Source of the DNA: a phage
Reading direction: 5' to 3' (one strand)
Length of the DNA stretch: 64,000 bases
Sequence record: NC_100327.1
In this document: positions 1 to 64,000 of the stretch, one piece after another
Position numbering within the stretch: position 1 is the stretch's first letter
How the letters are laid out: the number at the start of each line of letters is the position of its first letter
Program-made: the position numbers and the translations under genes
Notes under the pieces: generated by a model
Database searches by the model: none
Seen by the model: only the letters and a program-made list of their open reading frames with translations
Told to the model about the DNA's origin: nothing

Positions 1-798
1 TCTCGGGTTTTTCTTTTTCTTTTTAGATGTCGAACCACCTTTGGCAGCAGCTTTAGCTTTTCGTTTTTTAGCAGGTTCTGGATTTTTAGGGGTAGGAGAT
101 CCGTGCATCCCAGACTCTGCACTTATTTCAAACACAGAGTCTTTGAACCTTTTTCCAACCTTGGTCCAATACAAAGCCCCATCCTGAACGCTAAATGTTG
201 AGTTAGTCAGCCTTGCAAACCTGCGGAGGTTCTCTGCAGTGTTTCCAGAGAAAGCCATAGAGTATTGCAAAGTCTGGTTTCCAAAACCAACAACCCTACC
301 TTTTGGCAAGTTCATATCCTTCAGTAGATCATTAAGCACAGAGTTCAGAGGTGTGCCTTTCTGATAAGATCTTGTGCTTTGGCACTTAATGATGTTCTCA
401 GTACCATCCCCAAAGATGAACTTAGTTTTTCTGGTCGGACCTTCCCATCTGTCTTCAACAAACTCCACAGTTCCGGAGAATATCAACTGGTTCTCATTAT
501 CATAGCCAGCTTCAAACATAACTGCAAGGGCATCAGCCTGATGCATATCCAAATAGTTAACTGTATCGTCAGATAGGTTGTAAACTGTCACATAACCTTT
601 GTTTGGCTCTTTGGTATTGTCCTTTTGTATGTCAAACTCTATATTGGCAGCACCAGTGTCCGAGCTAACTTCATAAACTCCGGAATCACTCTCCCCTTTC
701 TTTTCAACAGATTTTGGGATATTGGTTTTTGATTTGCCGCCATGTTCTACAGGACGACCAAACAATAATCGCCATGTTCTACGTCTGTACTCTGCCAT
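1..798 (-). CDS. tail/baseplate protein, 3' end cut by window edge
   Basis: Minus-strand open frame from ATG at 796-798 (overlaps upstream stop, TAATG) running off the window start; absent from ORF track; lies downstream of tape measure. Confidence 0.45.
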   Translation of the reverse strand, partial: MAEYRRRTWRLLFGRPVEHGGKSKTNIPKSVEKKGESDSGVYEVSSDTGAANIEFDIQKDNTKEPNKGYVTVYNLSDDTVNYLDMHQADALAVMFEAGYDNENQLIFSGTVEFVEDRWEGPTRKTKFIFGDGTENIIKCQSTRSYQKGTPLNSVLNDLLKDMNLPKGRVVGFGNQTLQYSMAFSGNTAENLRRFARLTNSTFSVQDGALYWTKVGKRFKDSVFEISAESGMHGSPTPKNPEPAKKRKAKAAAKGGSTSKKKKKNPR

Positions 799-1178
799 TA
801 TTCTAACCCTTGCTGTTCCTTGTAAAGATCAACCGGGGTGCCGTATACAAGTTGTAGCTCAGATCTCGCCCCAAGGTTATATCTTCCAACCCTGCCCCAA
901 TATTGATCGTCTTTAAACGACAGCGCCATCAGTCTACCTTTCGGTAAATCATCTCTGTAATGCAGTCCGTCTAAAATATCTTGACAAGCTGTTACTTTTC
1001 TAGTTACTAAAGGGCTGTCACCTACTGGACCAAGAGATAACCACCAGGACTCATCCCTCTCATTCCATTGCATACGCATTTCATACGTTTCGTTGTCTAA
1101 AACAACACGCATGGTTTGGTCAGGAAAGCCGTCAATGTCCCACACAAAGGTTATTATGCACCAATCTTTAAGCTCCAT
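798..1178 (-). CDS. hypothetical tail protein
   Basis: ORF track 126 aa, ATG start; sits between tape measure and baseplate-like gene. Confidence 0.5.
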   Translation of the reverse strand: MELKDWCIITFVWDIDGFPDQTMRVVLDNETYEMRMQWNERDESWWLSLGPVGDSPLVTRKVTACQDILDGLHYRDDLPKGRLMALSFKDDQYWGRVGRYNLGARSELQLVYGTPVDLYKEQQGLE

Positions 1179-1190
1179 TATACGCTCCCC

Positions 1191-2075
1191 TTATTTCCCG
1201 TTAACTTTGTTGTAGTTTCCCTGCTCAGATGGGACTATGGTAGAAGGTCTTCCATATTCCTGATAATACCAATCCGCAGCCGATTGGGTAACACCGTTTT
1301 CATCTGTCCACATCATAGACTTGTATGGCTGCCACTCCTCTGCAGCGTTTGTGGATGCAGTGTCTGCGAATGCTCCTGTGTCCCTCTTGTTACCTACGTT
1401 ACTACCATTCTTACAGTCGTTGACAGCACCTTTTTGCTGGGTTTTGCCTACTTTCTTAGGATTGCTGTATACAGTTGCATTAACAACCTTATTCAAGTAG
1501 AATGTGCGGAACTCTGTAAGCTCTACATCAAACACCATTGCAGCGCCTTCACCAACAGACTTGTTGGCAGAAAGACTGGTTATGATGTAGTTCTCAAGAA
1601 GTCTCTCCTCGGTAACCAAAGAAACCAACTGTCGCTTATTGATAATCTCAGTCAAAGCCTCCAATGCAGCGCCTGGTCGCATAGATGCTGCAGGGTTTTT
1701 AGAGTCAGTATTCCTGTCAATGTAGTTTTGCTCATAAATTATGTGTGGGGATGTATTTACCCTACCAGTAAAAGAAAATACACCATCTTTAATTACAGCG
1801 TGGTCTGACAGGGTAGATTTATCTTCCACCGCAAACCCAGTCTTATCAACAGAATGTTTGAAAGAGTAATTCTCAACCTGATCGAAGATAATGGCAAGAT
1901 CGTTAGTAAAGTTTTTACCCTTCATCTCCGTATTGCGACCGCCATAGTTAAGACCGCTGACAAACATAGTGTACTTTACATCGCTTTCAGTTTGCTGCTC
2001 TGCCTTTTCAGCCTTTGGAGATTTAACCTCTTGAGGCTTGTACAGGTCTTTTTCATCAACTATATTGCTTGGCAT
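1191..2075 (-). CDS. tail-associated protein (post-tape-measure position)
   Basis: ORF track 1191..2102; start moved to internal ATG (codon 10) preceded by GGAGAGG. Confidence 0.5.
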   Translation of the reverse strand: MPSNIVDEKDLYKPQEVKSPKAEKAEQQTESDVKYTMFVSGLNYGGRNTEMKGKNFTNDLAIIFDQVENYSFKHSVDKTGFAVEDKSTLSDHAVIKDGVFSFTGRVNTSPHIIYEQNYIDRNTDSKNPAASMRPGAALEALTEIINKRQLVSLVTEERLLENYIITSLSANKSVGEGAAMVFDVELTEFRTFYLNKVVNATVYSNPKKVGKTQQKGAVNDCKNGSNVGNKRDTGAFADTASTNAAEEWQPYKSMMWTDENGVTQSAADWYYQEYGRPSTIVPSEQGNYNKVNGK

Positions 2076-2142
2076 AACCTCTCCAGGACACTCCGATACC
2101 ATCTAGATATTGTATCATAAAATAGCCGTTTTTACAACACCG

Positions 2143-2168
2143 ATAAAATAAAGGGGGCCGGAGCCCCC
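2143..2168 (-). terminator. rho-independent terminator after tape measure gene
   Basis: GGGGGC-cgga-GCCCCC hairpin with A-run on plus strand (U-run for minus transcript). Confidence 0.55.
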
Positions 2169-2179
2169 TGCACAGTTTA

Positions 2180-4516
2180 TTACCAAAGGTCGGTAGACAT
2201 GAAGTTGATATCTTTATTGTTCTCCCACTCAAGTTTTGCATCAAATATTTTGTTAAACTCACCCTCATCTATTGAAATCGTGATTTTCCCATCACTGATC
2301 TCTAAAGGTAGCATTTCCATAGTTCTTAATTGAGAAGCAAAACCAGGGCCACCCGGCAACGGAAGAGTCCCGCCCGGTAAGGTGTCCAAAGGATTAACAA
2401 ACCCGTTACCTCCCGATATGATATCTTTGCGAATCATATCGCTGATAGTATCCAGCTGCTGATTTCTTTCACTTAGTGGGTTGTAACGGTCATTAAATAA
2501 TTCCCCGGCGCTTAGTATTGTACCGATAATGCCCAGCTTACCGAGCAGACCAACTTTGCCACCAGGTGTCTTGAGGCCACCTCCACCTTTTCCTGCCGGA
2601 GCTCCACCACCAGATCCTTCTGTAGTAGCGGCACCCGCTGCTCCAGCTGCACCTCTTAGAGAGTTAAGGAATTTAAAGGTTTTTACAAGCATGGATGCCA
2701 TGACAAAACCTTTTGTTAGGGCGTTGACTACCAGCATGATGGCAGCAGCAAACCCTGCCCATTTAGCATAGCTAAAGGTGTCATGAAGCTCTTCAGAATA
2801 TTCCTTCGTCTTAGCTGTTATGAATCCCCATTTAATCCCCCATTCAAGGAAAAACATGCGGATCTTGACTATAGTGTTGTTTAGTTCACCAACTACCCAG
2901 TTAAGGCCTCTCACAAACCCGCTAACAAAATCACCAGAGGCATCCCACACAAATTGCAGAGTCTCACCCGTGCGGATCAGTGTATAATAGAACTCTGTTA
3001 GTTCGTCAGACCAACGGGTGAACAGTTTCTGACGAGTCAGTTCGATGAAGGTTTTCAGTCTGTTTTCTGCCAGCACGTTAGACTTCTGCATTCTTTCATA
3101 ACCAGCTGCAGATGCCTCGTTCATGTACTTAGCCACATACTTCATGATCTTGGCTGTTTTAACCTCACCTTTCTTCATCATGTCCATGAACTGATCCATG
3201 GAGAGTTCAGAAAGACCAAAAGCCTCTTTGGTGGCCTTGATAAAAGGTTCGTATGCACCAGGCAATGCTTCAGCAAGTTGTTGCTTCAGTTCTTCGGACA
3301 TTACTTGTCCTTTCCCAAGCATCTGTTGGATTGCCATAATACCGCGCTGGTATTTTACCTCATCGGCACCATAAGCAGCAGCATACTGTGAGTATGCAGA
3401 AAACAGCTCATGCACTTCCTGATTTGTCATCTGGTTTTTGGCGTTTACCGACATCTGGGCGTAACCTTGAAGACCAGATTTGAGATCAAAACCAAGACGC
3501 ATAGCCTCTTGCTGGACAAACGCAACCTCACTGTTGGCTTTGTTTGGATCTCCAGTAACAGCAGTAAGAGCAGCACTTGCCCCCTCCATCATGTGACCGG
3601 ATCTGTTAACCGCAGCAAATCCAGAAAAAGCTGTATACGCAGCTGTTGCATTAATAACAGATCTACGTAAGTCTCTCATGGCATCGCCTAGTGTAAGCGT
3701 TTGGCTGGTGGCGCTTTTAAACCCAGACTGCAGCGCTGACAGGTGGGCGTTAAAGGTTGACTTCTTCATCTCCCCGCGAGCAAACCTGGACTCTAACTCT
3801 GAGTATCCTGGCAAGCTTCCACGGAATCCGGCCCCATACTTGGCAGAAAGTCTTATCGCGGAGTTGTAGAGGTGGGTTCTCCTTGCCTCACGATCCGACA
3901 TAAGCCTATTATCCATACCAGCTTTACTGTCTCTTCTTAGCTGTCTATGATAACGATTCATAGCGGCTGTCTGAGCTTTCACAAGGTTAGGGTCGGAAGC
4001 TACACCACCCATATTAGGGTTACCGGGGATATATTTGAAAGCTTTGGCATTAGCCAGAACTCTTGCCTTAGGTGCCTTATAACCGCCGTAAGACACTGGT
4101 GCAGATTTGGCAGCCTTTTTGGCCTCTTTAGCTTGCTGCTGGTAGAACTTACGCATCCTAGCCATTTCTGGATTTTTAGCGGTAAGATTACCTACAGCTT
4201 GTTTACGTCTCGCATTCTCCCTACGTTCTATTGCAGCCCTTACTGCAGCCTCTTTCTTGGCCTGTGCTACGCTCTCTCTGTGCAGTTTAGCATTTGCCTG
4301 AGATTGCTGTCTGGCAACCCTCTGCATTGTCTGCTGGGTTTTAACAGCTACCGCCTGCCATCTACTCATGGGGTTGGCTGAGTTAAAATCCTCGCCCAGT
4401 TTCCTGAACTCCCTCCCAATACTGCGAATTTTCTCTACAGCTTTTTTGTAGGAGGAGTTCTCTATCTCAAAGCCAATCTTGTTGACTGTTGTGGCAACTA
4501 TTTTGTTTGTAGCCAT
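2180..4516 (-). CDS. tail tape measure protein
   Basis: 778 aa, ATG with GAGGA RBS; long alpha-helical Ala/Gln/Lys-rich N-terminus, Gly-rich segment, hydrophobic stretches; follows chaperone pair. Confidence 0.8.
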   Translation of the reverse strand: MATNKIVATTVNKIGFEIENSSYKKAVEKIRSIGREFRKLGEDFNSANPMSRWQAVAVKTQQTMQRVARQQSQANAKLHRESVAQAKKEAAVRAAIERRENARRKQAVGNLTAKNPEMARMRKFYQQQAKEAKKAAKSAPVSYGGYKAPKARVLANAKAFKYIPGNPNMGGVASDPNLVKAQTAAMNRYHRQLRRDSKAGMDNRLMSDREARRTHLYNSAIRLSAKYGAGFRGSLPGYSELESRFARGEMKKSTFNAHLSALQSGFKSATSQTLTLGDAMRDLRRSVINATAAYTAFSGFAAVNRSGHMMEGASAALTAVTGDPNKANSEVAFVQQEAMRLGFDLKSGLQGYAQMSVNAKNQMTNQEVHELFSAYSQYAAAYGADEVKYQRGIMAIQQMLGKGQVMSEELKQQLAEALPGAYEPFIKATKEAFGLSELSMDQFMDMMKKGEVKTAKIMKYVAKYMNEASAAGYERMQKSNVLAENRLKTFIELTRQKLFTRWSDELTEFYYTLIRTGETLQFVWDASGDFVSGFVRGLNWVVGELNNTIVKIRMFFLEWGIKWGFITAKTKEYSEELHDTFSYAKWAGFAAAIMLVVNALTKGFVMASMLVKTFKFLNSLRGAAGAAGAATTEGSGGGAPAGKGGGGLKTPGGKVGLLGKLGIIGTILSAGELFNDRYNPLSERNQQLDTISDMIRKDIISGGNGFVNPLDTLPGGTLPLPGGPGFASQLRTMEMLPLEISDGKITISIDEGEFNKIFDAKLEWENNKDINFMSTDLW

Positions 4517-4570
4517 GGTTTCCTCATAATAAAAAGGGCCAGATCCCAGAAAAGGAATCCGGCCCTTAGA

Positions 4571-4819
4571 TTATCCTCTCCTGCGCTTAGCTTTCGCAGC
4601 AGCTGCGGCAGCCTTCTGCTCCCGCTCCATTTCCCTGTTTTGGACGGTATCTAGGAATTCTTCGATATCAAGATACTCACAGAGCTTCAGGAAATACGCC
4701 ATATCTGCAAGATTTAGCGATTCAAAATTTTCCCCTTTGAAATTCTTGAGCACCCTACACCAAAGAAAGTCGAACCAGTTGAGTGAACTGTTCTTGGCTG
4801 CCCACTCACTGGCCCTCAC
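4571..4819 (-). CDS. tail assembly chaperone frameshift extension (candidate)
   Basis: 82-aa frame with no ATG (track M is GTG); frame stays open upstream into the 3' end of 4831..5304, the classic G/GT-type arrangement before the tape measure. Confidence 0.35.
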   Translation of the reverse strand: MRASEWAAKNSSLNWFDFLWCRVLKNFKGENFESLNLADMAYFLKLCEYLDIEEFLDTVQNREMEREQKAAAAAAKAKRRRG

Positions 4820-4830
4820 AACAACCTTGC

Positions 4831-5304
4831 TTATTCCTGCTCTTCCGGAGTCTGATCCAGGTTGTTCACCTGCTGAATCATACCCATCTGCTGTAACATC
4901 TCCAGAAGGCTTCCTAAACCGTCTTGTGTGAAAAAACAGCCGTAGTTAACCTCCAGAACCTTACCTGCCAGCTTAATCATCTCCAGCAGATGCCCTGCAA
5001 ACACAACATCTGGGTTAAGCTTATCCACACCATCTACGGTAATATCTTCGAACAAGATTTTAAATAACTCTTCAATAGAGCTATCATCAAGTTCTTGGAA
5101 CAGGTAAGCCAGAGCAGTAGGAAGGACCTCTGCCATATTCTGACCACCAGAGATAATAGATCCACCGATAGCACCTAGCGGGACAGCCACAATCTTACCG
5201 ATTTTAGGCATGTTTTTCATTGCTTTCATCGGTCCCCAGTGGGTGATCACAAAGTTGTGCCCTGCTAAATCAATCTCTGTTGTAGGTCTAAAGTTTATAG
5301 CCAT
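4831..5304 (-). CDS. tail assembly chaperone
   Basis: 157 aa acidic protein, ATG start, between tail tube and tape measure. Confidence 0.5.
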   Translation of the reverse strand: MAINFRPTTEIDLAGHNFVITHWGPMKAMKNMPKIGKIVAVPLGAIGGSIISGGQNMAEVLPTALAYLFQELDDSSIEELFKILFEDITVDGVDKLNPDVVFAGHLLEMIKLAGKVLEVNYGCFFTQDGLGSLLEMLQQMGMIQQVNNLDQTPEEQE

Positions 5305-5466
5305 TTTATAGCATCCTTATTAGTCATGTTGTGCACCATATTTGTGTATTTTACCATGATTATGGTGCATTGTCAATTTAACCTTTCAAGCAATTCAAGA
5401 ACGTGTGTCAAAACCATAAAAGCAAAAAGCCCCACCCGAAGGTGAGGCTTATGCTAAAGTGTGCCC

Positions 5467-5940
5467 TTAGATAATACCTGCAAGACCTGCGAGGCCAGTA
5501 AGAGCACCAGTGATGTTATCACGGTTGAGCCATGCATCCAGAATACCGATATCCCAGTCCAGCTGACCTACTTCGGTTCCGTAAGTCAGGTCAGGCTGTT
5601 TCTGGATCCAACCAATTGTGGAAATACCAGGACCCTGGCTACCTTCCAGCAGAACTGGGAAGAATACCAGACCAGTAATCGATGCCTGTTTCTGCCAGTC
5701 AGAAAGGTAAGCGTTCCATACAGAAGTGTTCTGCAAAGATACAGTCATAACACCAGATTGGTTACGAGACAGGGCCGCAGACATTTCGCCATCCACACCG
5801 ACGTGAGGGTAGATGTTGTCTTCGTTTCTTGAAACAACGATCTTGGTGTCAGCAGCGAAGCCAGTGACACGCTGCTGCATCAGGTACAGTTTGACCTTTT
5901 TAGGGTCATACGCATAAGGAGTTAAAATTTGAGTTTCCAT
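5467..5940 (-). CDS. tail tube protein
   Basis: 157 aa, ATG with AAGGAAG RBS; immediately downstream of sheath gene. Confidence 0.6.
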   Translation of the reverse strand: METQILTPYAYDPKKVKLYLMQQRVTGFAADTKIVVSRNEDNIYPHVGVDGEMSAALSRNQSGVMTVSLQNTSVWNAYLSDWQKQASITGLVFFPVLLEGSQGPGISTIGWIQKQPDLTYGTEVGQLDWDIGILDAWLNRDNITGALTGLAGLAGII

Positions 5941-5950
5941 CTAGTCTTCC

Positions 5951-7327
5951 TTATTCAGTCATTGCAACAGCATTGGTGGATTTAGAACCAACTTTGTCCA
6001 GAAGAACGTTGATCCGGATACGAACGAAGTGCAGGGCGTTGTTATACACCAGTTCCACTTTCACACCTTCCAGAACACGAGCAGCCAACTGATTGGTTGG
6101 GATTTCTGCACGTTTAGGAACTGTGATGATCGGGTCGTAGAATACATTATTGTCTTCGTCGAAACCTGTCAGGATCGCACCATTCTTAATGCCAGTGTTG
6201 ATTGGGTTGTTCATCAGGACAGACTTGATAACCGGAAGATCATCATCAGACATCTTCATGCTTAAACCCATGTTGGAGCGACGATGCATGTACCCAAACA
6301 TAGATTCTTCAGATCTGAACTTGATCCAGTGTGCAAAACGAATAGCGTCTGCATACTGACCTGAAGCACACTTACCTTCCCAGAAAGCGCCAACACCGTT
6401 AATCATTCTGTAGAAGTTAACGTGGTTTTCCCAAATAGCCATACGCTGAGTTAAAGTCAGAGACGGTGCAATCACACCTGGCATCTGTTTTAAGTGCAAG
6501 CTGTCGCCGTAAGACGGATCGTTGGATGCCATAGCACCTATGATACCACCCTCCGGGAAGTCCTTATCTGCGCGAGGATCGTACATGCCGACACTGTCAT
6601 ATTGTGCAGCTTTCAGTTTGGTGGCGATGTTATTATCTTTACCAGTCACATCTTCTGCAGTAGAGTAGACGTGCAGCTTGTAGTTGGCCTGAGCCCACTT
6701 AGCACATGCTTCAATGTCGGTGTGGTCTTCATGGCACAGGAAGTACCAATTGTCCCGCTCAGCATTGATCTTATCAACTACTGTAGAAGGTTTTTCAGCA
6801 TTGGCGATATTTTTAATTGTATAGTTACCAGTATGATAACCTACAGTGCAGTCACCAGTGATGGTGATAACACCGTCTTCAGCCGCTACAGTGATATCGT
6901 CCAAGTTATCATCTGCTTCGATTTTAGTCTTCATGGACTCTGCGATCTGAGTTGCAGCTGTCCCACCAGAGATAGGAACTATCAAAGAGGTATTGTAGCC
7001 ACCTTTTGCAATAGTCATTACTACATCGGTATCAGCTGCGGCAGCAATACCTTTAAAATCTACAGTGGTTTTTTCTTTGGCCTGTCTGCCGATCATAACA
7101 TATTGTGGAGGGAATACACCACCAAAAGCTTTTGCTGCAAACTCATACGCTGCAGAGCCTTGTGCGAAACCATCTTCCACCATCTGATCCAGCTCCGCAT
7201 ATACGCGAGCTCGCTCAGTAAAGTTGTTGTGGATAGCGATGAACAGGGGAGTTTCGAAACCTACAGTGTCAATAGGTTGGGTTCCGAGGTTAACTGTAAC
7301 ATCTACCACTTTATCTAAATATGGCAT
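5951..7327 (-). CDS. tail sheath protein
   Basis: 458 aa, ATG with AGAGGA RBS; size and sheath-tube-chaperone-tape-measure order typical of contractile tails. Confidence 0.65.
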   Translation of the reverse strand: MPYLDKVVDVTVNLGTQPIDTVGFETPLFIAIHNNFTERARVYAELDQMVEDGFAQGSAAYEFAAKAFGGVFPPQYVMIGRQAKEKTTVDFKGIAAAADTDVVMTIAKGGYNTSLIVPISGGTAATQIAESMKTKIEADDNLDDITVAAEDGVITITGDCTVGYHTGNYTIKNIANAEKPSTVVDKINAERDNWYFLCHEDHTDIEACAKWAQANYKLHVYSTAEDVTGKDNNIATKLKAAQYDSVGMYDPRADKDFPEGGIIGAMASNDPSYGDSLHLKQMPGVIAPSLTLTQRMAIWENHVNFYRMINGVGAFWEGKCASGQYADAIRFAHWIKFRSEESMFGYMHRRSNMGLSMKMSDDDLPVIKSVLMNNPINTGIKNGAILTGFDEDNNVFYDPIITVPKRAEIPTNQLAARVLEGVKVELVYNNALHFVRIRINVLLDKVGSKSTNAVAMTE

Positions 7328-7399
7328 TTGTTTCCTCTTAATATCTGTGCACGGATATCAAACACGCAGTGTAATCATTACACTACACAATTATAACGA

Positions 7400-7951
7400 T
7401 TACTGACCACTGTCTGTAACCGATTTATCAGAATTGGGTGAAGGGAAGTGTGTGGTTATTTCAGCCTTAATTCCCTGAAGATCCTCAAAAGCCCCAATGT
7501 CTGTCTCAACAAACCTTACGTTAAATGTCAGCATTACCGTGGCTCTATTTTCATACGTCTGCTTATTCAACGGCACTCTTTGAGGTGAGATTGTTGAATT
7601 GTTAGAGTAGGCAAAGCACGATCCCAGAGGGAAATACTTGTCATAAAACATTGGAAGGTTTATTGCTTGCAATACTCTGCTAAGTGCAGCATATGCCCTG
7701 CCGCGATAAGCTGTTAACAGATAAGTAACAGTGTAACTGTGGGTGACGTAAGCATTACCTTCCGCATCTTGAAACTCATTATCTTCCCAAGTGGTGGGAT
7801 TGATCGCCAGGGTTTGCAAAAGTACAAACTCACCTTCCGGCTTCGGTATGGTAGAGCTTTCTGCCAGAACTACAGTTCTTCCTGTGGCAACCTTGACAAG
7901 CTTAGCGATGGTTGTTTCAAGATCAGAAAAAACTTTTTCGAAAGCTTCCAT
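7400..7951 (-). CDS. tail completion/neck protein (position-based)
   Basis: 183 aa, ATG overlapping upstream stop (ATGA). Confidence 0.4.
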   Translation of the reverse strand: MEAFEKVFSDLETTIAKLVKVATGRTVVLAESSTIPKPEGEFVLLQTLAINPTTWEDNEFQDAEGNAYVTHSYTVTYLLTAYRGRAYAALSRVLQAINLPMFYDKYFPLGSCFAYSNNSTISPQRVPLNKQTYENRATVMLTFNVRFVETDIGAFEDLQGIKAEITTHFPSPNSDKSVTDSGQ

Positions 7952-8376
7952 CAGTTTTCTCCTTCAGGCTCTTCTACCACAAAAAATCTATATCTTCCAC
8001 CACCAGACGTGACATAAGCATCACATTTTAAAACGGTAAACCACTTCAGGTCACCACGGATGTCGGGCAGTTGAATTTGATCAGCCATTGCATATGTTCC
8101 TTCGTCTGGACTATACAACTTGGTTGAGGAGTAAACTGTAAAAGCCTCGTACTGTCTGTCACCCTCAGGATTTATCTGGGAGGAGTAATCTTTAGCTGCC
8201 CTTCCTGTCAACGGCTGCACAACACACTCTAAGACATCAAACTCTTCATACTCAAGTTCTAACCCCTCGTTAGCAAAAGGACCACCAACTGTTTTGTTAT
8301 ACACTCTGTGGCGACCTTTGAATGTTTTACGGGGTATTAGCCTGTTCTTTCCTATCAGCTTATAACCTGCTGCCAC
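7951..8376 (-). CDS. neck/head-tail joining protein (position-based)
   Basis: 141 aa; GTG start with GGGGG RBS. Confidence 0.4.
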   Translation of the reverse strand: MAAGYKLIGKNRLIPRKTFKGRHRVYNKTVGGPFANEGLELEYEEFDVLECVVQPLTGRAAKDYSSQINPEGDRQYEAFTVYSSTKLYSPDEGTYAMADQIQLPDIRGDLKWFTVLKCDAYVTSGGGRYRFFVVEEPEGEN

Positions 8377-8385
8377 TCAACCCCC

Positions 8386-8850
8386 TTATTTTTGCTGTCC
8401 AATTTTAAAGGTTGCAGATTCCAGCAGCACATCGTAATGCCGCATAGCCTCGTTGAAGCCCTTCTCTTGTGCCCACTGCTCACTAACAGTAGGGTTACTA
8501 AACTGACCAGCCTCAATAACAAACTGGATAGCTTTGGCCCCTGTGTCCCCCATCTGCTTAAGAATAGCCTCTGCACTTGATCCTCTAGCCATAGCTCTCA
8601 ACAATTTTTCTGTCAAGGTCTGTAGTTGAGTGCTGTGAAATGCAAAAGCTGTCTCCATGAAATTGCGAACAGGCAGCCCGTTCCAACCGAAGTTGTGAAT
8701 GGCTGCCAATGTTGCCATATTTAAGCCTGACGGGTGAGGTTCGTCATAAAAGCCGTAGGTTATTGTTTTACTTTCAAGTCTCACAAGTTCTTTGTAGAAG
8801 CGATCTAAACGCTTTAGGTTGAACCTTGTTTGACATTTAACCTTTAGCAT
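8386..8850 (-). CDS. neck/head-tail joining protein (position-based)
   Basis: ORF track 8386..8862; start moved to ATG at codon 5 with GAGGG RBS. Confidence 0.4.
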   Translation of the reverse strand: MLKVKCQTRFNLKRLDRFYKELVRLESKTITYGFYDEPHPSGLNMATLAAIHNFGWNGLPVRNFMETAFAFHSTQLQTLTEKLLRAMARGSSAEAILKQMGDTGAKAIQFVIEAGQFSNPTVSEQWAQEKGFNEAMRHYDVLLESATFKIGQQK

Positions 8851-8903
8851 TATATCCCTCACTAATGTATTTTACCACAAAGATACATCAAAAGCAACAA
8901 TTT

Positions 8904-9524
8904 TTAAAAACTGCGTTTGCGTCTTGGGTGGCGAGGAGGTTGGTTATTTAGACCGCTGATAGGTGTAATCCCCTGGACATCGAACGGTCCGTTGCTGTTT
9001 TCATTAAATTTAACCCGAATTCCTTCGTCTACACGAACACCACCAATGATAATCATTCTGCTGTAAGCATCTAGCTCAGAATCTACATAGTCTGGGTGTG
9101 CCAGCAGCCAATCAAGGAAATCCTTCCATTGGGCGTAGGAAGATCCACCACGAATCTCTATGGTCTCATCACCTATTTTTTCCAGACGGGAAGTTATACT
9201 TGCATTACCGCTGGACACTTCCTGCATCATCAGCCACCGCACAAGCTGCACAAGCACATTGTACTTAAGTAGAGGTAGCTTATCAGGATCTGCCGGATAA
9301 TTTAGTTTCAACTTCTCCATGTCAAGGAATGTTTTAATTACCTCATCAGGGAGGGTTTCCTCATCAACATTGCCAAGCAACAACCTCATAATATTAATAA
9401 GAGGTTGGTCTGGATCAGGTTCCGGAGGTACAGGATCTTCTTTTGGTGGTTCTTCTGGGGTATCGACTACACCATCATGGTTAGGCGGTGACGGGATAAT
9501 CTCTTCATCTTCATACCATGCCAT
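8904..9524 (-). CDS. head-tail connector region protein, acidic
   Basis: ORF track 8904..9581 (TTG); internal ATG (MAWYED) preferred because the extension would run through a hairpin. Confidence 0.4.
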   Translation of the reverse strand: MAWYEDEEIIPSPPNHDGVVDTPEEPPKEDPVPPEPDPDQPLINIMRLLLGNVDEETLPDEVIKTFLDMEKLKLNYPADPDKLPLLKYNVLVQLVRWLMMQEVSSGNASITSRLEKIGDETIEIRGGSSYAQWKDFLDWLLAHPDYVDSELDAYSRMIIIGGVRVDEGIRVKFNENSNGPFDVQGITPISGLNNQPPRHPRRKRSF

Positions 9525-9583
9525 TTGAAAATACCTCGTAAAAATAAAGCCCCATTCCTGATTTGGAAGGGGCCTTAACAAAA

Positions 9584-10429
9584 TTATGCCAGTGCAGCCT
9601 CAAAATCTTTCATCATATTTTGGAAAGTTTTTGCCTTACTTAAGATAACACCGTGCTCTTTGGCGAAGGTTTGGAGTGCATCTTTTGAACCACTTTTGTC
9701 ATCTTCGTTGTTAAGAGCTGCGGCCTGCTGCAGTATGGCATCAACATCACTGCGAGAAGATCTTGATTCTTGTGCCTGTTCAGGATCCTGCTCAGTGCCT
9801 CCCGGTGCAGCCGGATCTGGGGATTCTCCACCCCCACCACCTGGTTCAGTAGGACCTACAGGTGGCTCCGGCTCTGGTTCAGGCAGTGGAGCTACCGTAG
9901 AAACCAGCCCAAGATTTACAACCTGAGAACGTTTCTTAGGCCACTCGATGGTGAAAGTTTGGGTATCTTCTTCATAAACAATGTTGCATTGCTCATCGTT
10001 TATGGTCACTTTTTTAGGCATACCTTCAGGGTCCCACAGATGGCCCTCTGCCACGGAAACTTTGAAAGCAGCATCTACCTCTTTAAACACTGACGGAGTG
10101 AGTGTAATATTGACATCCCCGCTTTGCAGTGTTAAAGTGCTTTCATCAAGGTTCTCTGTGAAGAACAGAAGAATAACACCCATACGGATAGTTGAAATAC
10201 CAGTATCAATTGGCAGGCCTGTGTGTTTTGCAATCTTCTCGAAGAAGTCTACAATCGTTCTACATGGATAGTGAACACTGCCGATAACGAATTCTGTTGG
10301 TGGCAGCAGGGCTGATAAACCAACATTGATTTCTGGATTATATTGTGCTAAAAATTGATAAAAACTTAACTGATTGTTGAAAACTCTTAATAGAGGATCA
10401 TACTCAACTGGGTAGACGGTTCGCTTCAC
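9584..10429 (-). CDS. structural protein with Pro/Glu-rich linker
   Basis: 281 aa; GTG start with AGGAG RBS; PEPEPEPP/GGGGG low-complexity linker; follows major capsid gene. Confidence 0.4.
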   Translation of the reverse strand: MKRTVYPVEYDPLLRVFNNQLSFYQFLAQYNPEINVGLSALLPPTEFVIGSVHYPCRTIVDFFEKIAKHTGLPIDTGISTIRMGVILLFFTENLDESTLTLQSGDVNITLTPSVFKEVDAAFKVSVAEGHLWDPEGMPKKVTINDEQCNIVYEEDTQTFTIEWPKKRSQVVNLGLVSTVAPLPEPEPEPPVGPTEPGGGGGESPDPAAPGGTEQDPEQAQESRSSRSDVDAILQQAAALNNEDDKSGSKDALQTFAKEHGVILSKAKTFQNMMKDFEAALA

Positions 10430-10454
10430 GGGACACTCCTGTTAAACCCTAATA

Positions 10455-10487
10455 AATAAAAAAGGGGAGGGGGAGAACCCCCTCCCC
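10455..10487 (-). terminator. rho-independent terminator after major capsid gene
   Basis: GGGGAGGGGG-agaa-CCCCCTCCCC hairpin flanked by A-run (U-run on minus transcript). Confidence 0.7.
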
Positions 10488-10511
10488 ATATGGGATGAAT
10501 CACCTCAGTGA

Positions 10512-11522
10512 TTATTCACCACCTTTCAGAGTTGCTTTAACAACCAGCTCTGGACGGGTGTTAACTGCCAGCATGGAAGTTTCAGATTCAATCTTCTCTT
10601 CACGCAGGTATGCAGAGTGTTTATACCACATGTACAGTTCCTGTGCTGGAGTGTTTGCTTCGTTAACATCGTCTGCCGGAGCAAAGTGCAGCTGGAACAT
10701 CTGATCAATACCCATCGGCAGAATGCGAGCTTCTTTCTTAGGAATATTGCCAGAGATATCTTCGATAAAGGTGATACCTTTATGCTCAAACACACGGTAT
10801 ACGCTGTCTTGACCGCCAGCACCCAGACGGCGACGCAGAGGTTCCTGAGCAGAGCCGTAATAGGTATATGCCAGTTCTACCAGCGGGTGATGGGTAATAG
10901 CACTGAAGAACTCTGGTGAGCACAGGGCTACAATACGATAGCCAGCTGCGTTATCGCCAGCTTGCAGCGCGATGTGCAGACGAGCTTCTTCCAGAACCTC
11001 CATAGGATCCTGATCTGCTTTTGCAGGGTCAATCTCAACAGACTTCTGAGACACACCCCACAGAGTGTAGTAGTCATACTGACAGGTTGTGTCACCAGGT
11101 GCATAGGATTTACCCAGAATAGCCTGGAACAGCGCTTTCTCACGCAGTGCTTCATGAGAAACACGGATACGGCGAACAACGCGGGTTACTACATCCTGAA
11201 CAGTTTTCGGAGCATCTGGAGTGAAGTAACGACGGAAGTTCTGAACATCTGCTGCGGTGATGCCTTTGTCCAGAGGGAAGAACGGGATGTTCAGGTTTTT
11301 AACCTGAGCACGTTCACTACCAACGTAGTTACGCTCACCACCACGACGGCGTGCCGGAATATCGGTTACAACTTCATCAACACGCTCAATCTGAGCAATT
11401 GTTGAGGTGCCGAGACGGGTTTCGAACAGATCCATACCAGTAATCAGTCGGAATTGACGCGGAACAAGGTCCAGAGTAGCACCTAAATCAACAATGCCAA
11501 ATTCATCTTTACGAGTAATCAT
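10512..11522 (-). CDS. major capsid protein
   Basis: 336 aa, ATG with GGAG RBS, strong terminator downstream; position after scaffold; reminiscent of lambda-E/P2-N type coat proteins. Confidence 0.6.
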   Translation of the reverse strand: MITRKDEFGIVDLGATLDLVPRQFRLITGMDLFETRLGTSTIAQIERVDEVVTDIPARRRGGERNYVGSERAQVKNLNIPFFPLDKGITAADVQNFRRYFTPDAPKTVQDVVTRVVRRIRVSHEALREKALFQAILGKSYAPGDTTCQYDYYTLWGVSQKSVEIDPAKADQDPMEVLEEARLHIALQAGDNAAGYRIVALCSPEFFSAITHHPLVELAYTYYGSAQEPLRRRLGAGGQDSVYRVFEHKGITFIEDISGNIPKKEARILPMGIDQMFQLHFAPADDVNEANTPAQELYMWYKHSAYLREEKIESETSMLAVNTRPELVVKATLKGGE

Positions 11523-11570
11523 TTATTTCTCCAAAGTAAAACTTAAATATTTTCCCGAACAATTTAGGAC

Positions 11571-11960
11571 TTACTCTTCACCAAGAGTCTGGACGTGAAC
11601 TTTGTTACCCAGAGCTTCCAGCTTTTCAATAACAGCCTGCTTAGCTGCTTCACCGTTAGACCCCAGCAGCTTATCTTTTGCAAAGGTAACACCGTGAACT
11701 GCAACAACCAGTTTATATTTCTGACCTGTTTGCAGAGGCTCAGCAAGATGAACTTTTCCTGCATCTTTTACCAAAGCTCGGTCTACAAGAACACCATAAA
11801 CGTCTGAGCCATCATCGTTAGCGATAGTGCCAGTTTTTGTTACAACAGTACCAGCATGGTGGTGCTCTGTCAGTGTAATTTCCATCTCTTTAAAATTGTA
11901 GCCAGCATCGCTAGAATCAACTTTGCCGAGCACGATATCAGAATATTGAGCGGTAATCAT
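11571..11960 (-). CDS. head decoration/accessory capsid protein (position-based)
   Basis: 129 aa, ATG with GGGGGAAATAA RBS, between scaffold and capsid genes. Confidence 0.4.
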   Translation of the reverse strand: MITAQYSDIVLGKVDSSDAGYNFKEMEITLTEHHHAGTVVTKTGTIANDDGSDVYGVLVDRALVKDAGKVHLAEPLQTGQKYKLVVAVHGVTFAKDKLLGSNGEAAKQAVIEKLEALGNKVHVQTLGEE

Positions 11961-11980
11961 TTATTTCCCCCGTTAATGTC

Positions 11981-12958
11981 TTATTTGGTAGATTCTGCAC
12001 GTGCACGAGCAAGTGCTTTTGCAACGTTTTCAGCAAGAATTTCTTCTGCGGATTTTGCAATATCATCCACAACAGGTTCGCCATCATTACCATGTTCAGT
12101 GGTGGCAAACTCTTCTTTAGTTTTATGCACCTCTGCTTCCAGCTCTTCAATTTTTGCTTGAGCTTTCTCCAGCATAGCTACGATAGGTTCGTTAGCTTTT
12201 TCCAGCATGAAGTCAACCAGGGTTGCATGATCTTCTTCACCAACAAAGCTTAAAGCTTGAGCCTTAGTCAGCATTTTAGCTTTTTCAACTTCAACCTGGG
12301 CCTTGATGATTTCTTCAGCTTTACTCTGGGTTGCTTTCAGCTCTTCTACTTGCTTCAGCAGATCCAGATACTCTTTAGTTTTGGTTACGTCCACCGGATT
12401 CTCCTCGGTATTTGCGGATTTTGCAACATCATCCACCTCGGTAGTTTTATCCACCTCAGCAGGTTCCTGTACCGCCTTGATCAGGTTCCCTTCTTTATCG
12501 AAGAGATCAGCGGTTACTTGTTCAAAAATCTGTTGTGTTTTTAACAGGCTGTACTGATCTGCCACACTAAGCTGCTTGCCTTCTTTTGCAGCTTTATGAA
12601 TGGTCACGTTATCACAACGCTCTTCCAGCCATGCAATACAAGACTCTGCGTCAGCTTGCGCCCATTCCCAATCAGGATGCTCTTTAGCCCAAGCCTCCTC
12701 TTCAATCTCAAAACCAAGCATGTGTGCAAGTGCTTTAGCATCATCATACCACATATCGAAGAAACGACGCAGGTATTCTTCAAAACTAAGCTCCACAGTA
12801 ACTTGGCGAAGTGCCTTAACAATATCGTCTGTTAACTGCTCAGGCTTAAGATCACTCTTCATCAAAAGAGATACAGGTCTGTTGTTAGCGCTATAGCCTT
12901 GCGCCTTATGGCACAGGGCAATCCCCTTCTCTTTAATAGTAATCGTTTTTTCAGACAT
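11981..12958 (-). CDS. head scaffolding protein
   Basis: 325 aa, highly charged, predicted coiled-coil (EELEAEVHKTKEE...), ATG overlapping upstream stop. Confidence 0.55.
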   Translation of the reverse strand: MSEKTITIKEKGIALCHKAQGYSANNRPVSLLMKSDLKPEQLTDDIVKALRQVTVELSFEEYLRRFFDMWYDDAKALAHMLGFEIEEEAWAKEHPDWEWAQADAESCIAWLEERCDNVTIHKAAKEGKQLSVADQYSLLKTQQIFEQVTADLFDKEGNLIKAVQEPAEVDKTTEVDDVAKSANTEENPVDVTKTKEYLDLLKQVEELKATQSKAEEIIKAQVEVEKAKMLTKAQALSFVGEEDHATLVDFMLEKANEPIVAMLEKAQAKIEELEAEVHKTKEEFATTEHGNDGEPVVDDIAKSAEEILAENVAKALARARAESTK

Positions 12959-13377
12959 TATTCATTGCCCTCTTCTACAACACTGATCCCGAAGTTTACG
13001 TTGGTAATTTCACCAGTTTCTTCATCAACATTACCTGTTGCCTGAATGCTTAGGCCACCAACAATGCCAGCCTTCTTAGCTTCCCATAATTCAGGATTAT
13101 TGTATTTAACTTTAGCAACCCAAGAGCCAGCCTTGATGACCTGCTCAGTGCCAATTACTACAACATCAAACTCTTCTTGAATCCACGTCTTTTCAATAGT
13201 GAAAGCATCTGTAGAGGTCAAGTGAAAAAGGTTTTCAGAAACTAGGCCTGCGGCGTATGCTGCGTCCCAGTTATCTTTAGCCTTTTTGATGGTGTCTTTA
13301 CTCATCCACTCACCGTGAGCATCTTTAGTGTCAGGTTCGTAGATGATTTCGTAGGAAATCATTTCTTCCTGTGGCAT
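12958..13377 (-). CDS. head assembly protein (function uncertain)
   Basis: ORF track 12958..13533 overlaps portal 3' end; start placed at ATG (MPQEEM) with GGGGA RBS; no ClpP/U35 motifs recognised. Confidence 0.35.
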   Translation of the reverse strand: MPQEEMISYEIIYEPDTKDAHGEWMSKDTIKKAKDNWDAAYAAGLVSENLFHLTSTDAFTIEKTWIQEEFDVVVIGTEQVIKAGSWVAKVKYNNPELWEAKKAGIVGGLSIQATGNVDEETGEITNVNFGISVVEEGNE

Positions 13378-13444
13378 CTTATTCCCCATGTGGATTATTT
13401 TATCACGCCAAAGGAGGTTTTGCAACCCCCTGTGTTGATAATTT

Positions 13445-15001
13445 TTAATTTTCCATGTTGGATATGGAATTATCTCTGGTTGATGATATTTTAGAAGTGC
13501 CGTTTCCAGTGGATCCTGCAGCCATTCCATCACCAGCCCTACTGATGTCCTGGCCCAAGAGCTTCATCAGCTCTTCCTGATCCATGTCCTCGTCAAATCT
13601 TTCATCAAACCCGCCTACTTCAAGAATCTTATTAATTACTGCAGGAGTTTTTGGCAAGTAACCTACAGCACCGATCCTCTGGACAAACTTGGAGAAGCTC
13701 TCCATGTCCACTTCTTCGATCAGACCAGGTTTCAGTTTAGGCATATCATCATCTTCAAGGATGATACCATTCAATGCCAGAAGCTGTGGGATAAGATCTT
13801 TATTGAAGGCCTCAGTGATAATATCTATATCACGCTGAACAAAATGACCATGGATAGACTGTTTTGACTCAGACAGAGAGAAAGATCCGACGTTATCGTT
13901 ACCGAGGTTAATAAAGCCAGCACCGAAACGGTCAAGAATCGCCTTCTTACGGGCATCAATCAAATCTTTAGTGGAATACTGCTTACCCATACCGTCAACC
14001 CCCTTCAGGGTCATGGAGTAAAGCTCTTTACCAGACTTATCTCTATCAGACGGAAGTATAAAGAAACTTTGCTCACCACTATGGGCGTTTGCTGCGTCAA
14101 GCATAAGGTCTGCAACCATTCTCCCTTCCATTGAATTCGGGTCAATGCTGGCCTTGTTCAAAATATTGGAAGGAATTTTCAGCTCAAGCACACCACCAAG
14201 GTCTTTGGAACAGCCAACAACCTCAAGGTTTTCAATCAGAACTTTCTCACGGAAAGATCTGTAGCAACCTATCATTGGCGACACACCTGCAGGGTTAGAT
14301 TCTGTTCCTGACAGAGTCATGAGCATAAGCTTTTTAGCAGGGATGAAAATTTCAGGCTCATTAAAGCCTTTTGAAGGCATTGCAGCAAGAGGTCCAGCCC
14401 AGCGTGCATTCTGAGTGTTTAGAAATGCATTAGGTGACTGATAAATACCTGTCAGTGTTCTACTATTCTTGTCAAAGACAAACGGCTCTGATCTGGACAA
14501 ACTGGCCTGAGGTCGGAATGCAATTTTATCAATAAGAAGCATCCCGGCATATTTACCTTCTTTCTCTCTGCGGTATACTTTCTCAAACAGTGAAAAACCA
14601 TACTCGTTAAAGGTAGCTGCGCTTCTTGCAATATCTCGAAGAGTTTGTTGGTTTGCCAAATTACGCAAAGAATACTCTATAAGCTCGGCAGCTTTCTTAG
14701 AGTCTTCACTTTTAACATTATAAAGGATCTTAAAATCATTGAATGCTTTCGTGATGAAAACATACTTTGTATCTAAGGCAGTAGCAACTGTGGAATCACA
14801 TTTCATAGTCTCCACTGTAGCAATCAGCTGAGGCCAACGCAATTCCTCAACCATCATAGATTGCGATTCTGCCATAATTTGGGAAAGTGCGCCAGAACCG
14901 ATCTCACTCATACGAACATTATGAGTTGGTGCGCCTGCGTTCCCAGATTTATTCACAGTTTTGGCTGTGGCGTTGTGTTTCCTGCGGTTCTTTTTGGACA
15001 C
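13445..15001 (-). CDS. portal protein
   Basis: 518 aa, GTG start with GAGGGG RBS; size and position between terminase and scaffold. Confidence 0.7.
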   Translation of the reverse strand: MSKKNRRKHNATAKTVNKSGNAGAPTHNVRMSEIGSGALSQIMAESQSMMVEELRWPQLIATVETMKCDSTVATALDTKYVFITKAFNDFKILYNVKSEDSKKAAELIEYSLRNLANQQTLRDIARSAATFNEYGFSLFEKVYRREKEGKYAGMLLIDKIAFRPQASLSRSEPFVFDKNSRTLTGIYQSPNAFLNTQNARWAGPLAAMPSKGFNEPEIFIPAKKLMLMTLSGTESNPAGVSPMIGCYRSFREKVLIENLEVVGCSKDLGGVLELKIPSNILNKASIDPNSMEGRMVADLMLDAANAHSGEQSFFILPSDRDKSGKELYSMTLKGVDGMGKQYSTKDLIDARKKAILDRFGAGFINLGNDNVGSFSLSESKQSIHGHFVQRDIDIITEAFNKDLIPQLLALNGIILEDDDMPKLKPGLIEEVDMESFSKFVQRIGAVGYLPKTPAVINKILEVGGFDERFDEDMDQEELMKLLGQDISRAGDGMAAGSTGNGTSKISSTRDNSISNMEN

Positions 15002-15017
15002 AAGCTTTACCCCTCAA

Positions 15018-15054
15018 AACAGTATAACAAAATAGCCCTCGTGTTAGAGGGCTA
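15018..15054 (-). terminator. hairpin terminator between terminase and portal
   Basis: TAGCCCTC-gtgtta-GAGGGCTA hairpin with adjacent A/T-rich run. Confidence 0.45.
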
Positions 15055-15103
15055 GTATCTCCGATTACTCTATTCTACCACATCTAATTAAGATTGGCAA
15101 CAC

Positions 15104-15910
15104 TTAGATAAAACGCTTGAACATAGAAGGTGATGAGATTGATGGAATCACACAAGGAAGTGCTACCTCCTCTTTCTCCAGGAAATTAATCGCAGAAGCT
15201 ACACAGTCAGCCCAGTCGTCTTTTCTGTTAAATGTTGATCTTTCCCCGTTGAATTTTTCAAGTTCGGTCAGAAATGCTTCCAGAGTATCAGGATGGAAAC
15301 TGGATTTTACAATCCTTACCATTCCTTGTTGGGCAAGATTGGCAAAAGGTGAGAACCTTGTCAGTTTAGACTTGTTGGAAGGCATTGGGTCTTCTTCAAC
15401 CCTAAACCCTTCGGCGAGCAAGGATCTGGAGGAGGTTAAGAACTCACTCTTACCTGCCTGACCGGGGTCCACAGAGAATACGATTATACAATCATCACCA
15501 TCAAACTGCGCCTGTTTCCTGATGATCACATCTCGTTCACCAGCCTTTTTACAGAACTTGCCTTCCAGACCTGTGGAATACCTCCCGTCATCCACGTTCT
15601 CAGGACAATAATCACCGGACAGGTAATAAAAGCCGTCGCTATCTTTACTTACCTTAACACTGGCGGTAAAGTCAGGAAATTTATTACCGGAAGTTCTCTC
15701 GGTTCCTGCCTTATCCCATGCCCTGCAAGATACTGACCCAAGAGGTACTCTATCGGCATCACGAAGGAAAGATCTTTGAAAATAGTTTGCACCCTCAGGC
15801 TTTGCAAACCAGTTACCATGGAGAAGCTGAGCTTTTTCCAGCTCTGGTAGACCTTCGAGGAAAGCAAGGTATTCTGGGTTGTCTCTCAAACAGACAGGAT
15901 TATCGAATCC
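15104..15910 (-). CDS. terL: terminase large subunit, nuclease domain (coding segment 3 of 3)
   Basis: Frame open from 15910 to stop at 15104-15106; no ATG at 5' end (track M is TTG); AWDKAG and DDWADC nuclease-type motifs; 5' boundary approximate. Confidence 0.65.
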   Translation of the reverse strand, partial: GFDNPVCLRDNPEYLAFLEGLPELEKAQLLHGNWFAKPEGANYFQRSFLRDADRVPLGSVSCRAWDKAGTERTSGNKFPDFTASVKVSKDSDGFYYLSGDYCPENVDDGRYSTGLEGKFCKKAGERDVIIRKQAQFDGDDCIIVFSVDPGQAGKSEFLTSSRSLLAEGFRVEEDPMPSNKSKLTRFSPFANLAQQGMVRIVKSSFHPDTLEAFLTELEKFNGERSTFNRKDDWADCVASAINFLEKEEVALPCVIPSISSPSMFKRFI

Positions 15911-16883
15911 TTATATTCAAAGGTGGTCGCAACACCACCCTCCGCACCATTACGTGCTGCTGCATGTTACCATGCAGAGTAGACTATATCACCACCCATC
16001 TCAGGGTGCTTCGCTTTTCGAGCGCCATAAGCTTGCGCCCTACTCCCTCTCGGGATAGTCGTTGAACTACATTACCAATCGTAATTGTTTGAAATATAGG
16101 TGTAAGTCTTACGGTCTTTTATTCCTTTAACAACACTAAAACTTACTCCCCACTTCTTAGCTATTTTATTTACACACAAAACCCTATCACTAAGATCCTC
16201 GCAGATACCTATTATCTTGTGCTCACTTATCCTATTAGAGGTTGGCACTTTTCTAAAGTTAAACTCTTTAGAAATATCTGGGTATACTGAGCCATTCTTT
16301 ATACCACTTACAAGTGGTTGATTGACACCAAACATTTCACAAATGTCTTTTACCCTTGCACCTTGCTCTAACAGCCTACATATTTCAAGAGCAGTGGCAT
16401 CATCTAGGGACCTGTATTTATTGACATAGTCCTTTTTAAGTCCCATTTCATGAGCGTGATGTGTGTTTTCCTCAGGCGTTGTCCACTCAAGGTTCCATGC
16501 GGCGTTATTCAACTTATTACCATCCAGGTGGTTTACTTGAGTTTTCACGCTGGGATTATCATTATCAACAAAAGTCATAGCGATAACTCTATGGACTAGC
16601 ACTTGGAACTTTTTCCCGCCCTCGCACAAAGTGACCATAGCATAGCCAGTCTTTTTCTGCACATTAGGATGGAGGAATTTATTAGAATACAGACTGTAAA
16701 TTCTGCCATCGTATGTAGCACAATAATGATTGTAGCCTAAAAAGCCTAAATTTCTCATTTCAAACATCTCCCTACTACAGGTTCGGAAGGGTAATTATAG
16801 CTGCTGATTGTCCGTTTAGCAATCGGATTTTCCAGCAATTAACGAAGTTATTCGACGTGCATTTCTGCACGAAGCCACTATCA
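15911..16883 (-). mobile_element. intron-like insertion with HNH homing endonuclease ORF (candidate group I intron)
   Basis: About 970 nt between terminase segments 2 and 3; GC-richer non-coding flanks around a free-standing HNH ORF; boundaries approximate. Confidence 0.5.
16072..16767 (-). CDS. HNH homing endonuclease
   Basis: 231 aa, ATG start; NHLDGNKLNN...HH HNH motif and C-terminal DNA-binding helix region. Confidence 0.75.
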   Translation of the reverse strand: MFEMRNLGFLGYNHYCATYDGRIYSLYSNKFLHPNVQKKTGYAMVTLCEGGKKFQVLVHRVIAMTFVDNDNPSVKTQVNHLDGNKLNNAAWNLEWTTPEENTHHAHEMGLKKDYVNKYRSLDDATALEICRLLEQGARVKDICEMFGVNQPLVSGIKNGSVYPDISKEFNFRKVPTSNRISEHKIIGICEDLSDRVLCVNKIAKKWGVSFSVVKGIKDRKTYTYISNNYDW

Positions 16884-17207
16884 TTTAATGGTTGCGCCTA
16901 TAAACGAGAATGACAACGGTCTTGGCTTGATCTCCACACCCAGTCCGTTAACCGTGGTGTATTTCTCTATCAACTCTTCTTTAGAGTCTCCCCAGATAAA
17001 TTCACCGTCGCGTCGGATAAAATATCTTTTCTTACCGCATTTCTCCGGATCTGGATACCCTTCATCGTCCAACCACCATCTAACCAGTTTGGCAAGCATG
17101 TGTTCTGAATCGGGGTTACAGCTGATAACCATTCTTGATGGATACTTTGACTGAGATCGCAGACGAGACATCAGGTAGTCTATCTGCTCCCATTCGAACT
17201 GTGTCGT
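16884..17207 (-). CDS. terL: terminase large subunit (coding segment 2 of 3)
   Basis: Frame open between stops at 17208-17210 and 16881-16883; track ORF 16881..17171; VISCNPD motif-III-like sequence; boundaries approximate. Confidence 0.6.
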
Positions 17208-18087
17208 TTATGTTCGGGCAAGGTCGCTAGTCTTGCCCCGCCATTTTCAGGCAGCTGCATGTCTCCATGCAGACCAGACTATATCTTATGAATGTGCAAA
17301 TACTCTGCCGCTCTAAGAATAGTTTCCTCATCCTCTTGGAAGAAACCTAAAGCTCTGTTGCATTTATCACAAAGCAACCCTCTTACAGCACCAGTTTTAT
17401 GGTCATGATCAACACAAAAGAAATCTCTGTACCCTTGCGTCCTATACTCATCAAGAGATATTCTACAAATGGCACACTTATGATCTTGATCTGAGAGTAG
17501 ACGATAGTATTCATCTTTTGTTATGTGAAATTTCTTCTCAATCTGATAAAACTTTTCACACATCTTACACCTGTTCGTAACCAGATATACTTTACCATAG
17601 TCACGTTTTGTGTAAAAACTATCAGCGAGCATACTTTCATGACAAGATTTGCATTCAAAAAGTTCACCTTTCTTCAGCAAGTCTTGAATAAATAATGCTG
17701 CGTCATCTCTCTTAACCATATTTTTGTTTCTACGAGATCCACCATTCCTGTAGTACATATAGCATTCCTTGCATGTACCTGAGTATCCATCCTTGCTCTT
17801 AGATGATAAAAAGAAATCATCAATAGGTAGAACTCTTTGGCAATCCATACATTTTTTAGTATTACACATTCACCCTCCCGTTTCGAATCGCTTGATTCTA
17901 CGTCTTTCGACTAGTCGTTGAACGTTCATCCTCTCGGATGCTTCGCTGCGGATTATCTAAATTAACACACTGTTACCATACCTTCGATCTCTCTTCGAAG
18001 CCTCTATCATGTTACCATGACAGGTTGGTGGTGTCAATAATAAAGATTTCCCCGCAATTAGGGAGGTTTTACGAGAGCTACAAATTA
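17208..18087 (-). mobile_element. intron-like insertion with Endonuclease-VII-type homing endonuclease ORF (candidate group I intron)
   Basis: About 880 nt between terminase segments 1 and 2; structured non-coding flanks; boundaries approximate. Confidence 0.5.
17279..17869 (-). CDS. Endonuclease VII-family (His-Me finger) homing endonuclease
   Basis: 196 aa, ATG start; multiple CxxC pairs and CVDHDHKTGAVRGLLCDKCN motif. Confidence 0.7.
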   Translation of the reverse strand: MCNTKKCMDCQRVLPIDDFFLSSKSKDGYSGTCKECYMYYRNGGSRRNKNMVKRDDAALFIQDLLKKGELFECKSCHESMLADSFYTKRDYGKVYLVTNRCKMCEKFYQIEKKFHITKDEYYRLLSDQDHKCAICRISLDEYRTQGYRDFFCVDHDHKTGAVRGLLCDKCNRALGFFQEDEETILRAAEYLHIHKI

Positions 18088-18513
18088 ACCCTCATCGAAG
18101 CAAACCATGGTGTACTCAAGCCCCTGATGGTTAAGCTTATCTTGTACATACTCCATATGGCAGTATTTTACAACAGCTCCCTTTTTGCTTCTATCCCACT
18201 TACCAGTGTTCGGATCAAACCGTGGAAAAATGAACTTATGATCCTTCTCTCTGAACTTTGGCTTAATGTTTTCAGGCAGATCACTATAAATAGCTACTGC
18301 TTTAGGCCATAGTCCACCCTCACCTTCCAACTGTGGGGTTGTTCTTCGGAACATAACCACAGAGCTGTGGGGGTCATCAATAATTTTAAGTGGCATCAAC
18401 TGCAAGAGGAACGACTTGCCAGACCCTGCGGCACCGCCGATTACCAAAATATCTGCATCGTTTTCTAGGATCATCTTCTGCTTTTCAGAACACGGTCCGT
18501 AAATCTTAGACAT
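18088..18513 (-). CDS. terL: terminase large subunit, ATPase N-terminus (coding segment 1 of 3)
   Basis: ATG with AAGGAGAGAGG RBS; Walker A GGAAGSGKS; Walker B MVCFDEG followed at once by an in-frame stop. Confidence 0.75.
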
Positions 18514-18800
18514 TAACCTCTCTCCTTTGGAAACAGTGTTCTAATATAGTCTTGCAAAATGATCAATTTAGCTCTATCATTGCTACAAGACAGATTATTA
18601 TCCCTCATAATGCCAGAATTCACTGCATCTGGCGCACCTTTCTTCAAAGGCATAGCTTTAGCAGGTGGTTTCATGGCACCTTCCGGGGGTTTAACAATCA
18701 ACCTTCCTACATCCGGAGGGTCAATCTTGTATTCTCTCTCAACGCTGGTTGCACACCCACATAATAACAAGCACACAATAAACAGTGTAGCAACTCTCAT
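18513..18800 (-). CDS. o-spanin (Rz1-like outer-membrane lipoprotein)
   Basis: 95 aa; lipoprotein-type signal with LLLCGC; proline-rich mature region; ATG overlaps i-spanin stop (ATGA). Confidence 0.55.
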   Translation of the reverse strand: MRVATLFIVCLLLCGCATSVEREYKIDPPDVGRLIVKPPEGAMKPPAKAMPLKKGAPDAVNSGIMRDNNLSCSNDRAKLIILQDYIRTLFPKERG

Positions 18801-19195
18801 CTACCCTCCTGATTAATACTCTCATTATAAATATCTATAAGCTGATCAGGGAGTGTTGACTTCTTACCCTCAGGTGACTGGAGGTAAATAATCTGCTTTT
18901 CTTTACCTGCCTTCTCAGCCATATTTAATTTATCCTGTAGATCAGAAAGGGATTTTTCAAGGTTTTTAACCTCCTCTGCGTGGCCCATTTTAATTTTGTC
19001 GGCCTGCTTTTGTTGCTGATCAAGGATCCGTTCCCACTTTAACTCTGTTGCTGACACACCTTCTTGGTAGGCATCATTAAGCTTAGAGTTAAACCAATAC
19101 ACGGCCCCAAGATAAGCTGTACCTATCGCAGCTGCAAAAACTAAACCTTTTATGATCCCTCTATACCTGCTCAGCCATGTTAAAACTGAAATCAT
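18797..19195 (-). CDS. i-spanin (Rz-like)
   Basis: 132 aa; N-terminal transmembrane helix then charged coiled-coil; ATG with GGAG RBS. Confidence 0.55.
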   Translation of the reverse strand: MISVLTWLSRYRGIIKGLVFAAAIGTAYLGAVYWFNSKLNDAYQEGVSATELKWERILDQQQKQADKIKMGHAEEVKNLEKSLSDLQDKLNMAEKAGKEKQIIYLQSPEGKKSTLPDQLIDIYNESINQEGR

Positions 19196-19211
19196 TTTAA
19201 GGCTCCAGAAA

Positions 19212-19244
19212 CGAAAAAACCCCGCAGCTATACAGCTAACGGGG
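19212..19244 (-). terminator. rho-independent terminator
   Basis: CCCCG...CGGGG hairpin adjacent to A6 run (U-run on minus transcript). Confidence 0.5.
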
Positions 19245-19300
19245 CGGGTTAAAATTGAGTAACCTAAATAGATCGAAACTAACTAAAAGGAGACTAATAC

Positions 19301-19570
19301 TTATCGAGGCACTCGGTGGATGATTCTAACAGTAACTGCATTTTCATTCATCAAGTATGCATCTACATCTCTGTAAATATAAAACTTCTGCTCACTATCA
19401 ACAACACAAGCTACCGCCCCTTCAGAGTTGTCTTCAAAAAAGACCACCACTGCATCGCAGCTGAGTTCATGATATGACTCTCGAAGATTTACAGCCAGAG
19501 GATTGAAATCGTCACGAAAATCTACGGTATGGGTTGGATTTACACGCTCTACAATTTTAAGTGTATACAT
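19301..19570 (-). CDS. hypothetical protein
   Basis: ORF track 19301..19660 would overlap tRNA-Pro; start moved to internal ATG (MYTLKIVERV), 89 aa. Confidence 0.45.
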   Translation of the reverse strand: MYTLKIVERVNPTHTVDFRDDFNPLAVNLRESYHELSCDAVVVFFEDNSEGAVACVVDSEQKFYIYRDVDAYLMNENAVTVRIIHRVPR

Positions 19571-19616
19571 TTTAAAGGTTCCTTTTGTTTGTATATGTTT
19601 AAAGTATAACTGAAAG

Positions 19617-19693
19617 TGGTCTCCACGGAGTGATTCGAACACTCGACCTCCTGATCCCAAATCAGGCGCTCTACCAAGCTGAGCTACGCGGAG
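19617..19693 (-). tRNA. tRNA-Pro (anticodon TGG)
   Basis: Hand-folded cloverleaf: 7-bp acceptor with C1-G72, D-arm, anticodon loop TTTGGGA, T-loop TTCGAAT, encoded CCA. Confidence 0.75.
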
Positions 19694-19703
19694 TATTTAT
19701 TAT

Positions 19704-19779
19704 TTGGTGGCCCTGGGTGGAATTGAACCACCGTCTGGCGATTATGAGTCGCTTGCTTGAACCTTCCAGCTACAGGGCC
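19704..19779 (-). tRNA. tRNA with CAT anticodon (Met, or Ile if lysidine-modified)
   Basis: Acceptor GGCCCTG/CAGGGCC, anticodon loop CTCATAA, T-arm GGTGG-TTCAATT-CCACC, CCA encoded. Confidence 0.75.
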
Positions 19780-19780
19780 A

Positions 19781-19856
19781 TGGTGCTGATGGCAGGACTT
19801 GAACCCGCAACCTATTGATTACAAATCAATTGCACTACCGATTGTGCTACATCAGC
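19781..19856 (-). tRNA. tRNA-Thr (anticodon TGT)
   Basis: Perfect acceptor GCTGATG/CATCAGC, anticodon loop TTTGTAA, T-loop TTCAAGT, CCA encoded. Confidence 0.8.
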
Positions 19857-19860
19857 AAAA

Positions 19861-19959
19861 AGGTGCTAGGTGATGGAATCGAACCACCTATGTATTCAAC
19901 GACTACCTCGTCTATTTTCAGGATTAAAAATCCTCGCCCTTGCCAAAGGGCTTACCTAG
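19861..19959 (-). tRNA. aberrant tRNA-like element with Lys (TTT) anticodon loop and ~25-nt insertion
   Basis: About 99 nt: perfect acceptor GCTAGGT/ACCTAGC, D-arm GCCC-TTTGGCAA-GGGC, anticodon loop TTTTTAA, T-arm GGTGG-TTCGATT-CCATC; extra hairpin GACGA-ggtag-TCGTT between anticodon and T arms; 3' end ACC not CCA. Confidence 0.4.
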
Positions 19960-20057
19960 CTCAGTATGTTGACCATGTTGCTAGTCGGCGATGACGACTG
20001 TAACATTTGATAATCCGGTTCTGCTTCCGACTTTCGCTTAATTACAAGGTCAACAAT

Positions 20058-20148
20058 GTGGCGGAGAGTAATGGAATCGAACCATCATCGAGTCATCCTC
20101 AACGGGACGGTTTTCAAGACCGCTTGAGCACCATTGCTCCCTACCCTC
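20058..20148 (-). tRNA. tRNA-Ser (anticodon TGA), type II
   Basis: Acceptor GGAGGGT/ACTCTCC with one G-U, anticodon loop CTTGAAA, long variable arm, T-loop TTCGATT, CCA encoded. Confidence 0.65.
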
Positions 20149-20263
20149 CTTTATAAATTATACTGATAATGACACTGATTTTCGAGCAGTTAGTGACTAG
20201 TATAAACGACGATAAATATCAATGCCATTATCTGTATTATTTATGCATCTAAAAATATAAATT

Positions 20264-20350
20264 TGGTGGGGAGTGGTGGAGTCGAACCACCCGAGTCGCA
20301 ATGACAATAGATTTACAGTCTACACCGCTACCTCTACGGGATAACTCCCC
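20264..20350 (-). tRNA. tRNA-Tyr (anticodon GTA), type II
   Basis: Acceptor GGGGAGT/ACTCCCC, anticodon loop CTGTAAA, long variable arm, T-arm GGTGG-TTCGACT-CCACC, CCA encoded. Confidence 0.75.
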
Positions 20351-20354
20351 AATT

Positions 20355-20429
20355 TGGCACCCCGTACTGGACTCGAACCAGTGTCAACGGCTTAGAAGGC
20401 CGCTGCTTTATCCACTAAGCTAACAGGGC
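20355..20429 (-). tRNA. tRNA-Arg (anticodon TCT)
   Basis: Acceptor with two G-U pairs, D-loop AGTGGATA, anticodon loop CTTCTAA, T-arm ACTGG-TTCGAGT-CCAGT, CCA encoded. Confidence 0.75.
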
Positions 20430-20525
20430 ACTGGGTGGCTTTCTTTTACACCTTAGCCGCCAGAAAAGGTGGGAGACCATGTTTACAATATTACACTGTT
20501 AAGCAAAGTTTGTCAAGAAAATATT

Positions 20526-20864
20526 TTAGCTATTGCTAACAGGTTGTATTTCTGTGGTAAATGGCATAAAAGGTGCTGGTTTTTCAGCCTCTTCTACTAC
20601 CACCTCTTCCTCTTCACCAAACATCTCATCATATTCTTCCTGCATTCGGTCTGCCTTATCAAGAACATACTCTGCAATGCTTTGACGAATATTTTGTTTG
20701 GTTTTCGGGTCCAACATCAGCTCTCTTAGAACTTTGTGAGCTTCTGGAACCATCGCTATAAAAGATTCCTTCATATCGAGGATGTTCTTCTCTAGCTGAA
20801 TGGCGTTGGACTCCTCTTTCAGAGGTCTGCCTCTACGGCGACGCTTTTTAGTTGTATCCGCCAT
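20526..20864 (-). CDS. AT-hook-like DNA-binding protein with acidic tail
   Basis: ORF track 20526..21017; start moved to ATG (MADTTKKRRRRGRPLK) with GGAGG RBS; RGRP basic motif; Glu-rich C-terminus. Confidence 0.5.
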   Translation of the reverse strand: MADTTKKRRRRGRPLKEESNAIQLEKNILDMKESFIAMVPEAHKVLRELMLDPKTKQNIRQSIAEYVLDKADRMQEEYDEMFGEEEEVVVEEAEKPAPFMPFTTEIQPVSNS

Positions 20865-21212
20865 GTTTCCTCCATTATCACGTGATAGGTGGATTTTATC
20901 ATAGCAAATACTGATTGTCAAGTTCGCCGCAGGGTGGTATTCCCTGCGACTTGTCCAGCGTCCTGGACCAGCAAGACCCAACAAGTGGGTTTTCCAGCTA
21001 TACCCATTACCGCGCACAGGCTCGACCTTATTACAGGTTGGCTGGGGTCACATCGTCATGTGCTGGCTGCCCCTACCATTTTAAGTGTGGTGCACTATCA
21101 AGCCCTCTAAGGGGAACTCAGTCTTCTCCGAACCCTGTTTCAAAGCATCCAGAGATAAAGCCATCAAATTCATCTTTAAATTGGATATTCATCATGATAC
21201 ACGAAAACAACC

Positions 21213-21455
21213 TCATTGTAAAGCACAAATAAATAAAACATACTTAATTTGTTTGTTATCAGGCTCAGGGTAGAAGTAGAAGATCTTGCTATCACCGATC
21301 TGAACACCACCATCCCAACAACATAGCCCATAACCTGTATTCATACAAGCTAAGTCGTTGGCAAAATCTATTGCATCATCCAGTGCACGAAATTCACCTT
21401 CATCTTCTAAATAATCCTCATTCATGGAACGAAAAACGAGCTTAACCTTAAACAT
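21213..21455 (-). CDS. hypothetical protein
   Basis: 80 aa ORF, ATG start. Confidence 0.4.
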   Translation of the reverse strand: MFKVKLVFRSMNEDYLEDEGEFRALDDAIDFANDLACMNTGYGLCCWDGGVQIGDSKIFYFYPEPDNKQIKYVLFICALQ

Positions 21456-21531
21456 AGCATTACCTGTAGACCTCGTAAGTTAAAATTGCATCACATCATA
21501 TTGCAGATCTTATCAGGTAACACTATTTTTG

Positions 21532-21741
21532 TCAACAGATTCCGGCCTTATCCTTCCTGTCTGCGTATTCTTTAATCGCAACCTCATCTGCATTAGTGAC
21601 CAGGTCTTCAAAGTAACTCTCAAGCTCCTCGTCAATGTCAGGAGACCAGCTCTTTTTCCTGTCAGTGTGAATTGCAGACTTGTTGAACTTATTACAGTTC
21701 TTTGCTACCGGGTTGTTCATTAAGCGCTCCTCAGCGTTCAT
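21532..21741 (-). CDS. hypothetical protein
   Basis: 69 aa ORF, ATG overlapping upstream gene end. Confidence 0.4.
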   Translation of the reverse strand: MNAEERLMNNPVAKNCNKFNKSAIHTDRKKSWSPDIDEELESYFEDLVTNADEVAIKEYADRKDKAGIC

Positions 21742-22309
21742 AGTAAATTTTATTTAACATTACCTCATCTTTTGCAGAAAGAATACCGAGATATGCATCA
21801 CCGAATCTACCTGCAACAACCTCTGCATGATACATCACTTCGTTAATATCGTCAAGAGTGATAACTGGATGACCGTATCTCTCTGAGTATTGTCTCAGAG
21901 TGCGATGTAGAGAGTCATCATCATAGGCAGACTTTTTAATATCACAAACACGACGAATAGCCTTGATGTCGAAAAAACCTGTGCGATACCACCCAAGAAA
22001 AAGGTTTCGTGCAGTGTCAACATCTACATTGATACCATCAAGAACCTTATCTACAAGATAGCTGTCATCCTTTGGACCAGCGTCCTTAGTGCGAATGTAG
22101 TTGCCATCTTTTCCAGGCGACATCTCCTTCTCATCCCCAACCTGCATGCCATCATTTGGCGGTGTTAGCCACTTATCCGGATGCTTACGATCACGAGCGT
22201 TAGAATGATTACGCTGGAAACCGGGCTTCCACTTGAAAGTTTTCTCCATCTGTTCTTCATTCTGATAACGTTTTGCAATCTTTTCACGGTCATCTTTGCG
22301 TGAACCCAT
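21731..22309 (-). CDS. hypothetical protein
   Basis: 192 aa, ATG with GAGGAGG RBS. Confidence 0.55.
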   Translation of the reverse strand: MGSRKDDREKIAKRYQNEEQMEKTFKWKPGFQRNHSNARDRKHPDKWLTPPNDGMQVGDEKEMSPGKDGNYIRTKDAGPKDDSYLVDKVLDGINVDVDTARNLFLGWYRTGFFDIKAIRRVCDIKKSAYDDDSLHRTLRQYSERYGHPVITLDDINEVMYHAEVVAGRFGDAYLGILSAKDEVMLNKIYYER

Positions 22310-22689
22310 AGCTGCCTCCTCTTCAAGTTATAGAAAAACTCACTGTATCGCTTTGTAACGAGCTTTTCTATCAAACTGGTGCGATTGCATTACCTGGTAT
22401 AGTTTATATAGCTGTGGAGCGATTTAGGGGCCTTCTTGTCAGTTTCCACACATAAACTTCATCCAAGCTCGCGCGGGAGACTCTCAACCGACTCCTTACG
22501 GCGCTGGCAAGCTTTCGTCGGTGGTCCACATCAGTGCTCGGCCTTTGGCCTGCGCTATCGCTTCGCTCCCACACATGTTAACAGACCTGCATGTATGAAC
22601 TTCTGTTATTGTGTGCACCAAGGAGGCCCGGCATCTCGCCCCTCGTAGGCGAGTGCCAATGAAGGGCCGACACTGCCCATAGTAAGTAA

Positions 22690-22810
22690 TAAATTTAAAA
22701 CATGGTACTTAGGATCTAGTATATTCTACATAAGTTAAGTATATGTACTTAGTACCATAAGTACTAGATCTTTTATTTTTTATTATTTAGTTATTTTAGT
22801 TATATTCTTT
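22690..22810. promoter_or_regulatory. AT-rich palindrome-bearing region (candidate origin/regulatory DNA)
   Basis: Over 75% A+T with GTACTTAG/CTAAGTAC-type inverted repeats and T-runs, adjacent to iteron array. Confidence 0.4.
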
Positions 22811-22812
22811 AT

Positions 22813-22900
22813 GTGTCCGTATCACGGACAGTTAGTGTCCGTATTACGGGCAGATGTGTCCGCGTGACGGACAGTAGTGTCCGTATCACGGACAGTTAAT
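22813..22900. repeat. array of 4-5 palindromic operator/iteron-like sites at ~22-bp spacing
   Basis: TGTCCGT-atc-ACGGACA twice exactly, plus variants TGTCCGT-att-ACGGGCA and TGTCCG-cgtga-CGGACA and a degenerate fifth copy. Confidence 0.7.
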
Positions 22901-22969
22901 AGTATCCGTTCCATGACGAACATAAAACATACGAATCCTTATAGTACAGATATTTAAGTTTTTACTGGT

Positions 22970-23320
22970 CTAACCAGTTGTTGACATCCGAATAACTTCT
23001 TCTGGTGGCAAAACTTTGGAAAATGTGCATCTTTTACCTCTCCCTTGTGTGGATGTTTCAACCACTCCTGCACATTCTAAAGTTTTAACGCACGCTGCTG
23101 CTTTTGTTTTCTTTATCCCAACATCTGCTGCAATTTTCCTTGTGCTTGGTGTGAAGCGTGAATTTCCTCCAAGCTTATACCAGTTGTGCAGGTAGCAGTA
23201 TACGATCTTGTCATACAAGTCAAGAACAACAACCTCCCCAGTTGTGTCATTCAAAACTTTTGACATAGATAGTATTTCAAGGGGGACTTTAAGATATAGC
23301 AGCTTATCCCCATCTTTCAT
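22970..23320 (-). CDS. winged-helix/HTH DNA-binding protein (candidate binder of adjacent iterons)
   Basis: 116 aa, ATG with AGGAG RBS; helix-turn-helix-like segment STRKIAADVGIKKTKAAACVKTLECAGVV. Confidence 0.45.
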   Translation of the reverse strand: MKDGDKLLYLKVPLEILSMSKVLNDTTGEVVVLDLYDKIVYCYLHNWYKLGGNSRFTPSTRKIAADVGIKKTKAAACVKTLECAGVVETSTQGRGKRCTFSKVLPPEEVIRMSTTG

Positions 23321-23367
23321 ATCTCCTGATTCTCCTTGTGTGGCAATTTTCTTTAAAATAGCAGGGA

Positions 23368-23922
23368 TTACTCCCTGCTGTCAATATCAAAACTCATTGC
23401 AATACGGTATGCCTCTTCTAATGGTAAGAGTCTCCCCCACACATCCCAACCGACATCAAGCTGCCTGCCAAACAACTGTTGTGTGGTTCCGTGAGCATGA
23501 CCGAACAGTTGGACTGATCCGTGAGGCTTTCTGTTCCACTTTGCAAACTGGTAATGGCTCATACAGATCAAATTCTTGTTGTGGCGAAGCTCGTAATAAT
23601 CTACAACCTCATGACCGAACTCTTTCATAATTCTGACAGTCGTCCTTGTGTCATGGTTGCCACGAACAAGAATAATATGTCCGTTCAACATATTTAGAAT
23701 ATCTGGAAGTAAGTTGTTGATATTCTTATCATTAGTGCACGCAATATCTCCCAAGTGGAACACAGTGTCTGCAGGTGACACAACAGAGTTCCACTCGGCG
23801 ATGATTCCCGCATTCATACTGTCAAGATTGTGATCATACTGAGATCTGTGTTTTTGACATGAATCAAACTCCATGACCCGCTGGTGGAGAAAGTGTGTGT
23901 CGCTTGTTACAAAGTATTTCAT
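23368..23922 (-). CDS. calcineurin-like metallophosphoesterase
   Basis: ORF track 23368..24027; start moved to ATG (MKYFVTSDTHF) with GAGGAA RBS; motifs SDTH, HLGDI, GNHD. Confidence 0.7.
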   Translation of the reverse strand: MKYFVTSDTHFLHQRVMEFDSCQKHRSQYDHNLDSMNAGIIAEWNSVVSPADTVFHLGDIACTNDKNINNLLPDILNMLNGHIILVRGNHDTRTTVRIMKEFGHEVVDYYELRHNKNLICMSHYQFAKWNRKPHGSVQLFGHAHGTTQQLFGRQLDVGWDVWGRLLPLEEAYRIAMSFDIDSRE

Positions 23923-23929
23923 ACATTCC

Positions 23930-24340
23930 TCATTTAAGTTTAATGCAGTTTTTAAGCTGGCGTTCCATACGATCCACAACCTTGTCTGGAACATCATGAA
24001 TGCTTTTATTACCGTGGCGGTTTTCAACCACGATCACGGTATAACTATACCCATGACTGATTGCCATGTCAACATATTCCTGCACATGTTTTTCTTTTGT
24101 AAACGTATTACTTACCACGATACGGTCGTATCCCATACGCATCATATCTTCTACGTTATCTTTGCACCATTTTGCTGCGAGTGTTACTTTACTTGCATCC
24201 CAGTTGTAATTGCCGTCATCGTCATACCAGAACATGTCGTTCTCAAAATGTGGATACAGACCCTCTAAAGATAGCGCATTTGCCAGTGTTGATTTGCCAG
24301 ACCCTGGTAGACCACGCACGATATATAGCATTTTAGACAT
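23930..24340 (-). CDS. P-loop kinase (polynucleotide-kinase-like)
   Basis: ORF track 23930..24397; start at ATG (MSKMLYIVRG) with GGAGGG RBS; Walker A GLPGSGKST. Confidence 0.6.
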   Translation of the reverse strand: MSKMLYIVRGLPGSGKSTLANALSLEGLYPHFENDMFWYDDDGNYNWDASKVTLAAKWCKDNVEDMMRMGYDRIVVSNTFTKEKHVQEYVDMAISHGYSYTVIVVENRHGNKSIHDVPDKVVDRMERQLKNCIKLK

Positions 24341-24461
24341 AGTGACCCTCCGTTTTAATTTCAACGGTAGTATACCTAACTGTTTTGTTAATTTCAAGTG
24401 TTGACACTAGGTTATTTGTGTGGCAGGATAGACTGACAAAATGACAAATGAGGAACATATA

Positions 24462-25376
24462 ATGAAGTATTTTAATGCAGACGACCTAGTTGACAAAGGT
24501 CTTGTAACCAGTAGGTATTACCCAGATCTCGGGTTAAAGATCTATAAATATGCTAGAAAAGTATTTTACAACAATTTATGGCATTTGTCCCCTCGTTTAC
24601 TGGAGTGCCGAGGCATTGTTGTAGGTAATGAAGGAAATGTTGTGGCATGGCCCTTCACAAAAGTGTTTAACTTGGGAGAAAACTCCACCAACCTGCCTGA
24701 CAATAAGCTTGTGACTGCGGTAGAGAAAAAGAACGGATTCCTTGGTGTGGTATCATCTCATAAAGGTGACCTATTGTTCTCAACAACCGGGTCTCTTGAT
24801 TCTCCATATTGTAACCTTGCAAAGGAAACCATCCAAGAGCAATGTGGTAATTTAGATCTTATCAAGAAGGTTATGGGCAATGAAAACATGACATTCATGT
24901 TTGAAATTTGTCACCCTTCAGATCCGCATATTGTTCAAGAAGACCATGGCGCATATTTGATAGGTTGCAGATATAATGATTCTGGAATAATGCTACCAGA
25001 AGCCGCTTTAGATGGGATTGCCAAATACCTTGGTGCAAAACGTCCTCACACTGTGCGTGAAATTCCGTTCAGCTATGCAAAAGAGTTAGCTGCAGAAACA
25101 AGAGGTGAAGGATATATGATTCGTAAGCCTTACTACCCTTATGATCTGCAGTTGAAGATCAAGTCTCCATACTATCTGGCACGAAAGGCCGTAATGAGGG
25201 GTAAAGCTTGGAAGATTTGGGATGATGATATCTTTAAACGTGTTGACGAAGAGTTTTACGGCATGGTAAACTTCATTCGTAACAACTACACAGAGGATGT
25301 ATGGAACTGCCTCCTGGAGCAGGAACGCCGTGAGATACTTGACTGCTATTTCCACAACGAGGACTATATGCAATGA
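24462..25376 (+). CDS. RNA ligase-like nucleotidyltransferase
   Basis: ORF track 24441..25376; start at second ATG with GAGGAA RBS; ligase motifs EKKNGFLG (KxNG), EGYMIR, KIKSP. Confidence 0.6.
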   Translation: MKYFNADDLVDKGLVTSRYYPDLGLKIYKYARKVFYNNLWHLSPRLLECRGIVVGNEGNVVAWPFTKVFNLGENSTNLPDNKLVTAVEKKNGFLGVVSSHKGDLLFSTTGSLDSPYCNLAKETIQEQCGNLDLIKKVMGNENMTFMFEICHPSDPHIVQEDHGAYLIGCRYNDSGIMLPEAALDGIAKYLGAKRPHTVREIPFSYAKELAAETRGEGYMIRKPYYPYDLQLKIKSPYYLARKAVMRGKAWKIWDDDIFKRVDEEFYGMVNFIRNNYTEDVWNCLLEQERREILDCYFHNEDYMQ

Positions 25377-25723
25377 AGAAGTTGATTGTGTGGCTGGATG
25401 ACTTGAGAGATCCGTCAAATTACGAGCTCCAAGACGCTGTTTGGCTAAAGAATTCCTCCGAGTTTATAGATTTTATTAACGATAATAGAAAGCTCTACAG
25501 ACGCGTTTCTGAGTGGCACATGGACAACGACCTTGGAGAGTTGTTCGAAGGGTACGATTGCCTATCTATGTTGGAGGAAAAATTTGTATTTGGTAAGCCC
25601 CCTGTAGTTGACAACGTGAAGATTTTCGTGCATACTTCTAACCCATCAGCGGCTCGTAAATTCATGCTTGCAGCTGACTCGTTTAAAAAGTTTGGAATAG
25701 AGATTAAACAAAACATCTACTGA
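25373..25723 (+). CDS. small receiver-like (Rossmannoid) protein, translationally coupled to RNA ligase
   Basis: 116 aa; ATG overlaps ligase stop (ATGA); pattern IVWLDD ... DNDLGE ... KIFVHTSNP ... K. Confidence 0.45.
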   Translation: MKKLIVWLDDLRDPSNYELQDAVWLKNSSEFIDFINDNRKLYRRVSEWHMDNDLGELFEGYDCLSMLEEKFVFGKPPVVDNVKIFVHTSNPSAARKFMLAADSFKKFGIEIKQNIY

Positions 25724-25731
25724 GGACACTT

Positions 25732-26493
25732 ATGCGACGACTGATTATTATCTCCGGTGCTGGTTTGAGCGCTGAATCTGGTATTCCCACTTTCCGATCT
25801 GGTAGCACTGCAATGTGGGAGAATTTCAGCATCGATGAGGTGTGCAACATCCACACCTTTGCCAAGAACTACTACAAGGTGCATGACTTTTACAATGCAC
25901 GTCGTGTAGCTCTAGGCGGTGTTGAGCCTAACCTTGCACATCTTCGGATCGCTGAGTGGTATTCCCGCTGGTCTGGTCGTGTGATCAACCTTACCACCAA
26001 TGTAGATGATTTGCTGGAGCGTGCGGGTGTAAAACATGAAGATATTTTACATGTTCACGGGTATTTGCCAGAAATAGTCTATGAGGACGACGAAGGAAGT
26101 AACGTCATTAAGGACATTGGATACTCTGAGGTAGATGCAGGAAAGTATACCTGGGTTAAGCCTAATGTGGTGTTCTTCGGAGAAGTAGCTCCGAAGTATA
26201 CAGACATGTATGACCTGTTGACTTCTCTTACGAGTAATGATATGGTTATCCTTGTAGGGTGTTCCAACACAGTTATCAATTTTAACTGGGAGCTATTCCC
26301 TGCCTGCAATAAGGGAACCAAACTGCTGATCGTTAACAAATACGACTCACAGCAGCTAGGGGAGAATGGTATTTCACGTAGTGATATTTACCAATATGAG
26401 GATCGCGGCATCCCAGTTTGGTTTAACGGGGCGGTTGATGCTTTCTCTGATAAAACATTCATTGAGACCGTAGAAAACTTTATGGAACTTTAA
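25732..26493 (+). CDS. Sir2-family NAD-dependent protein (deacylase/ADP-ribosyltransferase-like)
   Basis: 253 aa, ATG with GAGGA RBS; GAGLSAESGIPTFR, TTNVDDLLERAG, HVHG, NVVFFGE motifs. Confidence 0.8.
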   Translation: MRRLIIISGAGLSAESGIPTFRSGSTAMWENFSIDEVCNIHTFAKNYYKVHDFYNARRVALGGVEPNLAHLRIAEWYSRWSGRVINLTTNVDDLLERAGVKHEDILHVHGYLPEIVYEDDEGSNVIKDIGYSEVDAGKYTWVKPNVVFFGEVAPKYTDMYDLLTSLTSNDMVILVGCSNTVINFNWELFPACNKGTKLLIVNKYDSQQLGENGISRSDIYQYEDRGIPVWFNGAVDAFSDKTFIETVENFMEL

Positions 26494-26506
26494 AAGGAGA
26501 CCTTTA

Positions 26507-27220
26507 ATGCTGAATACCAAATTAATTGACAACCTGGAAAAACTGTCCCAACCTGAAAACTACCTTTGGTCTGCCAACTGGGTGGAAAACTGGAACCGTG
26601 TGGCAGCTAAAGTGAAAAAATCATACACACCATTCGAATTACAGCTTAGCTTCATTGAGGAAGAGTTCAATGAAGTTTTGGAAGAGCTGGAGAAAGGTGA
26701 TGGCGGAGATCACCTGCTAAAAGAGGCCTGCGATCTTCACGTTGTCACAAGTTATGCCGCTTATCTTGTTAATGATAATCACGAAAAGTGGTCAAACCTG
26801 TTTGATAATCCACAGGGTCTTAAGTTCAAGATCGGTGAGTTCTATGATACACTGATCGCTGCGAAAAACACCTCTAAGCAAAAAGCGTCCGCTTACCGCT
26901 TAGCAGAGTTGTCAACAGCTTTGCTGTTCCAGCTTCGCGGCGATGTGTGCGGGATGATGCGTAAGGTTCTCAAATCGAATGACAGCAAGTTTGCACGGGT
27001 CAACCATCTACAGTATTCACACGGTGCCAGTGCAGATATGCCTGCTGAACAACTCATCGAGTTGGAGATTAAAGATCTTGAGCGTCGTTTTGGTGGTCGC
27101 TACGAAGGTTTCGTTGCTAAAGAGGAGTTCTACAACGGCAATAAAGTTATTATATTCCTTGACAGTAAAGGTAAGATTATGAAGCCTTCGAGCTTCAAGG
27201 ATGTAACAGAGTATATTTAA
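26507..27220 (+). CDS. MazG-like nucleotide pyrophosphohydrolase domain protein
   Basis: 237 aa, ATG with AAGGAG RBS; EExxE...D helical signature (FIEEEFNEVLEEL...EACDLH). Confidence 0.45.
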   Translation: MLNTKLIDNLEKLSQPENYLWSANWVENWNRVAAKVKKSYTPFELQLSFIEEEFNEVLEELEKGDGGDHLLKEACDLHVVTSYAAYLVNDNHEKWSNLFDNPQGLKFKIGEFYDTLIAAKNTSKQKASAYRLAELSTALLFQLRGDVCGMMRKVLKSNDSKFARVNHLQYSHGASADMPAEQLIELEIKDLERRFGGRYEGFVAKEEFYNGNKVIIFLDSKGKIMKPSSFKDVTEYI

Positions 27221-27227
27221 CAACATA

Positions 27228-27252
27228 GCCGGGATTACCCGGCTTTACTTAT
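27228..27252 (+). terminator. rho-independent terminator
   Basis: AGCCGGG-atta-CCCGGCT hairpin followed by TTTACTT. Confidence 0.55.
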
Positions 27253-27282
27253 TATGGAAAGTATGCAGTGAGGTAGTCAGTT

Positions 27283-27591
27283 ATGTACAAGCATTCCAGA
27301 GATCTTGAAAAAGATGCTGTGTTTGGCGACCAGATGAAGGAGCTGATCAAACTTATTGGTAGAATGGAAGATAAGTTTGACACTAAAATCTACATCGATA
27401 GCAAGGTCTTCAACCACAAAATATGGACAAATGTGTGTGTTGGGCTACATGGTGATAAAGATATTGTAAATTTGGTTGTAATAAAGTTCATAGTGTGGCA
27501 GAATAGGACTATACGTTATTACGACCCACACTTACTTGTTTATCCTATAAAAGACCTACTACAGAAGGAGGACTGCAATGCCGTTATTTAA
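27283..27591 (+). CDS. hypothetical protein
   Basis: 102 aa, ATG with GAGG RBS. Confidence 0.5.
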   Translation: MYKHSRDLEKDAVFGDQMKELIKLIGRMEDKFDTKIYIDSKVFNHKIWTNVCVGLHGDKDIVNLVVIKFIVWQNRTIRYYDPHLLVYPIKDLLQKEDCNAVI

Positions 27592-27847
27592 TCTTGCTAA
27601 ACCTGTAGAAGCACATCAGTTTGACGGAAGCTCTTCATCAGTATCTGATCTGCAACGGTGGATTGATACAGGTGTGTTTACATCGTCACCTGTTCGGACC
27701 AGAGATCTTCGTCGCATGTGTGAGCTTGTCGAGCCTTTTGGTAACCTTGTCTTGTACCAGGGAGATTGGCTAGTTGACTTTATGGGAGACTGGTTGGTAA
27801 TGAGTAAAGAAGAGATGTTTAAAATTTTTAAGGAAGAGGCCGAGTAA
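27578..27847 (+). CDS. hypothetical protein
   Basis: 89 aa, ATG with GGAGG RBS, overlaps neighbours. Confidence 0.5.
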   Translation: MPLFNLAKPVEAHQFDGSSSSVSDLQRWIDTGVFTSSPVRTRDLRRMCELVEPFGNLVLYQGDWLVDFMGDWLVMSKEEMFKIFKEEAE

Positions 27848-29130
27848 TGCATCAGATCAAAACAACACTGTACGCACTGAATAAAGATGGCAGCTACCAA
27901 CAGTGGAAAGTATTCACGGATGGTGATAAGGTTATCGTAGAGTTTGGCAAGCTTGATGGTAAACTGCAGTACAAAGAGACGGTATGCACACCTAAGAACG
28001 TAGGTCGTGCCAACGAGACTACAGCTGAGCAACAGGCCGAGCTTGAGGCTATCAGCAAGTGGGAAAAACAAGTCCGTCTGGGGTATGTTGAAAACATGGA
28101 AGATTGCGAGCAGGGTGTTGATCTTTTACCCATGCTGGTGCATGACTACCTGAAGCGTGGCAAGGCACTTAAATTACCTTGCTGGATCTTGCGTAAGTTA
28201 GATGGCCTTCGTCTGCTTGTTGTTTTCCAAAATGGTGAGCCTAAATTTATTTCCCGTGGTAATAAGTCCTACCCTATTCAAGGAAAGCTTTTAGAGCAAC
28301 TTCGTTCTTTCCATTCTACCACTGGGATTAAACAACTTGATGGGGAACTATACATTCATGGTCTTCCTTTGCAGAAAATAGTGTCTCTTGCTAAACGGTG
28401 GCGCACACAGGAAGAGATTCAGGCCGAGATCGATAAAGACTATGAGGCAGATAAAAAACGCCGTCATGCAGCAATTAAGGCAGGCTTATCAACATACAAA
28501 AACTTCAACAAGGTAGATATTCCTGTCGATGTTGAGCCTGTTCGTGATGATTTGCGTTACGGTGGGTACTGTAGCTACGATCTGGAGTATCACATTTTTG
28601 ATATTCCTAGCGACAAGGTGTGGTGGGATCCAGAAACAGAGTCTGGACGCTGCAAGGATCTTATGGATGCAGAGGATACCGTTACCACTCTGATGCTTGA
28701 CCATATCAAGGTTGTTGACGCAGAGCTTGCGTACACAGTTGATCATTGCGAAGAATCTGTTGGTATATTCATGTCCGAAGGATATGAAGGTACTATCATG
28801 CGTAATTTCTGCGGTAAATACGAGTACGGTCAGCGAACATCTGAAGCATTGAAATGGAAAAAGTTCAACGACGCAGAGGTGAAAGTTATTGACGTTGAGA
28901 AAGATAAGAATGATGAAGGTGTTCTTATCTGTGTTGACAAGGAAGGTGTTATTGTTAAAATGAAGATGAAAGGCACGCACGAGGAGCGTAGCTATGACAG
29001 GATGCAGGAAATGATCGGCAAGTTTGTCACCTTCAAATATCAATCAAGGACAGAAGACAACAACTACCAATTCCCTGTCGGTATCTGCGTCCGAAATGTT
29101 GACCCAGACACTTGGGAGGTTCTGGAATGA
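27847..29130 (+). CDS. ATP-dependent DNA ligase
   Basis: 427 aa; motif I RKLDGLR (KxDGxR), DGELY, EGTIMR, KWKKF. Confidence 0.8.
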   Translation: MHQIKTTLYALNKDGSYQQWKVFTDGDKVIVEFGKLDGKLQYKETVCTPKNVGRANETTAEQQAELEAISKWEKQVRLGYVENMEDCEQGVDLLPMLVHDYLKRGKALKLPCWILRKLDGLRLLVVFQNGEPKFISRGNKSYPIQGKLLEQLRSFHSTTGIKQLDGELYIHGLPLQKIVSLAKRWRTQEEIQAEIDKDYEADKKRRHAAIKAGLSTYKNFNKVDIPVDVEPVRDDLRYGGYCSYDLEYHIFDIPSDKVWWDPETESGRCKDLMDAEDTVTTLMLDHIKVVDAELAYTVDHCEESVGIFMSEGYEGTIMRNFCGKYEYGQRTSEALKWKKFNDAEVKVIDVEKDKNDEGVLICVDKEGVIVKMKMKGTHEERSYDRMQEMIGKFVTFKYQSRTEDNNYQFPVGICVRNVDPDTWEVLE

Positions 29131-29254
29131 TGTAGGAAGGTTTAGTAGGTAACGGTAGCCAATCGAATGATGGTTTTTCAATTGGCACCTACATAACCAC
29201 ACTGTGTAGTGTTGTTGATCTGGTTAGTTATGAGTAAACTGGAGAGTATGAAAA

Positions 29255-29725
29255 ATGAAACTTGATAAAAATGTTCAACGAAAAGCTTTCTTGGATATGA
29301 TCGCATATTCAGAAGGCACAGATAATGGTAGACAACCCACCAAGGATCGGGGCTATGATGTCATAGTTGGTGGCAAGCTGTTTAGCGATTACAGCAAGCA
29401 TCCAGGTGTGTACGTTAAGCTAAATGCTAAACTTACCTCCTCCGCTGCTGGGCGTTACCAGGTTTTGGAGAAGTTTGCTAAACACTACATGGAACAGTTA
29501 GGATTGCCAGATTTTGGCCCTGCCAGTCAGGACAAGATTGCGTTGCAACTGATCCGTGAGTGCAAGGCTCTCGCCGACATTGACGAAGGGCGTATCCACG
29601 AGGCTATCCATAAATGCCGTTCCCGCTGGGCTTCGTTACCTGGTGCTGGATATGGTCAGCATGAACAGAAGATTGAGAAGTTGATCGAGGTGTTTAAAAA
29701 GGCAGGCGGTGTTGTCCTTGATTGA
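29255..29725 (+). CDS. endolysin (lambda R-type lytic transglycosylase)
   Basis: 156 aa; near-colinear with lambda R as recalled (QRKAFLDM.A.SEGTDNGRQ ... GAGRYQ ... WASLPGAGYGQ). Confidence 0.85.
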   Translation: MKLDKNVQRKAFLDMIAYSEGTDNGRQPTKDRGYDVIVGGKLFSDYSKHPGVYVKLNAKLTSSAAGRYQVLEKFAKHYMEQLGLPDFGPASQDKIALQLIRECKALADIDEGRIHEAIHKCRSRWASLPGAGYGQHEQKIEKLIEVFKKAGGVVLD

Positions 29726-29728
29726 TCA

Positions 29729-29757
29729 TTGACATAACCACACGGACGTGGTATTGT
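29729..29757 (+). promoter_or_regulatory. sigma70-type promoter
   Basis: TTGACA - 17 nt - TATTGT. Confidence 0.5.
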
Positions 29758-29788
29758 TGCCTCATAAAATGTTTAGGAGGGTTTAACC

Positions 29789-29995
29789 ATGAAAGATTTT
29801 CTGTTGGCAATTTTGTTCATGGCAGCATGTCTGGCCTGTGGTGTCGTGTTTGCAGGTGAAACAGCGTATCTTGTCGATGTATATCGGGACAATGGTAAAC
29901 GTATTTGCCTTTATGAGACAAGCCAAGGTGAGCTCTACGAGCTTGTGAAACAAGGCGAGGCTGGATCTTGTCCTCGCACCCATTTCTTTGAATGA
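29789..29995 (+). CDS. small Cys-containing secreted/lipoprotein-like protein
   Basis: 68 aa, ATG with AGGAGGG RBS; N-terminal hydrophobic signal with Cys residues (FMAACLACG); directly after endolysin. Confidence 0.5.
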   Translation: MKDFLLAILFMAACLACGVVFAGETAYLVDVYRDNGKRICLYETSQGELYELVKQGEAGSCPRTHFFE

Positions 29996-30004
29996 GGAGA
30001 ATAC

Positions 30005-30469
30005 GTGGAAGACGGACGTTTAATGAAGTCTGAACGCAGGCTTATTGTGCAACTGATCCCAGAAACAGCTTGGTATAATAACCTACGAAACGCTGTGAAG
30101 AAGAGTGAGTGGGATAAGATCCGTAAGAAGTGCTACAGAGAAGCCAACTACACTTGTGAGGTGTGCGGAGGTAAAGGCAGCAAACACCCAGTGGAGTGTC
30201 ATGAACTTTACACTTTCGAAGATGGAGTGATCCGTCTTGTCGGACTGATAGCGTTGTGCCCGGATTGTCACACATCGGTGCACCCTGGGTTAGCAAATAT
30301 CCGTGGAAAGTATGCTCAGGCAGTTAATCAGTTGGCTAAGGTGAATAAGATCACCAAGGGCATGGCAGAGGCTTATTATCGAGACTGCTTTGCAGAGTGG
30401 CGGGAGCTTAGCAAGGTTCCGGAATGGAAGACTGACTTTTCTTGGATACATCAGTATTTGGAGAATTAA
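30005..30469 (+). CDS. HNH-type zinc-finger nuclease-like protein
   Basis: 154 aa; GTG start with GAGGAG RBS; CEVCGG...ECHELY...CPDCHTSVH. Confidence 0.45.
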   Translation: MEDGRLMKSERRLIVQLIPETAWYNNLRNAVKKSEWDKIRKKCYREANYTCEVCGGKGSKHPVECHELYTFEDGVIRLVGLIALCPDCHTSVHPGLANIRGKYAQAVNQLAKVNKITKGMAEAYYRDCFAEWRELSKVPEWKTDFSWIHQYLEN

Positions 30470-30471
30470 GT

Positions 30472-31326
30472 GTGGTATACTACAATGACAATGATAAAGA
30501 TGCAGTTGCTTGGTTGAAGAATCTAATATCTTTAGGACTACTTCCTCAAGGCGAGGTGGATGATCGTTCTATTACAGAGGTTACTGTAGAAGATCTTAGA
30601 GGTTTCACACAGTGGCACTTCTTCGCTGGCATAGGTGGATGGCCTTTGGCCTTGAAACTTGCTGGCATTCCAGAAACTTGGTCGGTATGCACAGGATCTC
30701 CGTGCTGCCAACCTTTCTCTCAAGCAGGTAAGCAACGTGGAAAATTTGACCCAAGACATCTTGCACCAACATACCTCCGGCTCGTTAAACAGCTTAAACC
30801 TGAGTTCATGTTTGGAGAGCAGGTTGCAAAAGCGATTGAATCCGGATGGCTCGACGATATGCAGAATGAAATGGAAAACGCTGGTTACAGCTTCGGGGCT
30901 TCCATACTTAATGCTGCAATCCTCAACGCCCCGCACCGCCGCGAACGACTTTACTTCGGGGCAGTTAGCAACGTGGTTAACCCCTACGGTAACTCAGGTA
31001 GGGTGCAGATCTCAGGAAGCGATGGAAAGGCGCAAGCAACAACGCTTAGCAACTGGCAGGAAGTCATTAAGTCCTGGGAATCTGTGGGAGCAGGTGAGGA
31101 TGTATTACGGGTGTGGGAGCATACAAGACAGTATCTATGCCGAGACGGAAAATGGCGTAAACTTCCTGAACCCGGCATTCCCTTGTTGGTTGATGGGCTA
31201 TCCACCCCAATGGGATTGTCTCGCCACAAAGGCTTCGGTAACGCCATAGTTCCTCAAATAGGGGCACTTTGGGTGCAAGAGTTTATGAAGTCAGTGGATG
31301 ATTGTGTGAGAGGTGAGCATGGCTAA
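30472..31326 (+). CDS. DNA (cytosine-5)-methyltransferase
   Basis: ORF track 30442..31326; GTG start just after upstream stop; motif I FFAGIGGW, motif IV GSPCCQPFSQAGK, RRERLYF, GNAI. Confidence 0.8.
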   Translation: MVYYNDNDKDAVAWLKNLISLGLLPQGEVDDRSITEVTVEDLRGFTQWHFFAGIGGWPLALKLAGIPETWSVCTGSPCCQPFSQAGKQRGKFDPRHLAPTYLRLVKQLKPEFMFGEQVAKAIESGWLDDMQNEMENAGYSFGASILNAAILNAPHRRERLYFGAVSNVVNPYGNSGRVQISGSDGKAQATTLSNWQEVIKSWESVGAGEDVLRVWEHTRQYLCRDGKWRKLPEPGIPLLVDGLSTPMGLSRHKGFGNAIVPQIGALWVQEFMKSVDDCVRGEHG

Positions 31327-31609
31327 GAAACCTGTAAAAGAGAAATTTGATAAGACAGCTTTTGTATTCGATACACCTCTGGACGACATCATTAGAGGTA
31401 TGCAATCATTGTATCGGAAGGCTGAATCTGAGCAGCTGTCGGAATCAGAACTTTACTGGCTCGGTTGGTGGGAGTTAAACCTGCCTAAAGCTGAAAGTTC
31501 TTCTCTGAGAACTGTTAAAACGTGCGCCCAAGAAAACGCTGCACTTGGAATCTACCACAAAAGGAAAAGATCAACAAAAAGCTCTCCAAGAAAGACTAAA
31601 AAGTCTTGA
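31319..31609 (+). CDS. hypothetical protein with basic tail
   Basis: ORF track 31313..31609; ATG at codon 3; C-terminal KRKRSTKSSPRKTKKS. Confidence 0.45.
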   Translation: MAKKPVKEKFDKTAFVFDTPLDDIIRGMQSLYRKAESEQLSESELYWLGWWELNLPKAESSSLRTVKTCAQENAALGIYHKRKRSTKSSPRKTKKS

Positions 31610-31635
31610 CAAAAGTGTTATTAATCTGATATTAT
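31606..31635 (+). promoter_or_regulatory. sigma70-type promoter
   Basis: TTGACA - 18 nt - TATTAT upstream of 31669 gene. Confidence 0.55.
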
Positions 31636-31668
31636 CAGTCAGATATTTATAAACTAGGAGAACTAGAC

Positions 31669-31977
31669 ATGCTTAAAATTTTTATTGTTGAAGATAAAGA
31701 TATTGTCCAGTTGTATGCAAACGAGAATCATAAAGGTATTATTCTGAAGAAGGAAAGCAACCTCTATGAAAACACAATTCAACCTGGTGATGTAATTAAG
31801 ATCTGTGGCTATCTGCTACCAGACTCATTGATGAAAATAACCCACCACTGGGGGTCTAATCCGTTCCTTTTTGAAAAGTATTGGGATGTTGAGTCACTTA
31901 TTGCAGAGAGTGATGATGCATTTCATTACAGCATCCAACCATCTTGCAGAATAACTAACAGGAGGGTCTTTGAGTAG
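31669..31977 (+). CDS. hypothetical protein
   Basis: 102 aa, ATG with AGGAG RBS, downstream of promoter. Confidence 0.55.
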   Translation: MLKIFIVEDKDIVQLYANENHKGIILKKESNLYENTIQPGDVIKICGYLLPDSLMKITHHWGSNPFLFEKYWDVESLIAESDDAFHYSIQPSCRITNRRVFE

Positions 31978-33109
31978 AGAATATCCACTTATTGAGTCCA
32001 TAGATTGTCTAGCTGATCTTCTTGAACCTGACGCTATAGTTTATTATGACTTCGATCAGGTTGCATATCAAGCTGCAGCAAGTTGTGAAAAAAGGACAAT
32101 TGAGGTAACACACAAAGCCTCCGGACGTAAGAAGATGTTTAAAACACGAACAGAGTTCTGGGGGCGGCAGAAGAACACCGTTGGTGGTTGGTTAAAAGCT
32201 GAGAATACCAACCGTGAAGCTGCATGTAAAAAGGCTGGCAAGGAGTTTATTCCGTGGACACGAGAAGATTTCGATGTCTTGGATATCCAAACCCCTGATC
32301 CTGTAGAGAACTGCTTGCACACAATTAAGTGTAAAGCTAATGCAGTCCTTAATTATCTCGGTATTCCGGAAGATCGGTGCGTGGGGGTACTTGGAGGCAC
32401 AGGTAATTTCAGACTAGATCTTCCCATGCCGGAAAGATATAAAGCCAACCGTAACAATACTCTTCGACCACTGCTGCTTGGAGATGCAAGACAGTATCTC
32501 CAAAAGCAGTATAATGCTCAAGTGATCAACGGTATCGAGGCTGACGACTGGTTAGCTATCCAGCAATTTGAAGGTTGGAACCACTACCAAAAAACAGGTA
32601 AGTTCAACAAGTTTATTATCTCTATTGATAAGGACCAAAGAACACTACCGGGGCTTGTGTTCGATCCCATGCGAAACGATAAGGGAGATTTTGTAAGGGA
32701 AACCCCTATGCTGATCGATAACGGTATGGGGAACATCTTCATGAAGCCTAATGGAGAGGTTGGCGGTTACGGGATGCTGTTCTTCGGATACCAAATGCTG
32801 TGTGGTGACTCTGCTGACAACATCAAGCCGTATCAAGGACTTATCGGTAAGGGTAAGTTCGGGGATGCCTCAGCATTCTACCTACTGTCTCAGTGCAGCA
32901 CTCCAAAGGAGATGTGGGTGGCTATTATTGATCAGTACAAGAAGTGGTTCCCGAAAGGTGTTGTTAAGTATACTGACTTCAATGGTATTGATCGTAGAAT
33001 TTCCGTAGGTCAATGGATGAGTATAATTTTTGACTGTTTGTATATGAAGCGGACATTTAATGACCAGACAAAACTTGTTAACGTTCTTAGAAATGTTGGA
33101 GCAATCTGA
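31970..33109 (+). CDS. 5'-3' exonuclease / flap endonuclease
   Basis: 379 aa; TTG start with AGGAGG RBS; H3TH-type motif CGDSADNIKPYQGLIGKGK. Confidence 0.65.
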   Translation: MSREYPLIESIDCLADLLEPDAIVYYDFDQVAYQAAASCEKRTIEVTHKASGRKKMFKTRTEFWGRQKNTVGGWLKAENTNREAACKKAGKEFIPWTREDFDVLDIQTPDPVENCLHTIKCKANAVLNYLGIPEDRCVGVLGGTGNFRLDLPMPERYKANRNNTLRPLLLGDARQYLQKQYNAQVINGIEADDWLAIQQFEGWNHYQKTGKFNKFIISIDKDQRTLPGLVFDPMRNDKGDFVRETPMLIDNGMGNIFMKPNGEVGGYGMLFFGYQMLCGDSADNIKPYQGLIGKGKFGDASAFYLLSQCSTPKEMWVAIIDQYKKWFPKGVVKYTDFNGIDRRISVGQWMSIIFDCLYMKRTFNDQTKLVNVLRNVGAI

Positions 33110-33441
33110 TGACTAAAAATGCTGTAGATAACGCAATTATGGAAGCTGTTTTTGAGGATGATCACACAACAGGGACACTTAAAACAAAAAATACATTCGT
33201 TGTTGCCACAGGTATGTGGCGGTTGTATGAAGATGACACCATTTCATACATCCTGTACACGGATGATTACGCAGATGACCGTGTATGGTCTGCTGTTTTA
33301 AAAGAGGATTGTGAGCTGATTGAGGGCGAGCGGTTATGCATGTTCACCAGTGTGGAAACAGATGTTAAGCTTTGCTCTCTCGTCTTGTTCAAAGATAAGG
33401 CTTATGCTCCTGATGAAGGAGAGGAGGACGAGGAAGCATGA
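33109..33441 (+). CDS. hypothetical acidic protein
   Basis: 110 aa, ATG overlapping upstream stop, Glu/Asp-rich C-terminus. Confidence 0.5.
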   Translation: MTKNAVDNAIMEAVFEDDHTTGTLKTKNTFVVATGMWRLYEDDTISYILYTDDYADDRVWSAVLKEDCELIEGERLCMFTSVETDVKLCSLVLFKDKAYAPDEGEEDEEA

Positions 33442-34067
33442 GAGAGCGTCTATTATCCATAGACCAGTCGTTGACACACACAGCTTGCGTTGTATGGGAC
33501 GATGGAAAGCCTGTTCATAAGGTTGTGTTACGAACTCAAAGCTCATCTGCAAAAGAGAAGAAACCAGGGACGGTTTCTTTTGCAACAGCTGCTGAGCGTA
33601 TTGACTGGATCTGCAAACAGGTCAGATATTACATCCACACGCACGGCGTTGACACCGTGGTTATGGAAGGGCTTTCCTTTGGATCACGCGGGGATGCCAC
33701 ACGCGAACTGGCTGGGTTGTTTTACGGTCTTGAAGTTATGCTTTGGGATGCTTTAGCTGATTGTGAAAATGACGGCCTGTTTAAGGTCCACACCGTGACA
33801 CCAACAACTGCCAAAAAGTTTGCTCGTAGTCATCTTCCTGAGGAACTTGCTTTTGAGGAGAAGAAAAAGCTTGACAAAAAGACAGGTAAAGAGCATACTG
33901 TGAAGAAACCTGTTACGATGGATAAAAAGTTGATGGTTAAGGCCTGCGAAGTATCTGAACCTGGGTTCCTAGATGGGATCAATTTGGTACAAGGTAAGGC
34001 CGATCTCGCAGATGCTTATTGGATAGGCAGGGCGCATCTGGAGGGGTTATCGCAAAGCGTAAAATAA
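33438..34067 (+). CDS. RuvC-like Holliday junction resolvase (RNase H fold)
   Basis: 209 aa; LSIDQSLTHTACVVWDDG N-terminus, VVMEGLSFG acidic motif, C-terminal Asp cluster. Confidence 0.5.
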   Translation: MRERLLSIDQSLTHTACVVWDDGKPVHKVVLRTQSSSAKEKKPGTVSFATAAERIDWICKQVRYYIHTHGVDTVVMEGLSFGSRGDATRELAGLFYGLEVMLWDALADCENDGLFKVHTVTPTTAKKFARSHLPEELAFEEKKKLDKKTGKEHTVKKPVTMDKKLMVKACEVSEPGFLDGINLVQGKADLADAYWIGRAHLEGLSQSVK

Positions 34068-34624
34068 GAAAGAAAGCTGTCAAAGCCCCCGTTCATAGCG
34101 GGTGGCTAAAAGATTCTAAGGACATAGCCAACTTTCGAAAAGAATTGTCAGAGGAGCAGGATGGTCTTGATCCGATCTTGTGCGAGCCACTTCGTAAGCC
34201 TTGTTTAGATCATGATCATCTGACTGGTCGTTGCAGGGGTGTTTTGTCTCAGTGCACTAATACCTTTGAGGGGTATGTGCTTAAATACTGGATGAAATAC
34301 TGTAACGAGTATACAGATTGCAGTTTATCAGAGGCGTTGCGCCGGATGGCTGACTATCTGGAGAAAGACTACAGCGACTTCCCGCTCCACAAAAACTACA
34401 GAGATGATATGACAAAGTTCTTGAGGAGATGCTCTAAAGCTACGATTATTGCACGAGCAGAATCAGATCTCAATCTTGTCATTAATCCAGAGTGCACCAA
34501 GCATGAGGCTATTGAGTCCTACATGCAGGAGTTTATAAAGAAAACTGAGGAGAGAGATTTCTATGGGGATGAAAAAGGTATTCAATCCTTGCGACTCAGT
34601 CCTGATCAGGATGAAATACCGTAA
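34019..34624 (+). CDS. Endonuclease VII-like junction-resolving enzyme
   Basis: Track ORF starts at TTG inside the RuvC-like gene; no in-frame ATG/GTG before the catalytic motif CLDHDHLTGRCRGVLSQC, so true start is uncertain. Confidence 0.55.
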   Translation: MDRQGASGGVIAKRKIRKKAVKAPVHSGWLKDSKDIANFRKELSEEQDGLDPILCEPLRKPCLDHDHLTGRCRGVLSQCTNTFEGYVLKYWMKYCNEYTDCSLSEALRRMADYLEKDYSDFPLHKNYRDDMTKFLRRCSKATIIARAESDLNLVINPECTKHEAIESYMQEFIKKTEERDFYGDEKGIQSLRLSPDQDEIP

Positions 34625-34784
34625 CTGGAAAGGTGTTGTTGCAGATCGCTGCGTTACTGAGCCTAATTTATGGTTTGGCTCTACAGAGTATCATAAAGAA
34701 GAGCAGTGGTTGATGCATGCCTTTGATGTAGACAAGGGCGAATATCGTGACTTCGCTTTAAAAGACATTCTTCAGTTTTACTAA
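34563..34784 (+). CDS. hypothetical protein
   Basis: 73 aa, ATG start, overlaps preceding gene. Confidence 0.4.
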   Translation: MGMKKVFNPCDSVLIRMKYRNWKGVVADRCVTEPNLWFGSTEYHKEEQWLMHAFDVDKGEYRDFALKDILQFY

Positions 34785-34796
34785 GGAATTTTGACG

Positions 34797-35780
34797 ATGA
34801 TGACAAAGTTAACTCTTGAGCAAATTTTAACACTAAAGCAGCAGGGATACACTAATAGACAAATTGCTCGTGAATTTTTAGGCCGTGAGTCACGTGAGAG
34901 TTGGATCCGACTACAGCTTAAACGTGCACAAGAGAATATGTCAGAGATTGTAGGAGAAGCAACGGAGCGCTTCCTTGAAGAACACAAAGGAGCTAAAGTT
35001 TGGGTGTATGATACAGAAACATCACCAACAAACGGCTGGTTCTTTGGGCACTATAAGACCAACATTCAAACCTGCGGTATTGAAATTATGCCCTATATGC
35101 TAACTTTCGCAGGTAAGTGGTTAGACAGTCCTAGTGTGGTTGACTGCGCTCTTCCCGATTACAAAATGTGGGATGAGGATATTCACAATGACCTCGAATT
35201 GATTCAGGACTTGTGGTATTATCTGGATAAATGTGATGTCGCAGTAGCCCACAATTCAGGTTTTGACTGTGGGTGGGCAAACCAACGATTTGCATTTCAC
35301 GGGTTGCCTCCAACAAGCCCATACAAAGAGGTTGACACCCTTAAAATGATCAAGAAGGCATTCCGTTTGAATGCAAACACTTTGGAGTATGCATGCAAAT
35401 ACTTCCAACTTGCCCGACAGAAACTGATTGACCACACATTTGAAATGTGGATCAAGTGTGTTCATGGTGATCTTGAGGCGTTTAAACAGATGCGGGAGTA
35501 CAATGTTGGTGATATCCTATCTCTGGAAGGCCTGTATTTGCTGGCACGCCCGTTTGCTAAGCAGCACCCCAACATGTCATTGTACTACCAGGATGAGGAG
35601 CCAAAAGTTCGTTGCCCACGCTGCGGTGGAGAACACCTTCACGAGGAAGAAGCTTTGGCGTATACTCAACTGAGTGCATTTAAAACATATCGCTGCGAAG
35701 GTTGTGGATCTGTTGTTCGTGACCGTAACAACATCCGTACCAGAGAAGAAATGAAAAACACCCTGATTCAGATAATCTAA
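34797..35780 (+). CDS. DEDD-family 3'-5' exonuclease with N-terminal HTH
   Basis: ORF track 34791..35780; ATG at codon 3 with AAGGAA RBS; Exo motifs VWVYDTETS, VAHNSGFDCG, YNVGDILSLEGLY; C-terminal CxxC...CxxC. Confidence 0.65.
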   Translation: MMTKLTLEQILTLKQQGYTNRQIAREFLGRESRESWIRLQLKRAQENMSEIVGEATERFLEEHKGAKVWVYDTETSPTNGWFFGHYKTNIQTCGIEIMPYMLTFAGKWLDSPSVVDCALPDYKMWDEDIHNDLELIQDLWYYLDKCDVAVAHNSGFDCGWANQRFAFHGLPPTSPYKEVDTLKMIKKAFRLNANTLEYACKYFQLARQKLIDHTFEMWIKCVHGDLEAFKQMREYNVGDILSLEGLYLLARPFAKQHPNMSLYYQDEEPKVRCPRCGGEHLHEEEALAYTQLSAFKTYRCEGCGSVVRDRNNIRTREEMKNTLIQII

Positions 35781-35785
35781 TCAAG

Positions 35786-35815
35786 TATAGGGAGGCTTGC
35801 GCCTCCCTTTTCCTT
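35786..35815 (+). terminator. rho-independent terminator
   Basis: GGGAGGC-ttgc-GCCTCCC hairpin followed by TTTTCCTTTT. Confidence 0.6.
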
Positions 35816-35826
35816 TTGGAGGCACT

Positions 35827-36645
35827 TTGAGCAAGAAAGAGTCCAACGACAAATATTACACAAACCCTGAGTATGCAGAATATCTTGTTGGTAAAGTAAA
35901 AGATAAGTATGGAAATTGTGCATACGTTGAGCCTTCTGCTGGAAGGGGTTCTTTTTCAAAACTATTTTCAGAGATACTGTCTTACGATCTAGTACCAGAT
36001 CCTGAATTTGAAGGACCAACACCGTGCATTCAGGCAAACTTCTTGGAGGTGCATCCCAAGGCAGATGTCTTCATAGGTAACCCACCATTTGGCAAGAATT
36101 CATCTTTAGCTTGCAAATTCTTTAACCATTGTGCATCATTGCTAGAGCTTGGAGGGGCTATAGCCTTCATCTTGCCACGGACATTTGAAAAAATATTTTT
36201 TGCAAACAAACTGGACATGTCGATGCACCTTGTCTACAGTGAAAGGTGCCCTAAGAACTCGTTTCTACTTAATGGCAAACCTTATGACGTGCCGTGTGTT
36301 TTCCAAATTTGGGAGAAAAAGGCGTGCAACAGGGATCCTGTAGAGATTGGGGAGAATAAGTTATTTTCTTTTAGCACTCCAGATGACTACGACTTCTGTG
36401 TAAGACGTGTTGGGTATAATGCTGGAAAAGTATTGGGGGAGGATGACCCAAAATCTGAAGAATCAACATATTTCATAAAATCTTTAGTTGACGGTGTTGA
36501 CAGAGTGTTTGCTGAATGCTATTCTTCTTTTCAAGAAGAAGCAGGTAAGACTGCCGGAATGAAGAGTATAGGTAAGAAAGAACTACAATACATTTTGGAG
36601 ACTAGGTATGATCAAAAGCATAGACTTGACCAAAGAACTTACTGA
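35827..36645 (+). CDS. N6-adenine DNA methyltransferase (gamma-class motif order)
   Basis: ORF track 35797..36645 begins inside the terminator; start placed at TTG after GGAGG; motif I VEPSAGRGSF precedes motif IV FIGNPPFG. Confidence 0.75.
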   Translation: MSKKESNDKYYTNPEYAEYLVGKVKDKYGNCAYVEPSAGRGSFSKLFSEILSYDLVPDPEFEGPTPCIQANFLEVHPKADVFIGNPPFGKNSSLACKFFNHCASLLELGGAIAFILPRTFEKIFFANKLDMSMHLVYSERCPKNSFLLNGKPYDVPCVFQIWEKKACNRDPVEIGENKLFSFSTPDDYDFCVRRVGYNAGKVLGEDDPKSEESTYFIKSLVDGVDRVFAECYSSFQEEAGKTAGMKSIGKKELQYILETRYDQKHRLDQRTY

Positions 36646-37066
36646 TGCAAAAGCTTTTGGTGAGACAGCGGTACAAAGGGGGCAGGCGATGGGACTGGCA
36701 CTACCTTTCGTATTAAAAGAGCACTTTACAGATTTTCAACTTATCAAGGGTGATAAGGGAATGCTTATCCTGGAGCATAAGTTGAGTAAGAAACGCTATA
36801 AAGTTGTTTTTAATTCTAAAGCTCCAACAAAACTGGGATTCAGAACTTACAATCTTAACCCATCCTACACTAAGGGTGTTGGAAGGGTAGAACAACAGCA
36901 TTTCAGTGCCAGAGCTTCTTTAGCCCCTTTGATGCTAAATTTCTCAGGGGTGGCTTTAGGATACCTTGATAAGAAAAGAGTTCTTCATGTCCGTTTCACA
37001 GACTTTGTAACGCTTCTAGCCAACAACGAGGTTGATGAAAAGGGACGTGTAAAAACAAACTTCTAA
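36608..37066 (+). CDS. hypothetical protein
   Basis: 152 aa, ATG with GGAG RBS. Confidence 0.5.
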   Translation: MIKSIDLTKELTDAKAFGETAVQRGQAMGLALPFVLKEHFTDFQLIKGDKGMLILEHKLSKKRYKVVFNSKAPTKLGFRTYNLNPSYTKGVGRVEQQHFSARASLAPLMLNFSGVALGYLDKKRVLHVRFTDFVTLLANNEVDEKGRVKTNF

Positions 37067-37093
37067 TAACGCATAGTATGATTGGAGAACGCA

Positions 37094-37285
37094 ATGACAC
37101 TAAAGTTAACAATTCCAGACAGCTTTTCAGAAGACTTTATCCCAGAAATGATGGGTAAGATGCGATCATTGCTTGATCAGATCGAGGAAGCTGTTTGGGA
37201 AGACGATGCTGTAGTGGCTAACGAGCTGGTAGATAAGTGTAAAAGTATTATTGATGCAGTTGAAGAATACCACGGAGGTTTTTGA
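37094..37285 (+). CDS. hypothetical small acidic protein
   Basis: ORF track 37082..37285; ATG at codon 5 with GGAG RBS. Confidence 0.45.
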   Translation: MTLKLTIPDSFSEDFIPEMMGKMRSLLDQIEEAVWEDDAVVANELVDKCKSIIDAVEEYHGGF

Positions 37286-37899
37286 TGGATATTATTGTTC
37301 TTAACGCCCCACCCAGCAGTGGTAAGGATCACATTGCAGATCTCTTGTTGGAAGCTATTCCTAACTCACACCACCGTGAGGTTAAGGAGATGCTCTTCAG
37401 TGTGGCAATTAAGGCAGCTGGTGTAACTCCTCAACTCTGGAATGCACTTTATGACCGCCACTACAAAGAAGAGCCTTGCCCTTTCTTAATGATAGACGGC
37501 AAGCATGTTTCTCCGCGAGAATGGATGATCCATTGTAGTGAAAATCTGATTAAACCTATCTTTGGTGAAGATGCTTTCGGTAAAGCCGCAGTCGCATCTT
37601 TGAAGAAAGATTTCCCTAAAGGTAAAGGGGTTGTTGTTTACTCCGATGGTGGATTCAAAGAGGAGCTGGCATGCCTTAGCGAGTACGCGTACAGCACAGG
37701 TGGAGATCTGTTGTTGTTCCGTATTCACCGTGTCGGATATGACTGGGGAAATGATTCCAGAACCTATCTAAGTCTGGAAAAGAACGGAATAAAAGGAATT
37801 GAGTTCGATGTTGTAAACCCTGAAGGTGCACCTTGGGAATGTGCATCGGAGATTGTGTGCAAGTATATTGATGCTAAAGAGGCCCAAGAAGAATGTTAA
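37285..37899 (+). CDS. deoxynucleoside monophosphate kinase-like P-loop kinase
   Basis: ORF track 37282..37899; ATG at codon 2 with GGAGG RBS; P-loop NAPPSSGKD. Confidence 0.55.
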   Translation: MDIIVLNAPPSSGKDHIADLLLEAIPNSHHREVKEMLFSVAIKAAGVTPQLWNALYDRHYKEEPCPFLMIDGKHVSPREWMIHCSENLIKPIFGEDAFGKAAVASLKKDFPKGKGVVVYSDGGFKEELACLSEYAYSTGGDLLLFRIHRVGYDWGNDSRTYLSLEKNGIKGIEFDVVNPEGAPWECASEIVCKYIDAKEAQEEC

Positions 37900-38486
37900 T
37901 CGGTATTGATGTAGATTTGACACTGGTAGATTCAGGAACAGCATGGTGGGAGTGGTTGGAGCGTTTATATGGTCCAGCCAGTAAGACAGTCACTAAACCT
38001 TCTAATGGGTTAATGTATTACGATCTGTCAAAGTATTGGCCTGATCGCCCCAAAGAAAACATCATAGGGCCTTTTGATTTCTGGAGTGACCCGTTCCTCT
38101 ACGACTTTCTTAAGCCTGAAGAGGGGGCTATTGAGGTTATGAAAGATTTGGTGGCTCGTGGTCACAAGCTTGCATTTATCTCGGTATGCAAGAAAGGTCA
38201 CCTTGCATCTAAATCAAGGTTCTTAAAGCGTTGGACTAGTGATTTTATGGATCTGGACGATCACACCCAGGGTCACGGCTTCTACGCCACGCATTTCAAG
38301 GGAAATGTGGCTGTAGATGTTATAATTGACGACAGGCATGAATACCTGAACCAATTCGCTTCACGCCCTGAAGTTATTAAAATCCTAAAAGATACGCCTT
38401 ATGAGCAATTTGAGGAGTTAAAGGTCAGTGTTGACTATACCGCTAATAGCTGGTATAAAATAGGAAAGTTTTTAGAAGGTATTTGA
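37893..38486 (+). CDS. HAD-superfamily 5'(3')-deoxyribonucleotidase-like hydrolase
   Basis: 197 aa; HAD motif I IGIDVDLTLVD. Confidence 0.65.
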   Translation: MLIGIDVDLTLVDSGTAWWEWLERLYGPASKTVTKPSNGLMYYDLSKYWPDRPKENIIGPFDFWSDPFLYDFLKPEEGAIEVMKDLVARGHKLAFISVCKKGHLASKSRFLKRWTSDFMDLDDHTQGHGFYATHFKGNVAVDVIIDDRHEYLNQFASRPEVIKILKDTPYEQFEELKVSVDYTANSWYKIGKFLEGI

Positions 38487-38487
38487 A

Positions 38488-38688
38488 ATGGGCAGATGTT
38501 CTAAAGGTGGCGATCCTGTAGTCAGATACGGTGACTGGCTAGAGGTGTATGATCTGGGAGGTAAGCTGGTGTATGCCTCCAGGATCACCCAAGACATGTG
38601 CTCCGATATGTTCAACAGATACCTTGCATTTAAGGCCAACATAAACCCAGACGAAATTTCCAAAATTAAAACAAGGAGAGCTAAATAA
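38488..38688 (+). CDS. hypothetical protein
   Basis: 66 aa, ATG with GAAGG RBS. Confidence 0.45.
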   Translation: MGRCSKGGDPVVRYGDWLEVYDLGGKLVYASRITQDMCSDMFNRYLAFKANINPDEISKIKTRRAK

Positions 38689-39671
38689 TGCTAAAACTGT
38701 GCACTGCAAAGATCATTGCTGACAGCATTTCCGAGAAAGGTAAGCGCATCACCACTTTTGAGCTAGAGTATCCTCGAATTATTCACTCAGAGCTTATGAC
38801 GCACCGAGTGTTCAGCCGAAACGCCATGTCTTCCCGTGCAGTGCCTGTCGGAAAGATGCTGCAACAGATTGTGGAGAATCCGGCAATGCCAGTTCGCTTC
38901 GGTGTAAATAAGCGAGGAATGGAAGATGGTGGGGAACACGATCAAAAGATCCGTGTAGAGTACACTGATATGGAGCTAACTCCGGAAGAGTTTTGGAAAG
39001 AAGCTGCAAAAAACGCCGCTTGGCATGCAGAGAAGTTTGCCCTTGCTGGTTACCATAAGCAAGTATGTAACCGCTTAGTGGAGCCTTTTCAGCGCATGAA
39101 AACAGTTGTAACAAGCACCGAGTGGAATAATTTTTTCCACCTCCGTTGCTGGCACGATGCGGATCCTACGATTCAGATGTTAGCTAATTGTATGTGGGAG
39201 GCTCTTGTGAATAGCACTCCTGAAATCCTTAAACCGGGTCAATGGCACACTCCATATGTAGAGCACGTTTATTTGGACGGGGAGTTTAACTACGCTGTAC
39301 GTGACACAGAAGGAAAGCTCTGCATTCTCGATACTAAAGAAGCTCTGTCTATCAGTGCTAGTTGCTGTGCACAAGTATCTTATCGAAATATTGACAGCAC
39401 GTTTGAAAAGGCAGACAGTGTGGCTAAAAAATTGATTGGTGGGGATCGTATTCATGCAAGCCCTTACGAGCACCAGGCAACACCTATGGATCACGATAAC
39501 GCAATGGAACGTTTAAACTACTACCTGTCTTCATGTGAAATCACACAAGACATCAGTACTTGGCAGGAAGGTGTAACCCATCAAGACCGTGATGGTAAAT
39601 TCTGGTCTGCCAACTTTTGTGGGTGGGTTCAGCACAGACAACTGCTTAATAACCACTTCGTGAAAGGTTAA
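38688..39671 (+). CDS. thyX: flavin-dependent thymidylate synthase ThyX
   Basis: 327 aa, ATG with AAGGAGAG RBS; ThyX signature ELMTHRVFSRNAMSSRA. Confidence 0.85.
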   Translation: MLKLCTAKIIADSISEKGKRITTFELEYPRIIHSELMTHRVFSRNAMSSRAVPVGKMLQQIVENPAMPVRFGVNKRGMEDGGEHDQKIRVEYTDMELTPEEFWKEAAKNAAWHAEKFALAGYHKQVCNRLVEPFQRMKTVVTSTEWNNFFHLRCWHDADPTIQMLANCMWEALVNSTPEILKPGQWHTPYVEHVYLDGEFNYAVRDTEGKLCILDTKEALSISASCCAQVSYRNIDSTFEKADSVAKKLIGGDRIHASPYEHQATPMDHDNAMERLNYYLSSCEITQDISTWQEGVTHQDRDGKFWSANFCGWVQHRQLLNNHFVKG

Positions 39672-39672
39672 T

Positions 39673-39698
39673 CCTATCACAGCGATAGGTAACTTTTG
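39673..39698 (+). terminator. hairpin terminator after thyX
   Basis: CCTATC-acagc-GATAGG followed by TAACTTTTGTG. Confidence 0.5.
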
Positions 39699-39700
39699 TG

Positions 39701-39729
39701 TTGACTAATAGTATTAGATAATCTATAAT
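39701..39729 (+). promoter_or_regulatory. sigma70-type promoter (consensus -10)
   Basis: TTGACT - 17 nt - TATAAT. Confidence 0.65.
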
Positions 39730-39757
39730 AATGGCTCACTTTGTTGGTGAGCCAGAA

Positions 39758-40231
39758 ATGGAGACAGATATGAGTAATGTTATGATTCCTAAAAAGACAT
39801 TTATTTCAGTTACTTTGGATTTCCTATCTACCGTTCCCGGGTTTAACGTTCGCACACGAAACGGTCTCCGAGCTGCACTCTTTGCCGTAGGGTTTGATTT
39901 AAAAAGTATTGATGTTCTTCGTGGAAAAAACGTTCGATGCAAAAATAAGCCAACACATTATCGAAAGGCAGATGTATTTGCTGGTGTCATGCGTGCAGAC
40001 TTTAGATACCCGCAAATGTATAACGGTGTAGATATTTTAGATGTGGATAAAGCACCTGGTGAGGCAATGCTTGTTCAAGATCTTCCGTATGATATTCCTG
40101 TAGAGGATCGTGTTAATGTAAGAAAGTATACAAAACAATCTGAAAAGGCTGAAGATATTCATATTGTTGATGAACCTTTCAATTTTGAAGATCTGCATCG
40201 CCTGGAAAAATTATTCGGTATTGAAAGCTAA
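39758..40231 (+). CDS. hypothetical protein
   Basis: ORF track 39731..40231 would begin inside the promoter -10; start moved to ATG at codon 10 (METDMSNV) with GGTGAG RBS. Confidence 0.5.
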   Translation: METDMSNVMIPKKTFISVTLDFLSTVPGFNVRTRNGLRAALFAVGFDLKSIDVLRGKNVRCKNKPTHYRKADVFAGVMRADFRYPQMYNGVDILDVDKAPGEAMLVQDLPYDIPVEDRVNVRKYTKQSEKAEDIHIVDEPFNFEDLHRLEKLFGIES

Positions 40232-40241
40232 GGTGGTGAAG

Positions 40242-40472
40242 ATGAGTCATAACTCCAAGTGGAAGGATCTTGGTTTTGCAAGTCGGTCAGAGTATGTTGG
40301 TTGGCTTTGGTTCAACGGCCTGACAAACGATATTAAAATGTATGATGATGTTTATTATGACGAGTATACAGGCAAAATTATAAATATCTCTGTAGAAGAG
40401 GATACCTTTATCCAGCAAGATACTGATACCTGCCTTGATAAATACGTTGATGAAGTGGAGGAAGCAAATTGA
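40242..40472 (+). CDS. hypothetical small protein
   Basis: ORF track 40164..40472; ATG (MSHNSKW) with AAGGTGGTGA RBS. Confidence 0.45.
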   Translation: MSHNSKWKDLGFASRSEYVGWLWFNGLTNDIKMYDDVYYDEYTGKIINISVEEDTFIQQDTDTCLDKYVDEVEEAN

Positions 40473-42784
40473 TCACCAAGGTAATTAAAAGCAACGGATG
40501 TGAAGTGGCATTCGATCCAGAACGTTTAAATAAGGCAGCTATTTTCGGTGACGACGGTAACGGCAATTGGTCACATATTGCACTGGATGCATACAAACGA
40601 CTGTATGATGGATGTACAACCAAAGAAGTTAACCAAGCTATCATAGACTCCTGTGTTAGCCGTAAAGACGAAGCACATTCCCGTATGGCTGGTCGTGTTC
40701 TTATTGGTCAGATTTATAAAGAGGCTTTTGGAGGGTTTACAAAGATCCCTTCCTTACCATCATTTTACAACGACATGGTTGAGAAAGGGTATTGGGAGGA
40801 TATGGGATATAGCTTTACCGAGCTAAACACTTTAGACGCTGTTATTGACCACAGTAAAGATCTCGGTTATGGCTATGCAGTCCTTAAACAGTTTCGCGAC
40901 AAATACGGGATCAAGGATACTCTTAAAGACACCTTGTTTGAATCTCCCCAGATGATGTTTATGGGGATAGCAATGGCTGTCATGAAGAATATGCCGAAAG
41001 AACGTCGTATCAACGATGTTGTAAAATTATACACTTATCTGTCCGACTTAAAGATCAATGCCCCGACACCGTACTTAAACGGGCTGCGCACAGGTAAGAC
41101 AGGGTATGCATCTTGTTGTGTAATAAAAGCTGACGATACAGCAAAATCTATTGGTGTGGCACGTGAAGTTGCGTACACAATGACGGTTAACCAAGCAGGT
41201 ATCGGCTACTATTTATCATCAAGATCTGCAGGTGATGGTGTTCGCGGTAACACTATTAAACACATGGGTAAGATTCCATATTATCGAGGTATTGATGCTG
41301 GTGTTAAGGAGAACAGACAACAATCACGTGGCGGTTCTGCAACAGTATCATTCCTTGCACTGGACCCGCAGATTGATGAGCTAATCCGTTTGAGAAACCC
41401 TATGACTGTTGCTTCAAAAAGAATCAACACCATGGACTACTCCATCGGTATTAATAGGTCGTTTATCAACCGTGTGGCTAAGAATTTAGATTGGATGCTT
41501 GTTTCTTATAAGCACGCTCCTCAACTGCATGAGGGTATCTTCACCATGTCTATGGAGGAGTTCGATGCAGAGGTTGAGCGTATTGCTAAAGATGACAGTA
41601 TTCCTAAGACATGGATCCGGGCTAGAGATCTTGCTGTTGAGCTGATCACGCAGCGTACTGAGGTGGGAAGGCTGTACGTATACTGGACAGATGAGATGAA
41701 TAGACATACACCTTTTAAAGATGTGATCTATTCAAGCAACCTGTGTGCAGAAATAGCCCTCCCGACAAAAGGCTATTCAGATATGCGTAATATCTTCAAG
41801 TACGATGTTGATGATGGTGAGGTTGCATTGTGCTTCCTGTCATCTCTTGTAGCTGGAAGGGTTACCCCAGAGGAGTATGAGGATGTTGCATACTACACGG
41901 TGCTTATGATTGACAATGTTATGGAAATCATGACATATCCGTATGAAAACATGGAGAGTACTGTTAAAAAACGCAGATCCATCGGGGTTGGCCTTACCAA
42001 TGTTGCACATTTTATTGCCAGCCACAAGGTTACTTACGGATCTCCTGAAAGTAAACAGCTTGTTCACGATCTTGCAGAACTTCACAGCTACAGCTTGCAT
42101 AAGGCAAGTTTACGGTTGGCAAAAGAGCGTGGTGTCTGCGAGTGGATGTATAAAACAAAATATCCAGAAGGTTGGTTACCAATCGACACTTATAACAAAG
42201 AGGTCGATAGTGTGGTGAAAGATCCTTCTCTTAAACAGGATTGGGAAGGGTTACGTAAAGAAATCATTGAAAATGGTGGGCTACGTAATAGCGTTCTTGA
42301 AGCATATATGCCTAATGAAAGCTCTTCGCTGGCAACAAACACCACTAACGGGGTTTATCCTGTCCGTGAGCACATTATCTTTAAAAAGTCGCCACAAGGG
42401 CAGGTGCTGTTTATCGTTCCTGAATACGATGAGTTGAAAGAGTATTACACTTCGGCTTGGGACGTTGATACTAACGACATGATCGATATGTATGCTGTGA
42501 TTCAAAAATTCACAGGTCAGGCAATCAGCGCGGATTTATACATAGACTACACCAAGTTGAAAGATGGTAAAATTTCAATGAAGGAGCAGCTAGGGTACCT
42601 TATCCGTGCCACTAAATTCGGGATGAAGACATGGTATTATTTAAACTCTAGGGTTGGTGCTGGTGACTCCTTGGCAGAGGAACTTCATGCCAAGAAACAG
42701 GCTGAAGATGAAACCAGAAAGAACTATCCTTTGATTGCAGATAGTTCAGTTGAAGATCCGTATTGCGAAAGCTGTGCACTATAA
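40469..42784 (+). CDS. nrdA: ribonucleotide reductase class Ia large subunit
   Basis: 771 aa; TTG start with GGAGGAAG RBS; N-terminal ATP-cone; catalytic-site motif SSNLCAEIALPT. Confidence 0.9.
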   Translation: MITKVIKSNGCEVAFDPERLNKAAIFGDDGNGNWSHIALDAYKRLYDGCTTKEVNQAIIDSCVSRKDEAHSRMAGRVLIGQIYKEAFGGFTKIPSLPSFYNDMVEKGYWEDMGYSFTELNTLDAVIDHSKDLGYGYAVLKQFRDKYGIKDTLKDTLFESPQMMFMGIAMAVMKNMPKERRINDVVKLYTYLSDLKINAPTPYLNGLRTGKTGYASCCVIKADDTAKSIGVAREVAYTMTVNQAGIGYYLSSRSAGDGVRGNTIKHMGKIPYYRGIDAGVKENRQQSRGGSATVSFLALDPQIDELIRLRNPMTVASKRINTMDYSIGINRSFINRVAKNLDWMLVSYKHAPQLHEGIFTMSMEEFDAEVERIAKDDSIPKTWIRARDLAVELITQRTEVGRLYVYWTDEMNRHTPFKDVIYSSNLCAEIALPTKGYSDMRNIFKYDVDDGEVALCFLSSLVAGRVTPEEYEDVAYYTVLMIDNVMEIMTYPYENMESTVKKRRSIGVGLTNVAHFIASHKVTYGSPESKQLVHDLAELHSYSLHKASLRLAKERGVCEWMYKTKYPEGWLPIDTYNKEVDSVVKDPSLKQDWEGLRKEIIENGGLRNSVLEAYMPNESSSLATNTTNGVYPVREHIIFKKSPQGQVLFIVPEYDELKEYYTSAWDVDTNDMIDMYAVIQKFTGQAISADLYIDYTKLKDGKISMKEQLGYLIRATKFGMKTWYYLNSRVGAGDSLAEELHAKKQAEDETRKNYPLIADSSVEDPYCESCAL

Positions 42785-42789
42785 TTTTA

Positions 42790-42812
42790 AAGGGGCTTCG
42801 GCCCCATTTTAG
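42790..42812 (+). terminator. intercistronic hairpin (attenuator/terminator) between nrdA and nrdB
   Basis: GGGGC-ttcg-GCCCC followed by ATTTT. Confidence 0.5.
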
Positions 42813-42822
42813 AGGTAGAATA

Positions 42823-43911
42823 ATGGCTGTATTTAATGCTGAGAACACCGCTCATAAAACTGGTGACTATCCGCTGTTTCTGGGACAGCAAATGGGTATG
42901 TACGACTCTATCAACAAAAAATATCCACAACTGTTTGAACTATACAAAAAACAAAAAGAGCAAGATTGGGCAGAGGATGAAGTGGATTTGTCGCAATCTA
43001 TTTCAGATTTTGTAACATGCTCAAAGTCAACTTATGACGTGATGGTGCAGACCTTGATGTGGCAATGGGAGGCTGATAGCGTTGCGGCAAGATCGATCAT
43101 CTGCCTCTTTTCACCATTCATCACTAATAGTGAGCTTTTCACTCTATTGATGAAACAGTCAGAGATTGAAGTTCTTCACGCACTAACTTACTCAGAGATT
43201 GTTAGACAATGCCTCCCCAATGCCCGTGAGATTATAGAAGAGATTCAGGAAAACCAAAACGTTCTGAGCAGATCTGGCGTTATTGTCAAATACATGCAAG
43301 AGCTTGAGGATATTGGTGCAAAATACCGACTGGATCCTTCTAGTGTTGAAGAAGATATTGTGCGGAAATGCATTCTTAGAGCGCTTTTTGCACTTTTAGC
43401 CCTGGAAAGTATTGAGTTTATTGCAAGTTTTGCATGCACTTTCGCAGTAGCTGAACAGGGTATTTTTGTTCAGGTGGCGCAGCTTGTTCAAAAAATCATG
43501 CTTGACGAAATGCTACATTCGAAAGGTGATTTTGCCATCATTGATATCTTGCTTAACGATCCCGCATGGGAGAAAAGCTTCCTGGAGATAAAAGGGGAGT
43601 TAAAAGAGATTCTTGATGAAGTACGAACCAAAGAGTACGGTTGGAGTGACTATATTTTCAGCGAAGGAAGAGCGATTATAGGTCTTAACTCACCGTTGCT
43701 TAAAGAATGGGTTGACTATAACTGTTCACCGATTTATGATTACTACGACATCGACAAAGACTTTGTGCCGCCAACAAAGGACCCGCTACCGTTTATGCAG
43801 GTGTGGATGAAACCTTCATTGCAACAGACGGCGAACCAAGAAATGTCGAACACTGACTACCGCGTCAACACAACTGTTAACGACGCTGAAGAAGAAATTT
43901 GGGAGTTTTAA
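42823..43911 (+). CDS. nrdB: ribonucleotide reductase class Ia small subunit
   Basis: ORF track 42763..43911; ATG (MAVFNAEN) with AGAGG RBS; ferritin-like helices with EExxH-type metal ligands. Confidence 0.85.
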   Translation: MAVFNAENTAHKTGDYPLFLGQQMGMYDSINKKYPQLFELYKKQKEQDWAEDEVDLSQSISDFVTCSKSTYDVMVQTLMWQWEADSVAARSIICLFSPFITNSELFTLLMKQSEIEVLHALTYSEIVRQCLPNAREIIEEIQENQNVLSRSGVIVKYMQELEDIGAKYRLDPSSVEEDIVRKCILRALFALLALESIEFIASFACTFAVAEQGIFVQVAQLVQKIMLDEMLHSKGDFAIIDILLNDPAWEKSFLEIKGELKEILDEVRTKEYGWSDYIFSEGRAIIGLNSPLLKEWVDYNCSPIYDYYDIDKDFVPPTKDPLPFMQVWMKPSLQQTANQEMSNTDYRVNTTVNDAEEEIWEF

Positions 43912-43914
43912 TAT

Positions 43915-44193
43915 ATGAGCTGCGAAAAATCTTTTTTCATCATCATTTACGGTAAGGATAACTGCCCACATTGTGTCAGAGCAAAAGAATTTGCAATCAG
44001 CAAAGGTCTGCCTTTTGTATATAAGACACTTGGCGAGGGATACACAAAAGAAGAGCTTATTGAGAAGTGTAGTCCAATCGTCCCCAGAACGTTGCCGCAG
44101 ATCTTCTTAGAAAGCGATCTTGACAGTATCCATATAGGCGGTGCCGACGATTTCATCTCTTTTGTTAAGAATGGTTTTGGAGAGAAAAAGTGA
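43915..44193 (+). CDS. glutaredoxin/NrdH-like redoxin
   Basis: 92 aa; CPHC active site; between nrdB and nrdD. Confidence 0.75.
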   Translation: MSCEKSFFIIIYGKDNCPHCVRAKEFAISKGLPFVYKTLGEGYTKEELIEKCSPIVPRTLPQIFLESDLDSIHIGGADDFISFVKNGFGEKK

Positions 44194-46313
44194 AAGTTGT
44201 AAAACGGGACGGTAGAGAAGAGTTCTATAACGGAATTAAGGTGATCAAGGCGGCAGAGTCCGCCTTACTTGAGTCTGGACATACTGAAGAAGAAGCTTAC
44301 CGGATCGCTTGTGCGGTTAATGAAGTTGTTGCTAACAATCTACCAACCGACCAGTGCACGATCTCTGTAAAAAATATCCATATCCTTGTTGAAGATGCTC
44401 TTATGGATATGGGTTTAAAATGTGCAGCCAGAGAATACATCCAGTATAGACAGACAAGAGATAATAACAGAGAGGCAGGTGGAAAACTGCTTGCAGATAT
44501 TAGTGGCTTCTTGGATCGAACTTGTGATGAATTTACAAAAGAAAACGCAAATAAGCCTACCAATCATGTACACACTCATCGTGACCTGCTTGCAGGCATC
44601 CTTAGCAAACACCTTGCATCAACACAGATCCTGCCAGACCGTGTCTCAGAAGAGCACAATAAAGGCTTCATCCATGTGCATGATCTTGACTACTTGATCA
44701 GTCCGTTAACAAACTGTTGTTTGGTAAATTATCCAGATATGTTGGAAAACGGATTCAACATTGGTAACGCCCATGTCAGTAAGCCGAAGTCAATAGGGGT
44801 TGCAACAACAATCCTTAGCCAAATCTCTAGTGCGGTAGCTAGTGCTCAATATGGGGGTCAGACTATGAGCCATATTGATCATTATCTGGCACAGTATGCT
44901 GAGGCGACTTATGAGAAGAACCTTAAATTTTGCCAGGAACATTGGTTGCCAGATGCTGAGACTGTTGCAATGCAGATGACAGATAAAGACGTATTTGACA
45001 GCATGCAGACTTTACTCTATCAAATCAATACGTTAACTTCTGTCAACGGGCAAACCCCATTCATCACATTAAGTTTAGGTCTGGACACCTCAGTCTTTGG
45101 TAGAATGATTACCAAAAACTACTTGAAAGTCCACAAAATGGGTCTTGGTGAAGAACGTATCACACCTGTGTTCCCTAAAGTGTTGTTCTTCCTAGAAGAG
45201 GGTGTCAACATGAACCCTGGAGATCCTAACTATGATTTGAAACGATTAGCTCTGGAATGCTCTGCAGAGCGGATTTATCCTGACTTTGTTTCTGTTCCAC
45301 TAAATCGTAAAGTGACAGGCTCGACAGATGGTAAAGTAACGAGCATGGGTTGCCGGAGTTTTCTTAGCAAATACAATGACTTGGAAACAGGCGAGGAGAA
45401 ATACCTTGGCAGATTTAACTTAGGCGTTGTTAGCCTTAATCTGCCAATGATTGCGGCAAAAGCTAAAACGGAAGGTGTTGATTTCTTTGCAGTTCTTGAC
45501 GAATACCTAGATCTTGCATACGAGGCTCACCTTGTAAGGGTTGATCGTCTAAAAGGGACAAAGGCAGGGCAGAACCCTATCATGTGGTGTGAAGGCGCTC
45601 TTGCTCGCCTGGGCCCTGAAGAGAGTATTGATAAACTCTTCTACGACGGGTACGCTTCCATCAGTATTGGGTATATTGGTGTGTATGAAACCTGTCAGAT
45701 TTTGGGCAGGGAGGGTGACAAGGCTTTAGCTCTTGGAATACTTCAGCACATGAGAGATGCTTGTGAGAGATACAAGAAGGAAAGTAGACTAGCGTTTAGC
45801 TTGTACGGCACCCCTTCTGAGAGTCTATGCTATAAAGCTGCAACCTGTCTGGATCGTGAATATCCTGAAGTGTTGAAGCACGAGCATGAATATCTCACCA
45901 ACAGTTTCCATCAGCCAGTATGGATCAATAGCTCTCCTTTTGATAAGTGGGAGTATGAGGAAGGTTTTGCTATGATCTCCTCTGGTGGCAACATCGGATA
46001 CGTAGAGACACCAAATCTGAAAAACAACTTAGATGCTTTGGAAGCTCTTGTTGATTTCGGATATAAACACATTATGTATTTTGGTATCAACCAGCCTGTG
46101 GATAAATGTCTCAAGTGTGGTTTCTCTGGTGAGTTCAGTGCAACAGCTAAAGGCTTTGTATGCCCAGAGTGTGGAAACCATGAAGAGGGAACGATCAGCG
46201 TAATTCGACGTGTGTCTGGATACCTTTCCAGTCCTAACTCTCGTCCTTACAATAAAGGTAAGCAAGCGGAAGTTATCGAGCGAGTTAAGCACTACGGAAG
46301 TTGTGGTTGCTGA
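44190..46313 (+). CDS. nrdD: anaerobic ribonucleotide reductase class III
   Basis: 707 aa; GTG start overlapping upstream stop; N-terminal ATP-cone; zinc ribbon CLKCG...CPECG; glycyl-radical motif RVSGY. Confidence 0.9.
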   Translation: MKVVKRDGREEFYNGIKVIKAAESALLESGHTEEEAYRIACAVNEVVANNLPTDQCTISVKNIHILVEDALMDMGLKCAAREYIQYRQTRDNNREAGGKLLADISGFLDRTCDEFTKENANKPTNHVHTHRDLLAGILSKHLASTQILPDRVSEEHNKGFIHVHDLDYLISPLTNCCLVNYPDMLENGFNIGNAHVSKPKSIGVATTILSQISSAVASAQYGGQTMSHIDHYLAQYAEATYEKNLKFCQEHWLPDAETVAMQMTDKDVFDSMQTLLYQINTLTSVNGQTPFITLSLGLDTSVFGRMITKNYLKVHKMGLGEERITPVFPKVLFFLEEGVNMNPGDPNYDLKRLALECSAERIYPDFVSVPLNRKVTGSTDGKVTSMGCRSFLSKYNDLETGEEKYLGRFNLGVVSLNLPMIAAKAKTEGVDFFAVLDEYLDLAYEAHLVRVDRLKGTKAGQNPIMWCEGALARLGPEESIDKLFYDGYASISIGYIGVYETCQILGREGDKALALGILQHMRDACERYKKESRLAFSLYGTPSESLCYKAATCLDREYPEVLKHEHEYLTNSFHQPVWINSSPFDKWEYEEGFAMISSGGNIGYVETPNLKNNLDALEALVDFGYKHIMYFGINQPVDKCLKCGFSGEFSATAKGFVCPECGNHEEGTISVIRRVSGYLSSPNSRPYNKGKQAEVIERVKHYGSCGC

Positions 46314-46316
46314 TAC

Positions 46317-46346
46317 TTGACAAAAGCCACAAGGATGTGGCATATT
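46317..46346 (+). promoter_or_regulatory. sigma70-type promoter with palindrome in spacer
   Basis: TTGACA - 18 nt - TGgCATATT (extended -10); spacer holds GCCACA-agga-TGTGGC. Confidence 0.45.
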
Positions 46347-46382
46347 ATTGACACACAGTGAGCTAGGAGTAGGAGGTGCAGT

Positions 46383-46499
46383 ATGTCTACAGGTATTTAT
46401 AAAATTTGCAAGTGCGGCTGTCATTGCAATCTTCGTTGGTGCAAGGCACTGGACGATTTTATTTGGCATTGCCCTGAATGCGATGCGGAGTACTTATAA
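46383..46499 (+). CDS. zinc-ribbon microprotein (38 aa)
   Basis: Found by hand (below ORF-track size cut-off); ATG with AGGAGG RBS; MSTGIYKICKCGCHCNLRWCKALDDFIWHCPECDAEYL has 7 Cys and 2 His. Confidence 0.5.
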   Translation: MSTGIYKICKCGCHCNLRWCKALDDFIWHCPECDAEYL

Positions 46500-46514
46500 G
46501 CATAAGGGGTCGAA

Positions 46515-46619
46515 ATGCGGAAATCTATCAAGAAAATCAAGATAAAATTGTTAGCACTGAAGCGTAAGTATAAAAAGTTATACGGCTTCATCAAATGGAC
46601 TTTTATAAGTTTATCTTGA
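46515..46619 (+). CDS. basic micro-ORF (34 aa), speculative
   Basis: ATG preceded by AAGGGG; Lys-rich peptide MRKSIKKIKIKLLALKRKYKK... Confidence 0.25.
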   Translation: MRKSIKKIKIKLLALKRKYKKLYGFIKWTFISLS

Positions 46620-46650
46620 ATAGAAGCACACCACAGAAGAGAGGTTCCTT

Positions 46651-46887
46651 ATGATAGGTGTCTGTGTAAAAGCTAACAGATGGTTTACATTCGGTAAGGA
46701 TTACGAAATTATCTTTCATTCGGACAGAGCCACAACAGTAGAAAGTAATGATGGGTGCTACTGGTTCGTTAGTTACCAGGGTGATGGGTATTATAGATCT
46801 ACTGATTCCAGAGGGGAAGAAGCTGTTTTCTTAGATAGAGCTTATTGTGGGCCTGAATATCCCTATCTCAAAGAGGGTAAGGCATGA
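46651..46887 (+). CDS. hypothetical protein
   Basis: 78 aa, ATG with GAGAGG RBS. Confidence 0.5.
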   Translation: MIGVCVKANRWFTFGKDYEIIFHSDRATTVESNDGCYWFVSYQGDGYYRSTDSRGEEAVFLDRAYCGPEYPYLKEGKA

Positions 46888-47357
46888 ATGTTGTCAATAT
46901 TATAGAGTGTAGCATGGTTGACGGCCCAGGTATCAGGACAACAGTGTTCTGTTCTGGTTGTCCACATCACTGCGTCGGTTGCCAAAACAAAAGTGTTTGG
47001 TCCCCCGCTAAAGGGGAACCGTTAACAAATGACACAATCGAGAGCATACTTAGCTCTATAGAACCAAACCATATTACCGGCGTTACATTATGCGGTGGAG
47101 AGCCTTTAGCACCTTACAATATTGATGGTATGTATTCAATCATTTGCGCTATCCGTGAACGCTTCGGCAACACAAAAACTATCTGGGTGTACACAGGGTA
47201 TTTGTTTGAAGAAGTCCCCGATTACATTAAAGATAGTGTTGATTACATTATGGACGGTAAGTACGAAAAAGATAACCCCACCAAAAAACCCTTTAGAGGC
47301 AGTGATAACCAAAGAATGTTTAAAAAGGTAGCAGATGGTTGGGTTCAGGTTGACTAA
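46884..47357 (+). CDS. nrdG: anaerobic ribonucleotide reductase activating protein (radical SAM)
   Basis: 157 aa; cysteine cluster CSGCPHHCVGC; adjacent to nrdD. Confidence 0.85.
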   Translation: MNVVNIIECSMVDGPGIRTTVFCSGCPHHCVGCQNKSVWSPAKGEPLTNDTIESILSSIEPNHITGVTLCGGEPLAPYNIDGMYSIICAIRERFGNTKTIWVYTGYLFEEVPDYIKDSVDYIMDGKYEKDNPTKKPFRGSDNQRMFKKVADGWVQVD

Positions 47358-47360
47358 TCG

Positions 47361-47390
47361 TTGACAAAGCTTTGTTAAGTCGGTTATAAT
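47361..47390 (+). promoter_or_regulatory. sigma70-type promoter (consensus)
   Basis: TTGACA - 18 nt - TATAAT. Confidence 0.65.
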
Positions 47391-47419
47391 TGTCGTAATG
47401 AAAGCAGAGGAGGTGCCAA

Positions 47420-47533
47420 ATGGCTAAAAAAGCCTTGAAGAAGGCGTACAAGAAAGAGATTGCGCTTGAGCTTAAGAAAAAACACAAGCGTGAAAATAAA
47501 CATCATGAAGATGAAGAGGGGGTGCAACAGTGA
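47420..47533 (+). CDS. small basic protein (37 aa)
   Basis: Found by hand; ATG with AGAGGAGG RBS 8 nt upstream; MAKKALKKAYKKEIALELKKKHKRENKHHEDEEGVQQ; stop overlaps next start (GTGA). Confidence 0.45.
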   Translation: MAKKALKKAYKKEIALELKKKHKRENKHHEDEEGVQQ

Positions 47534-47880
47534 CACAAGAACGTATCGATTTGGCTAATAAGTTTGTAGATCTCATTTTGCCACGGTTAGTTACTCAACA
47601 TGCAGATGCTATTTCTACTAATCTTGATGGCTTACGCCTAATGCTGAATCGCACAGATGACCCTCGTATTCGGGCTGATTTAGAAGCCTCTGCCAACAAA
47701 CTGGAAAAGTTCTTGCAAGTAGACACGCAAGAAGCCTTGCACAAGATTATGGTGGAAGGTTTCTCTAAAGAATTTACCATTAAAGAGCTTAAGGAGCTGA
47801 TCCACCAAGAAGAGATGAATATCCGAGTTCAGGCTGTTGCAAGCAGCATGGAAGCGGCTATTGAAAAACTGTTGCAGTAA
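47530..47880 (+). CDS. hypothetical helical protein
   Basis: 116 aa; GTG start with GAGGGGG RBS. Confidence 0.5.
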   Translation: MTQERIDLANKFVDLILPRLVTQHADAISTNLDGLRLMLNRTDDPRIRADLEASANKLEKFLQVDTQEALHKIMVEGFSKEFTIKELKELIHQEEMNIRVQAVASSMEAAIEKLLQ

Positions 47881-47918
47881 AAGTACTTGGCACATCTCAA
47901 TCTGAAAGGAGTCCCAAC

Positions 47919-48707
47919 ATGGGTCGAGCTAAAGAAACAAAACGCATGCGTGATGAAGCTAGAGAGGCTCGCAAATCTGATCGCCTGCGTAAGGCTGCTG
48001 AGAAATTTGCTGACGAAAGAGAGCACACCGCTCCAGCTCTCCGACCAATGAATAAGAAGCAGCAAAAGTATCTTGATTATCTAGGGTCACGTAAGATTAT
48101 TATTGTAAACGGTGTGTTTGGATCCGGTAAGACATTTATGGCATCTGCATATGCAGGTGATCTTCTGCGTAAGAACGAGATTGATAAGATCATTGTTGCA
48201 CGTCCTTACGTCCAGACAGGAAAGACTTCAGGATTTAAACCCGGAAATGCAATGCAGAAACTGTGGCCCTATCTTCGAAGCATGATGGACACGATTTGTC
48301 GTCGTGTTGGCAAAGGTGCTTTTACCGCAATGCTGGGAGACGGTCAGAACAGTCGTATCGAGATTTGTGAAGTTGAAAGCATTCGTGGTCGTAGTTTCGA
48401 TGAGCGATGCTTTGTCCTGATTGACGAGGCACAGCAAACTAACCCTGAAGAAATGTTGTCAATTATCACAAGGATCTCTGATCAAGCCACCCTTGTAATT
48501 ATGGGTGATAATAGCCAACGTGACATCCCTGGTAAATCTGGCCTCGCATGGGTGACGGATTTCTTTACTCGTCATCCAGATCCTGAGGTTGGAATGATTA
48601 GCTTTGATAGTCCAGACGATGTCGTTCGTTCCGGGTTGGGTCGTCAGATTGCACTCAATCTTATTGAAGATCGTGCAAATCATATTTGGACCCCTGTTTC
48701 CGAGTAA
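47919..48707 (+). CDS. phoH: PhoH-like ATPase
   Basis: 262 aa, ATG with AAGGAG RBS; Walker A GVFGSGKTF; Walker B CFVLIDEAQ. Confidence 0.85.
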   Translation: MGRAKETKRMRDEAREARKSDRLRKAAEKFADEREHTAPALRPMNKKQQKYLDYLGSRKIIIVNGVFGSGKTFMASAYAGDLLRKNEIDKIIVARPYVQTGKTSGFKPGNAMQKLWPYLRSMMDTICRRVGKGAFTAMLGDGQNSRIEICEVESIRGRSFDERCFVLIDEAQQTNPEEMLSIITRISDQATLVIMGDNSQRDIPGKSGLAWVTDFFTRHPDPEVGMISFDSPDDVVRSGLGRQIALNLIEDRANHIWTPVSE

Positions 48708-48752
48708 TACAGAAGGGTGGTTATTCCACCCTTAAAATATCTAAAACAGTTG

Positions 48753-48781
48753 TTGACAAACAGGTAAGCTTTAGATATTAT
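48753..48781 (+). promoter_or_regulatory. sigma70-type promoter
   Basis: TTGACA - 17 nt - TATTAT. Confidence 0.6.
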
Positions 48782-48811
48782 CATCGGACAAAACAAGGAG
48801 AAGGAGATAGT

Positions 48812-49123
48812 ATGGCTACAATACAAGAGAGACTGAATAAAATATACTGCCTGTTCGTCTACAACGGTGAGACAATTTTGGCAAATAAAGGATCCAAGAA
48901 TGTGTGGATCAAGGACAGTGGTGGTAATATAATCAACTTAGCGTTGCTACGTGAGCGCCGACACAGATTCTTTATCGAGTCTCGAATTATTGAAAGCAGC
49001 ACCTGCTACAGAACAGGCGATAAAGTAATTGTTGACAATGATACGTGGTATGTGGTAGACTGGCAATCATTGAGTTGTGATGCTTCTGACAATCGTAAGT
49101 ATTCCATAGTGATTGCTAAATAA
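48812..49123 (+). CDS. hypothetical protein
   Basis: ORF track 48686..49123; start moved to ATG (MATIQERL) with AAGGAGAAGGAG RBS. Confidence 0.5.
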   Translation: MATIQERLNKIYCLFVYNGETILANKGSKNVWIKDSGGNIINLALLRERRHRFFIESRIIESSTCYRTGDKVIVDNDTWYVVDWQSLSCDASDNRKYSIVIAK

Positions 49124-49183
49124 AGGTAAATGTGAATCAGGTTTAAATAAATAGCTTTCAACTTCCAATATTAAGGATTTCTC

Positions 49184-50230
49184 ATGAATTTAACACCTCG
49201 CAGCACCATGGTACACGGCATGAAAGAAAAACAGAACGGTTTCGAACCTATGAGTAATAAAATGTTTGGTATGCCGGGCGGTATCATGGAAACATACAGC
49301 TACCCAACACCTGTTGTTGACCACGTTCTTTATATCGACGATTTGGAAGACCTGCAGGATCATATGTCTCGTCTGCAGACGATCCGTATGGCTCAGCCGG
49401 AAGAAAGCATTCGGGTGATCATCAATAGCCCTGGTGGTTGCGTGCACATTGCAATGGCTTATCTACAGGCATTCCGCGAGTCTCAGGCAAGCGTTGTTGC
49501 ACATGCTGAAGGGATGTGCTGCTCTGCGGGAACAATCTTATGGCTGGGTTGTAAAGAACGCACTGTGGCTCCGGACACAGAATTTATGTTCCACTACTAT
49601 CAAGGTGGCACTTATGGTAACGGTGTGAACATGAATACTCAGGTCAGCTACTGGAAAAAACGTTTTGAACGCCTGATCGAAAAATACTACGGTGGGGTGC
49701 TGACAGAAGATGAGATCGCATCCATCACAGCTGGTGGTGAAGTGTGGTTGGACGGAGAGGAGCTGGCAGCTCGAACTGGAGCCATCATTCTGGATGAAGG
49801 TAACATACAGCGCATCCAGAACGGACAAAAACCTAAAAAGCTTCTGGCAAAAGGTGATGAAGGCGTGTTAGGTGAAGCAGGTCTTCCTGAGATTCACCAG
49901 TGCACCTCTTTAGATGAGCTAGTTCATGCTGTTGAATCTGCGAAAGCGGTTGGTTCGAAAGGTGATGTTCACACTGTGTTCCTAAATCTGCAGATGGAAA
50001 GTGGTGAGACCATTAAGATTGCCTTAGGTGAGATTACCTCAGAAGATCTGCAGCGATTCTCTGTCGTTGAACTTCAAGACATTCTGTCCCAATTGAAGAC
50101 AACCCTGAACGGCGGTGAAGAGGTTAAGGTAAAAGATAAGACTCGCAAGCGTCTGGTGGACAATATTATTAAAACAGCAAAAGAGCTCAATGAAAAAATC
50201 CTGGGTGCAGGAATTGTCGAAGAAGCTTAA
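49184..50230 (+). CDS. ClpP-like (S14-family) serine peptidase with ~150-aa C-terminal extension
   Basis: 348 aa, ATG with AAGGA RBS; INSPGG, CCSAGTILWLG (Ser) and FMFHYYQGG (His) align with ClpP catalytic regions. Confidence 0.7.
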   Translation: MNLTPRSTMVHGMKEKQNGFEPMSNKMFGMPGGIMETYSYPTPVVDHVLYIDDLEDLQDHMSRLQTIRMAQPEESIRVIINSPGGCVHIAMAYLQAFRESQASVVAHAEGMCCSAGTILWLGCKERTVAPDTEFMFHYYQGGTYGNGVNMNTQVSYWKKRFERLIEKYYGGVLTEDEIASITAGGEVWLDGEELAARTGAIILDEGNIQRIQNGQKPKKLLAKGDEGVLGEAGLPEIHQCTSLDELVHAVESAKAVGSKGDVHTVFLNLQMESGETIKIALGEITSEDLQRFSVVELQDILSQLKTTLNGGEEVKVKDKTRKRLVDNIIKTAKELNEKILGAGIVEEA

Positions 50231-50242
50231 ACATTAATTCTA

Positions 50243-50268
50243 AAGCCCTCTTCGGAGGGCTTTTATGA
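50243..50268 (+). terminator. rho-independent terminator
   Basis: AAGCCCTC-ttcg-GAGGGCTT followed by TTAT. Confidence 0.65.
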
Positions 50269-50281
50269 TCTGGAGATTTGC

Positions 50282-50815
50282 ATGACTTGTGCTAGAAAAC
50301 CTGATGAACAACGTAACGCTTACGATGAGTATGTGACACCGGAGTGGTGTGCAGAAGGGCTGTATGACCTTATTCCGTTCCCAGAAGACTGGACCTATTT
50401 AGAGCCTTGCAGGAATAGTGCCTCAGGTGTGTTCTACTCACGTATGCCGTTAGGATCTGCATGGGGAGAAATCCAAGAAGGTGTTGACTATCTGAATACA
50501 GAATACAACCATGTTGACTGTATTATCACCAACCCACCATACAGTTTGGCTCGTGAGTTTGTAGACAAGGCGTTGAAAGATGCTGACGTAGTTATTATGC
50601 TTTTGCGTCTTAATTTTCTGGAAAGCAAAGCCAGATTTGAATGGTGGCTTGATAATGCACCTACCACTGTGATCACAATATCTAAGCGTCCATCTTTTCA
50701 ATCAAATGGCAGAACTGACGGGCAAGCATATGCATATTTTGTCTGGGATAAGAAAAACCGTTTAGACTTGCCGCCATTTATGTGGTTGGCACCTCCAGAG
50801 GTAGACCTGAAATGA
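50282..50815 (+). CDS. small phage-type N6-adenine DNA methyltransferase
   Basis: 177 aa, ATG with GGAG RBS; motif IV DCIITNPPYS. Confidence 0.65.
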   Translation: MTCARKPDEQRNAYDEYVTPEWCAEGLYDLIPFPEDWTYLEPCRNSASGVFYSRMPLGSAWGEIQEGVDYLNTEYNHVDCIITNPPYSLAREFVDKALKDADVVIMLLRLNFLESKARFEWWLDNAPTTVITISKRPSFQSNGRTDGQAYAYFVWDKKNRLDLPPFMWLAPPEVDLK

Positions 50816-51096
50816 AAATGAGTGCTAAGGACAAATTACACCAGTTAGCGCTAAAACGTCCTGTAACGCTTCCTGACGAGCTTAACTCTATTTATGATGC
50901 GATTGTAGGGGAGATACAAAATAAAGCGTTAGCAGGCTTTCTGGGGTGCGGATTTTCGATAAATCTACCATCGCATCTCTCAGATTACTTCCCGCACATT
51001 GTTGGAGATTTAAGGGCAGGAGGTCTGCAGGTAGATGTTGTTGGCATCTCCCCAGAGAAAAATAATACGGTTGCCTACTTGACAGTAACCTGGTAG
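50812..51096 (+). CDS. hypothetical protein
   Basis: ORF track 50782..51096; ATG overlapping upstream stop (ATGA). Confidence 0.45.
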   Translation: MKMSAKDKLHQLALKRPVTLPDELNSIYDAIVGEIQNKALAGFLGCGFSINLPSHLSDYFPHIVGDLRAGGLQVDVVGISPEKNNTVAYLTVTW

Positions 51097-51132
51097 TTGT
51101 GTATTGTTGTTTTCAACAAGAGGGGGTCATTT

Positions 51133-51372
51133 ATGTACAAGTCATTTTCAATCTACTCAAGACAGTCGAAACACTACACAGAGATCCTGATCACTCAGAA
51201 AAAATCTGTGGAAGGTGAGTGGGAATATCACCATAAAATGTTGCGTCCAGACTGGGTTTTTGATAGACTTATTGCTATGATCCCTCTCGGAGAAGTATAC
51301 CCTCTGACAGCCCATCGCGATGCTTGGGATTTAATTGATTACATAGATTCATTTAAGGAGCCTAGATTATGA
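51133..51372 (+). CDS. hypothetical protein
   Basis: ORF track 51097..51372; ATG (MYKSFSIY) with GAGGGGG RBS. Confidence 0.45.
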   Translation: MYKSFSIYSRQSKHYTEILITQKKSVEGEWEYHHKMLRPDWVFDRLIAMIPLGEVYPLTAHRDAWDLIDYIDSFKEPRL

Positions 51373-51770
51373 AGATTGAGATTACTAAAGAAGGTAAGAA
51401 AGTGTCCGGCAACTATGCAACAGTAATTCGGGATTTAATGTTTGAAGCCACCAAGATCGGTACATCTAAAGTTGGTCAAACTGTTAGTGTGCAAAGTAAT
51501 ATCGCCACAGGAGAGAAGGTATTCATTGTGGTCAAAGGGCAGGATCCTGTGGAAGGAACAGTGGGCCGAGGAGGTTACCTGTGCATTTCTGAAGAGCCTC
51601 GTATGCTAGTGGCTGACTCCGCTACTATAGGTGGGAAACGTGTGTGCGAGGCGGATGAGGTGATGATTATCCAGCCTGTTGACCCAGATGATCCAGCAAC
51701 TTGGGTGGTAGGAAATGAAATCTTCTCTTTAGAAGAGTTATCCTTCCTAGCCCCGCGCTCTGTTCAGTAA
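51369..51770 (+). CDS. small-protein paralog family A member (longer form)
   Basis: 133 aa, ATG with AAGGAG RBS; shares MKIEIT start and KVFIVVKGQD motif with family. Confidence 0.5.
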   Translation: MKIEITKEGKKVSGNYATVIRDLMFEATKIGTSKVGQTVSVQSNIATGEKVFIVVKGQDPVEGTVGRGGYLCISEEPRMLVADSATIGGKRVCEADEVMIIQPVDPDDPATWVVGNEIFSLEELSFLAPRSVQ

Positions 51771-51809
51771 TAATTTATCTTACCAGGGACGGTAGAAGCA
51801 GGAGGTAGC

Positions 51810-52043
51810 ATGAAAGTTAAATTTCTTACAGATTTAGGGTACCCTTCCTTGGTTGACTGTGTTGGTAAAATTGTGGAAGCAAAACGGCTATCTGCAAACG
51901 AGAATGTTGTCCTGGTTAAAGGGAAGGATTTACTAGCTGCAGGTGCAGAGTCTGGCAGGATCTCTCCTGATTATATGTATTACCTATCTTTAAGTAATCT
52001 GCCAGAGCGAGGCGGTAAAGGCCTTGAAGTTGTGGAGGGGTGA
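51810..52043 (+). CDS. small acidic protein, paralog family A
   Basis: 77 aa, ATG with AGGAGG RBS; MKVKFL...VVLVKGKDLLAAGA. Confidence 0.55.
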   Translation: MKVKFLTDLGYPSLVDCVGKIVEAKRLSANENVVLVKGKDLLAAGAESGRISPDYMYYLSLSNLPERGGKGLEVVEG

Positions 52044-52048
52044 CAGGT

Positions 52049-52573
52049 ATGCTTCTGATTAACTGGGAAGACCTCTATGGGGACAAAGACCCTGTTGCGT
52101 TTGTTGATCGTAGGTGGAGATACACTGAAGAACAACTGGCGGCAAAAAATTTAACTGCAAAACGCAGAAAGATCATCCAGTGCAAGTACAAATACGCACA
52201 GTTTGCTGCAAAAGTGTCTCCACAAATCGAGAGCTTTGTGCTTAAATTGTATGACGAGTACCTCAAATTCAAATTGGATTTTGTACAGGTGTACCGTGCA
52301 CAGATACGACCAGATACCAACATATGTAGATGGAAGGTTGTTTGTGACGGTAAAGATTTGCCGCTCAGCTTGACAATTGAGTGGCGTTATGGGTATCATG
52401 AGTGTGGTCTGTATGATATTTGGGATGTCATTGTAGATCCTGCTAAGCATCTGAACACAGAGGAGCTGGAATATATCAATAAGGTTATTCTCGATATGTT
52501 TTTCAGCTACACCCATGAAAACTCTGAGAAAGAACGGGATAATTTTCTTGACACCCTCAGTTGCCATTTGTAG
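52049..52573 (+). CDS. hypothetical protein
   Basis: ORF track 52040..52573 (GTG); ATG at codon 4 after GGAGGGG. Confidence 0.5.
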   Translation: MLLINWEDLYGDKDPVAFVDRRWRYTEEQLAAKNLTAKRRKIIQCKYKYAQFAAKVSPQIESFVLKLYDEYLKFKLDFVQVYRAQIRPDTNICRWKVVCDGKDLPLSLTIEWRYGYHECGLYDIWDVIVDPAKHLNTEELEYINKVILDMFFSYTHENSEKERDNFLDTLSCHL

Positions 52574-52576
52574 TAT
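52548..52576 (+). promoter_or_regulatory. sigma70-type promoter
   Basis: TTGACA - 17 nt - TAGTAT. Confidence 0.5.
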
Positions 52577-52603
52577 ACAATTTAACCTACAAAGGGAGGA
52601 CCA

Positions 52604-52840
52604 ATGAGTATAAATGTTGTGCTAATAGGTTACCTGGTAATGTCCGTTATAACAGCGGTATTCTTGACAGGTGTATGCATCGTGTCCAGACGAAGGGTGA
52701 AGTTTGAGGATTTTATCACCATCATCACTGCTGCACCTTTTTGGCCTGTTGTTATCTTCATCGTGATAATGTGCCTTGTTGATTACTACAAGAATATCCG
52801 TAAGGAGAAAAAGGAGGGTAGGGATGGAGACCGCACCTAA
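52604..52840 (+). CDS. small membrane protein (two predicted TM helices)
   Basis: 78 aa, ATG with GGGAGG RBS; hydrophobic segments VVLIGYLVMSVITAVFLTGVCIV and FWPVVIFIVIMCLV. Confidence 0.5.
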   Translation: MSINVVLIGYLVMSVITAVFLTGVCIVSRRRVKFEDFITIITAAPFWPVVIFIVIMCLVDYYKNIRKEKKEGRDGDRT

Positions 52841-52976
52841 AACTGTTTATACTGTTCTTAAAGAGATTGCGTTCTACGCAGATCTTAGCCAGGCACCTTT
52901 ATGGGAAAAGAGCATGTATTTAAAATGGTGCGTTAATTTAGGGAGGCCTTCCAGTGTTTCAAGCCATGTTTATTGA
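52824..52976 (+). CDS. hypothetical small protein
   Basis: ORF track 52776..52976; ATG (METAPKT) with AAGGAGGG RBS. Confidence 0.45.
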   Translation: METAPKTVYTVLKEIAFYADLSQAPLWEKSMYLKWCVNLGRPSSVSSHVY

Positions 52977-53073
52977 GATGCTATCTGGGGTATTGTTACT
53001 GGTAGCCATCTTAGGTGGTGCAGTTCTGATGTATAACTATCTTGAAAAAGGAGACAGCAATGGTAAAAAATAA
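52954..53073 (+). CDS. hydrophobic micro-peptide (candidate)
   Basis: Found by hand; GTG after GGGAGG; ...MFIEMLSGVLLLVAILGGAVLMYNYLEK... Confidence 0.3.
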   Translation: MFQAMFIEMLSGVLLLVAILGGAVLMYNYLEKGDSNGKK

Positions 53074-53245
53074 ATCTTTAGAGCAGGCTGAAAACCTTCT
53101 CCACGAGCTGGTAAAGGAGTGGAAAGTTGAATACTCAGATTTTAATGCACGAGAGGGTGAAGATTATTGGCCTACGGAGCGCTCAGAGGGCGAATGGTAT
53201 CAAGATTTTATAGAGTGGTTATATCAGACGTGCGATGAGGGGTGA
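53060..53245 (+). CDS. hypothetical small acidic protein
   Basis: ORF track 53042..53245; ATG at codon 7 with AAGGAG RBS. Confidence 0.45.
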   Translation: MVKNKSLEQAENLLHELVKEWKVEYSDFNAREGEDYWPTERSEGEWYQDFIEWLYQTCDEG

Positions 53246-53247
53246 CG

Positions 53248-53712
53248 ATGTTTGTTAAATATGTAAAAACGTGCCTCAACAGTCTTGGCAGAGAGCATTG
53301 GTACACCTTGCTTGAAAAAGGGGAAATTTTAACAAAATCTGGAAAGATAACTTTGATACCTCTTGATAGTAAAGGTAAAGACCCGTCACGACTTGTTATA
53401 GATGATTACGTTACAGGTGTGACGTTCGAGGTCTCTGTGGAGAGGTTAATACGCAGAGCTGGCGGCCCTTATGACCGAAGAGAGTATGTTTTCGATTCCG
53501 TTACAGAGATGGGGGAGCATCCGTCTTTAATGTTCAGGATGGTAATCAGAGATATGAGGTCATCTATAGATAGGATCGTAAAGGACATTAAGGAACCTTT
53601 TAGAGTAAAAGTTAAGAAGTTTTTCGATTCTAAGATTAACATACTCGCCGTTGCACTAGGTGTAGTTCAACTTCTGTTAATTTTGCACTATTTTGAACTA
53701 CTATTTAAGTAG
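53248..53712 (+). CDS. C-terminally membrane-anchored protein
   Basis: ORF track 53242..53712; ATG at codon 3; C-terminal hydrophobic helix ILAVALGVVQLLLILHYF. Confidence 0.5.
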   Translation: MFVKYVKTCLNSLGREHWYTLLEKGEILTKSGKITLIPLDSKGKDPSRLVIDDYVTGVTFEVSVERLIRRAGGPYDRREYVFDSVTEMGEHPSLMFRMVIRDMRSSIDRIVKDIKEPFRVKVKKFFDSKINILAVALGVVQLLLILHYFELLFK

Positions 53713-53774
53713 TAGTTGAGATATGGCACAAAGGATGTGCCATAGTGAAATAAACTAAGAAAGAGGTAGAGAGA

Positions 53775-54122
53775 ATGCCAAAGATTAAAACGTTATTACT
53801 GTGGGTAGCTGTTTTAGCTTTTATAGGGTACTGGACTTGGGAAACTGAATTAAAAGATATCGGATATACCAGTCTTGAGAGCAAGGCGTGCATTGGCATA
53901 ACCGATGCGTTCAGGCAAAATGCTATGGATCACGAATGTGTTGATGCAGATATAGATGAGAAACTGTCTAAGGACAAAGATTTTTACCATGGGCATGCTT
54001 TACTTGATAGTGGTGACACTGTAGAGTTCTGGTCGTGGTTTCGTGAAGATGGAACAATAAAAACAGCAGTAAAGATTTCTAACAAAGAGTTAATGCTGTT
54101 GCAGCAAAAGGAGGCTCAATGA
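53775..54122 (+). CDS. N-terminally anchored membrane/periplasmic protein
   Basis: 115 aa, ATG with AGAGG RBS; N-terminal TM LLLWVAVLAFIGYW. Confidence 0.5.
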   Translation: MPKIKTLLLWVAVLAFIGYWTWETELKDIGYTSLESKACIGITDAFRQNAMDHECVDADIDEKLSKDKDFYHGHALLDSGDTVEFWSWFREDGTIKTAVKISNKELMLLQQKEAQ

Positions 54123-54406
54123 TTTGGATATCCTATGCTGATGGCACCATGCTGTATACTGCAGGTACCAGATATGAAGTTCAGGAGAACGATAAAAAAT
54201 TTATCGTAAAAACATTTGACAAGGACGACAACCTTTTGCTAGAATTGACTTACAAAGTTGGAGAGGTATCCAATATCCAGTTGGATTGTGGTCATAAAGA
54301 TAATTCACTCAAAAAACCTGGAGTAGGTAAGGCTTCAGAAGAACGTCTGTCTCGTATTGCAGAAAGCGTTTCTCCCCAAAAATCTAAGAAGAGGACTAGA
54401 AAATGA
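54119..54406 (+). CDS. hypothetical protein
   Basis: 95 aa, ATG with AAGGAGG RBS. Confidence 0.5.
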   Translation: MIWISYADGTMLYTAGTRYEVQENDKKFIVKTFDKDDNLLLELTYKVGEVSNIQLDCGHKDNSLKKPGVGKASEERLSRIAESVSPQKSKKRTRK

Positions 54407-54597
54407 AAAACTTACGTTTTAACACTTATTACTACAACACATTGAATGATTTGTATTATATTGTTCGAAGTAAAAGTCCTGAAACAGTCCTATTCTGCCG
54501 CGAACCTTTCAAAGGGGAGGAAGTAGAGTCTGAGATGAATGTTAGCCAGATCACCTCTTTGTTGCTCTCAGGCGCAATGGAAGAAGCAATATTCTAA
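54403..54597 (+). CDS. hypothetical protein
   Basis: 64 aa, ATG overlapping upstream stop. Confidence 0.45.
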   Translation: MKNLRFNTYYYNTLNDLYYIVRSKSPETVLFCREPFKGEEVESEMNVSQITSLLLSGAMEEAIF

Positions 54598-54615
54598 ACC
54601 AGGCGGGAGGGTTTT

Positions 54616-54801
54616 ATGAAGCACTATTGCCTGTCTGGTAGAATGGGTGCAGATTGTGATTGGGTTTTCTTAAAACTTGTCAGCATTCGAGAGTTCATCC
54701 CAGAGGAAGAGCAAGAAAGCGAGCTGATGTCATGGATCAACCATTACGGTAACACTTTTCGGCATGTTAAGGTAGAAGAGTTGCCAAGCGAGGCTGATTG
54801 A
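54616..54801 (+). CDS. hypothetical protein
   Basis: 61 aa, ATG with GGGAGGG RBS. Confidence 0.45.
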   Translation: MKHYCLSGRMGADCDWVFLKLVSIREFIPEEEQESELMSWINHYGNTFRHVKVEELPSEAD

Positions 54802-54803
54802 CT

Positions 54804-54893
54804 ATGATTGCATCAATATTAACGTTTATGGGTGGCGTGGCATTCGGATTCATTGTTTGCCTGTTTATAGTGATTATGTCTATGCGAGGCTGA
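54804..54893 (+). CDS. hydrophobic micro-peptide (29 aa, candidate)
   Basis: Found by hand; MIASILTFMGGVAFGFIVCLFIVIMSMRG; begins 3 nt after upstream stop. Confidence 0.3.
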   Translation: MIASILTFMGGVAFGFIVCLFIVIMSMRG

Positions 54894-54896
54894 ATT

Positions 54897-55193
54897 ATGA
54901 AACTTTTTGAGTGGTTTAAAAAGTTTAAATATAAAGCTGTAGCCATCGTGCCGTGGTCCATTCAGTGGGTTGATGAAGGTGGTCTACCGATACCTGGTGA
55001 CAAAGATACTGGGTACTGGATTATGATGGAGAACGGGTTTGGAAAGCGAAAGTATACGTGCACAAACTCTACTCGATCTGCACTTAATAGAGTGCCTGGT
55101 TACAAACTTATGGTTGTGTGGAAAATGTCAGGCGTGCCTCCAGCCAATGCTCAATTTCTTACTGACAATCCTACCACGGTAGAGGGAGATTGA
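54897..55193 (+). CDS. hypothetical protein
   Basis: 98 aa, ATG with GAGG RBS. Confidence 0.5.
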   Translation: MKLFEWFKKFKYKAVAIVPWSIQWVDEGGLPIPGDKDTGYWIMMENGFGKRKYTCTNSTRSALNRVPGYKLMVVWKMSGVPPANAQFLTDNPTTVEGD

Positions 55194-55195
55194 TA

Positions 55196-55477
55196 ATGAA
55201 AAAGATTAACAGTAGTGAAGTCGAGTTTAAACTTGTCGGAAAAGGCACTTACTGGGAAGTTCGTCAAAAGGTATATTTGTTCGGTCTTATTCCTTACTGG
55301 TCTAAATTCTACTGGGGAGCTAACGAGTGGGGAAGATACGCCACCAAATCAATGGCACTTATTGGTATAGCAGAGTACATTGCAGCCAGAGATAGGGTTG
55401 GAGACACTTATTACTATACTGCGGACGATATTCGTAACAGTGTTTACGTCCCACAACCACCTGATGGAGACCGTTGA
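55196..55477 (+). CDS. hypothetical protein
   Basis: ORF track 55190..55477; ATG at codon 3 with AGAGGGAG RBS. Confidence 0.5.
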   Translation: MKKINSSEVEFKLVGKGTYWEVRQKVYLFGLIPYWSKFYWGANEWGRYATKSMALIGIAEYIAARDRVGDTYYYTADDIRNSVYVPQPPDGDR

Positions 55478-55701
55478 TGAAAGTTAAAGTTTTAGATTCA
55501 AGCTTCTATATTGGTCAGGAGCCCTTAGTGGGGAAAGTGTTTACTGCTGTCCCTAACGAAGATTACCCCGACCTTTTAAAAATAAAAGGGGCAGATCTTA
55601 TTGCCGCTGGTGCATCTCAGGAATGCTTTGACAGTCAGTGGACCTACAACTTTGCCCTAGGTGAGGATGTAGAGATAGTGGAGGACAATCATGAAGGTTA
55701 A
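55477..55701 (+). CDS. small acidic protein, paralog family A
   Basis: ORF track 55474..55701; ATG; MKVKVLDSSFYIGQ...LLKIKGADLIAAGA...DVEIVED. Confidence 0.55.
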   Translation: MKVKVLDSSFYIGQEPLVGKVFTAVPNEDYPDLLKIKGADLIAAGASQECFDSQWTYNFALGEDVEIVEDNHEG

Positions 55702-55945
55702 AATTCTTGATTCTAACGTCTACTTGGGACAATCCTTCCTGAAGGGAAAGGTCGTTCCTGCGGTATACTTTGAAGGGTTGCCGTGGGATGATCCTGTTCG
55801 GCAACATCACAGTTATGTAGGCCACAACGTAGTGTTTATCTTAGGAGCAGACCTGATCACCGCTGGTGCACCTGAATATTATTTCGGGGAAGAGTCCTAT
55901 TATGCCTTTGGGGTAGGGTCAGATGCAGATATTGTAGAGCTGTGA
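55691..55945 (+). CDS. small acidic protein, paralog family A
   Basis: 84 aa; MKVKILDSNVYLGQ...VVFILGADLITAGA...DADIVEL. Confidence 0.55.
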   Translation: MKVKILDSNVYLGQSFLKGKVVPAVYFEGLPWDDPVRQHHSYVGHNVVFILGADLITAGAPEYYFGEESYYAFGVGSDADIVEL

Positions 55946-55957
55946 TGGGTAACCGTT

Positions 55958-56356
55958 GTGAAAAATAAACTGTTCAAAGTTACAATGAAAATTCGCGGAG
56001 CTTGGAGCATAAAGCAAGGGCGTATTCCAGAATTTGAGAAAGACTTCTACGTAGTCTCCACCTCGGAGGAGGCTGCATGCTGGCAAGCTGGCTATGCCTA
56101 TGCAAGAACCTGGTACGAAGGATACCAGACTGGGGGCTATGACGGAGAAATTATCAGCAAGGGTGTAGAAGAAATTAATGTGTTGACAAGTGAAAAAGTT
56201 TTTGTTATAGTGCATCCAGATTCCAGAGTGAAGCATTACTGGAATGCCAGAACAAAAACTTGGACACCGTTTGCAGATTCTGCTACACCACTTTTAAACC
56301 AGAAAGCTCTTGACTCTGTCCCGAGCTATGGGGTTGTTGAAGAAAAGCTAAACTGA
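55958..56356 (+). CDS. paralog family B protein (~130 aa)
   Basis: GTG start; C-terminal region HPDSRVKHYWNARTKTWTPF parallels 58163..58558. Confidence 0.5.
   Translation: MKNKLFKVTMKIRGAWSIKQGRIPEFEKDFYVVSTSEEAACWQAGYAYARTWYEGYQTGGYDGEIISKGVEEINVLTSEKVFVIVHPDSRVKHYWNARTKTWTPFADSATPLLNQKALDSVPSYGVVEEKLN
56183..56211 (+). promoter_or_regulatory. sigma70-type promoter inside coding sequence
   Basis: TTGACA - 17 nt - TATAGT. Confidence 0.4.
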
Positions 56357-56373
56357 AACAGTGGGGTACTAAC

Positions 56374-56664
56374 ATGATGGATTTAGTTCTGGACACTGAT
56401 AACACCGGAGCGTTTAAAAAGGATGGTGTAACAAGCGTTGACCAATCCTTCCCTGCCAAGATTGACTCAAAATGGACCTACAAGTTTGATGGAGAGATCT
56501 TCGCAAATGATGAGAAGGTTGTAGATGCTGCAGCCATTTTGAACGCTCTAGGGTACGACCCTGTGAATTCTTTGATCAAGGATCCTGTTGAGTTTGCAGA
56601 GTATGTTCGAAAAATGGCAGATCTTGCTGTGGATATTTTAAAAACTATCGACAACAATCTGTAA
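56374..56664 (+). CDS. hypothetical protein
   Basis: 96 aa, ATG with GGGG RBS. Confidence 0.5.
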   Translation: MMDLVLDTDNTGAFKKDGVTSVDQSFPAKIDSKWTYKFDGEIFANDEKVVDAAAILNALGYDPVNSLIKDPVEFAEYVRKMADLAVDILKTIDNNL

Positions 56665-56670
56665 AAACTG

Positions 56671-56699
56671 TTGACACAACGCTTCAGATTTAGTATCAT
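56671..56699 (+). promoter_or_regulatory. sigma70-type promoter
   Basis: TTGACA - 17 nt - TATCAT. Confidence 0.6.
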
Positions 56700-56746
56700 T
56701 GTTTTCAAAGAGGGTTTGGTTCCCTCTTCTTTAAAAGGAACACGTT

Positions 56747-57064
56747 ATGCAAATTGAAATCACTGGCAACGTAGAAATCACTGAAGGTATGGTGTCTTTC
56801 ATTTCCCACAAAATGTCTAAGCTGGAGCGTTTGCATCCCTCTGCCAACTATGCACGTGTGAGTGTAAAAGTTGAAAATGATCACCAGGAAGTTATGGCGT
56901 TCATTTTTGACAATTCTGGAAAAGAAGTTATTGCCAAAGCTAAAGGCAGTGATGCTTACGAGGCAACTGACCGTATGGTAGATGTTGCAGCACGTCAGCT
57001 GGCTAAATGCGGTGGAAAGAAAGGTAAGGGGAAAGGCAAAGTAAAGATTGACTTTGGAGAATGA
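56747..57064 (+). CDS. ribosome hibernation factor-like protein (HPF/RaiA/YfiA family)
   Basis: 105 aa; MQIEITGNVEITEG...KLER...VKVEN...AKGSDAYEATDRMVDVAARQLAK parallels E. coli HPF as recalled; Gly/Lys-rich tail. Confidence 0.7.
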   Translation: MQIEITGNVEITEGMVSFISHKMSKLERLHPSANYARVSVKVENDHQEVMAFIFDNSGKEVIAKAKGSDAYEATDRMVDVAARQLAKCGGKKGKGKGKVKIDFGE

Positions 57065-57073
57065 GGTGCTACA

Positions 57074-57175
57074 ATGGGTGTGATTAAGAAATTAGTCCCA
57101 AATGTAGAGATTGCATGCTTTGAAATTATGTTTGCAATCGCAGTTGTAGTTAATGTGTTAGGTTACGGCTATTAA
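57074..57175 (+). CDS. hydrophobic micro-peptide (33 aa, candidate)
   Basis: Found by hand; ATG after GAGGTG; MGVIKKLVPNVEIACFEIMFAIAVVVNVLGYGY. Confidence 0.35.
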   Translation: MGVIKKLVPNVEIACFEIMFAIAVVVNVLGYGY

Positions 57176-57201
57176 TATCAAATAATTGAGGAGACCTCTA
57201 A

Positions 57202-57471
57202 ATGAAAATTAAATTATTCAAAACTGAGCTGGCAGACAAAAACTGTGGACTGGTTGAAGGTATGATTGTCGAAGCACAACCAGTTGACTATATGAAGGTG
57301 GTTCGTGATGCCCTGGGTGAAGGTTTTGATCTGATGGAGCCAGCTCTGCGAGAAGATGTTATCGAGATGGCTAAAAAGCACACACCTGAAGGCATGGTGG
57401 TGTTTGTTGCACCGGGTAACGGAGAAGAGTTGATTGTAACTCCGGATGTGTATGAGATTGTAGAGGAATAA
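57202..57471 (+). CDS. small acidic protein, paralog family A
   Basis: 89 aa, ATG with GAGGAG RBS; MKIKLFK...MVVFVAPGNGEELIV...EIVEE. Confidence 0.5.
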   Translation: MKIKLFKTELADKNCGLVEGMIVEAQPVDYMKVVRDALGEGFDLMEPALREDVIEMAKKHTPEGMVVFVAPGNGEELIVTPDVYEIVEE

Positions 57472-57492
57472 CCCTGCTTGGATTAGCATACT

Positions 57493-57515
57493 TCCTCGAT
57501 AAGGAAGGTTTGTAA
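57493..57515 (+). terminator. hairpin terminator
   Basis: CTTCCT-cgata-AGGAAG followed by GTTTG. Confidence 0.4.
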
Positions 57516-57562
57516 TTATTTGTGGGAAAGGAATCCCAATCTCTTACCAGAGGTGATACTAT

Positions 57563-57826
57563 ATGATTGTTTATTTTAAAACTTCAGGTGGATACCCTGA
57601 TTCTCAAAGCTTGATCGGAAAAACGTGCACAGCATACTCACCTCTTGATGAGGAGGTAGGCGATATTCTACGAAATATGTATCGGATTGATCCTCAAGAA
57701 GCTTTTGATCAAAACCTTGTATTTGTCAAGGGCTCAGACATGAAGTCTTTGGGAGCATTCCCTGAAGCAGATGATGATGCCGTTTATTCGTTCATGACCC
57801 CTTTTGAAGCTATGGTTGTTGGGTGA
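57563..57826 (+). CDS. small acidic protein, paralog family A
   Basis: 87 aa, ATG with AGAGGTG RBS; LVFVKGSDMKSLGAF motif. Confidence 0.5.
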   Translation: MIVYFKTSGGYPDSQSLIGKTCTAYSPLDEEVGDILRNMYRIDPQEAFDQNLVFVKGSDMKSLGAFPEADDDAVYSFMTPFEAMVVG

Positions 57827-57830
57827 TAAT

Positions 57831-58163
57831 ATGAAAGTACGCTTTATTGGTGAAACAATTCCTGTGCATCTCCGGTCTCCTGAGGATTCTGCAGATCTTG
57901 CATCTCAAAAGGCGAGAGGTTATGATAAGAAAGTAACCTCAACCGATGTAGTGCTTGAGGCTACCAGTCTACCTGACCCTGCTGCATTCTTTAATCATTA
58001 TGGGTACTATTTCAGCAATCTGATGAATATCGGTGAGCTTGTGTTTATTAGTGGTGAAGAGATTGTTAGCAAGCTTGGCGGCGATCCAGATGTCTTTCAT
58101 GAAACCTGTCCTTTTGCATTTGTGGTAGGTTCAGATGTGGAAGTTATTGAGGAGGTGCGGTAA
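57831..58163 (+). CDS. small acidic protein, paralog family A
   Basis: ORF track 57804..58163; ATG (MKVRFIGE) with GGGTGA RBS; LVFISGEEIVSKLGG and VGSDVEVIEE motifs. Confidence 0.5.
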   Translation: MKVRFIGETIPVHLRSPEDSADLASQKARGYDKKVTSTDVVLEATSLPDPAAFFNHYGYYFSNLMNIGELVFISGEEIVSKLGGDPDVFHETCPFAFVVGSDVEVIEEVR

Positions 58164-58558
58164 TGGTAAGCCTATACCGTGTTGAGTATAGCTCAGATAC
58201 TGTATACAACGTAAGAAGCAAAGATCGCAGCGACAGAGTGCAAGAAATGTATGTTCTTGCCGACAGTCCGTTATCTGCAGCGTTCAAGGCAGGGGCTCTT
58301 GCATCTCGTTGGAAATTTGAAGGGGGATCTTTCTATGAAGAAACCCTTGAAGATTCTGTTGTTATTTCTTCTGTAGAGGTTTCAGACGACTACGAAGGGA
58401 AAAAGTTCGTAATGCGGCACCCACACAGCAACATTGCGTACTACTGGGATGTTCTGAACAACGAGTGGACCCCAGATCTTCAGAAGGCTACTGTGCTAAC
58501 ACCGTTTTTGGCAGATAAGTTCCCACCAGAAGGTAATTTATCCGCACTGTTTCAGTAA
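58163..58558 (+). CDS. paralog family B protein (~130 aa)
   Basis: 131 aa, ATG with GGAGGTG RBS; HPHSNIAYYWDVLNNEWTPD parallels 55958..56356. Confidence 0.5.
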   Translation: MVSLYRVEYSSDTVYNVRSKDRSDRVQEMYVLADSPLSAAFKAGALASRWKFEGGSFYEETLEDSVVISSVEVSDDYEGKKFVMRHPHSNIAYYWDVLNNEWTPDLQKATVLTPFLADKFPPEGNLSALFQ

Positions 58559-58576
58559 TTTTCTTGCACACAGGTG

Positions 58577-58605
58577 TTGACAACTCCAACCCTGTGTGAA
58601 ATAAT
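58577..58605 (+). promoter_or_regulatory. sigma70-type promoter
   Basis: TTGACA - 17 nt - AATAAT. Confidence 0.5.
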
Positions 58606-58637
58606 ACCTTCATCTTAACAAGACAGGAGACCGATTG

Positions 58638-58895
58638 ATGAAGATTAAATTGAAAAACCTTGAAACGGCAGAGATTCAGGACGGTGTTGATTTCCGTTCT
58701 AAAGATGGTGACATCTTAGAGGTAAATATTCCAACCTACGAGCTGATTAAAGGTTTTGGCAACGTTCCGGAAGAGGATATTACAGAAATTCTTATGATGT
58801 TGATTCTTGACGGAACTGTGTTTGTAGGTGAAGGTGAGAACGCTATTGCAATCCCAGGCCATTTTTATGAAGTAGTTGACGAAGAGGTGCTGTAA
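58638..58895 (+). CDS. small acidic protein, paralog family A
   Basis: ORF track 58635..58895; ATG; MKIKLKN...TVFVGEGENAIAI...EVVDEEV. Confidence 0.5.
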   Translation: MKIKLKNLETAEIQDGVDFRSKDGDILEVNIPTYELIKGFGNVPEEDITEILMMLILDGTVFVGEGENAIAIPGHFYEVVDEEVL

Positions 58896-59246
58896 ATGAA
58901 AGTAGAAATTACCGGTTTTGATGTGAATGTGGTTCCGGAAGATATTTTAGCTAAACTTCCAGAAGGTTTTGGTAACGGCGTTGTGGTGGATGCTGTTCCT
59001 CCTACCAAAGACATTCTGCTGCAGTATGGTGTAGCAGAGGAAGATGTCGATAAAGTTCTTACAATGATGGCAATCGATCGTGTTGTCGTTGTTAAAGGTC
59101 TCGATAATTTTGAGAGTGATCCCCTGATTATTCGTGGAGATGACTACAAAATCATCGATAATGAAGGCCAAGAGTTCTATGAGCCTTGTGCAGAAGATAT
59201 TCTTAACTTATTACTGGAAGCAGGCACCGAAGAGGAGGACGAATAA
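58896..59246 (+). CDS. small acidic protein, paralog family A (divergent)
   Basis: 116 aa, ATG with GAGGTG RBS; MKVEIT...RVVVVKGLDN...; Glu/Asp-rich tail. Confidence 0.45.
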   Translation: MKVEITGFDVNVVPEDILAKLPEGFGNGVVVDAVPPTKDILLQYGVAEEDVDKVLTMMAIDRVVVVKGLDNFESDPLIIRGDDYKIIDNEGQEFYEPCAEDILNLLLEAGTEEEDE

Positions 59247-59575
59247 TGAAGATTGACCCGTTACTGAAGGCTCGTGCAGAAAAAGCGTACACCATTAAGT
59301 TGACCAACCTGGTTCCTACTTGTCATCCGGATGTAGGTTGGCCCGAAGGTTTGGTGGAGGGAACTGTAACAGCTGCATACCTTCCTAACATCAAATACCT
59401 TATGGAAATCTTGGAGCTGGATGAGGAAACTGCAGAACAGTTCCAGTTGGATATGAAACAAAGTGGGACTCTGGTTATTCACGGGTGGTACAATACTAAA
59501 GATGCAGAAGACCCTCTGGTAACTTCTAATCTGGCATATGAAATCTTAGGACCTTTGAACCTGGAGAAAGACTAA
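59246..59575 (+). CDS. small acidic protein (family A-like)
   Basis: 109 aa, ATG with GAGGAGG RBS. Confidence 0.45.
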   Translation: MKIDPLLKARAEKAYTIKLTNLVPTCHPDVGWPEGLVEGTVTAAYLPNIKYLMEILELDEETAEQFQLDMKQSGTLVIHGWYNTKDAEDPLVTSNLAYEILGPLNLEKD

Positions 59576-59862
59576 TGAAAGATCTGGTTAAGATTAAGAT
59601 TAAAGATACCAATGGAGAACTCAGTCATTTTGGAATTAATGATGGTGACGAGCTGATCGCACACCTGCCTACCAAGGAAGTTGTAAGCAAAGCAGTTGCC
59701 GGAGAAGAAGATGCAATGCAGGCTGCAGGTGTGGATGAAAACTATGTAGCCATGTGCATGTGCCGAGATCAGGTTGTTCTGTATAAAGCGTATCGACCAA
59801 ACGGAGCCACGGAGTGGCTTGTATTCCGACCCGAAGGATATGAAATCTTAGAGGCACTATGA
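59575..59862 (+). CDS. small acidic protein (family A-like)
   Basis: 95 aa, ATG with GGAGAAAG RBS; MKDLVKIKIK start. Confidence 0.45.
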   Translation: MKDLVKIKIKDTNGELSHFGINDGDELIAHLPTKEVVSKAVAGEEDAMQAAGVDENYVAMCMCRDQVVLYKAYRPNGATEWLVFRPEGYEILEAL

Positions 59863-59951
59863 TAAATCTTGCCAAGGTTGCAACGGCACTGTTAATTATT
59901 TGCTGGTCTGTAACCTTAACACTGTGTCTTGTATTTCAGTGAGGTGCTTGT

Positions 59952-60215
59952 ATGAACATCCTGATGTGGGTTATAGCAGTGGCGTTTGTTGCATGTTTTT
60001 GCTGCTGGGTTGCGGTGAGGATTTCTGTAGCTACCCTTCGGAAGTTGGGGTTCTCAGAATGGGATATTAATATCCTTTCTTTTCGCAATGAAACAATCTC
60101 AGCCGCCCTGCTTTGTAAGAAATTCAAGTGGGAACCTTGTGAGGTCATGAGCTATCTAAGAACAGGCGATATCCCTGAAAGATTTAAAAAAGTTCTTGAC
60201 GGCAAGGATAAATGA
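59952..60215 (+). CDS. small membrane protein
   Basis: 87 aa, ATG with GAGGTG RBS; N-terminal TM ILMWVIAVAFVACFCCWVAV. Confidence 0.5.
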   Translation: MNILMWVIAVAFVACFCCWVAVRISVATLRKLGFSEWDINILSFRNETISAALLCKKFKWEPCEVMSYLRTGDIPERFKKVLDGKDK

Positions 60216-60243
60216 CAGTATAGTGACTAACAAGAGGTGAGGA

Positions 60244-60384
60244 GTGACTGATTTTACTGAAGCTTTAATGATGGCCTTGTCTGTTTTAGCGCTATCGGTG
60301 TGTTTTGGGGCGTTATTCACATCTCTGGTTAAAGTTTTACATACAGTATTATTACCCAAGGAGCGCAGTAATGACGAAGATTGA
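60244..60384 (+). CDS. hydrophobic micro-peptide (46 aa, candidate)
   Basis: Found by hand; GTG after AAGAGGTGAGGA; ...MMALSVLALSVCFGALFTSLVKVL... Confidence 0.3.
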   Translation: MTDFTEALMMALSVLALSVCFGALFTSLVKVLHTVLLPKERSNDED

Positions 60385-60622
60385 CTTGAATGCTGGCGAC
60401 CATGTTGTTGTCAAATGCATCGGAGATTATCTTGGATTCACAATCGGCAATACTTACGAGGCGGTAGTGGCGAAGGTTTATCATGATAAAGTCCTCAGTC
60501 TTGTATTTGACTGCGATGATGATGGAGATGACCGATACGTCTGTGAGGTGCTGGCACGAGACGACAGTGAAGACCAGAAATTCCTGGTTATTGAACTGAA
60601 CGGTATTTTTGTAGAACGTTAA
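60371..60622 (+). CDS. hypothetical acidic protein
   Basis: ORF track 60305..60622; ATG (MTKIDLNAG) with AAGGAG RBS. Confidence 0.5.
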   Translation: MTKIDLNAGDHVVVKCIGDYLGFTIGNTYEAVVAKVYHDKVLSLVFDCDDDGDDRYVCEVLARDDSEDQKFLVIELNGIFVER

Positions 60623-60650
60623 TTTAAAACAACATAAGGAGACTCTTACT

Positions 60651-60956
60651 ATGGCTAAATCTAAAGTTGAACTGTTCACCTCTCTTCCTTCTGACACTGC
60701 AGAGCGTGATCGCCTTCGCAAGACAATCGAAGAACTGGTGGAACTCCAACTTCAGATTAAAGATCTGAAAGATGCCATTAAGGATATCATTCTCGTTGAG
60801 AAGCAGGATCACCTGTATTCTCCTAAATTCATCAAATCTCTGGTGGCTACCGAGTTCGATATTCGCTATGAGGCTGAAAAACGTCGAGCTAAAATCGAAG
60901 AAGAGGTTGAGCACATGTCCGAGGCAGACATTCTGTTCAAACGCTCTGTAGAATAA
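60651..60956 (+). CDS. hypothetical coiled-coil protein
   Basis: 101 aa, ATG with AAGGAGA RBS. Confidence 0.5.
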   Translation: MAKSKVELFTSLPSDTAERDRLRKTIEELVELQLQIKDLKDAIKDIILVEKQDHLYSPKFIKSLVATEFDIRYEAEKRRAKIEEEVEHMSEADILFKRSVE

Positions 60957-60966
60957 TGACAAATAG

Positions 60967-60992
60967 AGGGGCTTGGGCCCCTCTTTTTACTA
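60967..60992 (+). terminator. rho-independent terminator
   Basis: AGAGGGGC-ttg-GGCCCCTCT followed by TTTTACT. Confidence 0.65.
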
Positions 60993-61011
60993 TCTATGAA
61001 GGAGATTTGAG

Positions 61012-61344
61012 ATGGGTATACCGATCACTGTAAAAGAATTGAATGAACGTGATGCAGGTGGTCTATGGCCTGCACGAAAAATACGCTGCATCCGTATGAA
61101 AGAGAACCTTGAGCATCTTGAGCAACAGAAACGGATTGAGGTTGGTGATATTTTCGAAGTATTTTATTCTGATCGCCGTAACTGGGAAACCATTCAACCT
61201 TCCGGTTTTGTTCTTGCTAAGCTTGACACTGGAGAAGTGATTGTTCCTGGGTTGGATATTGTCTTCGAAATTATCCAGGAGTGGGATCCGGACAAGATTA
61301 GATACGAAGAGCTATTCGGTGAAGGTATTATCAAACCTGTGTGA
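61012..61344 (+). CDS. hypothetical protein
   Basis: 110 aa, ATG with GAAGGAGA RBS. Confidence 0.5.
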   Translation: MGIPITVKELNERDAGGLWPARKIRCIRMKENLEHLEQQKRIEVGDIFEVFYSDRRNWETIQPSGFVLAKLDTGEVIVPGLDIVFEIIQEWDPDKIRYEELFGEGIIKPV

Positions 61345-61352
61345 GGTGGATT

Positions 61353-61652
61353 ATGTCTACAAAGGCGGCTAAATACTCCTACATGCCATCAACCTCTGCA
61401 GAGGTAGACTTTAGTTTCGATGTGTTTCCACTGTTTGAGGTGGTTCTGGCATACCCAACAATACTATCTACTCCTGAATCACTTGTGCCTGTTAAGTTGC
61501 AGAACGCTATGCATTCCATGCACTACAACAACAAATGTAGGCACAGATGGTGTCAGGACGAGGAAAAAGATTTGGATAGTTTGAGAGATTTTGACAGTCA
61601 CCTTTTGACACCTTTCAGCTACTCCAACCTTGATAAGCCCTCGTGGGTATAG
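61353..61652 (+). CDS. hypothetical protein
   Basis: ORF track 61341..61652; ATG at codon 5 with GAGGTGG RBS. Confidence 0.45.
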   Translation: MSTKAAKYSYMPSTSAEVDFSFDVFPLFEVVLAYPTILSTPESLVPVKLQNAMHSMHYNNKCRHRWCQDEEKDLDSLRDFDSHLLTPFSYSNLDKPSWV

Positions 61653-61669
61653 CAAAATATCAAATTTAA

Positions 61670-61700
61670 GACACCTAGGACGCTCTGTGGCGTCCTTTTC
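61670..61700 (+). terminator. rho-independent terminator
   Basis: AGGACGC-tctgtg-GCGTCCT followed by TTTCTTT. Confidence 0.55.
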
Positions 61701-61865
61701 TTTATCTGGTGCACGATTGCATACCTTGGGCAGTTAATCTCATTACAGAGCGTTTAAGAGCTCCCTACAAACAACTCCATATTTCGAGCGTAGCGAGAAC
61801 GCACGTCCGTTTTGACCCAAATCACCATACGCTCGGATTTTAACCAAACCCTCGCGGCGTTTCTG

Positions 61866-61894
61866 TTGACACATTACCGATCCAGTGATAGTAT
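61866..61894 (+). promoter_or_regulatory. sigma70-type promoter
   Basis: TTGACA - 17 nt - TAGTAT. Confidence 0.55.
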
Positions 61895-61926
61895 CCACAC
61901 ATAGTTTGTAGAATATGGAGTACACA

Positions 61927-62016
61927 ATGAGAACATTGTCCGAAGTTTTAGTGGTGATCCTGATGATCATTACGTCCATAGCGGCTGTTGCCGGAATACT
62001 CACGGGTGGAACATGA
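61927..62016 (+). CDS. hydrophobic micro-peptide (29 aa)
   Basis: Found by hand; ATG with GGAG RBS downstream of promoter; MRTLSEVLVVILMIITSIAAVAGILTGGT; stop overlaps next start (ATGA). Confidence 0.4.
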   Translation: MRTLSEVLVVILMIITSIAAVAGILTGGT

Positions 62017-62225
62017 TCAACACACATGTATCTGAAGAGACATCCGAAGGAGTGACCATATGTCCCTTGGATGAGCCAGTTAAAGAGGAAAACTTATATT
62101 CTGAGGACTCTTCATCTTCGTCCCAGACAGATCCTGAGGCTGATGACCTGACGTGGGAGGACATCGTAGATATCTGGTTCTCTATTATGCCTGAGCACGA
62201 AGAGTTCAGAGGTGGTAGACTATGA
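62013..62225 (+). CDS. small acidic protein
   Basis: 70 aa, ATG; Ser/Asp/Glu-rich. Confidence 0.45.
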   Translation: MINTHVSEETSEGVTICPLDEPVKEENLYSEDSSSSSQTDPEADDLTWEDIVDIWFSIMPEHEEFRGGRL

Positions 62226-62346
62226 AGCACCGAGCCCACACAGGTTCCTCATGCTAAAGCATGGCCTGAAGAGGAAAACGTGCATAATTCCTGTGCATTG
62301 GGACGTATAAAACCCTGTTCACACTCTCATTTCCAGAGGAGATTTT

Positions 62347-62562
62347 ATGAAGATAGAAATATTTGGTGGAGCTGACAACACTCGTGGCCTGATTTACCTT
62401 GAATTCGATGAATCATACCTGCCAGAGGTGTTAAATATAGACTCTGTTGCTGATGCTTTGGGAGTAAACCCTAAAGAACTCCACTCTTGTGCTGAGATCG
62501 ATGGTTGGGAGGAGACCATGAACATTGATTTCAGTGAAGTAGAGGATGAACCGCTGGACTGA
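62347..62562 (+). CDS. small acidic protein
   Basis: 71 aa, ATG with AGAGGAG RBS; MKIEIFGG start resembles family A N-termini. Confidence 0.45.
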   Translation: MKIEIFGGADNTRGLIYLEFDESYLPEVLNIDSVADALGVNPKELHSCAEIDGWEETMNIDFSEVEDEPLD

Positions 62563-62912
62563 CGCACAATTAGCTGCCCGGCCAAAGTGCTGGAAGCACC
62601 TATAACACATCTTTCAACTAAATTTCCCACCACCACAATCACTTACCTTCCACACATGACTGTTTGCTTGTTTAGTGAGCAGTCATGCCTTGACATTCTT
62701 GCCTATCCTGATAAAATTAAGTTCTTCTCTTTTCTTTTACCGAGTAATTCGGGTTTTCTGTTCTCTTCGGTTTGAAGGGGTATGGAGATACACCTGAGTG
62801 AACAGGGTGAACAACCGAACCATTGGCTATGGCATTAGCATGGCGAAGCGGACGGGTGACGAAAGAGGGGCCGGAGGACACCAGTCACTGCCATATGATA
62901 TATGGGTGATAA

Positions 62913-63473
62913 CCTGAAGAGTCTGAATAAGTGTTTAAGTACCAGTCAGAGGAAAAGGTGAATGGTAGCCGAAGGGGGGAGGGGGGTTTCTTGTATCTTT
63001 AATTTGTATATTATGTATACACTTGTAAACCAATCTCATCTGAATCTGTTTACCACACAAAGCGAATAGAGACAAATATTACCTATTAAACTTGAATTAT
63101 TTATAGAAAATACCACAACACCACTTAAGTCTTTGATTTTACACACAAATCCTACAGATATTCATCCTCCCTATTTAACATACCTGTAACATATTCCATA
63201 CTCTACCTGCCTGATCAATTTACCCAACCACATCCTCCATATTTTCCCTGTCTGTACTACCCCTGCCCCGCCGGGAGTCCCGTCATATCTGGCTTTCCAG
63301 CAAATATCGCACCCACAAATATCATTGCCTGAAGAGGGTTTCATCCCATAATACATGCCTTACCTGAAGAGCGCTTCATACACCACGTAAATTTTTTAAT
63401 TGACCTGCAATTTTCCCGTCATGACCCCATGCCCCGCCGGAGAGGTTGGCTTTTCCCACACAGACCTGAAGAG
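62913..63473. repeat. dispersed short direct repeats in non-coding DNA
   Basis: CCTGAAGAG at 62913, 63338, 63363, 63465; TGCCCCGCCGG near 63262 and 63430; TTGACCTG near 63400, 63505 and 63847; no credible ORF over ~1.4 kb. Confidence 0.55.
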
Positions 63474-64000
63474 TCAGCCAGAAATATCTGAACAGGCCCA
63501 ATTCTACCACGATTTTGACCTGACCTACAGGAGTGCTGCCAGGCGGACGAAATGGGAATACTTCTCATTCTTATAACAATTCTCAAATATCAAGGCAGTG
63601 AGGCAAATTAATAGGCTAGGCCGTTCACACAGTGGCACAACATTTGCAACCTATCTTGTGGGAGTGAATGAGAATACCTATCATTGTGAGAATAGTTATC
63701 ATTACGGGCAATTTAACATAATACCCATTATGCGCACCACTGGCGATACATACAGGGATTGATAACATGGGTTACTGTTTACGCACATAACAATTATATT
63801 TCTTATTATTTGTGGGGGATATAGTTAGCAGCCAATAGATTAGATATTGACCTGCAGACTTCTGACCGTCCAGACGTCTAAACGCCCACACAACAAGGAT
63901 TATACATACAACACTGAATGTAAACAGGACCGCAAAAATGCTACCATACAAGCTTGTAAATTTTTCATGCAGCACTTGACAAAGAGGAGAAAAACTTGTC

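What the first reader, a model, noticed from the sequence alone, without database searches (positions are those of the whole stretch)
15104..18513. Terminase large subunit gene interrupted by two intron-like insertions, each with a different HNH-family homing endonuclease
Three minus-strand frames encode, in order, a terminase ATPase N-terminus (Walker A GGAAGSGKS, Walker B MVCFDEG then an immediate stop), a middle piece with VISCNPD, and a nuclease domain (AWDKAG, DDWADC). Only the first has a start codon and RBS. They are separated by ~880 and ~970 nt, each holding a free-standing endonuclease ORF (Endo VII-type 17279..17869; HNH 16072..16767) flanked by GC-richer non-coding sequence. The simplest reading is one gene split by two self-splicing introns, about 518 aa after splicing. 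Exact splice junctions cannot be set by eye.
Basis: partly seen in the sequence, partly recalled or inferred. Interest (0 to 1): 0.75.

Follow-up and report, generated by a model that had tools for sequence, protein, structure and literature searches.

The report
Two group I introns in terminase
[quoted passage not shown] The reading is correct, but the arrangement was already published for phage rV5 in 2013.

Summary
The window is a Vequintavirus (rV5-like coliphage), 99.1% identical here to phiWec193.

- **Gene structure.** The minus-strand terminase large subunit (TerL) gene has three exons: 18513..18088, 17204..16888 and 15908..15104. Intron 1 is 18087..17205 (883 nt) and intron 2 is 16887..15909 (979 nt).
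- **Splice junctions.** I fixed them to the base by comparison with relatives that lack each intron. The spliced product is 515 aa and matches the uninterrupted TerL of phage Murica at 513/515 residues with no gaps.
- **Group I identity.** Both 5' exons end in U, which pairs with G in P1. Both introns end in G. Rfam's group I model (gathering score 50) scores the window copies only 47 and 34.9/24.3 bits, because of the ORF insertions. ORF-less copies at the same sites in relatives score 79–93 bits.
- **Endonuclease genes.** The Endo VII-type gene sits in the P8 loop of intron 1. The I-HmuI-like HNH gene replaces the P6 hairpin of intron 2.
- **Population.** Public Vequintavirus records show 8 of the 9 possible combinations of absent, ORF-less and ORF-carrying introns.

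Kropinski et al. 2013 described the split rV5 TerL, and GenBank annotates it as a three-part join. This is a well-supported but ordinary, already known feature.

The parts
18088..18513 (-). TerL exon 1 (426 nt, residues 1-142). Holds Walker A (GGAAGSGKS) and Walker B (MVCFDE). It ends ...GAG GGT, and its last base U pairs with G in P1.
18517..18527 (-). Shine-Dalgarno sequence (AAGGAGAGAGG) of TerL. The stop codon of the upstream o-spanin gene overlaps the TerL start (TAATG).
   Evidence: gene names
17205..18087 (-). Intron 1, group I, 883 nt. It begins UAA, so unspliced RNA stops at once, and it ends ...AAACG (terminal G). P1 is GAGGGUUA/UAGCUCUC with U.G at the splice site. P3 is CCUCCC/GGGAGG, P7 is GACUA/UAGUC and P8 is GAAUGUGUAA/UUGCACAUUC. 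Two small hairpins lie between P7 5' and P3 3', in the P7.1/P7.2 position.
17279..17869 (-). Endonuclease gene 1, Endo VII-type, 196 aa, in the P8 loop of intron 1. Its SD (GGGAGG) is the 3' strand of P3 and its AUG lies in the 5' strand of P8. Its stop codon UAG lies inside the conserved P7 3' element (GAUAUAGUC). The ORF-specific segment 17290..17871 is replaced by 18 nt in rV5.
16888..17204 (-). TerL exon 2 (317 nt, residues 143 to 248). Holds VISCNPD. It starts ACA CAG and ends ...ACC AT.
15909..16887 (-). Intron 2, group I, 979 nt. It begins UAAAUGA, giving an in-frame stop three codons after the splice site, and ends ...UAUAAGG. P1 is CCAU/GUGG with U.G at the splice site. P3 is CUUCGUU/AGCGAAG and P7 is GACUA/UAGUC. 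P7.1/P7.2-like hairpins follow P7 5'.
16068..16799 (-). Endonuclease cassette of intron 2 (732 nt). It replaces the 22-nt P6 hairpin of the ORF-less intron. Its own ends (CUAUAAUUACC / GGUAAUGUAG) can re-form a P6 stem.
16072..16767 (-). Endonuclease gene 2, HNH type related to I-HmuI, 231 aa, with a C-terminal helix-turn-helix region.
16794..16822 (-). Sigma-70-like TTGCTA-17-TATAAT, 27 nt upstream of the endonuclease 2 start codon. It is present in the four ORF-carrying alleles examined and absent from the two ORF-less ones. This is a lead only.
15104..15908 (-). TerL exon 3 (805 nt including the stop). Encodes the end of the ATPase domain and the RNase H-like nuclease domain (AWDKAG, DDWADC).
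15033..15054 (-). Intrinsic-terminator-like hairpin followed by a T run, after TerL. rV5 annotates a terminator at the equivalent place.

Best explanation
One essential gene, the terminase large subunit of a Vequintavirus (rV5-like myophage of E. coli), is interrupted by two group I self-splicing introns.

The gene is transcribed as one pre-mRNA. Unspliced RNA can only yield truncated protein, because intron 1 begins with UAA and intron 2 gives a stop three codons after the splice site. Each intron folds into the group I core (P1 to P9) and is excised by the usual two guanosine-initiated transesterifications. This joins GGU|ACA and CAU|AUU and gives a 515-aa TerL.

Each intron carries a separate mobile passenger in a peripheral loop. 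Intron 1 holds an Endo VII-type nuclease gene in P8. Intron 2 holds an I-HmuI-like HNH nuclease gene in place of P6. By analogy with characterised phage intron endonucleases, these enzymes cut or nick intron-less TerL alleles during mixed infection. Repair from the intron-bearing genome then copies the intron, or just the ORF cassette, into the rival genome.

Shown here: the intron cores, the exact junctions, restoration of the reading frame, the nuclease families, and the presence/absence polymorphism. Inferred: actual splicing, nuclease activity and target sites.
For: - **Group I model.** Rfam RF00028 matches both gaps over the full model length. ORF-less copies at identical positions score 84.9, 84.1 and 79.4 bits for intron 1 and 92.7 and 87.5 bits for intron 2, against a gathering score of 50.
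- **Core intact in the window.** The window's intron 2 core is near-identical to the ORF-less copies outside the P5 loop and the cassette. Its intron 1 flanks are 98.8% and 97.4% identical to rV5.
- **Junctions.** They are defined by phages lacking intron 1 (ECML-10) or intron 2 (navn). U precedes each 5' splice site and G ends each intron.
- **Helices.** P1, P3, P7, P8 and P6 were verified base by base.
- **Spliced product.** The spliced CDS is 1548 nt, the same length as Murica's uninterrupted TerL, and is 513/515 identical with no gaps. Terminase_6N matches continuously across the junctions.
- **Nucleases.** Endonuclease 1 scores 76 bits on PF02945 and matches Hpy99I and T4 Endo VII. Endonuclease 2 matches I-HmuI (1U3E) at E 4e-12.
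- **Population.** Eight of nine intron/ORF states occur among Vequintavirus records. One representative of each state was checked at sequence level.
- **Relatives of the cores.** Intron 1's 3' core is 83.5% identical over 79 nt to the T4 td intron. Intron 2's core is 73-75% identical over about 190 nt to Bacillus phage introns, including SPbeta bnrdE.
- **Literature.** The rV5 paper describes TerL as split into three segments by introns (PMC3606486). A TerL intron in the related Certrevirus CB7 splices by RT-PCR (PMC7344957).
Against: - The window's own Rfam scores (47; 34.9 and 24.3) are below the gathering score of 50. I attribute this to the 580-730 nt ORF insertions, but could not rescore an ORF-deleted window sequence.
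- I found no splicing experiment for any Vequintavirus in the searchable literature. The rV5 claim rests on BLASTX and expert inspection.
- Not every HNH-associated insertion in a phage gene splices. One CB7 insertion and Aeh1 nrdA do not.
- The relatives are 95-99% identical, so there is no covariation evidence for the helices.
Confidence: 0.93

Rival explanations
1. The gene is split by endonuclease insertions and is not spliced. The three pieces are translated separately and assemble into an active terminase, as reported for Aeh1 NrdA split by mobE.
For: Unspliced split genes with HNH insertions exist (PMC7344957). Many GenBank records annotate the pieces as separate 'terminase large subunit' CDSs.
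Against: Exons 2 and 3 have no start codon with a Shine-Dalgarno sequence at their 5' ends. Complete group I cores flank both ORFs. ORF-less introns of about 270-320 nt still interrupt the gene in many viable isolates, which only makes sense if they splice. Intron 1 cuts immediately after the Walker B Asp-Glu.
Confidence: 0.03
2. One or both introns in this particular genome are splicing-defective, so TerL is a pseudogene in a defective or misassembled genome.
For: The window copies score below Rfam's gathering score. Splicing is untested.
Against: Six public records hold the same double-ORF arrangement at 98-99% identity. Two of them are annotated E. coli phage isolates (phiWec193 and phiWec196). 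The other four are UNVERIFIED 'Campylobacter phage' records. All core helices checked are intact. The exons are 99.6% identical at protein level to an uninterrupted TerL, with no frameshifts. TerL function is needed for packaging in tailed phages (established knowledge).
Confidence: 0.03
3. The insertions are inteins or group II introns rather than group I introns.
For: None beyond the fact that the gene is interrupted.
Against: The insertions open with stop codons and are out of frame, so they cannot be inteins. No group II family matched at E up to 10 in the region. The only intron family hit was RF00028. No reverse-transcriptase ORF is present.
Confidence: 0.01

Closest known systems
Introns in the TerL gene of Escherichia phage rV5 (Kropinski et al. 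2013, Virol J 10:76, PMC3606486; GenBank DQ832317, ORF64ABC, a three-part join)
   Same: Same gene and same two insertion sites, with about 98% nucleotide identity. Intron 2 carries the same HNH endonuclease gene.
   Different: rV5's intron 1 has no ORF. The 582-nt Endo VII segment of the window is replaced by 18 nt that form a short P8 hairpin. The window's double-ORF form matches phiWec193 and phiWec196, where all pieces are annotated only as hypothetical proteins.
T4 td intron with I-TevI (the classic phage subgroup IA group I intron)
   Same: Group I core with extra hairpins after P7, and an endonuclease ORF looped out of a peripheral helix. Intron 1's 3' core is 83.5% identical over 79 nt to the td intron.
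   Different: It sits in a different host gene (thymidylate synthase). Its endonuclease belongs to another family (GIY-YIG), and its ORF is in P6 rather than P8. The last three points are from my own knowledge, not tested here.
SPO1 DNA polymerase intron with I-HmuI (PDB 1U3E)
   Same: Endonuclease 2 is a homologue, E 4.1e-12 over residues 11-154, with the HNH motif conserved.
   Different: It sits in a different host gene. Endonuclease 2 is longer (231 versus 174 aa), with an additional C-terminal helix-turn-helix region. Nicking versus double-strand cutting is unknown here.
Other phage TerL group I introns: Lactobacillus phage LL-H, Bastillevirinae (up to three introns per TerL), Certrevirus CB7
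   Same: Group I introns with endonuclease ORFs interrupt TerL, and multi-intron TerL genes exist. Splicing has been shown by RT-PCR or sequencing in CB7 and SIOphi.
   Different: The phage lineages differ. I did not compare the insertion sites. SIOphi mainly skips an internal exon, which has not been examined for Vequintavirus.

Membership tests
Group I catalytic intron (Rfam RF00028) | Conserved catalytic core (P3-P8 with the R and S elements that form P7) scoring at or above the curated threshold | tested here: met
   The window copies score 47 bits, and 34.9 plus 24.3 bits, below the gathering score of 50 because of the ORF insertions. The same introns without ORFs at the same sites score 79.4-92.7 bits. 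The window's intron 2 core is near-identical to those copies outside the P5 loop and the cassette. Its intron 1 flanks are 98.8% and 97.4% identical to rV5.
Group I catalytic intron (Rfam RF00028) | The 5' exon ends in U, which forms a U.G wobble in P1 with the internal guide sequence, and the intron ends in G | tested here: met
   Intron 1: GAGGGU|UA pairs with UAGCUCUC, and the intron ends AAACG. Intron 2: CCAU| pairs with GUGG, and the intron ends UAAGG.
Group I catalytic intron (Rfam RF00028) | Precise excision restores an uninterrupted reading frame | tested here: met
   The spliced CDS is 1548 nt. The 515-aa product is 513/515 identical, with no gaps, to Murica TerL encoded by an intron-less gene.
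Group I catalytic intron (Rfam RF00028) | Guanosine-dependent self-splicing of the RNA | not testable with these tools
   This needs in vitro transcription with GTP and Mg2+, or RT-PCR from infected cells.
Subgroup IA group I introns (typical phage introns) | Extra helices P7.1 and P7.2 between P7 5' and P3 3' | tested here: inconclusive
   Two hairpins occupy that position in each intron. Intron 1 has GUCGAAAGAC and GAAUCAAGCGAUUC. Intron 2 has UCCCGAGAGGGA and GGCGC..GCGCU. This rests on inspection only. Similarity to the td and SPbeta bnrdE introns supports it.
HNH homing endonuclease, I-HmuI type | HNH (beta-beta-alpha-metal) catalytic motif | tested here: met
   PF13392 scores 28.0 bits against a cutoff of 24.8. 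I-HmuI (1U3E) matches at E 4.1e-12, with the ..NHLDGNKLNN..NLEW.. motif aligned. PHROG 59 matches at E 7.8e-51.
HNH homing endonuclease, I-HmuI type | Site-specific cleavage or nicking of the intron-less allele, and intron homing | not testable with these tools
   The evidence is indirect only. The ORF cassette is present or absent as a precise unit among near-identical phages.
Endonuclease VII family (PF02945) used as an intron endonuclease | Endo VII catalytic core (C..DHDH…N, zinc-binding cysteines) | tested here: met
   PF02945 scores 76 bits against a cutoff of 23.6. Hpy99I matches at E 9.6e-06 and T4 Endo VII at E 5.9e-04. The VDHDHKTGAVRGLLCDKCN motif is aligned in the Hpy99I alignment, the only one shown.
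Terminase large subunit, T4-type (Terminase_6N + Terminase_6C) | N-terminal ATPase with Walker A and B motifs plus a C-terminal RNase H-like nuclease in one polypeptide | tested here: met
   The spliced protein scores 72.2 bits on PF03237 over residues 25-294 and 27.9 bits on PF17289 over residues 394-489. No PDB sequence relative was found by phmmer.

The most novel reading that the evidence does not exclude
Near-identical Vequintavirus genomes carry 8 of the 9 possible states of two introns and their endonuclease cassettes in one essential gene. Occupied and empty alleles also show fixed synonymous differences right at the insertion sites: T versus C at -1 and A versus G at +3 of site 1, and C versus A at -3 of site 2.

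This could mean the full homing cycle is running now in this phage population. The empty alleles would be cleavage-resistant variants. The two nucleases would act as weapons that damage the TerL gene of co-infecting intron-less relatives, as recalled (not retrieved or checked here) for an intron endonuclease in PhiKZ-like phages.
Probability: 0.3. Interest if true: 0.45.

Novelty: already known. Interest (0 to 1): 0.2.

Why it matters
- **Annotation.** Many public records list the TerL pieces as separate 'terminase' or 'hypothetical' CDSs. The base-exact junctions given here allow a correct three-part join.
- **Biology.** The Vequintavirus TerL locus is a compact natural series. Each intron occurs as absent, ORF-less or ORF-carrying in phages with 95-99% identical exons. 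That makes it a convenient system for studying intron and endonuclease gain and loss, and possible phage-phage interference. None of this is new in kind.

Tried and rejected
- **Rfam at gathering thresholds on the whole window** found only tRNAs. The introns appeared only in E-value mode.
- **Rescoring an ORF-deleted window intron** was not possible, because Infernal is not available in the script sandbox and the Rfam tool reads only stored loci. I used natural ORF-less homologues instead.
- **PDB sequence search with the spliced TerL** returned no meaningful relative, so I did not map the motifs onto a structure.
- **Covariation analysis** was not attempted. The homologous introns are 96-99% identical and carry no compensatory changes.
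- **Promoter scan.** The number of sigma-70-like sites (13) is not above the shuffled expectation (9.7 ± 2.8), so the site upstream of endonuclease 2 is only a lead.
- **Other group I introns in the window.** A whole-window E-value scan found none.
- **Alternatives rejected.** Inteins, group II introns and a non-spliced split gene were considered and rejected (see the rival explanations).
Full report
**What the window is**

Region 15000-18600 is 99.1% identical over its full length to Escherichia phages phiWec193 and phiWec196. It is 95-99% identical, in pieces, to more than 120 other Vequintavirus (rV5-like) records. The gene order on the minus strand is i-spanin, o-spanin, TerL, terminator, portal.

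**Checking the observation**

The ORF list reproduces the three minus-strand pieces (18085..18513, 16881..17171, 15104..15889) and the two free-standing ORFs (17279..17869, 16072..16767). Pfam places the three pieces on successive parts of the T4-type terminase profiles:

| Piece | Pfam family | Profile positions |
|---|---|---|
| 18085..18513 | Terminase_6N | 2-104 |
| 16881..17171 | Terminase_6N | 117-163 |
| 15104..15889 | Terminase_6C | 60-153 |

The two inserts hit Endonuclease_7 (76 bits) and HNH_3 (28 bits).

**Are the gaps introns?**

At Rfam's gathering thresholds the window shows only tRNAs. In E-value mode the only intron family found is RF00028, group I:

- A full-length match at 17255..18097 scores 47 bits (E 4.7e-10).
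- Two partial matches at 15960..16198 (34.9 bits) and 16536..16897 (24.3 bits) cover the two ends of the second gap.

These sub-threshold scores come from the 580-730 nt ORFs looped out of the cores. Relatives carry the same introns at the same sites without ORFs, and those copies clear the gathering score of 50:

| Intron | Phage (locus) | Bits |
|---|---|---|
| 1 | rV5 (L001) | 84.9 |
| 1 | A135 (L006) | 84.1 |
| 1 | LL12 (L008) | 79.4 |
| 2 | VB-EcoM-WM (L005) | 92.7 |
| 2 | A135 (L006) | 87.5 |

. The window's intron 2 core is near-identical to those copies outside the P5 loop and the ORF cassette. Its intron 1 flanks are 98.8% and 97.4% identical to rV5.

**Exact junctions**

Phage ECML-10 lacks intron 1 and reads ...GATGAGGGC|ACGCAGTTCGAA.... 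The window reads ...GATGAGGGT[intron]ACACAGTTCGAA.... Phage navn lacks intron 2 and reads ...GGCGCAACAAT|ATTCGATAATCC.... The window reads ...GGCGCAACCAT[intron]ATTCGATAATCC.... This gives:

| Element | Coordinates | Length |
|---|---|---|
| Exon 1 | 18513..18088 | 426 nt |
| Intron 1 | 18087..17205 | 883 nt |
| Exon 2 | 17204..16888 | 317 nt |
| Intron 2 | 16887..15909 | 979 nt |
| Exon 3 | 15908..15104 | 805 nt |

Both 5' exons end in U and both introns end in G, as group I chemistry requires. The joined CDS is 1548 nt, exactly the length of the uninterrupted TerL gene of phage Murica. The 515-aa product is 513/515 identical to Murica TerL with no gaps. On the spliced protein, Terminase_6N matches continuously over residues 25-294 at 72.2 bits, crossing both junctions.

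Intron 1 lies directly after the Walker B Asp-Glu (…MVCFDEG|TQFE…). Intron 2 lies in the conserved …FIGATI|FDNP… segment.

**Anatomy of the introns**

I checked the helices base by base.

- **Intron 1.** P1 is GAGGGUUA/UAGCUCUC with U.G at the splice site. P3 is CCUCCC/GGGAGG and P7 is GACUA/UAGUC. P8 is a 10-bp stem, GAAUGUGUAA/UUGCACAUUC, that closes the loop holding the Endo VII ORF.
- **How endonuclease gene 1 overlaps the core.** Its Shine-Dalgarno sequence (GGGAGG) is the 3' strand of P3 and its AUG is in the 5' strand of P8. Its stop codon is the UAG inside the conserved GAUAUAGUC element. The ORF therefore overlaps the ribozyme core at both ends. Folding of the intron would be expected to hide its translation signals (inference).
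- **Comparison with rV5.** The 582-nt ORF segment (17871..17290) is replaced by 18 nt that form a short P8 hairpin.
- **Intron 2.** P1 is CCAU/GUGG, P3 is CUUCGUU/AGCGAAG and P7 is GACUA/UAGUC. The 732-nt cassette 16799..16068 replaces the 22-nt P6 hairpin of the ORF-less form. The cassette's own ends (CUAUAAUUACC / GGUAAUGUAG) can re-form a P6 stem.
- **Subgroup.** Both introns have two small hairpins between P7 5' and P3 3', the position of P7.1 and P7.2 in subgroup IA. This rests on inspection only.
- **Relatives of the cores.** Intron 1's 3' core is 83.5% identical over 79 nt to the T4 td intron. About 190 nt are 73% identical to introns of PhiKZ-like Pseudomonas phages. Intron 2's core is 73-75% identical over about 190 nt to Bacillus phage introns, including SPbeta bnrdE.

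**The endonucleases**

- **Endonuclease 1 (196 aa).** It matches PF02945, restriction enzyme Hpy99I (E 9.6e-06) and T4 Endo VII (E 5.9e-04). The DHDH…N catalytic stretch is aligned in the Hpy99I alignment, the only one shown. By tblastn, 29 phage records hold a copy at 95% identity or more. This equals the 6 + 23 records classed as carrying endonuclease 1 in the census below.
- **Endonuclease 2 (231 aa).** It matches I-HmuI (1U3E) at E 4.1e-12, with the HNH motif conserved, and has a C-terminal helix-turn-helix region.

Both look intact. Their activity and targets are untested.

**Population picture**

I sorted the megablast hits by the fraction of the query covered. I then checked one representative of each class at sequence level.

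| Intron 1 | Intron 2 | Records |
|---|---|---|
| With ORF | With ORF | 6 |
| ORF-less | With ORF | 4 (includes rV5) |
| Absent | With ORF | 3 |
| With ORF | Absent | 23 |
| ORF-less | ORF-less | 4 |
| ORF-less | Absent | 14 |
| Absent | ORF-less | 4 |
| Absent | Absent | about 70 |

. That is 8 of 9 possible states. Only intron 1 with ORF combined with ORF-less intron 2 was not seen. These are record counts, not independent isolates, because GenBank/RefSeq duplicates and near-identical records are included.

In nine aligned alleles, three synonymous sites next to the insertion points track occupancy perfectly:

| CDS position | Location | Occupied alleles | Empty alleles |
|---|---|---|---|
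| 426 | -1 of site 1 | T | C |
| 429 | +3 of site 1 | A | G |
| 741 | -3 of site 2 | C | A |

The bases at 426 and 741 in occupied alleles are the ones that pair in P1. The pattern therefore fits a splicing requirement, co-conversion during homing, and possibly cleavage resistance of the empty alleles. The sample is small and the sequences are related.

**Comparison with the literature**

- Kropinski et al. 2013 have a section 'Introns in terminase'. It states that rV5 TerL is divided into three segments, one insertion containing a homing endonuclease, and it thanks D. Shub for locating the intron (PMC3606486).
- The rV5 GenBank record annotates TerL as a three-part join. LL12 annotates an intron-containing TerL.
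- The paper on the BASEL phage collection says intron boundaries were annotated (PMC8594841).
- TerL introns are also known in LL-H, in Bastillevirinae (up to three per gene, with exon skipping in SIOphi) and in Certrevirus CB7, where splicing was confirmed by RT-PCR.
- I found no splicing experiment for a Vequintavirus.

**Verdict**

The feature is already known. The double-ORF form seen here is a common population variant of the published rV5 arrangement. Interest is low for discovery. It has modest value for annotation and as a natural series for studying the intron homing cycle.

Noticed in passing
window 19862-19960 (-), within the tRNA cluster 19617-20429: A seventh tRNA-like gene of 99 nt. 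ARAGORN calls it 'tRNA-???' with a four-base anticodon (atcc), and Rfam's tRNA model gives 35.5 bits (gathering score 29). It lies between tRNA-Thr and tRNA-Ser. The rV5 record annotates only six tRNAs and nothing at this position. It has a normal acceptor and T arm but a long extra region. It could be a degenerate tRNA or an odd one.
   Followed up: partly
search hits; e.g. MG065662, MG065690 (L006): Eighteen records named 'Campylobacter phage' (host C. jejuni, chicken, flagged UNVERIFIED and unannotated) are 97-98% identical to this E. coli Vequintavirus locus. They are classified under Vequintavirus. The host label looks doubtful.
   Followed up: no
window 16794-16822 (-): A sigma-70-like TTGCTA-17-TATAAT lies 27 nt upstream of the HNH endonuclease start codon. 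The -10 box is the first six bases of the ORF cassette and the -35 box is in the P5 loop. Both hexamers are present in all four ORF-carrying alleles examined and absent from both ORF-less alleles. The overall count of such sites in the region is not above chance.
   Followed up: partly
window ~34100-34500 (+): A separate ORF contains an Endo VII-like motif (…CLDHDHLTGRCRGVLSQCTNTFEG…). It was found as a weak tblastn match to the intron endonuclease (E 0.013; translation). It may be the phage's own resolvase or another free-standing nuclease.
   Followed up: no
window 16031-16067 and 17875-17927: Short stretches of the intron cores are 89-97% identical to unrelated phages. The matches are about 92-kb Pseudomonas phages such as PseuPha1 and SPA01, and Vibrio phage D181. 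This points to a shared pool of group I intron cores across phage families.
   Followed up: partly
phiWec191 LC739540 35181-35307; SYGMH1 MW883061 79212-79292: Other Vequintavirus genomes carry related group I intron cores in other genes, for example anaerobic ribonucleotide reductase. No such extra intron was detected in this window.
   Followed up: no
Yersinia phage Yep-phi NC_023715 13987-14333: An Endo VII-like coding stretch lies directly beside a group I core similar to intron 2, inside the DNA polymerase gene of a T7-like phage. Endo VII-type ORFs therefore recur as passengers of this intron lineage.
   Followed up: no

What the first reader, a model, noticed from the sequence alone, without database searches (positions are those of the whole stretch)
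19617..20429. Seven-member tRNA cluster whose specificities match known anticodon-nuclease targets
The cluster encodes Pro(UGG), CAU, Thr(UGU), Lys-like(UUU), Ser(UGA), Tyr(GUA) and Arg(UCU). Several of these isoacceptors (Lys, Tyr, Arg, Thr, Ser) are targets reported for host tRNA-cleaving defences, and phage tRNAs have been reported to neutralise such systems. The set may therefore be anti-defence cargo rather than only codon-usage compensation. A ~100-nt gap (19960-20057) between two tRNAs contains a hairpin but no recognisable tRNA.
Basis: partly seen in the sequence, partly recalled or inferred. Interest (0 to 1): 0.5.

Follow-up and report, generated by a model that had tools for sequence, protein, structure and literature searches.

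The report
Phage tRNA operon with tRNA-like extras
This is the known early tRNA gene cluster of an rV5-like coliphage: six ordinary tRNAs that mainly top up scarce host tRNAs, one of them (tRNA-Tyr) almost identical to phage tRNAs shown elsewhere to defeat bacterial tRNA-cutting defences, plus a supposed "tRNA-Lys" that is really a conserved, undescribed tRNA-like RNA and two structured spacer RNAs.

Summary
The window is a Vequintavirus (99.3% to rV5, Murica and EdH4), and the cluster is already annotated there.

- **Codon supply:** Arg(UCU), Thr(UGU), Ile2(CAU), Ser(UGA) and Pro(UGG) match the T4 tRNA specificities. Their codons are over-used by the phage (AGA ranks 1st, ACA 4th, AUA 5th of 61; p=0.0009).
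- **Host-like anticodon loops:** five loops equal the host's. Thr differs at one base and keeps the host PARIS site UAAUCA.
- **tRNA-Tyr:** it is 97% identical to T6 tRNA-Tyr and 87% to T5 tRNA-Tyr. Both rescue phages from PtuAB nucleases (Septu, Retron-Eco7). Anti-defence by supply is credible for this gene.
- **"Lys-like" gene:** it is not a tRNA-Lys. It belongs to a phage-only tRNA-like family (28 variants; every cell of 19 core pairs paired; 10 pairs compensatory). The anticodon arm is 15-16 nt instead of 17, the "anticodon" is not conserved, and AAUACAUA in the variable region is invariant. Function is unknown.
- **Spacers:** They resemble the unexplained stable RNAs of the T4 and T5 tRNA clusters.

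The parts
20488..20516 (-). Sigma-70 promoter of the tRNA operon (TTGACA, 17 nt, TAATAT; a TG precedes the alternative -10 reading)
   Evidence: Promoter scan, (10 of 12 matches). Annotated as P(tRNA) in rV5. Conserved in L011 and L009.
20355..20429 (-). tRNA-Arg(UCU), reads AGA/AGG
   Evidence: 67.8 bits. Anticodon loop CUUCUAA is identical to E. coli argU, 76% identity overall. AGA and AGG are the two codons most enriched in the phage.
20264..20350 (-). tRNA-Tyr(GUA), of the T5/T6 phage tRNA-Tyr lineage
   Evidence: 97% identical to T6, 98% to T-even G29, 87% to T5 with an identical 35-nt block covering the variable arm and T arm, 71% to E. coli tyrU. Similar sequence occurs in 1,396 phage records.
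20150..20263 (-). 114-nt spacer RNA; long imperfect hairpin of about 25 bp spanning 20153-20244
   Evidence: MFE z = -4.45. All 31 predicted pairs are kept in 6 variants, with one double compensatory change and several G.U/A-U/G-C switches. The TATAAT in it is not conserved.
20059..20149 (-). tRNA-Ser(UGA), class II
   Evidence: ARAGORN. tRNA-Sec model 41.5 bits, below threshold. 76% identical to T5 tRNA-Ser(UGA), which the T5 record notes can be converted into an effective amber suppressor. Anticodon loop identical to serT.
19961..20058 (-). 98-nt spacer RNA; three-helix structure spanning about 19967-20055
   Evidence: The closing helix has three unrelated sequences that stay complementary (UGUUGACC/GGUCAACA; GAGGAUCA/UGAUCCUU; GUGGAUCAUG/CAUGAUUCGC), while the interior is nearly invariant.
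19862..19960 (-). tRNA-like RNA (the 'Lys-like' gene): normal acceptor, D and T arms, 15-nt anticodon hairpin AGGAUUUUUAAUCCU, 31-nt variable region with a hairpin and the invariant AAUACAUA; A73 followed by CC then U
19781..19856 (-). tRNA-Thr(UGU), reads ACA
   Evidence: 76.4 bits. The loop differs from thrU only at C32U and the AriB motif UAAUCA is retained. ACA is enriched 3.6-fold.
19705..19779 (-). tRNA-Ile2 (CAU, predicted lysidine-modified, reads AUA), not Met
   Evidence: 77% identical to ileX against 61-62% to metT and metZ. Anticodon loop identical to ileX, and pairs C4-G69 and C5-G68 are present. 99% identical to the CAU tRNA of T-even phage G29. BASEL records annotate it as Ile(ATA).
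19617..19693 (-). tRNA-Pro(UGG), reads CCA
   Evidence: 66.4 bits. 85% identical to T4 tRNA-Pro. Anticodon loop identical to proM.
19301..19570 (-). Small ORF (89 aa) just downstream on the same strand; function unknown
   Evidence: Annotated as ORF 68 in rV5. Matches phrog_8729, unknown function. No Pfam match. In Murica a terminator is annotated only after this ORF.

Best explanation
This is one early transcription unit, driven by a near-consensus host-type promoter. It yields six canonical tRNAs, one tRNA-like RNA and two structured spacer RNAs, which host tRNA-processing enzymes would release.

The six tRNAs keep phage translation supplied. Arg(UCU), Thr(UGU), Ile2(CAU), Ser(UGA) and Pro(UGG) supplement minor E. 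coli isoacceptors for A-ending codons that this 43% GC phage over-uses. They have the same specificities as five T4 tRNAs.

tRNA-Tyr, and possibly tRNA-Thr, also replenish pools that host defence nucleases deplete: PtuAB of Septu and Retron-Eco7 for Tyr, and PARIS AriB for Thr. The protection comes from extra supply, not from cleavage-resistant anticodon loops.

The seventh gene is not a tRNA-Lys. It is an L-shaped tRNA-like RNA with a shortened anticodon hairpin, and most likely does not decode. Its role is unknown.

Shown: gene identities, structures, covariation, codon bias and sequence identities. Inferred: expression, processing, and every functional role.
For: Gene calls.
Promoter.
Codon bias: phage/host ratios are AGA 5.2x (rank 1 of 61), AGG 4.4x, ACA 3.6x, AUA 2.9x, UCA 1.7x, UAC 1.5x and CCA 1.3x. 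Rank test on the six cognate codons gives p=0.0009.
Same five specificities as T4.
Ile2 identity.
tRNA-Tyr: 97% to T6, 87% to T5, same variable arm. T6 and T5 tRNA-Tyr rescue phages from Septu and Retron-Eco7, and even E. coli tRNA-Tyr rescues when expressed from the strong phage promoter (PMC13096335, PMC11555353).
tRNA-like family: every cell of 19 core pairs is paired in 28 sequences, 10 pairs show double changes, and slid controls reach only 33-48%. The anticodon arm is 15-16 nt in every member and the loop triplet is not conserved. The tertiary pair G19:C56 switches to U19:A56 in 7 of 28. The covariance model separates the family (103-120 bits) from ordinary tRNAs (31 bits or less).
Spacer RNAs.
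Against: No expression, processing or aminoacylation data exist for any of these RNAs.
Codon usage was computed from greedy ATG-start ORFs of this window and from one 50-kb sample of E. coli K-12, without separating early from late genes.
CCA, UAC and UAU are only 1.3-1.5x enriched, so codon compensation explains Pro and Tyr weakly.
A natural Vequintavirus (V18) lacks Tyr, Ser, the tRNA-like RNA and Pro, so these genes are dispensable on some hosts.
The tRNA-like RNA does carry UUU and A73, the nominal LysRS identity elements, and Lys codons are about 1.9x more frequent in the phage. A weak Lys-decoding role is therefore not excluded.
Confidence: 0.6

Rival explanations
1. Pure codon compensation: all six tRNAs exist only to match the phage's AT-rich codon usage to the host tRNA pool, and any anti-defence effect is incidental.
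For: The cognate codons are over-represented. The anticodon loops are identical to the host's. Five specificities match the T4 set.
Against: Tyr shows no synonymous-codon bias (0.50 against 0.48) and E. coli has three tRNA-Tyr genes (own knowledge). Yet this tRNA-Tyr lineage is near-identical across unrelated phage families (1,396 records; 97% to T6), and it has demonstrated anti-PtuAB activity (PMC11555353, PMC13096335).
Confidence: 0.22
2. One reading: the set is mainly anti-defence cargo, chosen because Lys, Tyr, Arg, Thr and Ser are nuclease targets, with cleavage-resistant phage variants.
For: Lys, Thr and Tyr are validated targets (PMC11464382, PMC12409363, PMC11555353). The operon has a strong promoter. 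The Tyr and Ile2 genes were recently exchanged between phage families.
Against: No functional tRNA-Lys is present. There are no escape substitutions in the anticodon loops, and Thr keeps UAAUCA. There is no tRNA-Asn, which PARIS evasion also needs in T5 (PMC12409363). In the papers read here, many different tRNAs are reported as targets of one nuclease or another, so overlap with a target list discriminates poorly.
Confidence: 0.1
3. The 99-nt gene is a working, if unusual, class-II-like tRNA-Lys(UUU) that helps decode the phage's abundant Lys codons.
For: Rfam's tRNA model aligns a UUUUUAA loop. A73 is present. BASEL records call it tRNA-Lys. AAG is enriched 3.7x and total Lys about 1.9x.
Against: The arm is 15 nt, so a 7-nt loop leaves only 4 bp. 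The closing U-A pair covaries with C-G in relatives. Orthologues carry UAU, UCC, GCC or UCA in loops of 5-7 nt. CCA is not encoded here. The constrained parts are the variable-region flanks, not the anticodon.
Confidence: 0.08

Closest known systems
Phage T4 tRNA gene cluster (eight tRNAs plus stable RNAs rnaC and rnaD)
   Same: A compact early tRNA operon in a virulent coliphage. Five shared specificities: Arg UCU, Ile CAU, Thr UGU, Ser UGA, Pro UGG. It contains extra structured or tRNA-like RNAs of unknown function. Individual tRNAs are 68-85% identical.
   Different: No Gln, Leu or Gly here, and Tyr is added. There is no segB homing endonuclease inside the cluster. rnaC and rnaD show no sequence or covariance-model similarity to the three extra RNAs.
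T5 and T6 tRNA-Tyr, which counter Retron-Eco7 and Septu PtuAB (PMC11555353, PMC13096335)
   Same: 84/87 identity to T6 and 87% to T5, with an identical variable arm (GUC-AUUGC-GAC) and T arm. Expressed from a strong promoter.
   Different: Never tested in a Vequintavirus. The three differences from T6 lie in the anticodon stem. No SegB-type amplification system lies next to it.
T5 tRNA-Lys(UUU), Thr(UGU) and Asn(GUU), which neutralise PARIS (PMC11464382, PMC12409363)
   Same: A Thr(UGU) gene is present. The tRNA-like RNA carries UAAUCC, which resembles the AriB site with the partly protective A41C change.
   Different: The window's Thr has the host-type UAAUCA, not T5's UAAGCA. There is no genuine tRNA-Lys and no tRNA-Asn.
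T5 'tRNA-like stable RNAs with unknown functions' (RNA1, RNA2, RNA3) and the 3' domain of T4 rnaC
   Same: tRNA-like acceptor and T arms with aberrant middle parts, embedded in a phage tRNA cluster. Annotation tools also mislabel the rnaC 3' domain as tRNA-Lys(ttt).
   Different: No homology was detected: the model gives 8.7 bits on the rnaC-like RNA of T-even phage G29 (L082) and no hit to the T4 rnaC/rnaD or T5 stable-RNA coordinates. The family here has its own signature: a 15-16-nt anticodon arm, GAAAA...hairpin...AAUACAUA, and usually U73-CCA.

Membership tests
Canonical decoding tRNA (applied to the 99-nt gene) | Cloverleaf with a 7-bp acceptor stem, D arm, T arm and the elbow tertiary pairs | tested here: met
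   Every cell of the 19 core pairs is paired in 28 sequences, and 10 pairs show compensatory changes. G18/U55 are invariant and G19:C56 covaries to U19:A56.
Canonical decoding tRNA (applied to the 99-nt gene) | 17-nt anticodon arm: 5-bp stem plus 7-nt loop | tested here: not met
   The arm is 15 or 16 nt in all 28 members. The window's AGGAUUUUUAAUCCU gives 5 bp + 5 nt, or 4 bp + 7 nt.
tRNA-Lys(UUU) | UUU anticodon and A73 conserved among orthologues | tested here: not met
   UUU and A73 occur only in the Vequintavirus group. Avunavirus has UAU with U/C73. Seunavirus-like members have (U/G)CC with U73. Henunavirus and the Schitoviridae copy have UCA with U73.
tRNA-Lys(UUU) | Charged by LysRS and decodes AAA/AAG | not testable with these tools
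   Needs aminoacylation and suppression assays.
tRNA-Ile2 (lysidine type), applied to the CAU gene | CAU anticodon in an ileX-like body, with the acceptor pairs C4-G69 and C5-G68 that TilS uses to reject tRNA-Met (own knowledge) | tested here: met
   77% identical to ileX against 61-62% to metT and metZ, with an identical loop and both pairs present.
Codon-compensating phage tRNA set | Cognate codons over-represented in the phage relative to the host | tested here: met
   Ranks 1, 4, 5, 14, 17 and 24 of 61; one-sided Mann-Whitney p=0.0009. The effect is weak for CCA and UAC.
Nuclease-resistant phage tRNAs (anticodon-loop escape variants, PMC10264068) | Substitutions relative to the host isoacceptor at or near the cleavage site | tested here: not met
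   Loops 32-38 are identical to the host's for Pro, Ile2, Ser, Tyr and Arg. Thr has only C32U, and U36AAUCA41 is unchanged.
Anti-PtuAB phage tRNA-Tyr (T5/T6 type) | Sequence membership in the experimentally tested lineage | tested here: met
   97% to T6, 87% to T5, with the variable arm and T arm identical.
Anti-PtuAB phage tRNA-Tyr (T5/T6 type) | Rescues infection on Septu or Retron-Eco7 hosts | not testable with these tools
   Needs plaque assays with deletion and complementation.
Phage tRNA-cluster stable RNAs (T4 rnaC/rnaD, T5 RNA1-3 and others) | Structured non-tRNA RNA encoded between tRNA genes | tested here: met
   Covariation supports structure in the 99-nt, 98-nt and 114-nt elements.
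Phage tRNA-cluster stable RNAs (T4 rnaC/rnaD, T5 RNA1-3 and others) | Sequence or structure homology to the T4 or T5 RNAs | tested here: not met
   Global alignments of the 99-nt, 98-nt and 114-nt RNAs against T4 rnaC/rnaD reach only 57-64% identity, and the T5 RNAs lack the AAUACAUA motif. The model gives no hit to their coordinates and 8.7 bits on the rnaC-like RNA of G29. The two spacers were not compared with the T5 stable RNAs.

The most novel reading that the evidence does not exclude
The 99-nt RNA may belong to a phage-specific class of non-decoding tRNA mimics. These would keep a perfect tRNA elbow and acceptor end but use a shortened anticodon hairpin and a conserved variable-region motif to bind a host or phage protein. 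One candidate role is as a decoy or inhibitor of tRNA-targeting immune enzymes. In the E. coli-infecting genera the hairpin would have been remodelled to imitate tRNA-Lys(UUU): GAUUUUUAAUCC against host GACUUUUAAUCA, 10 of 12 bases, including the AriB site UAAUC. The family persists in phages that keep only one ordinary tRNA within the ~12-13 kb held around it, and it occurs in an unrelated N4-like phage. Both facts would fit a function that is independent of translation supply.
Probability: 0.12. Interest if true: 0.8.

Novelty: new member of a known kind. Interest (0 to 1): 0.42.

Why it matters
The cluster itself is ordinary and already annotated. Three points are of some use.

1. The anti-defence reading can be narrowed to one well-founded candidate. 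That candidate is tRNA-Tyr, near-identical to the tested T6 and T5 genes. It gives a cheap, direct experiment in the BASEL Vequintavirus phages.

2. The gene that databases variously call tRNA-Lys, tRNA-OTHER, tRNA-TERM or nothing at all is a coherent, strongly constrained tRNA-like family. It is found across Vequintavirinae and in one Schitoviridae phage. Codon-usage and tRNA-repertoire studies that count it as Lys or as a suppressor are miscounting.

3. Together with the two structured spacers, it adds a third independent case, after T4 and T5, of unexplained stable RNAs riding in phage tRNA operons. That question has been open for about 50 years.

Tried and rejected
- **ARAGORN's four-base anticodon 'atcc'.** It rests on pairing AUUUU with the downstream AAAAU. 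That pairing is not possible in Avunavirus or Seunavirus copies, so it is an artefact.
- **tRNA-Sec or opal-suppressor reading of the family.** Some records say tRNA-TERM or sup(tca). The acceptor/T configuration is 7/5, not 8/5. The tRNA-Sec model gave no match to the 99-nt gene in the window at E up to 5. The UCA triplet is confined to one subgroup and follows A33.
- **Homology of the three extra RNAs to T4 rnaC/rnaD.** None found. Only the 99-nt RNA was compared with the T5 stable RNAs, also without a match.
- **A bacterial origin.** Two scans of 185,579 species genomes for the family's conserved 22-mer found nothing.
- **An internal promoter in the 114-nt spacer (TCGAAA-17-TATAAT).** The -10 hexamer is TGTAAT or TGTTGT in relatives, while base pairing is kept.
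- **Neighbouring ORFs as clues.** They match PHROGs of unknown function and have no Pfam hits.
- **Literature on Vequintavirus tRNAs and defence.** Nothing direct. One paper notes only that Retron-Eco2 defends against Vequintavirinae.
- **BLAST of the two spacers against other Vequintavirinae genera.** Matches only within rV5-type clusters.
Full report
**Observation.** ARAGORN finds seven genes on the minus strand at exactly the reported limits:
- Pro(UGG) 19617-19693
- CAU 19705-19779
- Thr(UGU) 19781-19856
- a 99-nt 'tRNA-???' 19862-19960
- Ser(UGA) 20059-20149
- Tyr(GUA) 20264-20350
- Arg(UCU) 20355-20429

Rfam's tRNA model passes threshold for six of them. Ser is class II and is seen only by ARAGORN and, below threshold, by the tRNA-Sec model. 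Two gaps remain: 98 nt (19961-20058) and 114 nt (20150-20263).

**Source and prior knowledge.** The region is 99.3% identical to Vequintavirus phages EdH4, Murica, rV5 and the BASEL isolates. The cluster is annotated in those records, with a sigma-70 promoter P(tRNA) upstream of tRNA-Arg in rV5. Annotators disagree on two genes. The CAU tRNA is called Met or Ile. The 99-nt gene is omitted in rV5, called tRNA-OTHER in Murica, tRNA-Lys in BASEL records and tRNA-TERM elsewhere.

**The six canonical tRNAs.** Compared with E. coli K-12 genes fetched, they are 68-77% identical to the host isoacceptors.
- The CAU gene is an Ile2 type. It is 77% identical to ileX against 61-62% to metT and metZ. Its anticodon stem-loop matches ileX and it has C4-G69 and C5-G68, the pairs TilS uses to tell tRNA-Ile2 from tRNA-Met (own knowledge).
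- Anticodon loops (positions 32-38) are identical to the host's for Pro, Ile2, Ser, Tyr and Arg. Thr differs only by C32U.
- Five of the six specificities are those of T4 tRNAs (Arg UCU, Ile CAU, Thr UGU, Ser UGA, Pro UGG).
- Identity to phage counterparts is uneven. Tyr is 97% identical to T6, 98% to T-even phage G29 and 87% to T5. Ile2 is 99% identical to G29 but only 70% to T6. The other four are 64-85% identical to T4, G29, T5 or (Thr and Arg) T6.
- Tyr and Ile2 have therefore moved recently between unrelated coliphage families. Sequence similar to the Tyr gene is found in 1,396 phage records.

**Codon usage.** I compared 95 non-overlapping ORFs of the window (16,492 codons; 43.1% GC) with 47 ORFs from a 50-kb K-12 sample. 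Phage versus host, per thousand codons:

| Codon | Phage | Host | Ratio | Rank of 61 |
|---|---|---|---|---|
| AGA | 12.4 | 2.4 | 5.2x | 1 |
| AGG | 5.2 | 1.2 | 4.4x | 2 |
| AAG | 30.5 | 8.3 | 3.7x | 3 |
| ACA | 18.0 | 5.0 | 3.6x | 4 |
| AUA | 9.3 | 3.2 | 2.9x | 5 |
| UCA | 10.1 | 6.0 | 1.7x | 14 |
| UAC | 20.1 | 13.1 | 1.5x | 17 |
| CCA | 10.5 | 7.9 | 1.3x | 24 |

The six cognate codons rank 1, 4, 5, 14, 17 and 24 (one-sided Mann-Whitney p=0.0009). The host tRNAs for AGA, AUA, ACA, UCA and CCA are minor species encoded by one or two genes each (own knowledge). Codon compensation explains Arg, Thr and Ile2 well, Ser moderately, and Pro and Tyr weakly.

**Defence determinants.**
[quoted passage not shown] T5 escapes with U39A and A41C in its tRNA-Lys. 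Lys, Thr and Asn tRNAs together are needed for full rescue (PMC11464382, PMC12409363). The window's Thr has AUUGA-UUUGUAA-UCAAU, so the host motif UAAUCA is intact. T5 Thr has UAAGCA and T4 Thr has UAAUGA. There is no tRNA-Asn and, as shown below, no real tRNA-Lys.
- *PtuAB* of Retron-Eco7 and Septu depletes tRNA-Tyr by cutting its variable arm. T5 tRNA-Tyr rescues infection, and so does E. coli tRNA-Tyr when driven by the strong phage promoter. T6 escapes Septu by amplifying its tRNA-Tyr gene, although that tRNA is itself cleaved (PMC11555353, PMC13096335). The window's tRNA-Tyr differs from T6's at three anticodon-stem positions only. It shares with T5 an identical 35-nt block covering the variable arm (GUC-AUUGC-GAC) and T arm.
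- The anti-defence reading is thus well founded for Tyr, through supply. It is possible for Thr. For the others it has no support from the sequence.

**The 'Lys-like' gene is a distinct tRNA-like family.**
- *Where it occurs.* Homologues were collected from Avunavirus, Seunavirus (PVP-SE1, SSE121, KE22, GAP31, 4MG), Klebsiella and Raoultella relatives, Henunavirus (Hena1, pEp_SNUABM_01), metagenomes and one Schitoviridae phage, UTK0002. ARAGORN does not call most of them.
- *Cloverleaf.* In an alignment of 28 distinct sequences the acceptor, D, outer anticodon and T helices are paired in all 532 cells. Ten of 19 pairs carry compensatory double changes. Slid controls reach 33-48% pairing.
- *Elbow.* The tertiary elbow pair covaries perfectly: G19:C56 in 21 sequences and U19:A56 in 7, with G18 and U55 invariant. 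The RNA therefore folds as an L-shaped tRNA.
- *Anticodon arm.* It is 15-16 nt in every member, where 17 is canonical. The forms are 5 bp + 5 nt (UUUUA here; UUAUA; AUCAA), 5 bp + 6 nt (CAUCCA, CAGCCA, CUUCCA, CCUCCA), or 4 bp + CAUCAAA with a C.A apposition that becomes U-A in two variants. The triplet read as an anticodon is UUU, UAU, UCC, GCC or UCA depending on genus.
- *What is conserved instead.* The variable region is 31-40 nt: GAAAA, then a hairpin, then the invariant AAUACAUA abutting the T stem. The hairpin has either free covarying sequence or a 3-bp stem closing a conserved GAACUAACAGUAC loop.
- *3' end.* Twenty-one of 28 encode U73-CCA. The rV5 group has A73-CC then U, or A73-CA then U. 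Avunavirus has U/C73-ACA.
- *Separation from ordinary tRNAs.* A covariance model scores family members at 103-120 bits, one per locus searched, and ordinary tRNAs at 31 bits or less.
- *Distribution.* The motif is absent from 185,579 bacterial species genomes. In one metagenomic lineage (L034, L042) ARAGORN finds only one ordinary tRNA, Arg(UCU), in the ~12-13 kb held around the element.
- *Constraint within Vequintavirus.* The few substitutions seen keep base pairing. This is a constrained gene, not a decaying pseudogene.
- *Dispensability.* Phage V18 has lost it, together with Tyr, Ser and Pro, through a deletion.

**The spacers.** In the 98-nt gap the closing helix has three unrelated but complementary sequence versions in the window, L011 and L074. 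The interior and two inner hairpins are almost invariant. Three pairs show double compensatory changes. The 114-nt gap forms a hairpin of about 25 bp (z = -4.45). All predicted pairs are kept in six variants, including a C-G to U-A switch and G.U, A-U and G-C alternation at one pair. Unconstrained spacer next to these elements has diverged freely. Both RNAs would be released by ordinary tRNA 5' and 3' processing (inference). By BLAST they are confined to rV5-type clusters.

**Comparison with known systems.** T4 carries rnaC and rnaD in its tRNA cluster. The T5 record lists eight stable RNAs, including 'tRNA-like stable RNA with unknown functions' RNA1 and RNA2 and 'putative tRNA-like RNA' RNA3, all in its tRNA region. 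These are functional analogues at most, since no homology was detected; the two spacers were not checked against the T5 RNAs. In T-even phage G29 the 3' domain of the rnaC homologue is also mis-annotated as a 94-nt tRNA-Lys(ttt).

**Verdict.** The cluster is known. The anti-defence interpretation is partly supported: strong for Tyr by homology to tested genes, and weak or negative for the rest. Its Lys component rests on a mis-call. The most interesting by-product is the tRNA-like family and the two structured spacers, whose functions remain unknown. A decoy or protein-binding role is a speculation I put at about 12%.

**Limits.** There are no expression or biochemical data. Codon tables are approximate. 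The spacer covariation rests on six sequences. Identity rules for TilS, LysRS and GlyRS are taken from my own knowledge.

Noticed in passing
window 19862-19960 (-); L004:1497-1605, L005:1501-1600, L012:8694-8802, L047:1201-1308, L049:301-408 and others: A conserved phage-only tRNA-like RNA family found across Vequintavirinae genera and in one Schitoviridae (N4-like) Salmonella phage. It has a short anticodon arm, an invariant AAUACAUA and usually U73-CCA. Public records label it inconsistently: Lys, OTHER, TERM/sup(tca), 'hypothetical protein', or nothing.
   Followed up: yes
window 19961-20058 (-): The 98-nt spacer is a three-helix RNA. Its closing helix has been completely re-written in relatives while staying complementary.
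   Followed up: partly
It could be a processing site or a small RNA.
   Followed up: partly
L007:1376-1700 (Escherichia phage V18): A natural deletion variant of the cluster. The 5' part of tRNA-Tyr is fused to the last 42 nt of the tRNA-like RNA. Tyr, Ser, the tRNA-like RNA and Pro are lost; Arg, Thr and the CAU tRNA are kept.
   Followed up: partly
L082:2569-2662 (T-even phage vB_EcoM_G29); T4 rnaC at L053:1409-1547: The 94-nt 'tRNA-Lys(ttt)' annotated in a T-even phage is the tRNA-like 3' domain of the T4 species-1 RNA (rnaC) homologue. [quoted passage not shown] This is a second, unrelated phage tRNA-like RNA that tools read as Lys.
   Followed up: partly
window 19705-19779 and 20264-20350 versus L082: The Ile2(CAU) and Tyr genes are 99% and 98% identical to those of a Tequatrovirus, while the other four tRNAs are only 66-79% identical. 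This indicates recent exchange of individual tRNA genes between unrelated phage families.
   Followed up: partly
window about 15668-18513 (-): In rV5 the large terminase gene just downstream is annotated as joined from three pieces, with an HNH homing endonuclease ORF inside. Murica annotates a single terminase CDS. The window's ORFs (16072-16767, 16881-17171, 17279-17869, 18085-18513) look fragmented in the same way. Rfam reported no intron there.
   Followed up: no
search hits H7-H10, H26-H27, H36-H41 (records MG0656xx): About 18 records named 'Campylobacter phage' are 99-100% identical to this E. coli Vequintavirus region. They are unannotated and are probably mislabelled or co-isolated coliphages.
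   Followed up: no
window 20430-20487 (-): The 58-nt leader between the promoter and tRNA-Arg contains a conserved hairpin (CACCUU...AAGGUG). Its role was not examined.
   Followed up: no

Follow-up and report, generated by a model that had tools for sequence, protein, structure and literature searches.

Between the tRNA-Ser and tRNA-Thr genes of an rV5-like Vequintavirus lies an element that looks like a tRNA, and the question is whether it works as one or only has the shape. It was noticed in record NC_100327.1, where a stretch of 64,000 nucleotides (the window) was analysed, and the original prediction was an aberrant tRNA-Lys(UUU) with an inserted hairpin.

The element and its fold

On the minus strand, at 19862-19960, ARAGORN calls a 99-nt tRNA-like gene, named tRNA-???, and with the Rfam tRNA model (RF00005) the window copy reaches 35.5 bits (E=1.8e-5, gathering score 29). 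The two agree that this is a real tRNA-like gene, as had been claimed. The locus was right, the exact coordinates given for it (19861-19959) were not, and the strand, which had been left unstated, is minus. The six canonical tRNAs said to surround it are there; against the same model they reach 60-76 bits, and all six encode CCA. The parts of the element and its nearest surroundings are:

19862-19960, minus strand: whole tRNA-like element, 97 nt to the discriminator A73 (19864), then CC (19863-19862); 119.9 bits with the family model R1
19954-19960, minus strand: 5' strand of the acceptor stem, GCUAGGU, RNA positions 1-7, pairing with 19865-19871
19952-19953, minus strand: A8 A9, in place of U8, directly upstream of the D arm
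19936-19951, minus strand: D arm GCCC-UUUGGCAA-GGGC, extension to 6 bp possible, tetraloop UGGC, tRNA-Sec-like
within 19936-19951, minus strand: the latter G of the D-loop GG, which is G19 and takes part in the elbow pair
19935 and 19919, minus strand: G26 and G44, flanking hp1
19920-19934, minus strand: hp1, the equivalent of the anticodon arm, AGGAU-UUUUA-AUCCU, including the heptamer UUUUUAA
19913-19919, minus strand: J1, single strand GAAAAUA
19898-19912, minus strand: hp2, extra hairpin GACGA-GGUAG-UCGUU, a variable, swappable module
19889-19897, minus strand: J2, single strand GAAUACAUA, containing the invariant AAUACAUA
19872-19888, minus strand: T arm GGUGG-UUCGAUU-CCAUC, with C56 as elbow partner of G19
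19862-19871, minus strand: 3' strand of the acceptor stem ACCUAGC (19865-19871), discriminator A (19864), CC (19862-19863)
3' of the element, minus strand: UUUUU, then tRNA-Thr at 19856
20488-20516, minus strand: sigma-70-like promoter TTGACA-17-TAATAT upstream of tRNA-Arg (promoter scan, 10/12 matches)

Written as RNA, the 5' half is GCUAGGU-AA-GCCC-UUUGGCAA-GGGC-G-AGGAU-UUUUA-AUCCU-GAAAAUA-GACGA-GGUAG-UCGUU, and the 3' half that follows UCGUU is GAAUACAUA-GGUGG-UUCGAUU-CCAUC-ACCUAGC-A-CC-UUUUU. Folding speaks against the arms being coincidental: the minimum free energy structure of the window copy (RNAfold) is a five-helix cloverleaf that beats chance (z=-4.09), and none of 200 shuffles was equally good. 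The perfect 7-bp acceptor stem (GCUAGGU/ACCUAGC) and the canonical T arm, with its 5-bp stem and a 7-nt loop that carries U54 U55 C56 and A58, are present as predicted. The D arm was called canonical, which is true of its 4-bp stem and of the GG in the loop, but the near-universal U8/A14 is replaced by A8/U14 in 30 of the 30 homologues described below. The pairs U14-A21 and U15-A20 are also invariant, and both RNAfold and the Rfam tRNA-Sec alignment pair them, which makes a 6-bp D stem possible; because they never vary, there is no covariation evidence for them. The elbow contact of G18 G19 with U55 C56 is retained without exception and covaries perfectly, as GG/UC (G19:C56) in 24 sequences and GU/UA (U19:A56) in 6.

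The extra hairpin reported between the anticodon and T arms (GACGA/GGUAG/UCGUU) exists, but the insert is 30 nt rather than about 25 when the whole region from anticodon stem to T stem is counted (7 nt, the 15-nt hairpin and 9 nt, minus shared ends). Across the family this variable region is 30-39 nt long, as against 4-5 nt in class I tRNAs or the stem-abutting arm of class II. ARAGORN called no tmRNA in the window, and the Rfam scan of the window did not match YrlA (RF02553) on the element.

A conserved family of phage RNAs

Thirty distinct homologues were collected. They come from Vequinta-, Avuna-, Seuna-, Mydo- and Henunavirus, which are five Vequintavirinae genera, from one N4-like phage (Schitoviridae) and from metagenomes, with one uncultivated group (group E). 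Identity over the element between genera is only 72-78%, and standard pairs fill 98.6% of the helix cells in the alignment. Thirteen of the 22 pairs have changed on both sides, compared with 0-2 in slid registers. The acceptor stem and the T arm are paired in 100% of cells, and changes on both sides are found in 5/7 acceptor pairs, 3/4 pairs of the D stem and 3/5 of the hp1 stem. When we scanned for further tertiary contacts by mutual information, phylogeny dominated the signal and nothing new emerged.

Judged by these sequences, the element belongs to a conserved, previously undescribed family of tRNA-shaped RNAs. No Rfam family matches it as an entry of its own, and in most genera outside the window lineage the Rfam tRNA model stays below threshold, the copies being unreported at E<=0.1. 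The databases label it tRNA-Lys, tRNA-sup, tRNA-TERM, tRNA-OTHER, CDS, or not at all. A literature search found the element described nowhere, nor did it find a transcriptome of an rV5-like phage, and the searchable literature yielded no data on its expression, size, aminoacylation or binding.

The N4-like phage is unrelated and carries the element within a bare tRNA cluster; the element has been passed horizontally into another phage family and kept there. It is phage-specific, and genome searches give no support to a host origin or mimicry: BLAST of 5,426 E. coli genomes returned 0 matches, and of two scans for exact patterns in 185,579 species genomes one returned 0 and the other 17, none of the 17 being confirmed by the model. 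Homologues were not found in a T5-like tRNA region or in the 50 kb with which the Certrevirus phiTE genome begins, and in the T4 tRNA region the R1 model without filters gave at most 9.4 bits on rnaC and nothing on rnaD.

The anticodon arm and the case for an adaptor

In the register that is common to all homologues hp1 has a 5-bp stem flanked by G26 and G44, with a loop of 5 nt in the window copy, where RNAfold closes the stem further to 6 bp and leaves a UUU triloop. The loops of the 30 sequences are 5-6 nt long and come in eight sequences (AUCAA in 11, CAUCCA in 7, UUUUA in 5, UUAUA in 3, others in 4), with CAUCA also among them in some lineages. U33 is limited to groups A and B (Vequinta- and Avunavirus), the lineages of E. 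coli phages.

Could the RNA still be an adaptor, if an unusual one? It might be an aminoacylated relative of tRNA-Sec or the allo-tRNAs, charged by SerRS or another synthetase that ignores the anticodon, and serve as a weak suppressor or recoder (of UGA, in the Henunavirus type) or as an aminoacyl donor off the ribosome. Like those tRNAs (PMC5389517) it has a long extra arm and no U8:A14 pair, and its D stem, if extended to 6 bp by the invariant pairs, would carry a loop of 4 nt (UGGC, where the Sec consensus is UGGU). The Henunavirus-type loop CAUCAAA is one base away from CUUCAAA of tRNA-Sec, most genera encode U73-CCA, Hena1 and pEp_SNUABM_01 are annotated with tRNA-sup(tca), and irregular Sec-like tRNAs encoded in phage clusters are capable of suppression (PMC5389517). 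For several copies the Rfam tRNA-Sec model (RF01852) scores higher than any other family, with 27-39 bits (Hena1 39.0, Av-05 29.4, Csp-D17 27.5), but every score is below the gathering threshold of 47, and for the window copy the best clan match kept by Rfam is RF00005, not RF01852. The 7/5 configuration of acceptor and T stems is compatible with EF-Tu but is not the 8/5, 8/4 or 9/3 of tRNA-Sec. The discriminator is U in 23, A in 5 and C in 2 of the 30 sequences, where tRNA-Ser and tRNA-Sec have G73, and the hairpin is isolated by 6-7 and 9 unpaired nt (7 and 9 invariant ones), unlike the arm that SerRS reads. Most members have an anticodon loop of 5-6 nt, with a closed hexaloop in the genera whose 3' ends are most intact. 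The Sec anticodon UCA is confined to Henunavirus and group E, with A at position 33, as wherever the loop has 7 nt, and opening it to CAUCAAA requires an unpaired C.A closing pair (U-A in two copies). We consider such an adaptor unlikely. Opal suppression may occur in Henunavirus and group E, where the loop may open to 7 nt; as an identity for the element we set the suppressor tRNA aside, as it has no canonical 7-nt loop with a stop anticodon, and CAUCAAA, with its A33, does not occur in the other genera.

It is in our view quite improbable that the element works as an elongator tRNA-Lys(UUU) whose variable arm has grown, decodes AAA/AAG and possibly takes the place of a host tRNA-Lys cut by an anticodon nuclease. 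Such a tRNA can be drawn in the window copy, with a UUUUUAA loop, U33, the UUU triplet and A37, which is also the alignment that the Rfam tRNA model produces; the records of the BASEL collection label it tRNA-Lys, ARAGORN finds no other tRNA-Lys among the phage's tRNAs in the window, a repair set of Rnl1, kinase and phosphoesterase is present, and a phage tRNA-Lys is known to counter PARIS (background of PMC13015707). However, the heptaloop demands that the stem be read as 4 bp plus a G.G mismatch, residue 26 being absent, and a closed loop is thermodynamically preferred, so the canonical Lys loop of the original prediction is not what the common register or RNAfold gives. The Lys-like heptamer is moreover limited to Vequintavirus, where more than 95 genomes share it unchanged. 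Avunavirus, the sister genus, has UUUAUAA with the triplet UAU, Seuna- and Mydovirus have the C-G-closed hexaloop CAUCCA and no anticodon triplet, and Henunavirus and group E have UCA. The A8/U14 inversion, the 30-nt variable region with its unpaired bases unlike any class II tRNA, the lack of an encoded CCA although all six neighbours have one, and the fact that tRNAscan (Cove) missed the element in the rV5 reference annotation also speak against it. The lysine identity is thus not supported for the family, and the idea of a nuclease-resistant replacement loses ground with it, because it requires a conserved, decodable anticodon loop, which the family does not have. Since the tRNA body has been kept without a conserved anticodon, the element is, most likely, a mimic of tRNA rather than a lysine decoder. 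In Vequintavirus, given the exact Lys-like heptamer, there may be a lineage-specific role in decoding or as a mimic of an anticodon loop.

Invariant strands and an exchangeable hairpin

The most constant part of the variable region is unpaired. In J1, GAAAA is kept in 29 of the 30 sequences and is GUAAAA in the other, and in J2 AAUACAUA is the same in all 30; altogether there are 16 invariant unpaired bases, which resemble no class II tRNA. That GAAAA and AAUACAUA stay constant while the stems turn over indicates selection on something other than decoding. The hairpin between them is anything but constant. Relative to Avunavirus it shows in the window type a compensatory change of A-U to G-C, the other genera have three further types, each with compensatory changes of its own, and Mydovirus combines a GAP31-type 5' half with a Henunavirus-type hp2. 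From these combinations we conclude that hp2 is a module exchanged between lineages. The junction strands may on the other hand be no more than architecture and form the centre of a five-way junction rather than a site that is recognised.

A number of other readings were tried and rejected. The four-base anticodon "atcc" of ARAGORN has no canonical loop positions, and its AUUUU/AAAAU pairing is found in the window lineage only. A hammerhead-like CUGA...GAA lacks the catalytic G8, and no Rfam ribozyme matched at E<=1. An intrinsic terminator, which a scan placed on the T arm and acceptor strand followed by UUUUU, is an alternative pairing of tRNA arms, again in the window lineage only, and was discarded as the main function. 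Pairing of the 3' trailer with J1/J2 is confined to Seuna- and Avunavirus, where the trailer is the 5' strand of a second RNA, and is absent in Mydo-, Henuna- and Vequintavirus. Loop kissing between hp1 and hp2 is suggestive in phage 4MG (UCCA/UGGA to GCCA/UGGC) but is restricted to the Seunavirus-type hp2 and absent in the window type. The pairing of J2 with the 5' flank of hp2 (AUGUA/UACAU) in the Rfam Sec alignment occurs only in some type-3 copies. As for coding potential, there are only opposite-strand ORFs of 24-59 aa with TTG/GTG starts, running into tRNA-Thr.

The 3' end and the tRNA cluster

The window copy ends in A73-CC-U, in line with the earlier observation of ACC rather than CCA, and CCA is therefore not encoded. 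Most genera encode U73-CCA; Vequinta- and Avunavirus have degenerate 3' ends. The element is invariably located inside a tRNA cluster, 2-9 nt from the adjacent tRNA. Tight spacing and an encoded U73-CCA make maturation of the tRNA type plausible. The promoter at 20488-20516, found at the same place as "P(tRNA)" of the rV5 RefSeq record, is likely to be the start of a polycistronic tRNA transcript that would contain the element.

Proximity to RNA-repair genes had been regarded as suggestive. An Rnl1-family ligase (24441-25376), an AAA_33 kinase-like protein (23930-24397) and a metallophosphoesterase (23368-24027) are indeed nearby and look like an RNA-repair set, but the linkage is limited to Vequintavirus and carries little weight for that reason; in the other four genera the element comes after a "tail fiber protein" gene and tRNA-Thr. 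In Seuna- and Avunavirus a second structured RNA of about 190 nt follows directly 3' of the element. Two natural deletion variants, V18 and O157 typing phage 4, are viable without the element, which is hence dispensable, and any function it has must be conditional.

The location inside clusters, always a few nt from another gene, would also suit a cis-acting signal, a "tRNA punctuation" that recruits RNase P and 3' enzymes and has no function as a free RNA; in Seuna- and Avunavirus the 5' end of the ~190-nt RNA would then be set by 3' processing of the element. This is a job open to any tRNA, it leaves the 16 invariant unpaired nt, the elbow pair, the extra hairpin and the encoded CCA unexplained, and Vequintavirus has retained the element though tRNA-Thr comes directly after it, so that we hold the explanation to be very unlikely. 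A functionless, decaying pseudogene with arms as leftovers is strongly disfavoured, for although V18 and typing phage 4 do without the element, two genera have degenerate 3' ends and gene finders call it inconsistently, there are compensatory substitutions in every helix and in the tertiary pair between genera of such low identity, invariant unpaired segments, and retention after horizontal transfer to an unrelated phage family.

A proposed tRNA look-alike acting in trans

What remains is in our opinion probable: the element represents a family of tRNA-derived, non-decoding RNAs, or tRNA mimics, in the tRNA clusters of Vequintavirinae, matured like tRNAs and acting in trans as look-alikes. The sequences show that there is such a family, how it folds and that no anticodon is conserved in it; the processing, stability, trans action and target are what we infer. 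The element would be transcribed together with the adjoining tRNAs from the cluster promoter and, its acceptor and T-arm half being canonical, released by RNase P cleavage at G1. Its 3' end would then be trimmed: in the window copy this would turn ACC-UUUUU into ACC, after which the CCA-adding enzyme of the host would restore the full CCA, whereas U73-CCA is already encoded in most of the other genera. The RNA would fold into a tRNA-like L with the elbow G19:C56 intact, a non-decoding lower half with a 5-bp stem and a 5-6-nt loop of free sequence, and the enlarged variable region of 30-39 nt, in which two invariant A-rich strands (GAAAA and AAUACAUA) enclose the exchangeable hairpin. It could then bind a host (or phage) factor that reads the shape of tRNAs, and the specific contact would be made by the invariant junction. 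Our leading guess for its role is a decoy or ligand that titrates a tRNA-binding factor, in counter-defence or regulation; such a factor could for instance be a tRNA-directed nuclease or toxin that is unable to cut the blunt anticodon arm.

A more elaborate form of this idea is a modular RNA effector on a scaffold derived from tRNA-Sec: the L-shaped body would be constant and its anticodon arm blunt, the A-rich junction invariant, and the hairpin exchangeable so as to set the specificity. Phages would employ it in counter-defence, to titrate or block tRNA-directed immune nucleases or toxins of the host or another host factor that reads tRNA shape. We regard this form as doubtful.

Several known RNAs resemble the element in part. 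T4 has rnaC and rnaD (species 1 and 2 RNA) annotated inside its tRNA cluster, small, stable and partly tRNA-like RNAs that are processed with the tRNAs and for which no function is known. They differ in being 119-139 nt long, in having no five-helix cloverleaf and in showing no homology to the R1 model. The tRNA-like domain of YrlA and bacterial Y RNA (RF02553) is a non-coding mimic of the tRNA elbow and acceptor/T half, is linked to RNA-repair operons in some bacteria and also occurs in phages. Unlike the element, YrlA has a closed acceptor-like stem, with ends that form a Ro-binding helix, and the sole YrlA match in the window, 25 bits against a threshold of 69, is on tRNA-Met/Pro. The setting, a tRNA cluster of a virulent coliphage with repair genes nearby, is similar for T5 tRNA-Lys against PARIS, T5 tRNA-Tyr against retron Eco7 and T4 Pnkp/Rnl1 against PrrC, and the U-rich, Lys-like loop of the window copy recalls the replacement tRNAs of phages. 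Those are however canonical and decodable with small changes in the anticodon loop, whereas this family has no conserved anticodon and contains a non-tRNA module. The pseudo-tRNA "tRNAOther" of Bacillus cereus (PMC3399842) is likewise a tRNA look-alike and not an adaptor, but is chromosomal, belongs to a Gram-positive host, has ordinary tRNA size and lacks an extra module, and kinship in sequence is not to be expected. It is a precedent for non-translating pseudo-tRNAs that act as regulatory RNAs, as are the irregular Sec-like tRNAs (PMC5389517); allo-tRNAs occur in phage tRNA clusters and have been discussed as suppressors and/or regulatory non-coding RNAs (Mukai et al., NAR 2017, PMC5389517).

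Conclusions

The labels now in use for the element (tRNA-Lys, opal suppressor, "tRNA-OTHER", CDS) are misannotations that distort the counting of tRNAs, work on codon usage and claims that stop codons are recoded. The current view of phage tRNA clusters is mostly that they provide replacement tRNAs to counter anticodon nucleases. The Vequintavirinae, a well-studied subfamily to which rV5, PVP-SE1 and their relatives used for phage therapy and biocontrol belong, also maintain a tRNA-shaped RNA that is most likely not an ordinary decoder. With natural deletion variants at hand, the element is a tractable E. coli model for the role of tRNA-like stable phage RNAs such as T4 RNA C and D. If the modular effector should turn out to be true, it would, with the ~190-nt tRNA-derived RNA included, point to regulators that mimic tRNAs as a further, hidden class of products of phage tRNA clusters.

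Sequence and fold of the element

The source of the window is an rV5-like coliphage of the genus Vequintavirus, whose 851-bp tRNA region shares 99.2-99.5% identity with those of Murica, rV5, FFH2 and many more. On its minus strand ARAGORN calls six ordinary tRNAs (Pro-UGG, Met-CAU, Thr-UGU, Ser-UGA, Tyr-GUA and Arg-UCU, 19617-20429), together with one further gene:

19862-19960, minus strand: seventh tRNA-like gene, 'tRNA-???' with a four-base anticodon

The original prediction of an aberrant tRNA-Lys(UUU) at 19861-19959 was right about the gene and off by one in its coordinates; the tool leaves its identity unassigned. The element scores 35.5 bits with the Rfam tRNA model, above the threshold of 29, and its six neighbours 60-76 bits; in the alignment UUU takes the anticodon position and the variable region has an insertion of 26 nt. 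The minus-strand RNA has the 5' half GCUAGGU AA GCCC UUUGGCAA GGGC G AGGAU UUUUA AUCCU GAAAAUA and the 3' half GACGA GGUAG UCGUU GAAUACAUA GGUGG UUCGAUU CCAUC ACCUAGC A CC, with UUUUU and then tRNA-Thr after it. In this RNA the perfect acceptor stem, the D and T arms, the extra hairpin and the ACC replacing CCA are all present as predicted, and the sequence alone folds as a five-helix cloverleaf (z=-4.09 against shuffles). The equivalent of the anticodon arm is here called hp1, and the extra hairpin between it and the T arm hp2.

Distribution and dispensability

By BLAST, 128 phage records carry the element; its diverged copies are in Avunavirus (Av-05, TH18) and Seunavirus (GE_vB_MG). A covariance model built on four copies picked up further members of full length in contigs of IMG/VR and of metagenomes, and a second BLAST round seeded with these members found the element in Henunavirus (Erwinia), Mydovirus (Klebsiella, Raoultella, Enterobacter, E. 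coli), more Seunavirus (Salmonella, Cronobacter, E. coli 4MG) and an uncultivated group, group E. The family alignment holds 30 distinct sequences. Salmonella phage vB_SenP_UTK0002, an N4-like podovirus of the Schitoviridae, has a copy among its clustered tRNA genes (L096:1501-1605, in coordinates of the retrieved locus, as for all L numbers); this copy is 88% identical to the version of Erwinia phages and is a case of horizontal transfer between unrelated phage families.

The element is phage-specific, with zero matches at E<=1 in 5,426 complete E. coli genomes and no confirmed match in 185,579 bacterial and archaeal species, one genome each. It is also dispensable. Phages V18 and O157 typing phage 4 have lost Tyr, Ser and the element through recombination of the element with tRNA-Tyr; the recombination point lies inside the variable region in V18 (L004:1451-1547) and inside the shared GGUGGUUCGA T arm in O157 typing phage 4 (L005:1311-1532), and both deletions leave a Tyr-5'/element-3' chimera with non-complementary acceptor strands. 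O157 typing phage 4 has an extra insert of ~130 nt 3' of tRNA-Arg.

The GE_vB_MG copy (L003, an UNVERIFIED record) is one C short of PVP-SE1 (L010) both in the hp1 loop (CAUCA vs CAUCCA) and in the CCA end (U-CAAA vs U-CCAAA), and the element occurs twice in its 172-kb record; the probable cause is faulty assembly or sequencing, not biology. Among the 'Campylobacter phage' records of GenBank MG065642-MG065682, 18 labelled C. jejuni are 99-100% identical to rV5-like coliphages over the tRNA cluster, and at least one further record is T5-like. Probably the host labels are wrong, or the sequences are from contaminating coliphages.

The junction and the likeness to tRNA-Sec

Two unpaired segments stay constant while the surrounding stems turn over: GAAAA 3' of hp1, constant across the 30 sequences but for one copy (GUAAAA), and AAUACAUA 5' of the T stem, invariant in 30/30. 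U14, U15, A20 and A21 are invariant too, and can lengthen the D stem to 6 bp, leaving a loop of 4 nt. The hairpin hp2 is a module, and Mydovirus joins a 5' half of the GAP31/4MG type to an hp2 of the Henunavirus type.

The possible 6-bp D stem, the absent U8:A14 and the long extra arm resemble tRNA-Sec, whose model in Rfam is the top match for several copies. With the closing pair of hp1 opened, the loop of Henunavirus and group E reads CAUCAAA, beside CUUCAAA in Sec; this is UCA with A33, and because of this reading some records are labelled 'tRNA-sup(tca)'. Membership of the tRNA-Sec family failed on the score (27-39 bits, threshold 47), on the acceptor/T branch, which is 7/5 rather than 8/5, and on the discriminator, which is U, A or C and never G. 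Sec-like traits combined with these departures make an origin from a Sec-like or class II tRNA likely. We consider a charged adaptor of the Sec or allo-tRNA kind, or a suppressor, improbable.

The anticodon arm

The hp1 stem is 5 bp in all 30 members, flanked by G26 and G44, and closes a loop of 5-6 nt: AUCAA (11 sequences), CAUCCA (7), UUUUA (5), UUAUA (3), and CAUCA, CCUCAA, CAGCCA and CCGCCA (one each). The canonical Lys (UUU) loop that had been claimed is not conserved, and the heptamer UUUUUAA forms only when the U-A pair that closes hp1 in the Vequintavirus copy is opened; RNAfold closes hp1 of the window copy still further, to 6 bp and a UUU triloop. The same open register gives an Ile-like UUUAUAA in the sister genus Avunavirus, and the C-G-closed hexaloop of Seuna- and Mydovirus is unable to present a triplet. 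The comparison with tRNA sets of related phages that had been proposed did find orthologues, and their triplet differs by genus. tRNAs near-universally have U8/A14, and the element has A8/U14 in 30/30 members. Rfam makes no tRNA call on it in most genera, and ARAGORN does not detect it in Av-05, TH18 or GE_vB_MG. Because of these departures its annotation is inconsistent: tRNA-OTHER, tRNA-Lys, tRNA-TERM, tRNA-???(atcc), hypothetical protein, or none. The family is not a conserved decoder, and a tRNA-Lys specific to the lineage of the window, for which the aligned UUU speaks, is a quite unlikely reading.

The 3' end and processing

U73-CCA is encoded in Seuna-, Mydo- and Henunavirus, group E and the N4-like copy, and CCA is absent only in Vequintavirus (A-CC-U) and Avunavirus (U/C-ACA); adjacent canonical tRNAs encode it in 160/166 cases. 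By analogy with T4 tRNA maturation, the U tail of the window RNA could be trimmed and CCA completed by the host CCA-adding enzyme. The cluster has a promoter:

20516-20488, minus strand: sigma-70-like promoter upstream of tRNA-Arg, matching 'P(tRNA)' of the rV5 annotation

The element is 5 nt upstream of tRNA-Thr in the window, and in other genera its distance to a tRNA is 2-9 nt. From this tight spacing and the promoter, co-transcription with the tRNAs and processing by RNase P would be the natural expectation. The spacing would also suit a processing signal and nothing more, which we hold to be very unlikely for an RNA with so constant a junction.

Selection on structure

In the 30-sequence alignment 98.6% of the pair cells hold standard pairs, and in 13 of the 22 pairs both partners have changed (103 cells); sliding the 3' partners by 1-3 columns leaves such changes in just 0-2 pairs. 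The elbow, the contact 19:56 between D loop and T loop, covaries with zero exceptions, G19 with C56 in 24/30 and U19 with A56 in 6/30 (Mydovirus, GAP31 and 4MG). Four types of hp2 differ in sequence and length, each with compensatory changes of its own, such as GACGA/UCGUU vs GACGG/CCGUU, CCUCC/GGAGG vs GCUCUC/GAGAGU and CAUUCAC/GUGAUG vs UAUGGUC/GACAUA. Judging by these patterns the family is under selection as a structure. Compensatory changes across helices, elbow and hp2 speak strongly against coincidental arms or a decaying pseudogene, which the original prediction had allowed for, and we give a pseudogene hardly any credence.

Neighbouring genes and structured RNAs

The candidate RNA-repair genes of the original prediction are real and adjoin a Sir2 gene:

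23368-24027, minus strand: metallophosphoesterase, RNA-repair-like set
23930-24397, minus strand: AAA_33 P-loop kinase-like protein, RNA-repair-like set
24441-25376, plus strand: Rnl1-family RNA ligase, RNA-repair-like set
25732-26493, plus strand: Sir2-family protein adjoining the repair-like genes

The region (23368-26493) agrees with gp076-gp080 of the rV5 annotation. The proximity of these genes, taken as suggestive, loses most of its force, as they lie 3.4-5.4 kb off and the linkage is absent in every other genus. The canonical tRNA set overlaps with the targets of tRNA nucleases, which suggests a role for the cluster as a replacement set against them.

A 215-aa 'tail fiber protein' (phrog_1491, no Pfam domain) is encoded upstream of tRNA-Thr in Avuna-, Seuna-, Mydo- and Henunavirus (L104:282-929 and homologues). 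T5-like phages have homologues of ~39% identity, one ~3 kb from the tRNA region, and others occur in Vibrio, Pseudomonas, Bacillus and Lactococcus phages (735 records in total); the 'tail fiber' label looks doubtful.

In Seuna- and Avunavirus a second structured RNA lies directly 3' of the element:

L097:1610-1802, L100:296-488, L104:1583-1775, L105:1540-1732, L002:1600-1790: second RNA, ~190 nt

RNAalifold predicts 59 pairs, 18 with compensatory double changes, in a long terminal stem and a UA-GCUC...GAGC 'D stem' around ~110 nt of extra helices, with a hairpin bearing a conserved GYGGA pentaloop and several GGA motifs in total. It matches no Rfam family at E<=0.1. Mydo- and Henunavirus have a different stretch of ~190 nt at the same site, likewise end-to-end complementary. 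In the window the 114-nt spacer between tRNA-Tyr and tRNA-Ser (20150-20263, minus strand) forms a long imperfect hairpin (z=-4.45, 0/200 shuffles as stable) and is similar over its first ~35 nt to the 5' end of the Seunavirus second RNA; it may be a remnant of that RNA, or another small RNA. The spacer between tRNA-Ser and the element (19961-20058) has no significant structure (z=-1.55).

Proposed role

Rfam 15 holds no family for the element, and we found no description of it in full-text literature searches. Closest in kind are the tRNA-Sec-like allo-tRNAs, some of them located in phage clusters and possibly regulatory (PMC5389517), the pseudo-tRNA tRNAOther of B. cereus (PMC3399842), and rnaC and rnaD of T4, which are not homologous. 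The element is for these reasons classed as a mimic derived from tRNA and distinguished by its five-helix architecture. Demonstrated are a tRNA-shaped RNA with its upper half (acceptor/T helix and elbow) intact and its lower arm blunt, and a conserved non-tRNA junction that carries a swappable hairpin.

We think it probable that the element is a functional, non-decoding mimic of tRNA. The RNA would be freed from the tRNA precursor as tRNAs are, would be stable by its resemblance to them, and would act in trans on a reader of tRNA shape. Since the element has moved alone, within a tRNA cluster, to an unrelated phage, a host factor shared across Enterobacterales is a likelier partner for it than a protein of the phage. 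There is a growing view of phage tRNA clusters as counter-measures to tRNA-cleaving immunity, and for that reason we rank first, tentatively, by analogy and at a low probability even for a true mimic, that it may serve these phages as a decoy or competitive inhibitor of a tRNA-directed nuclease or toxin.
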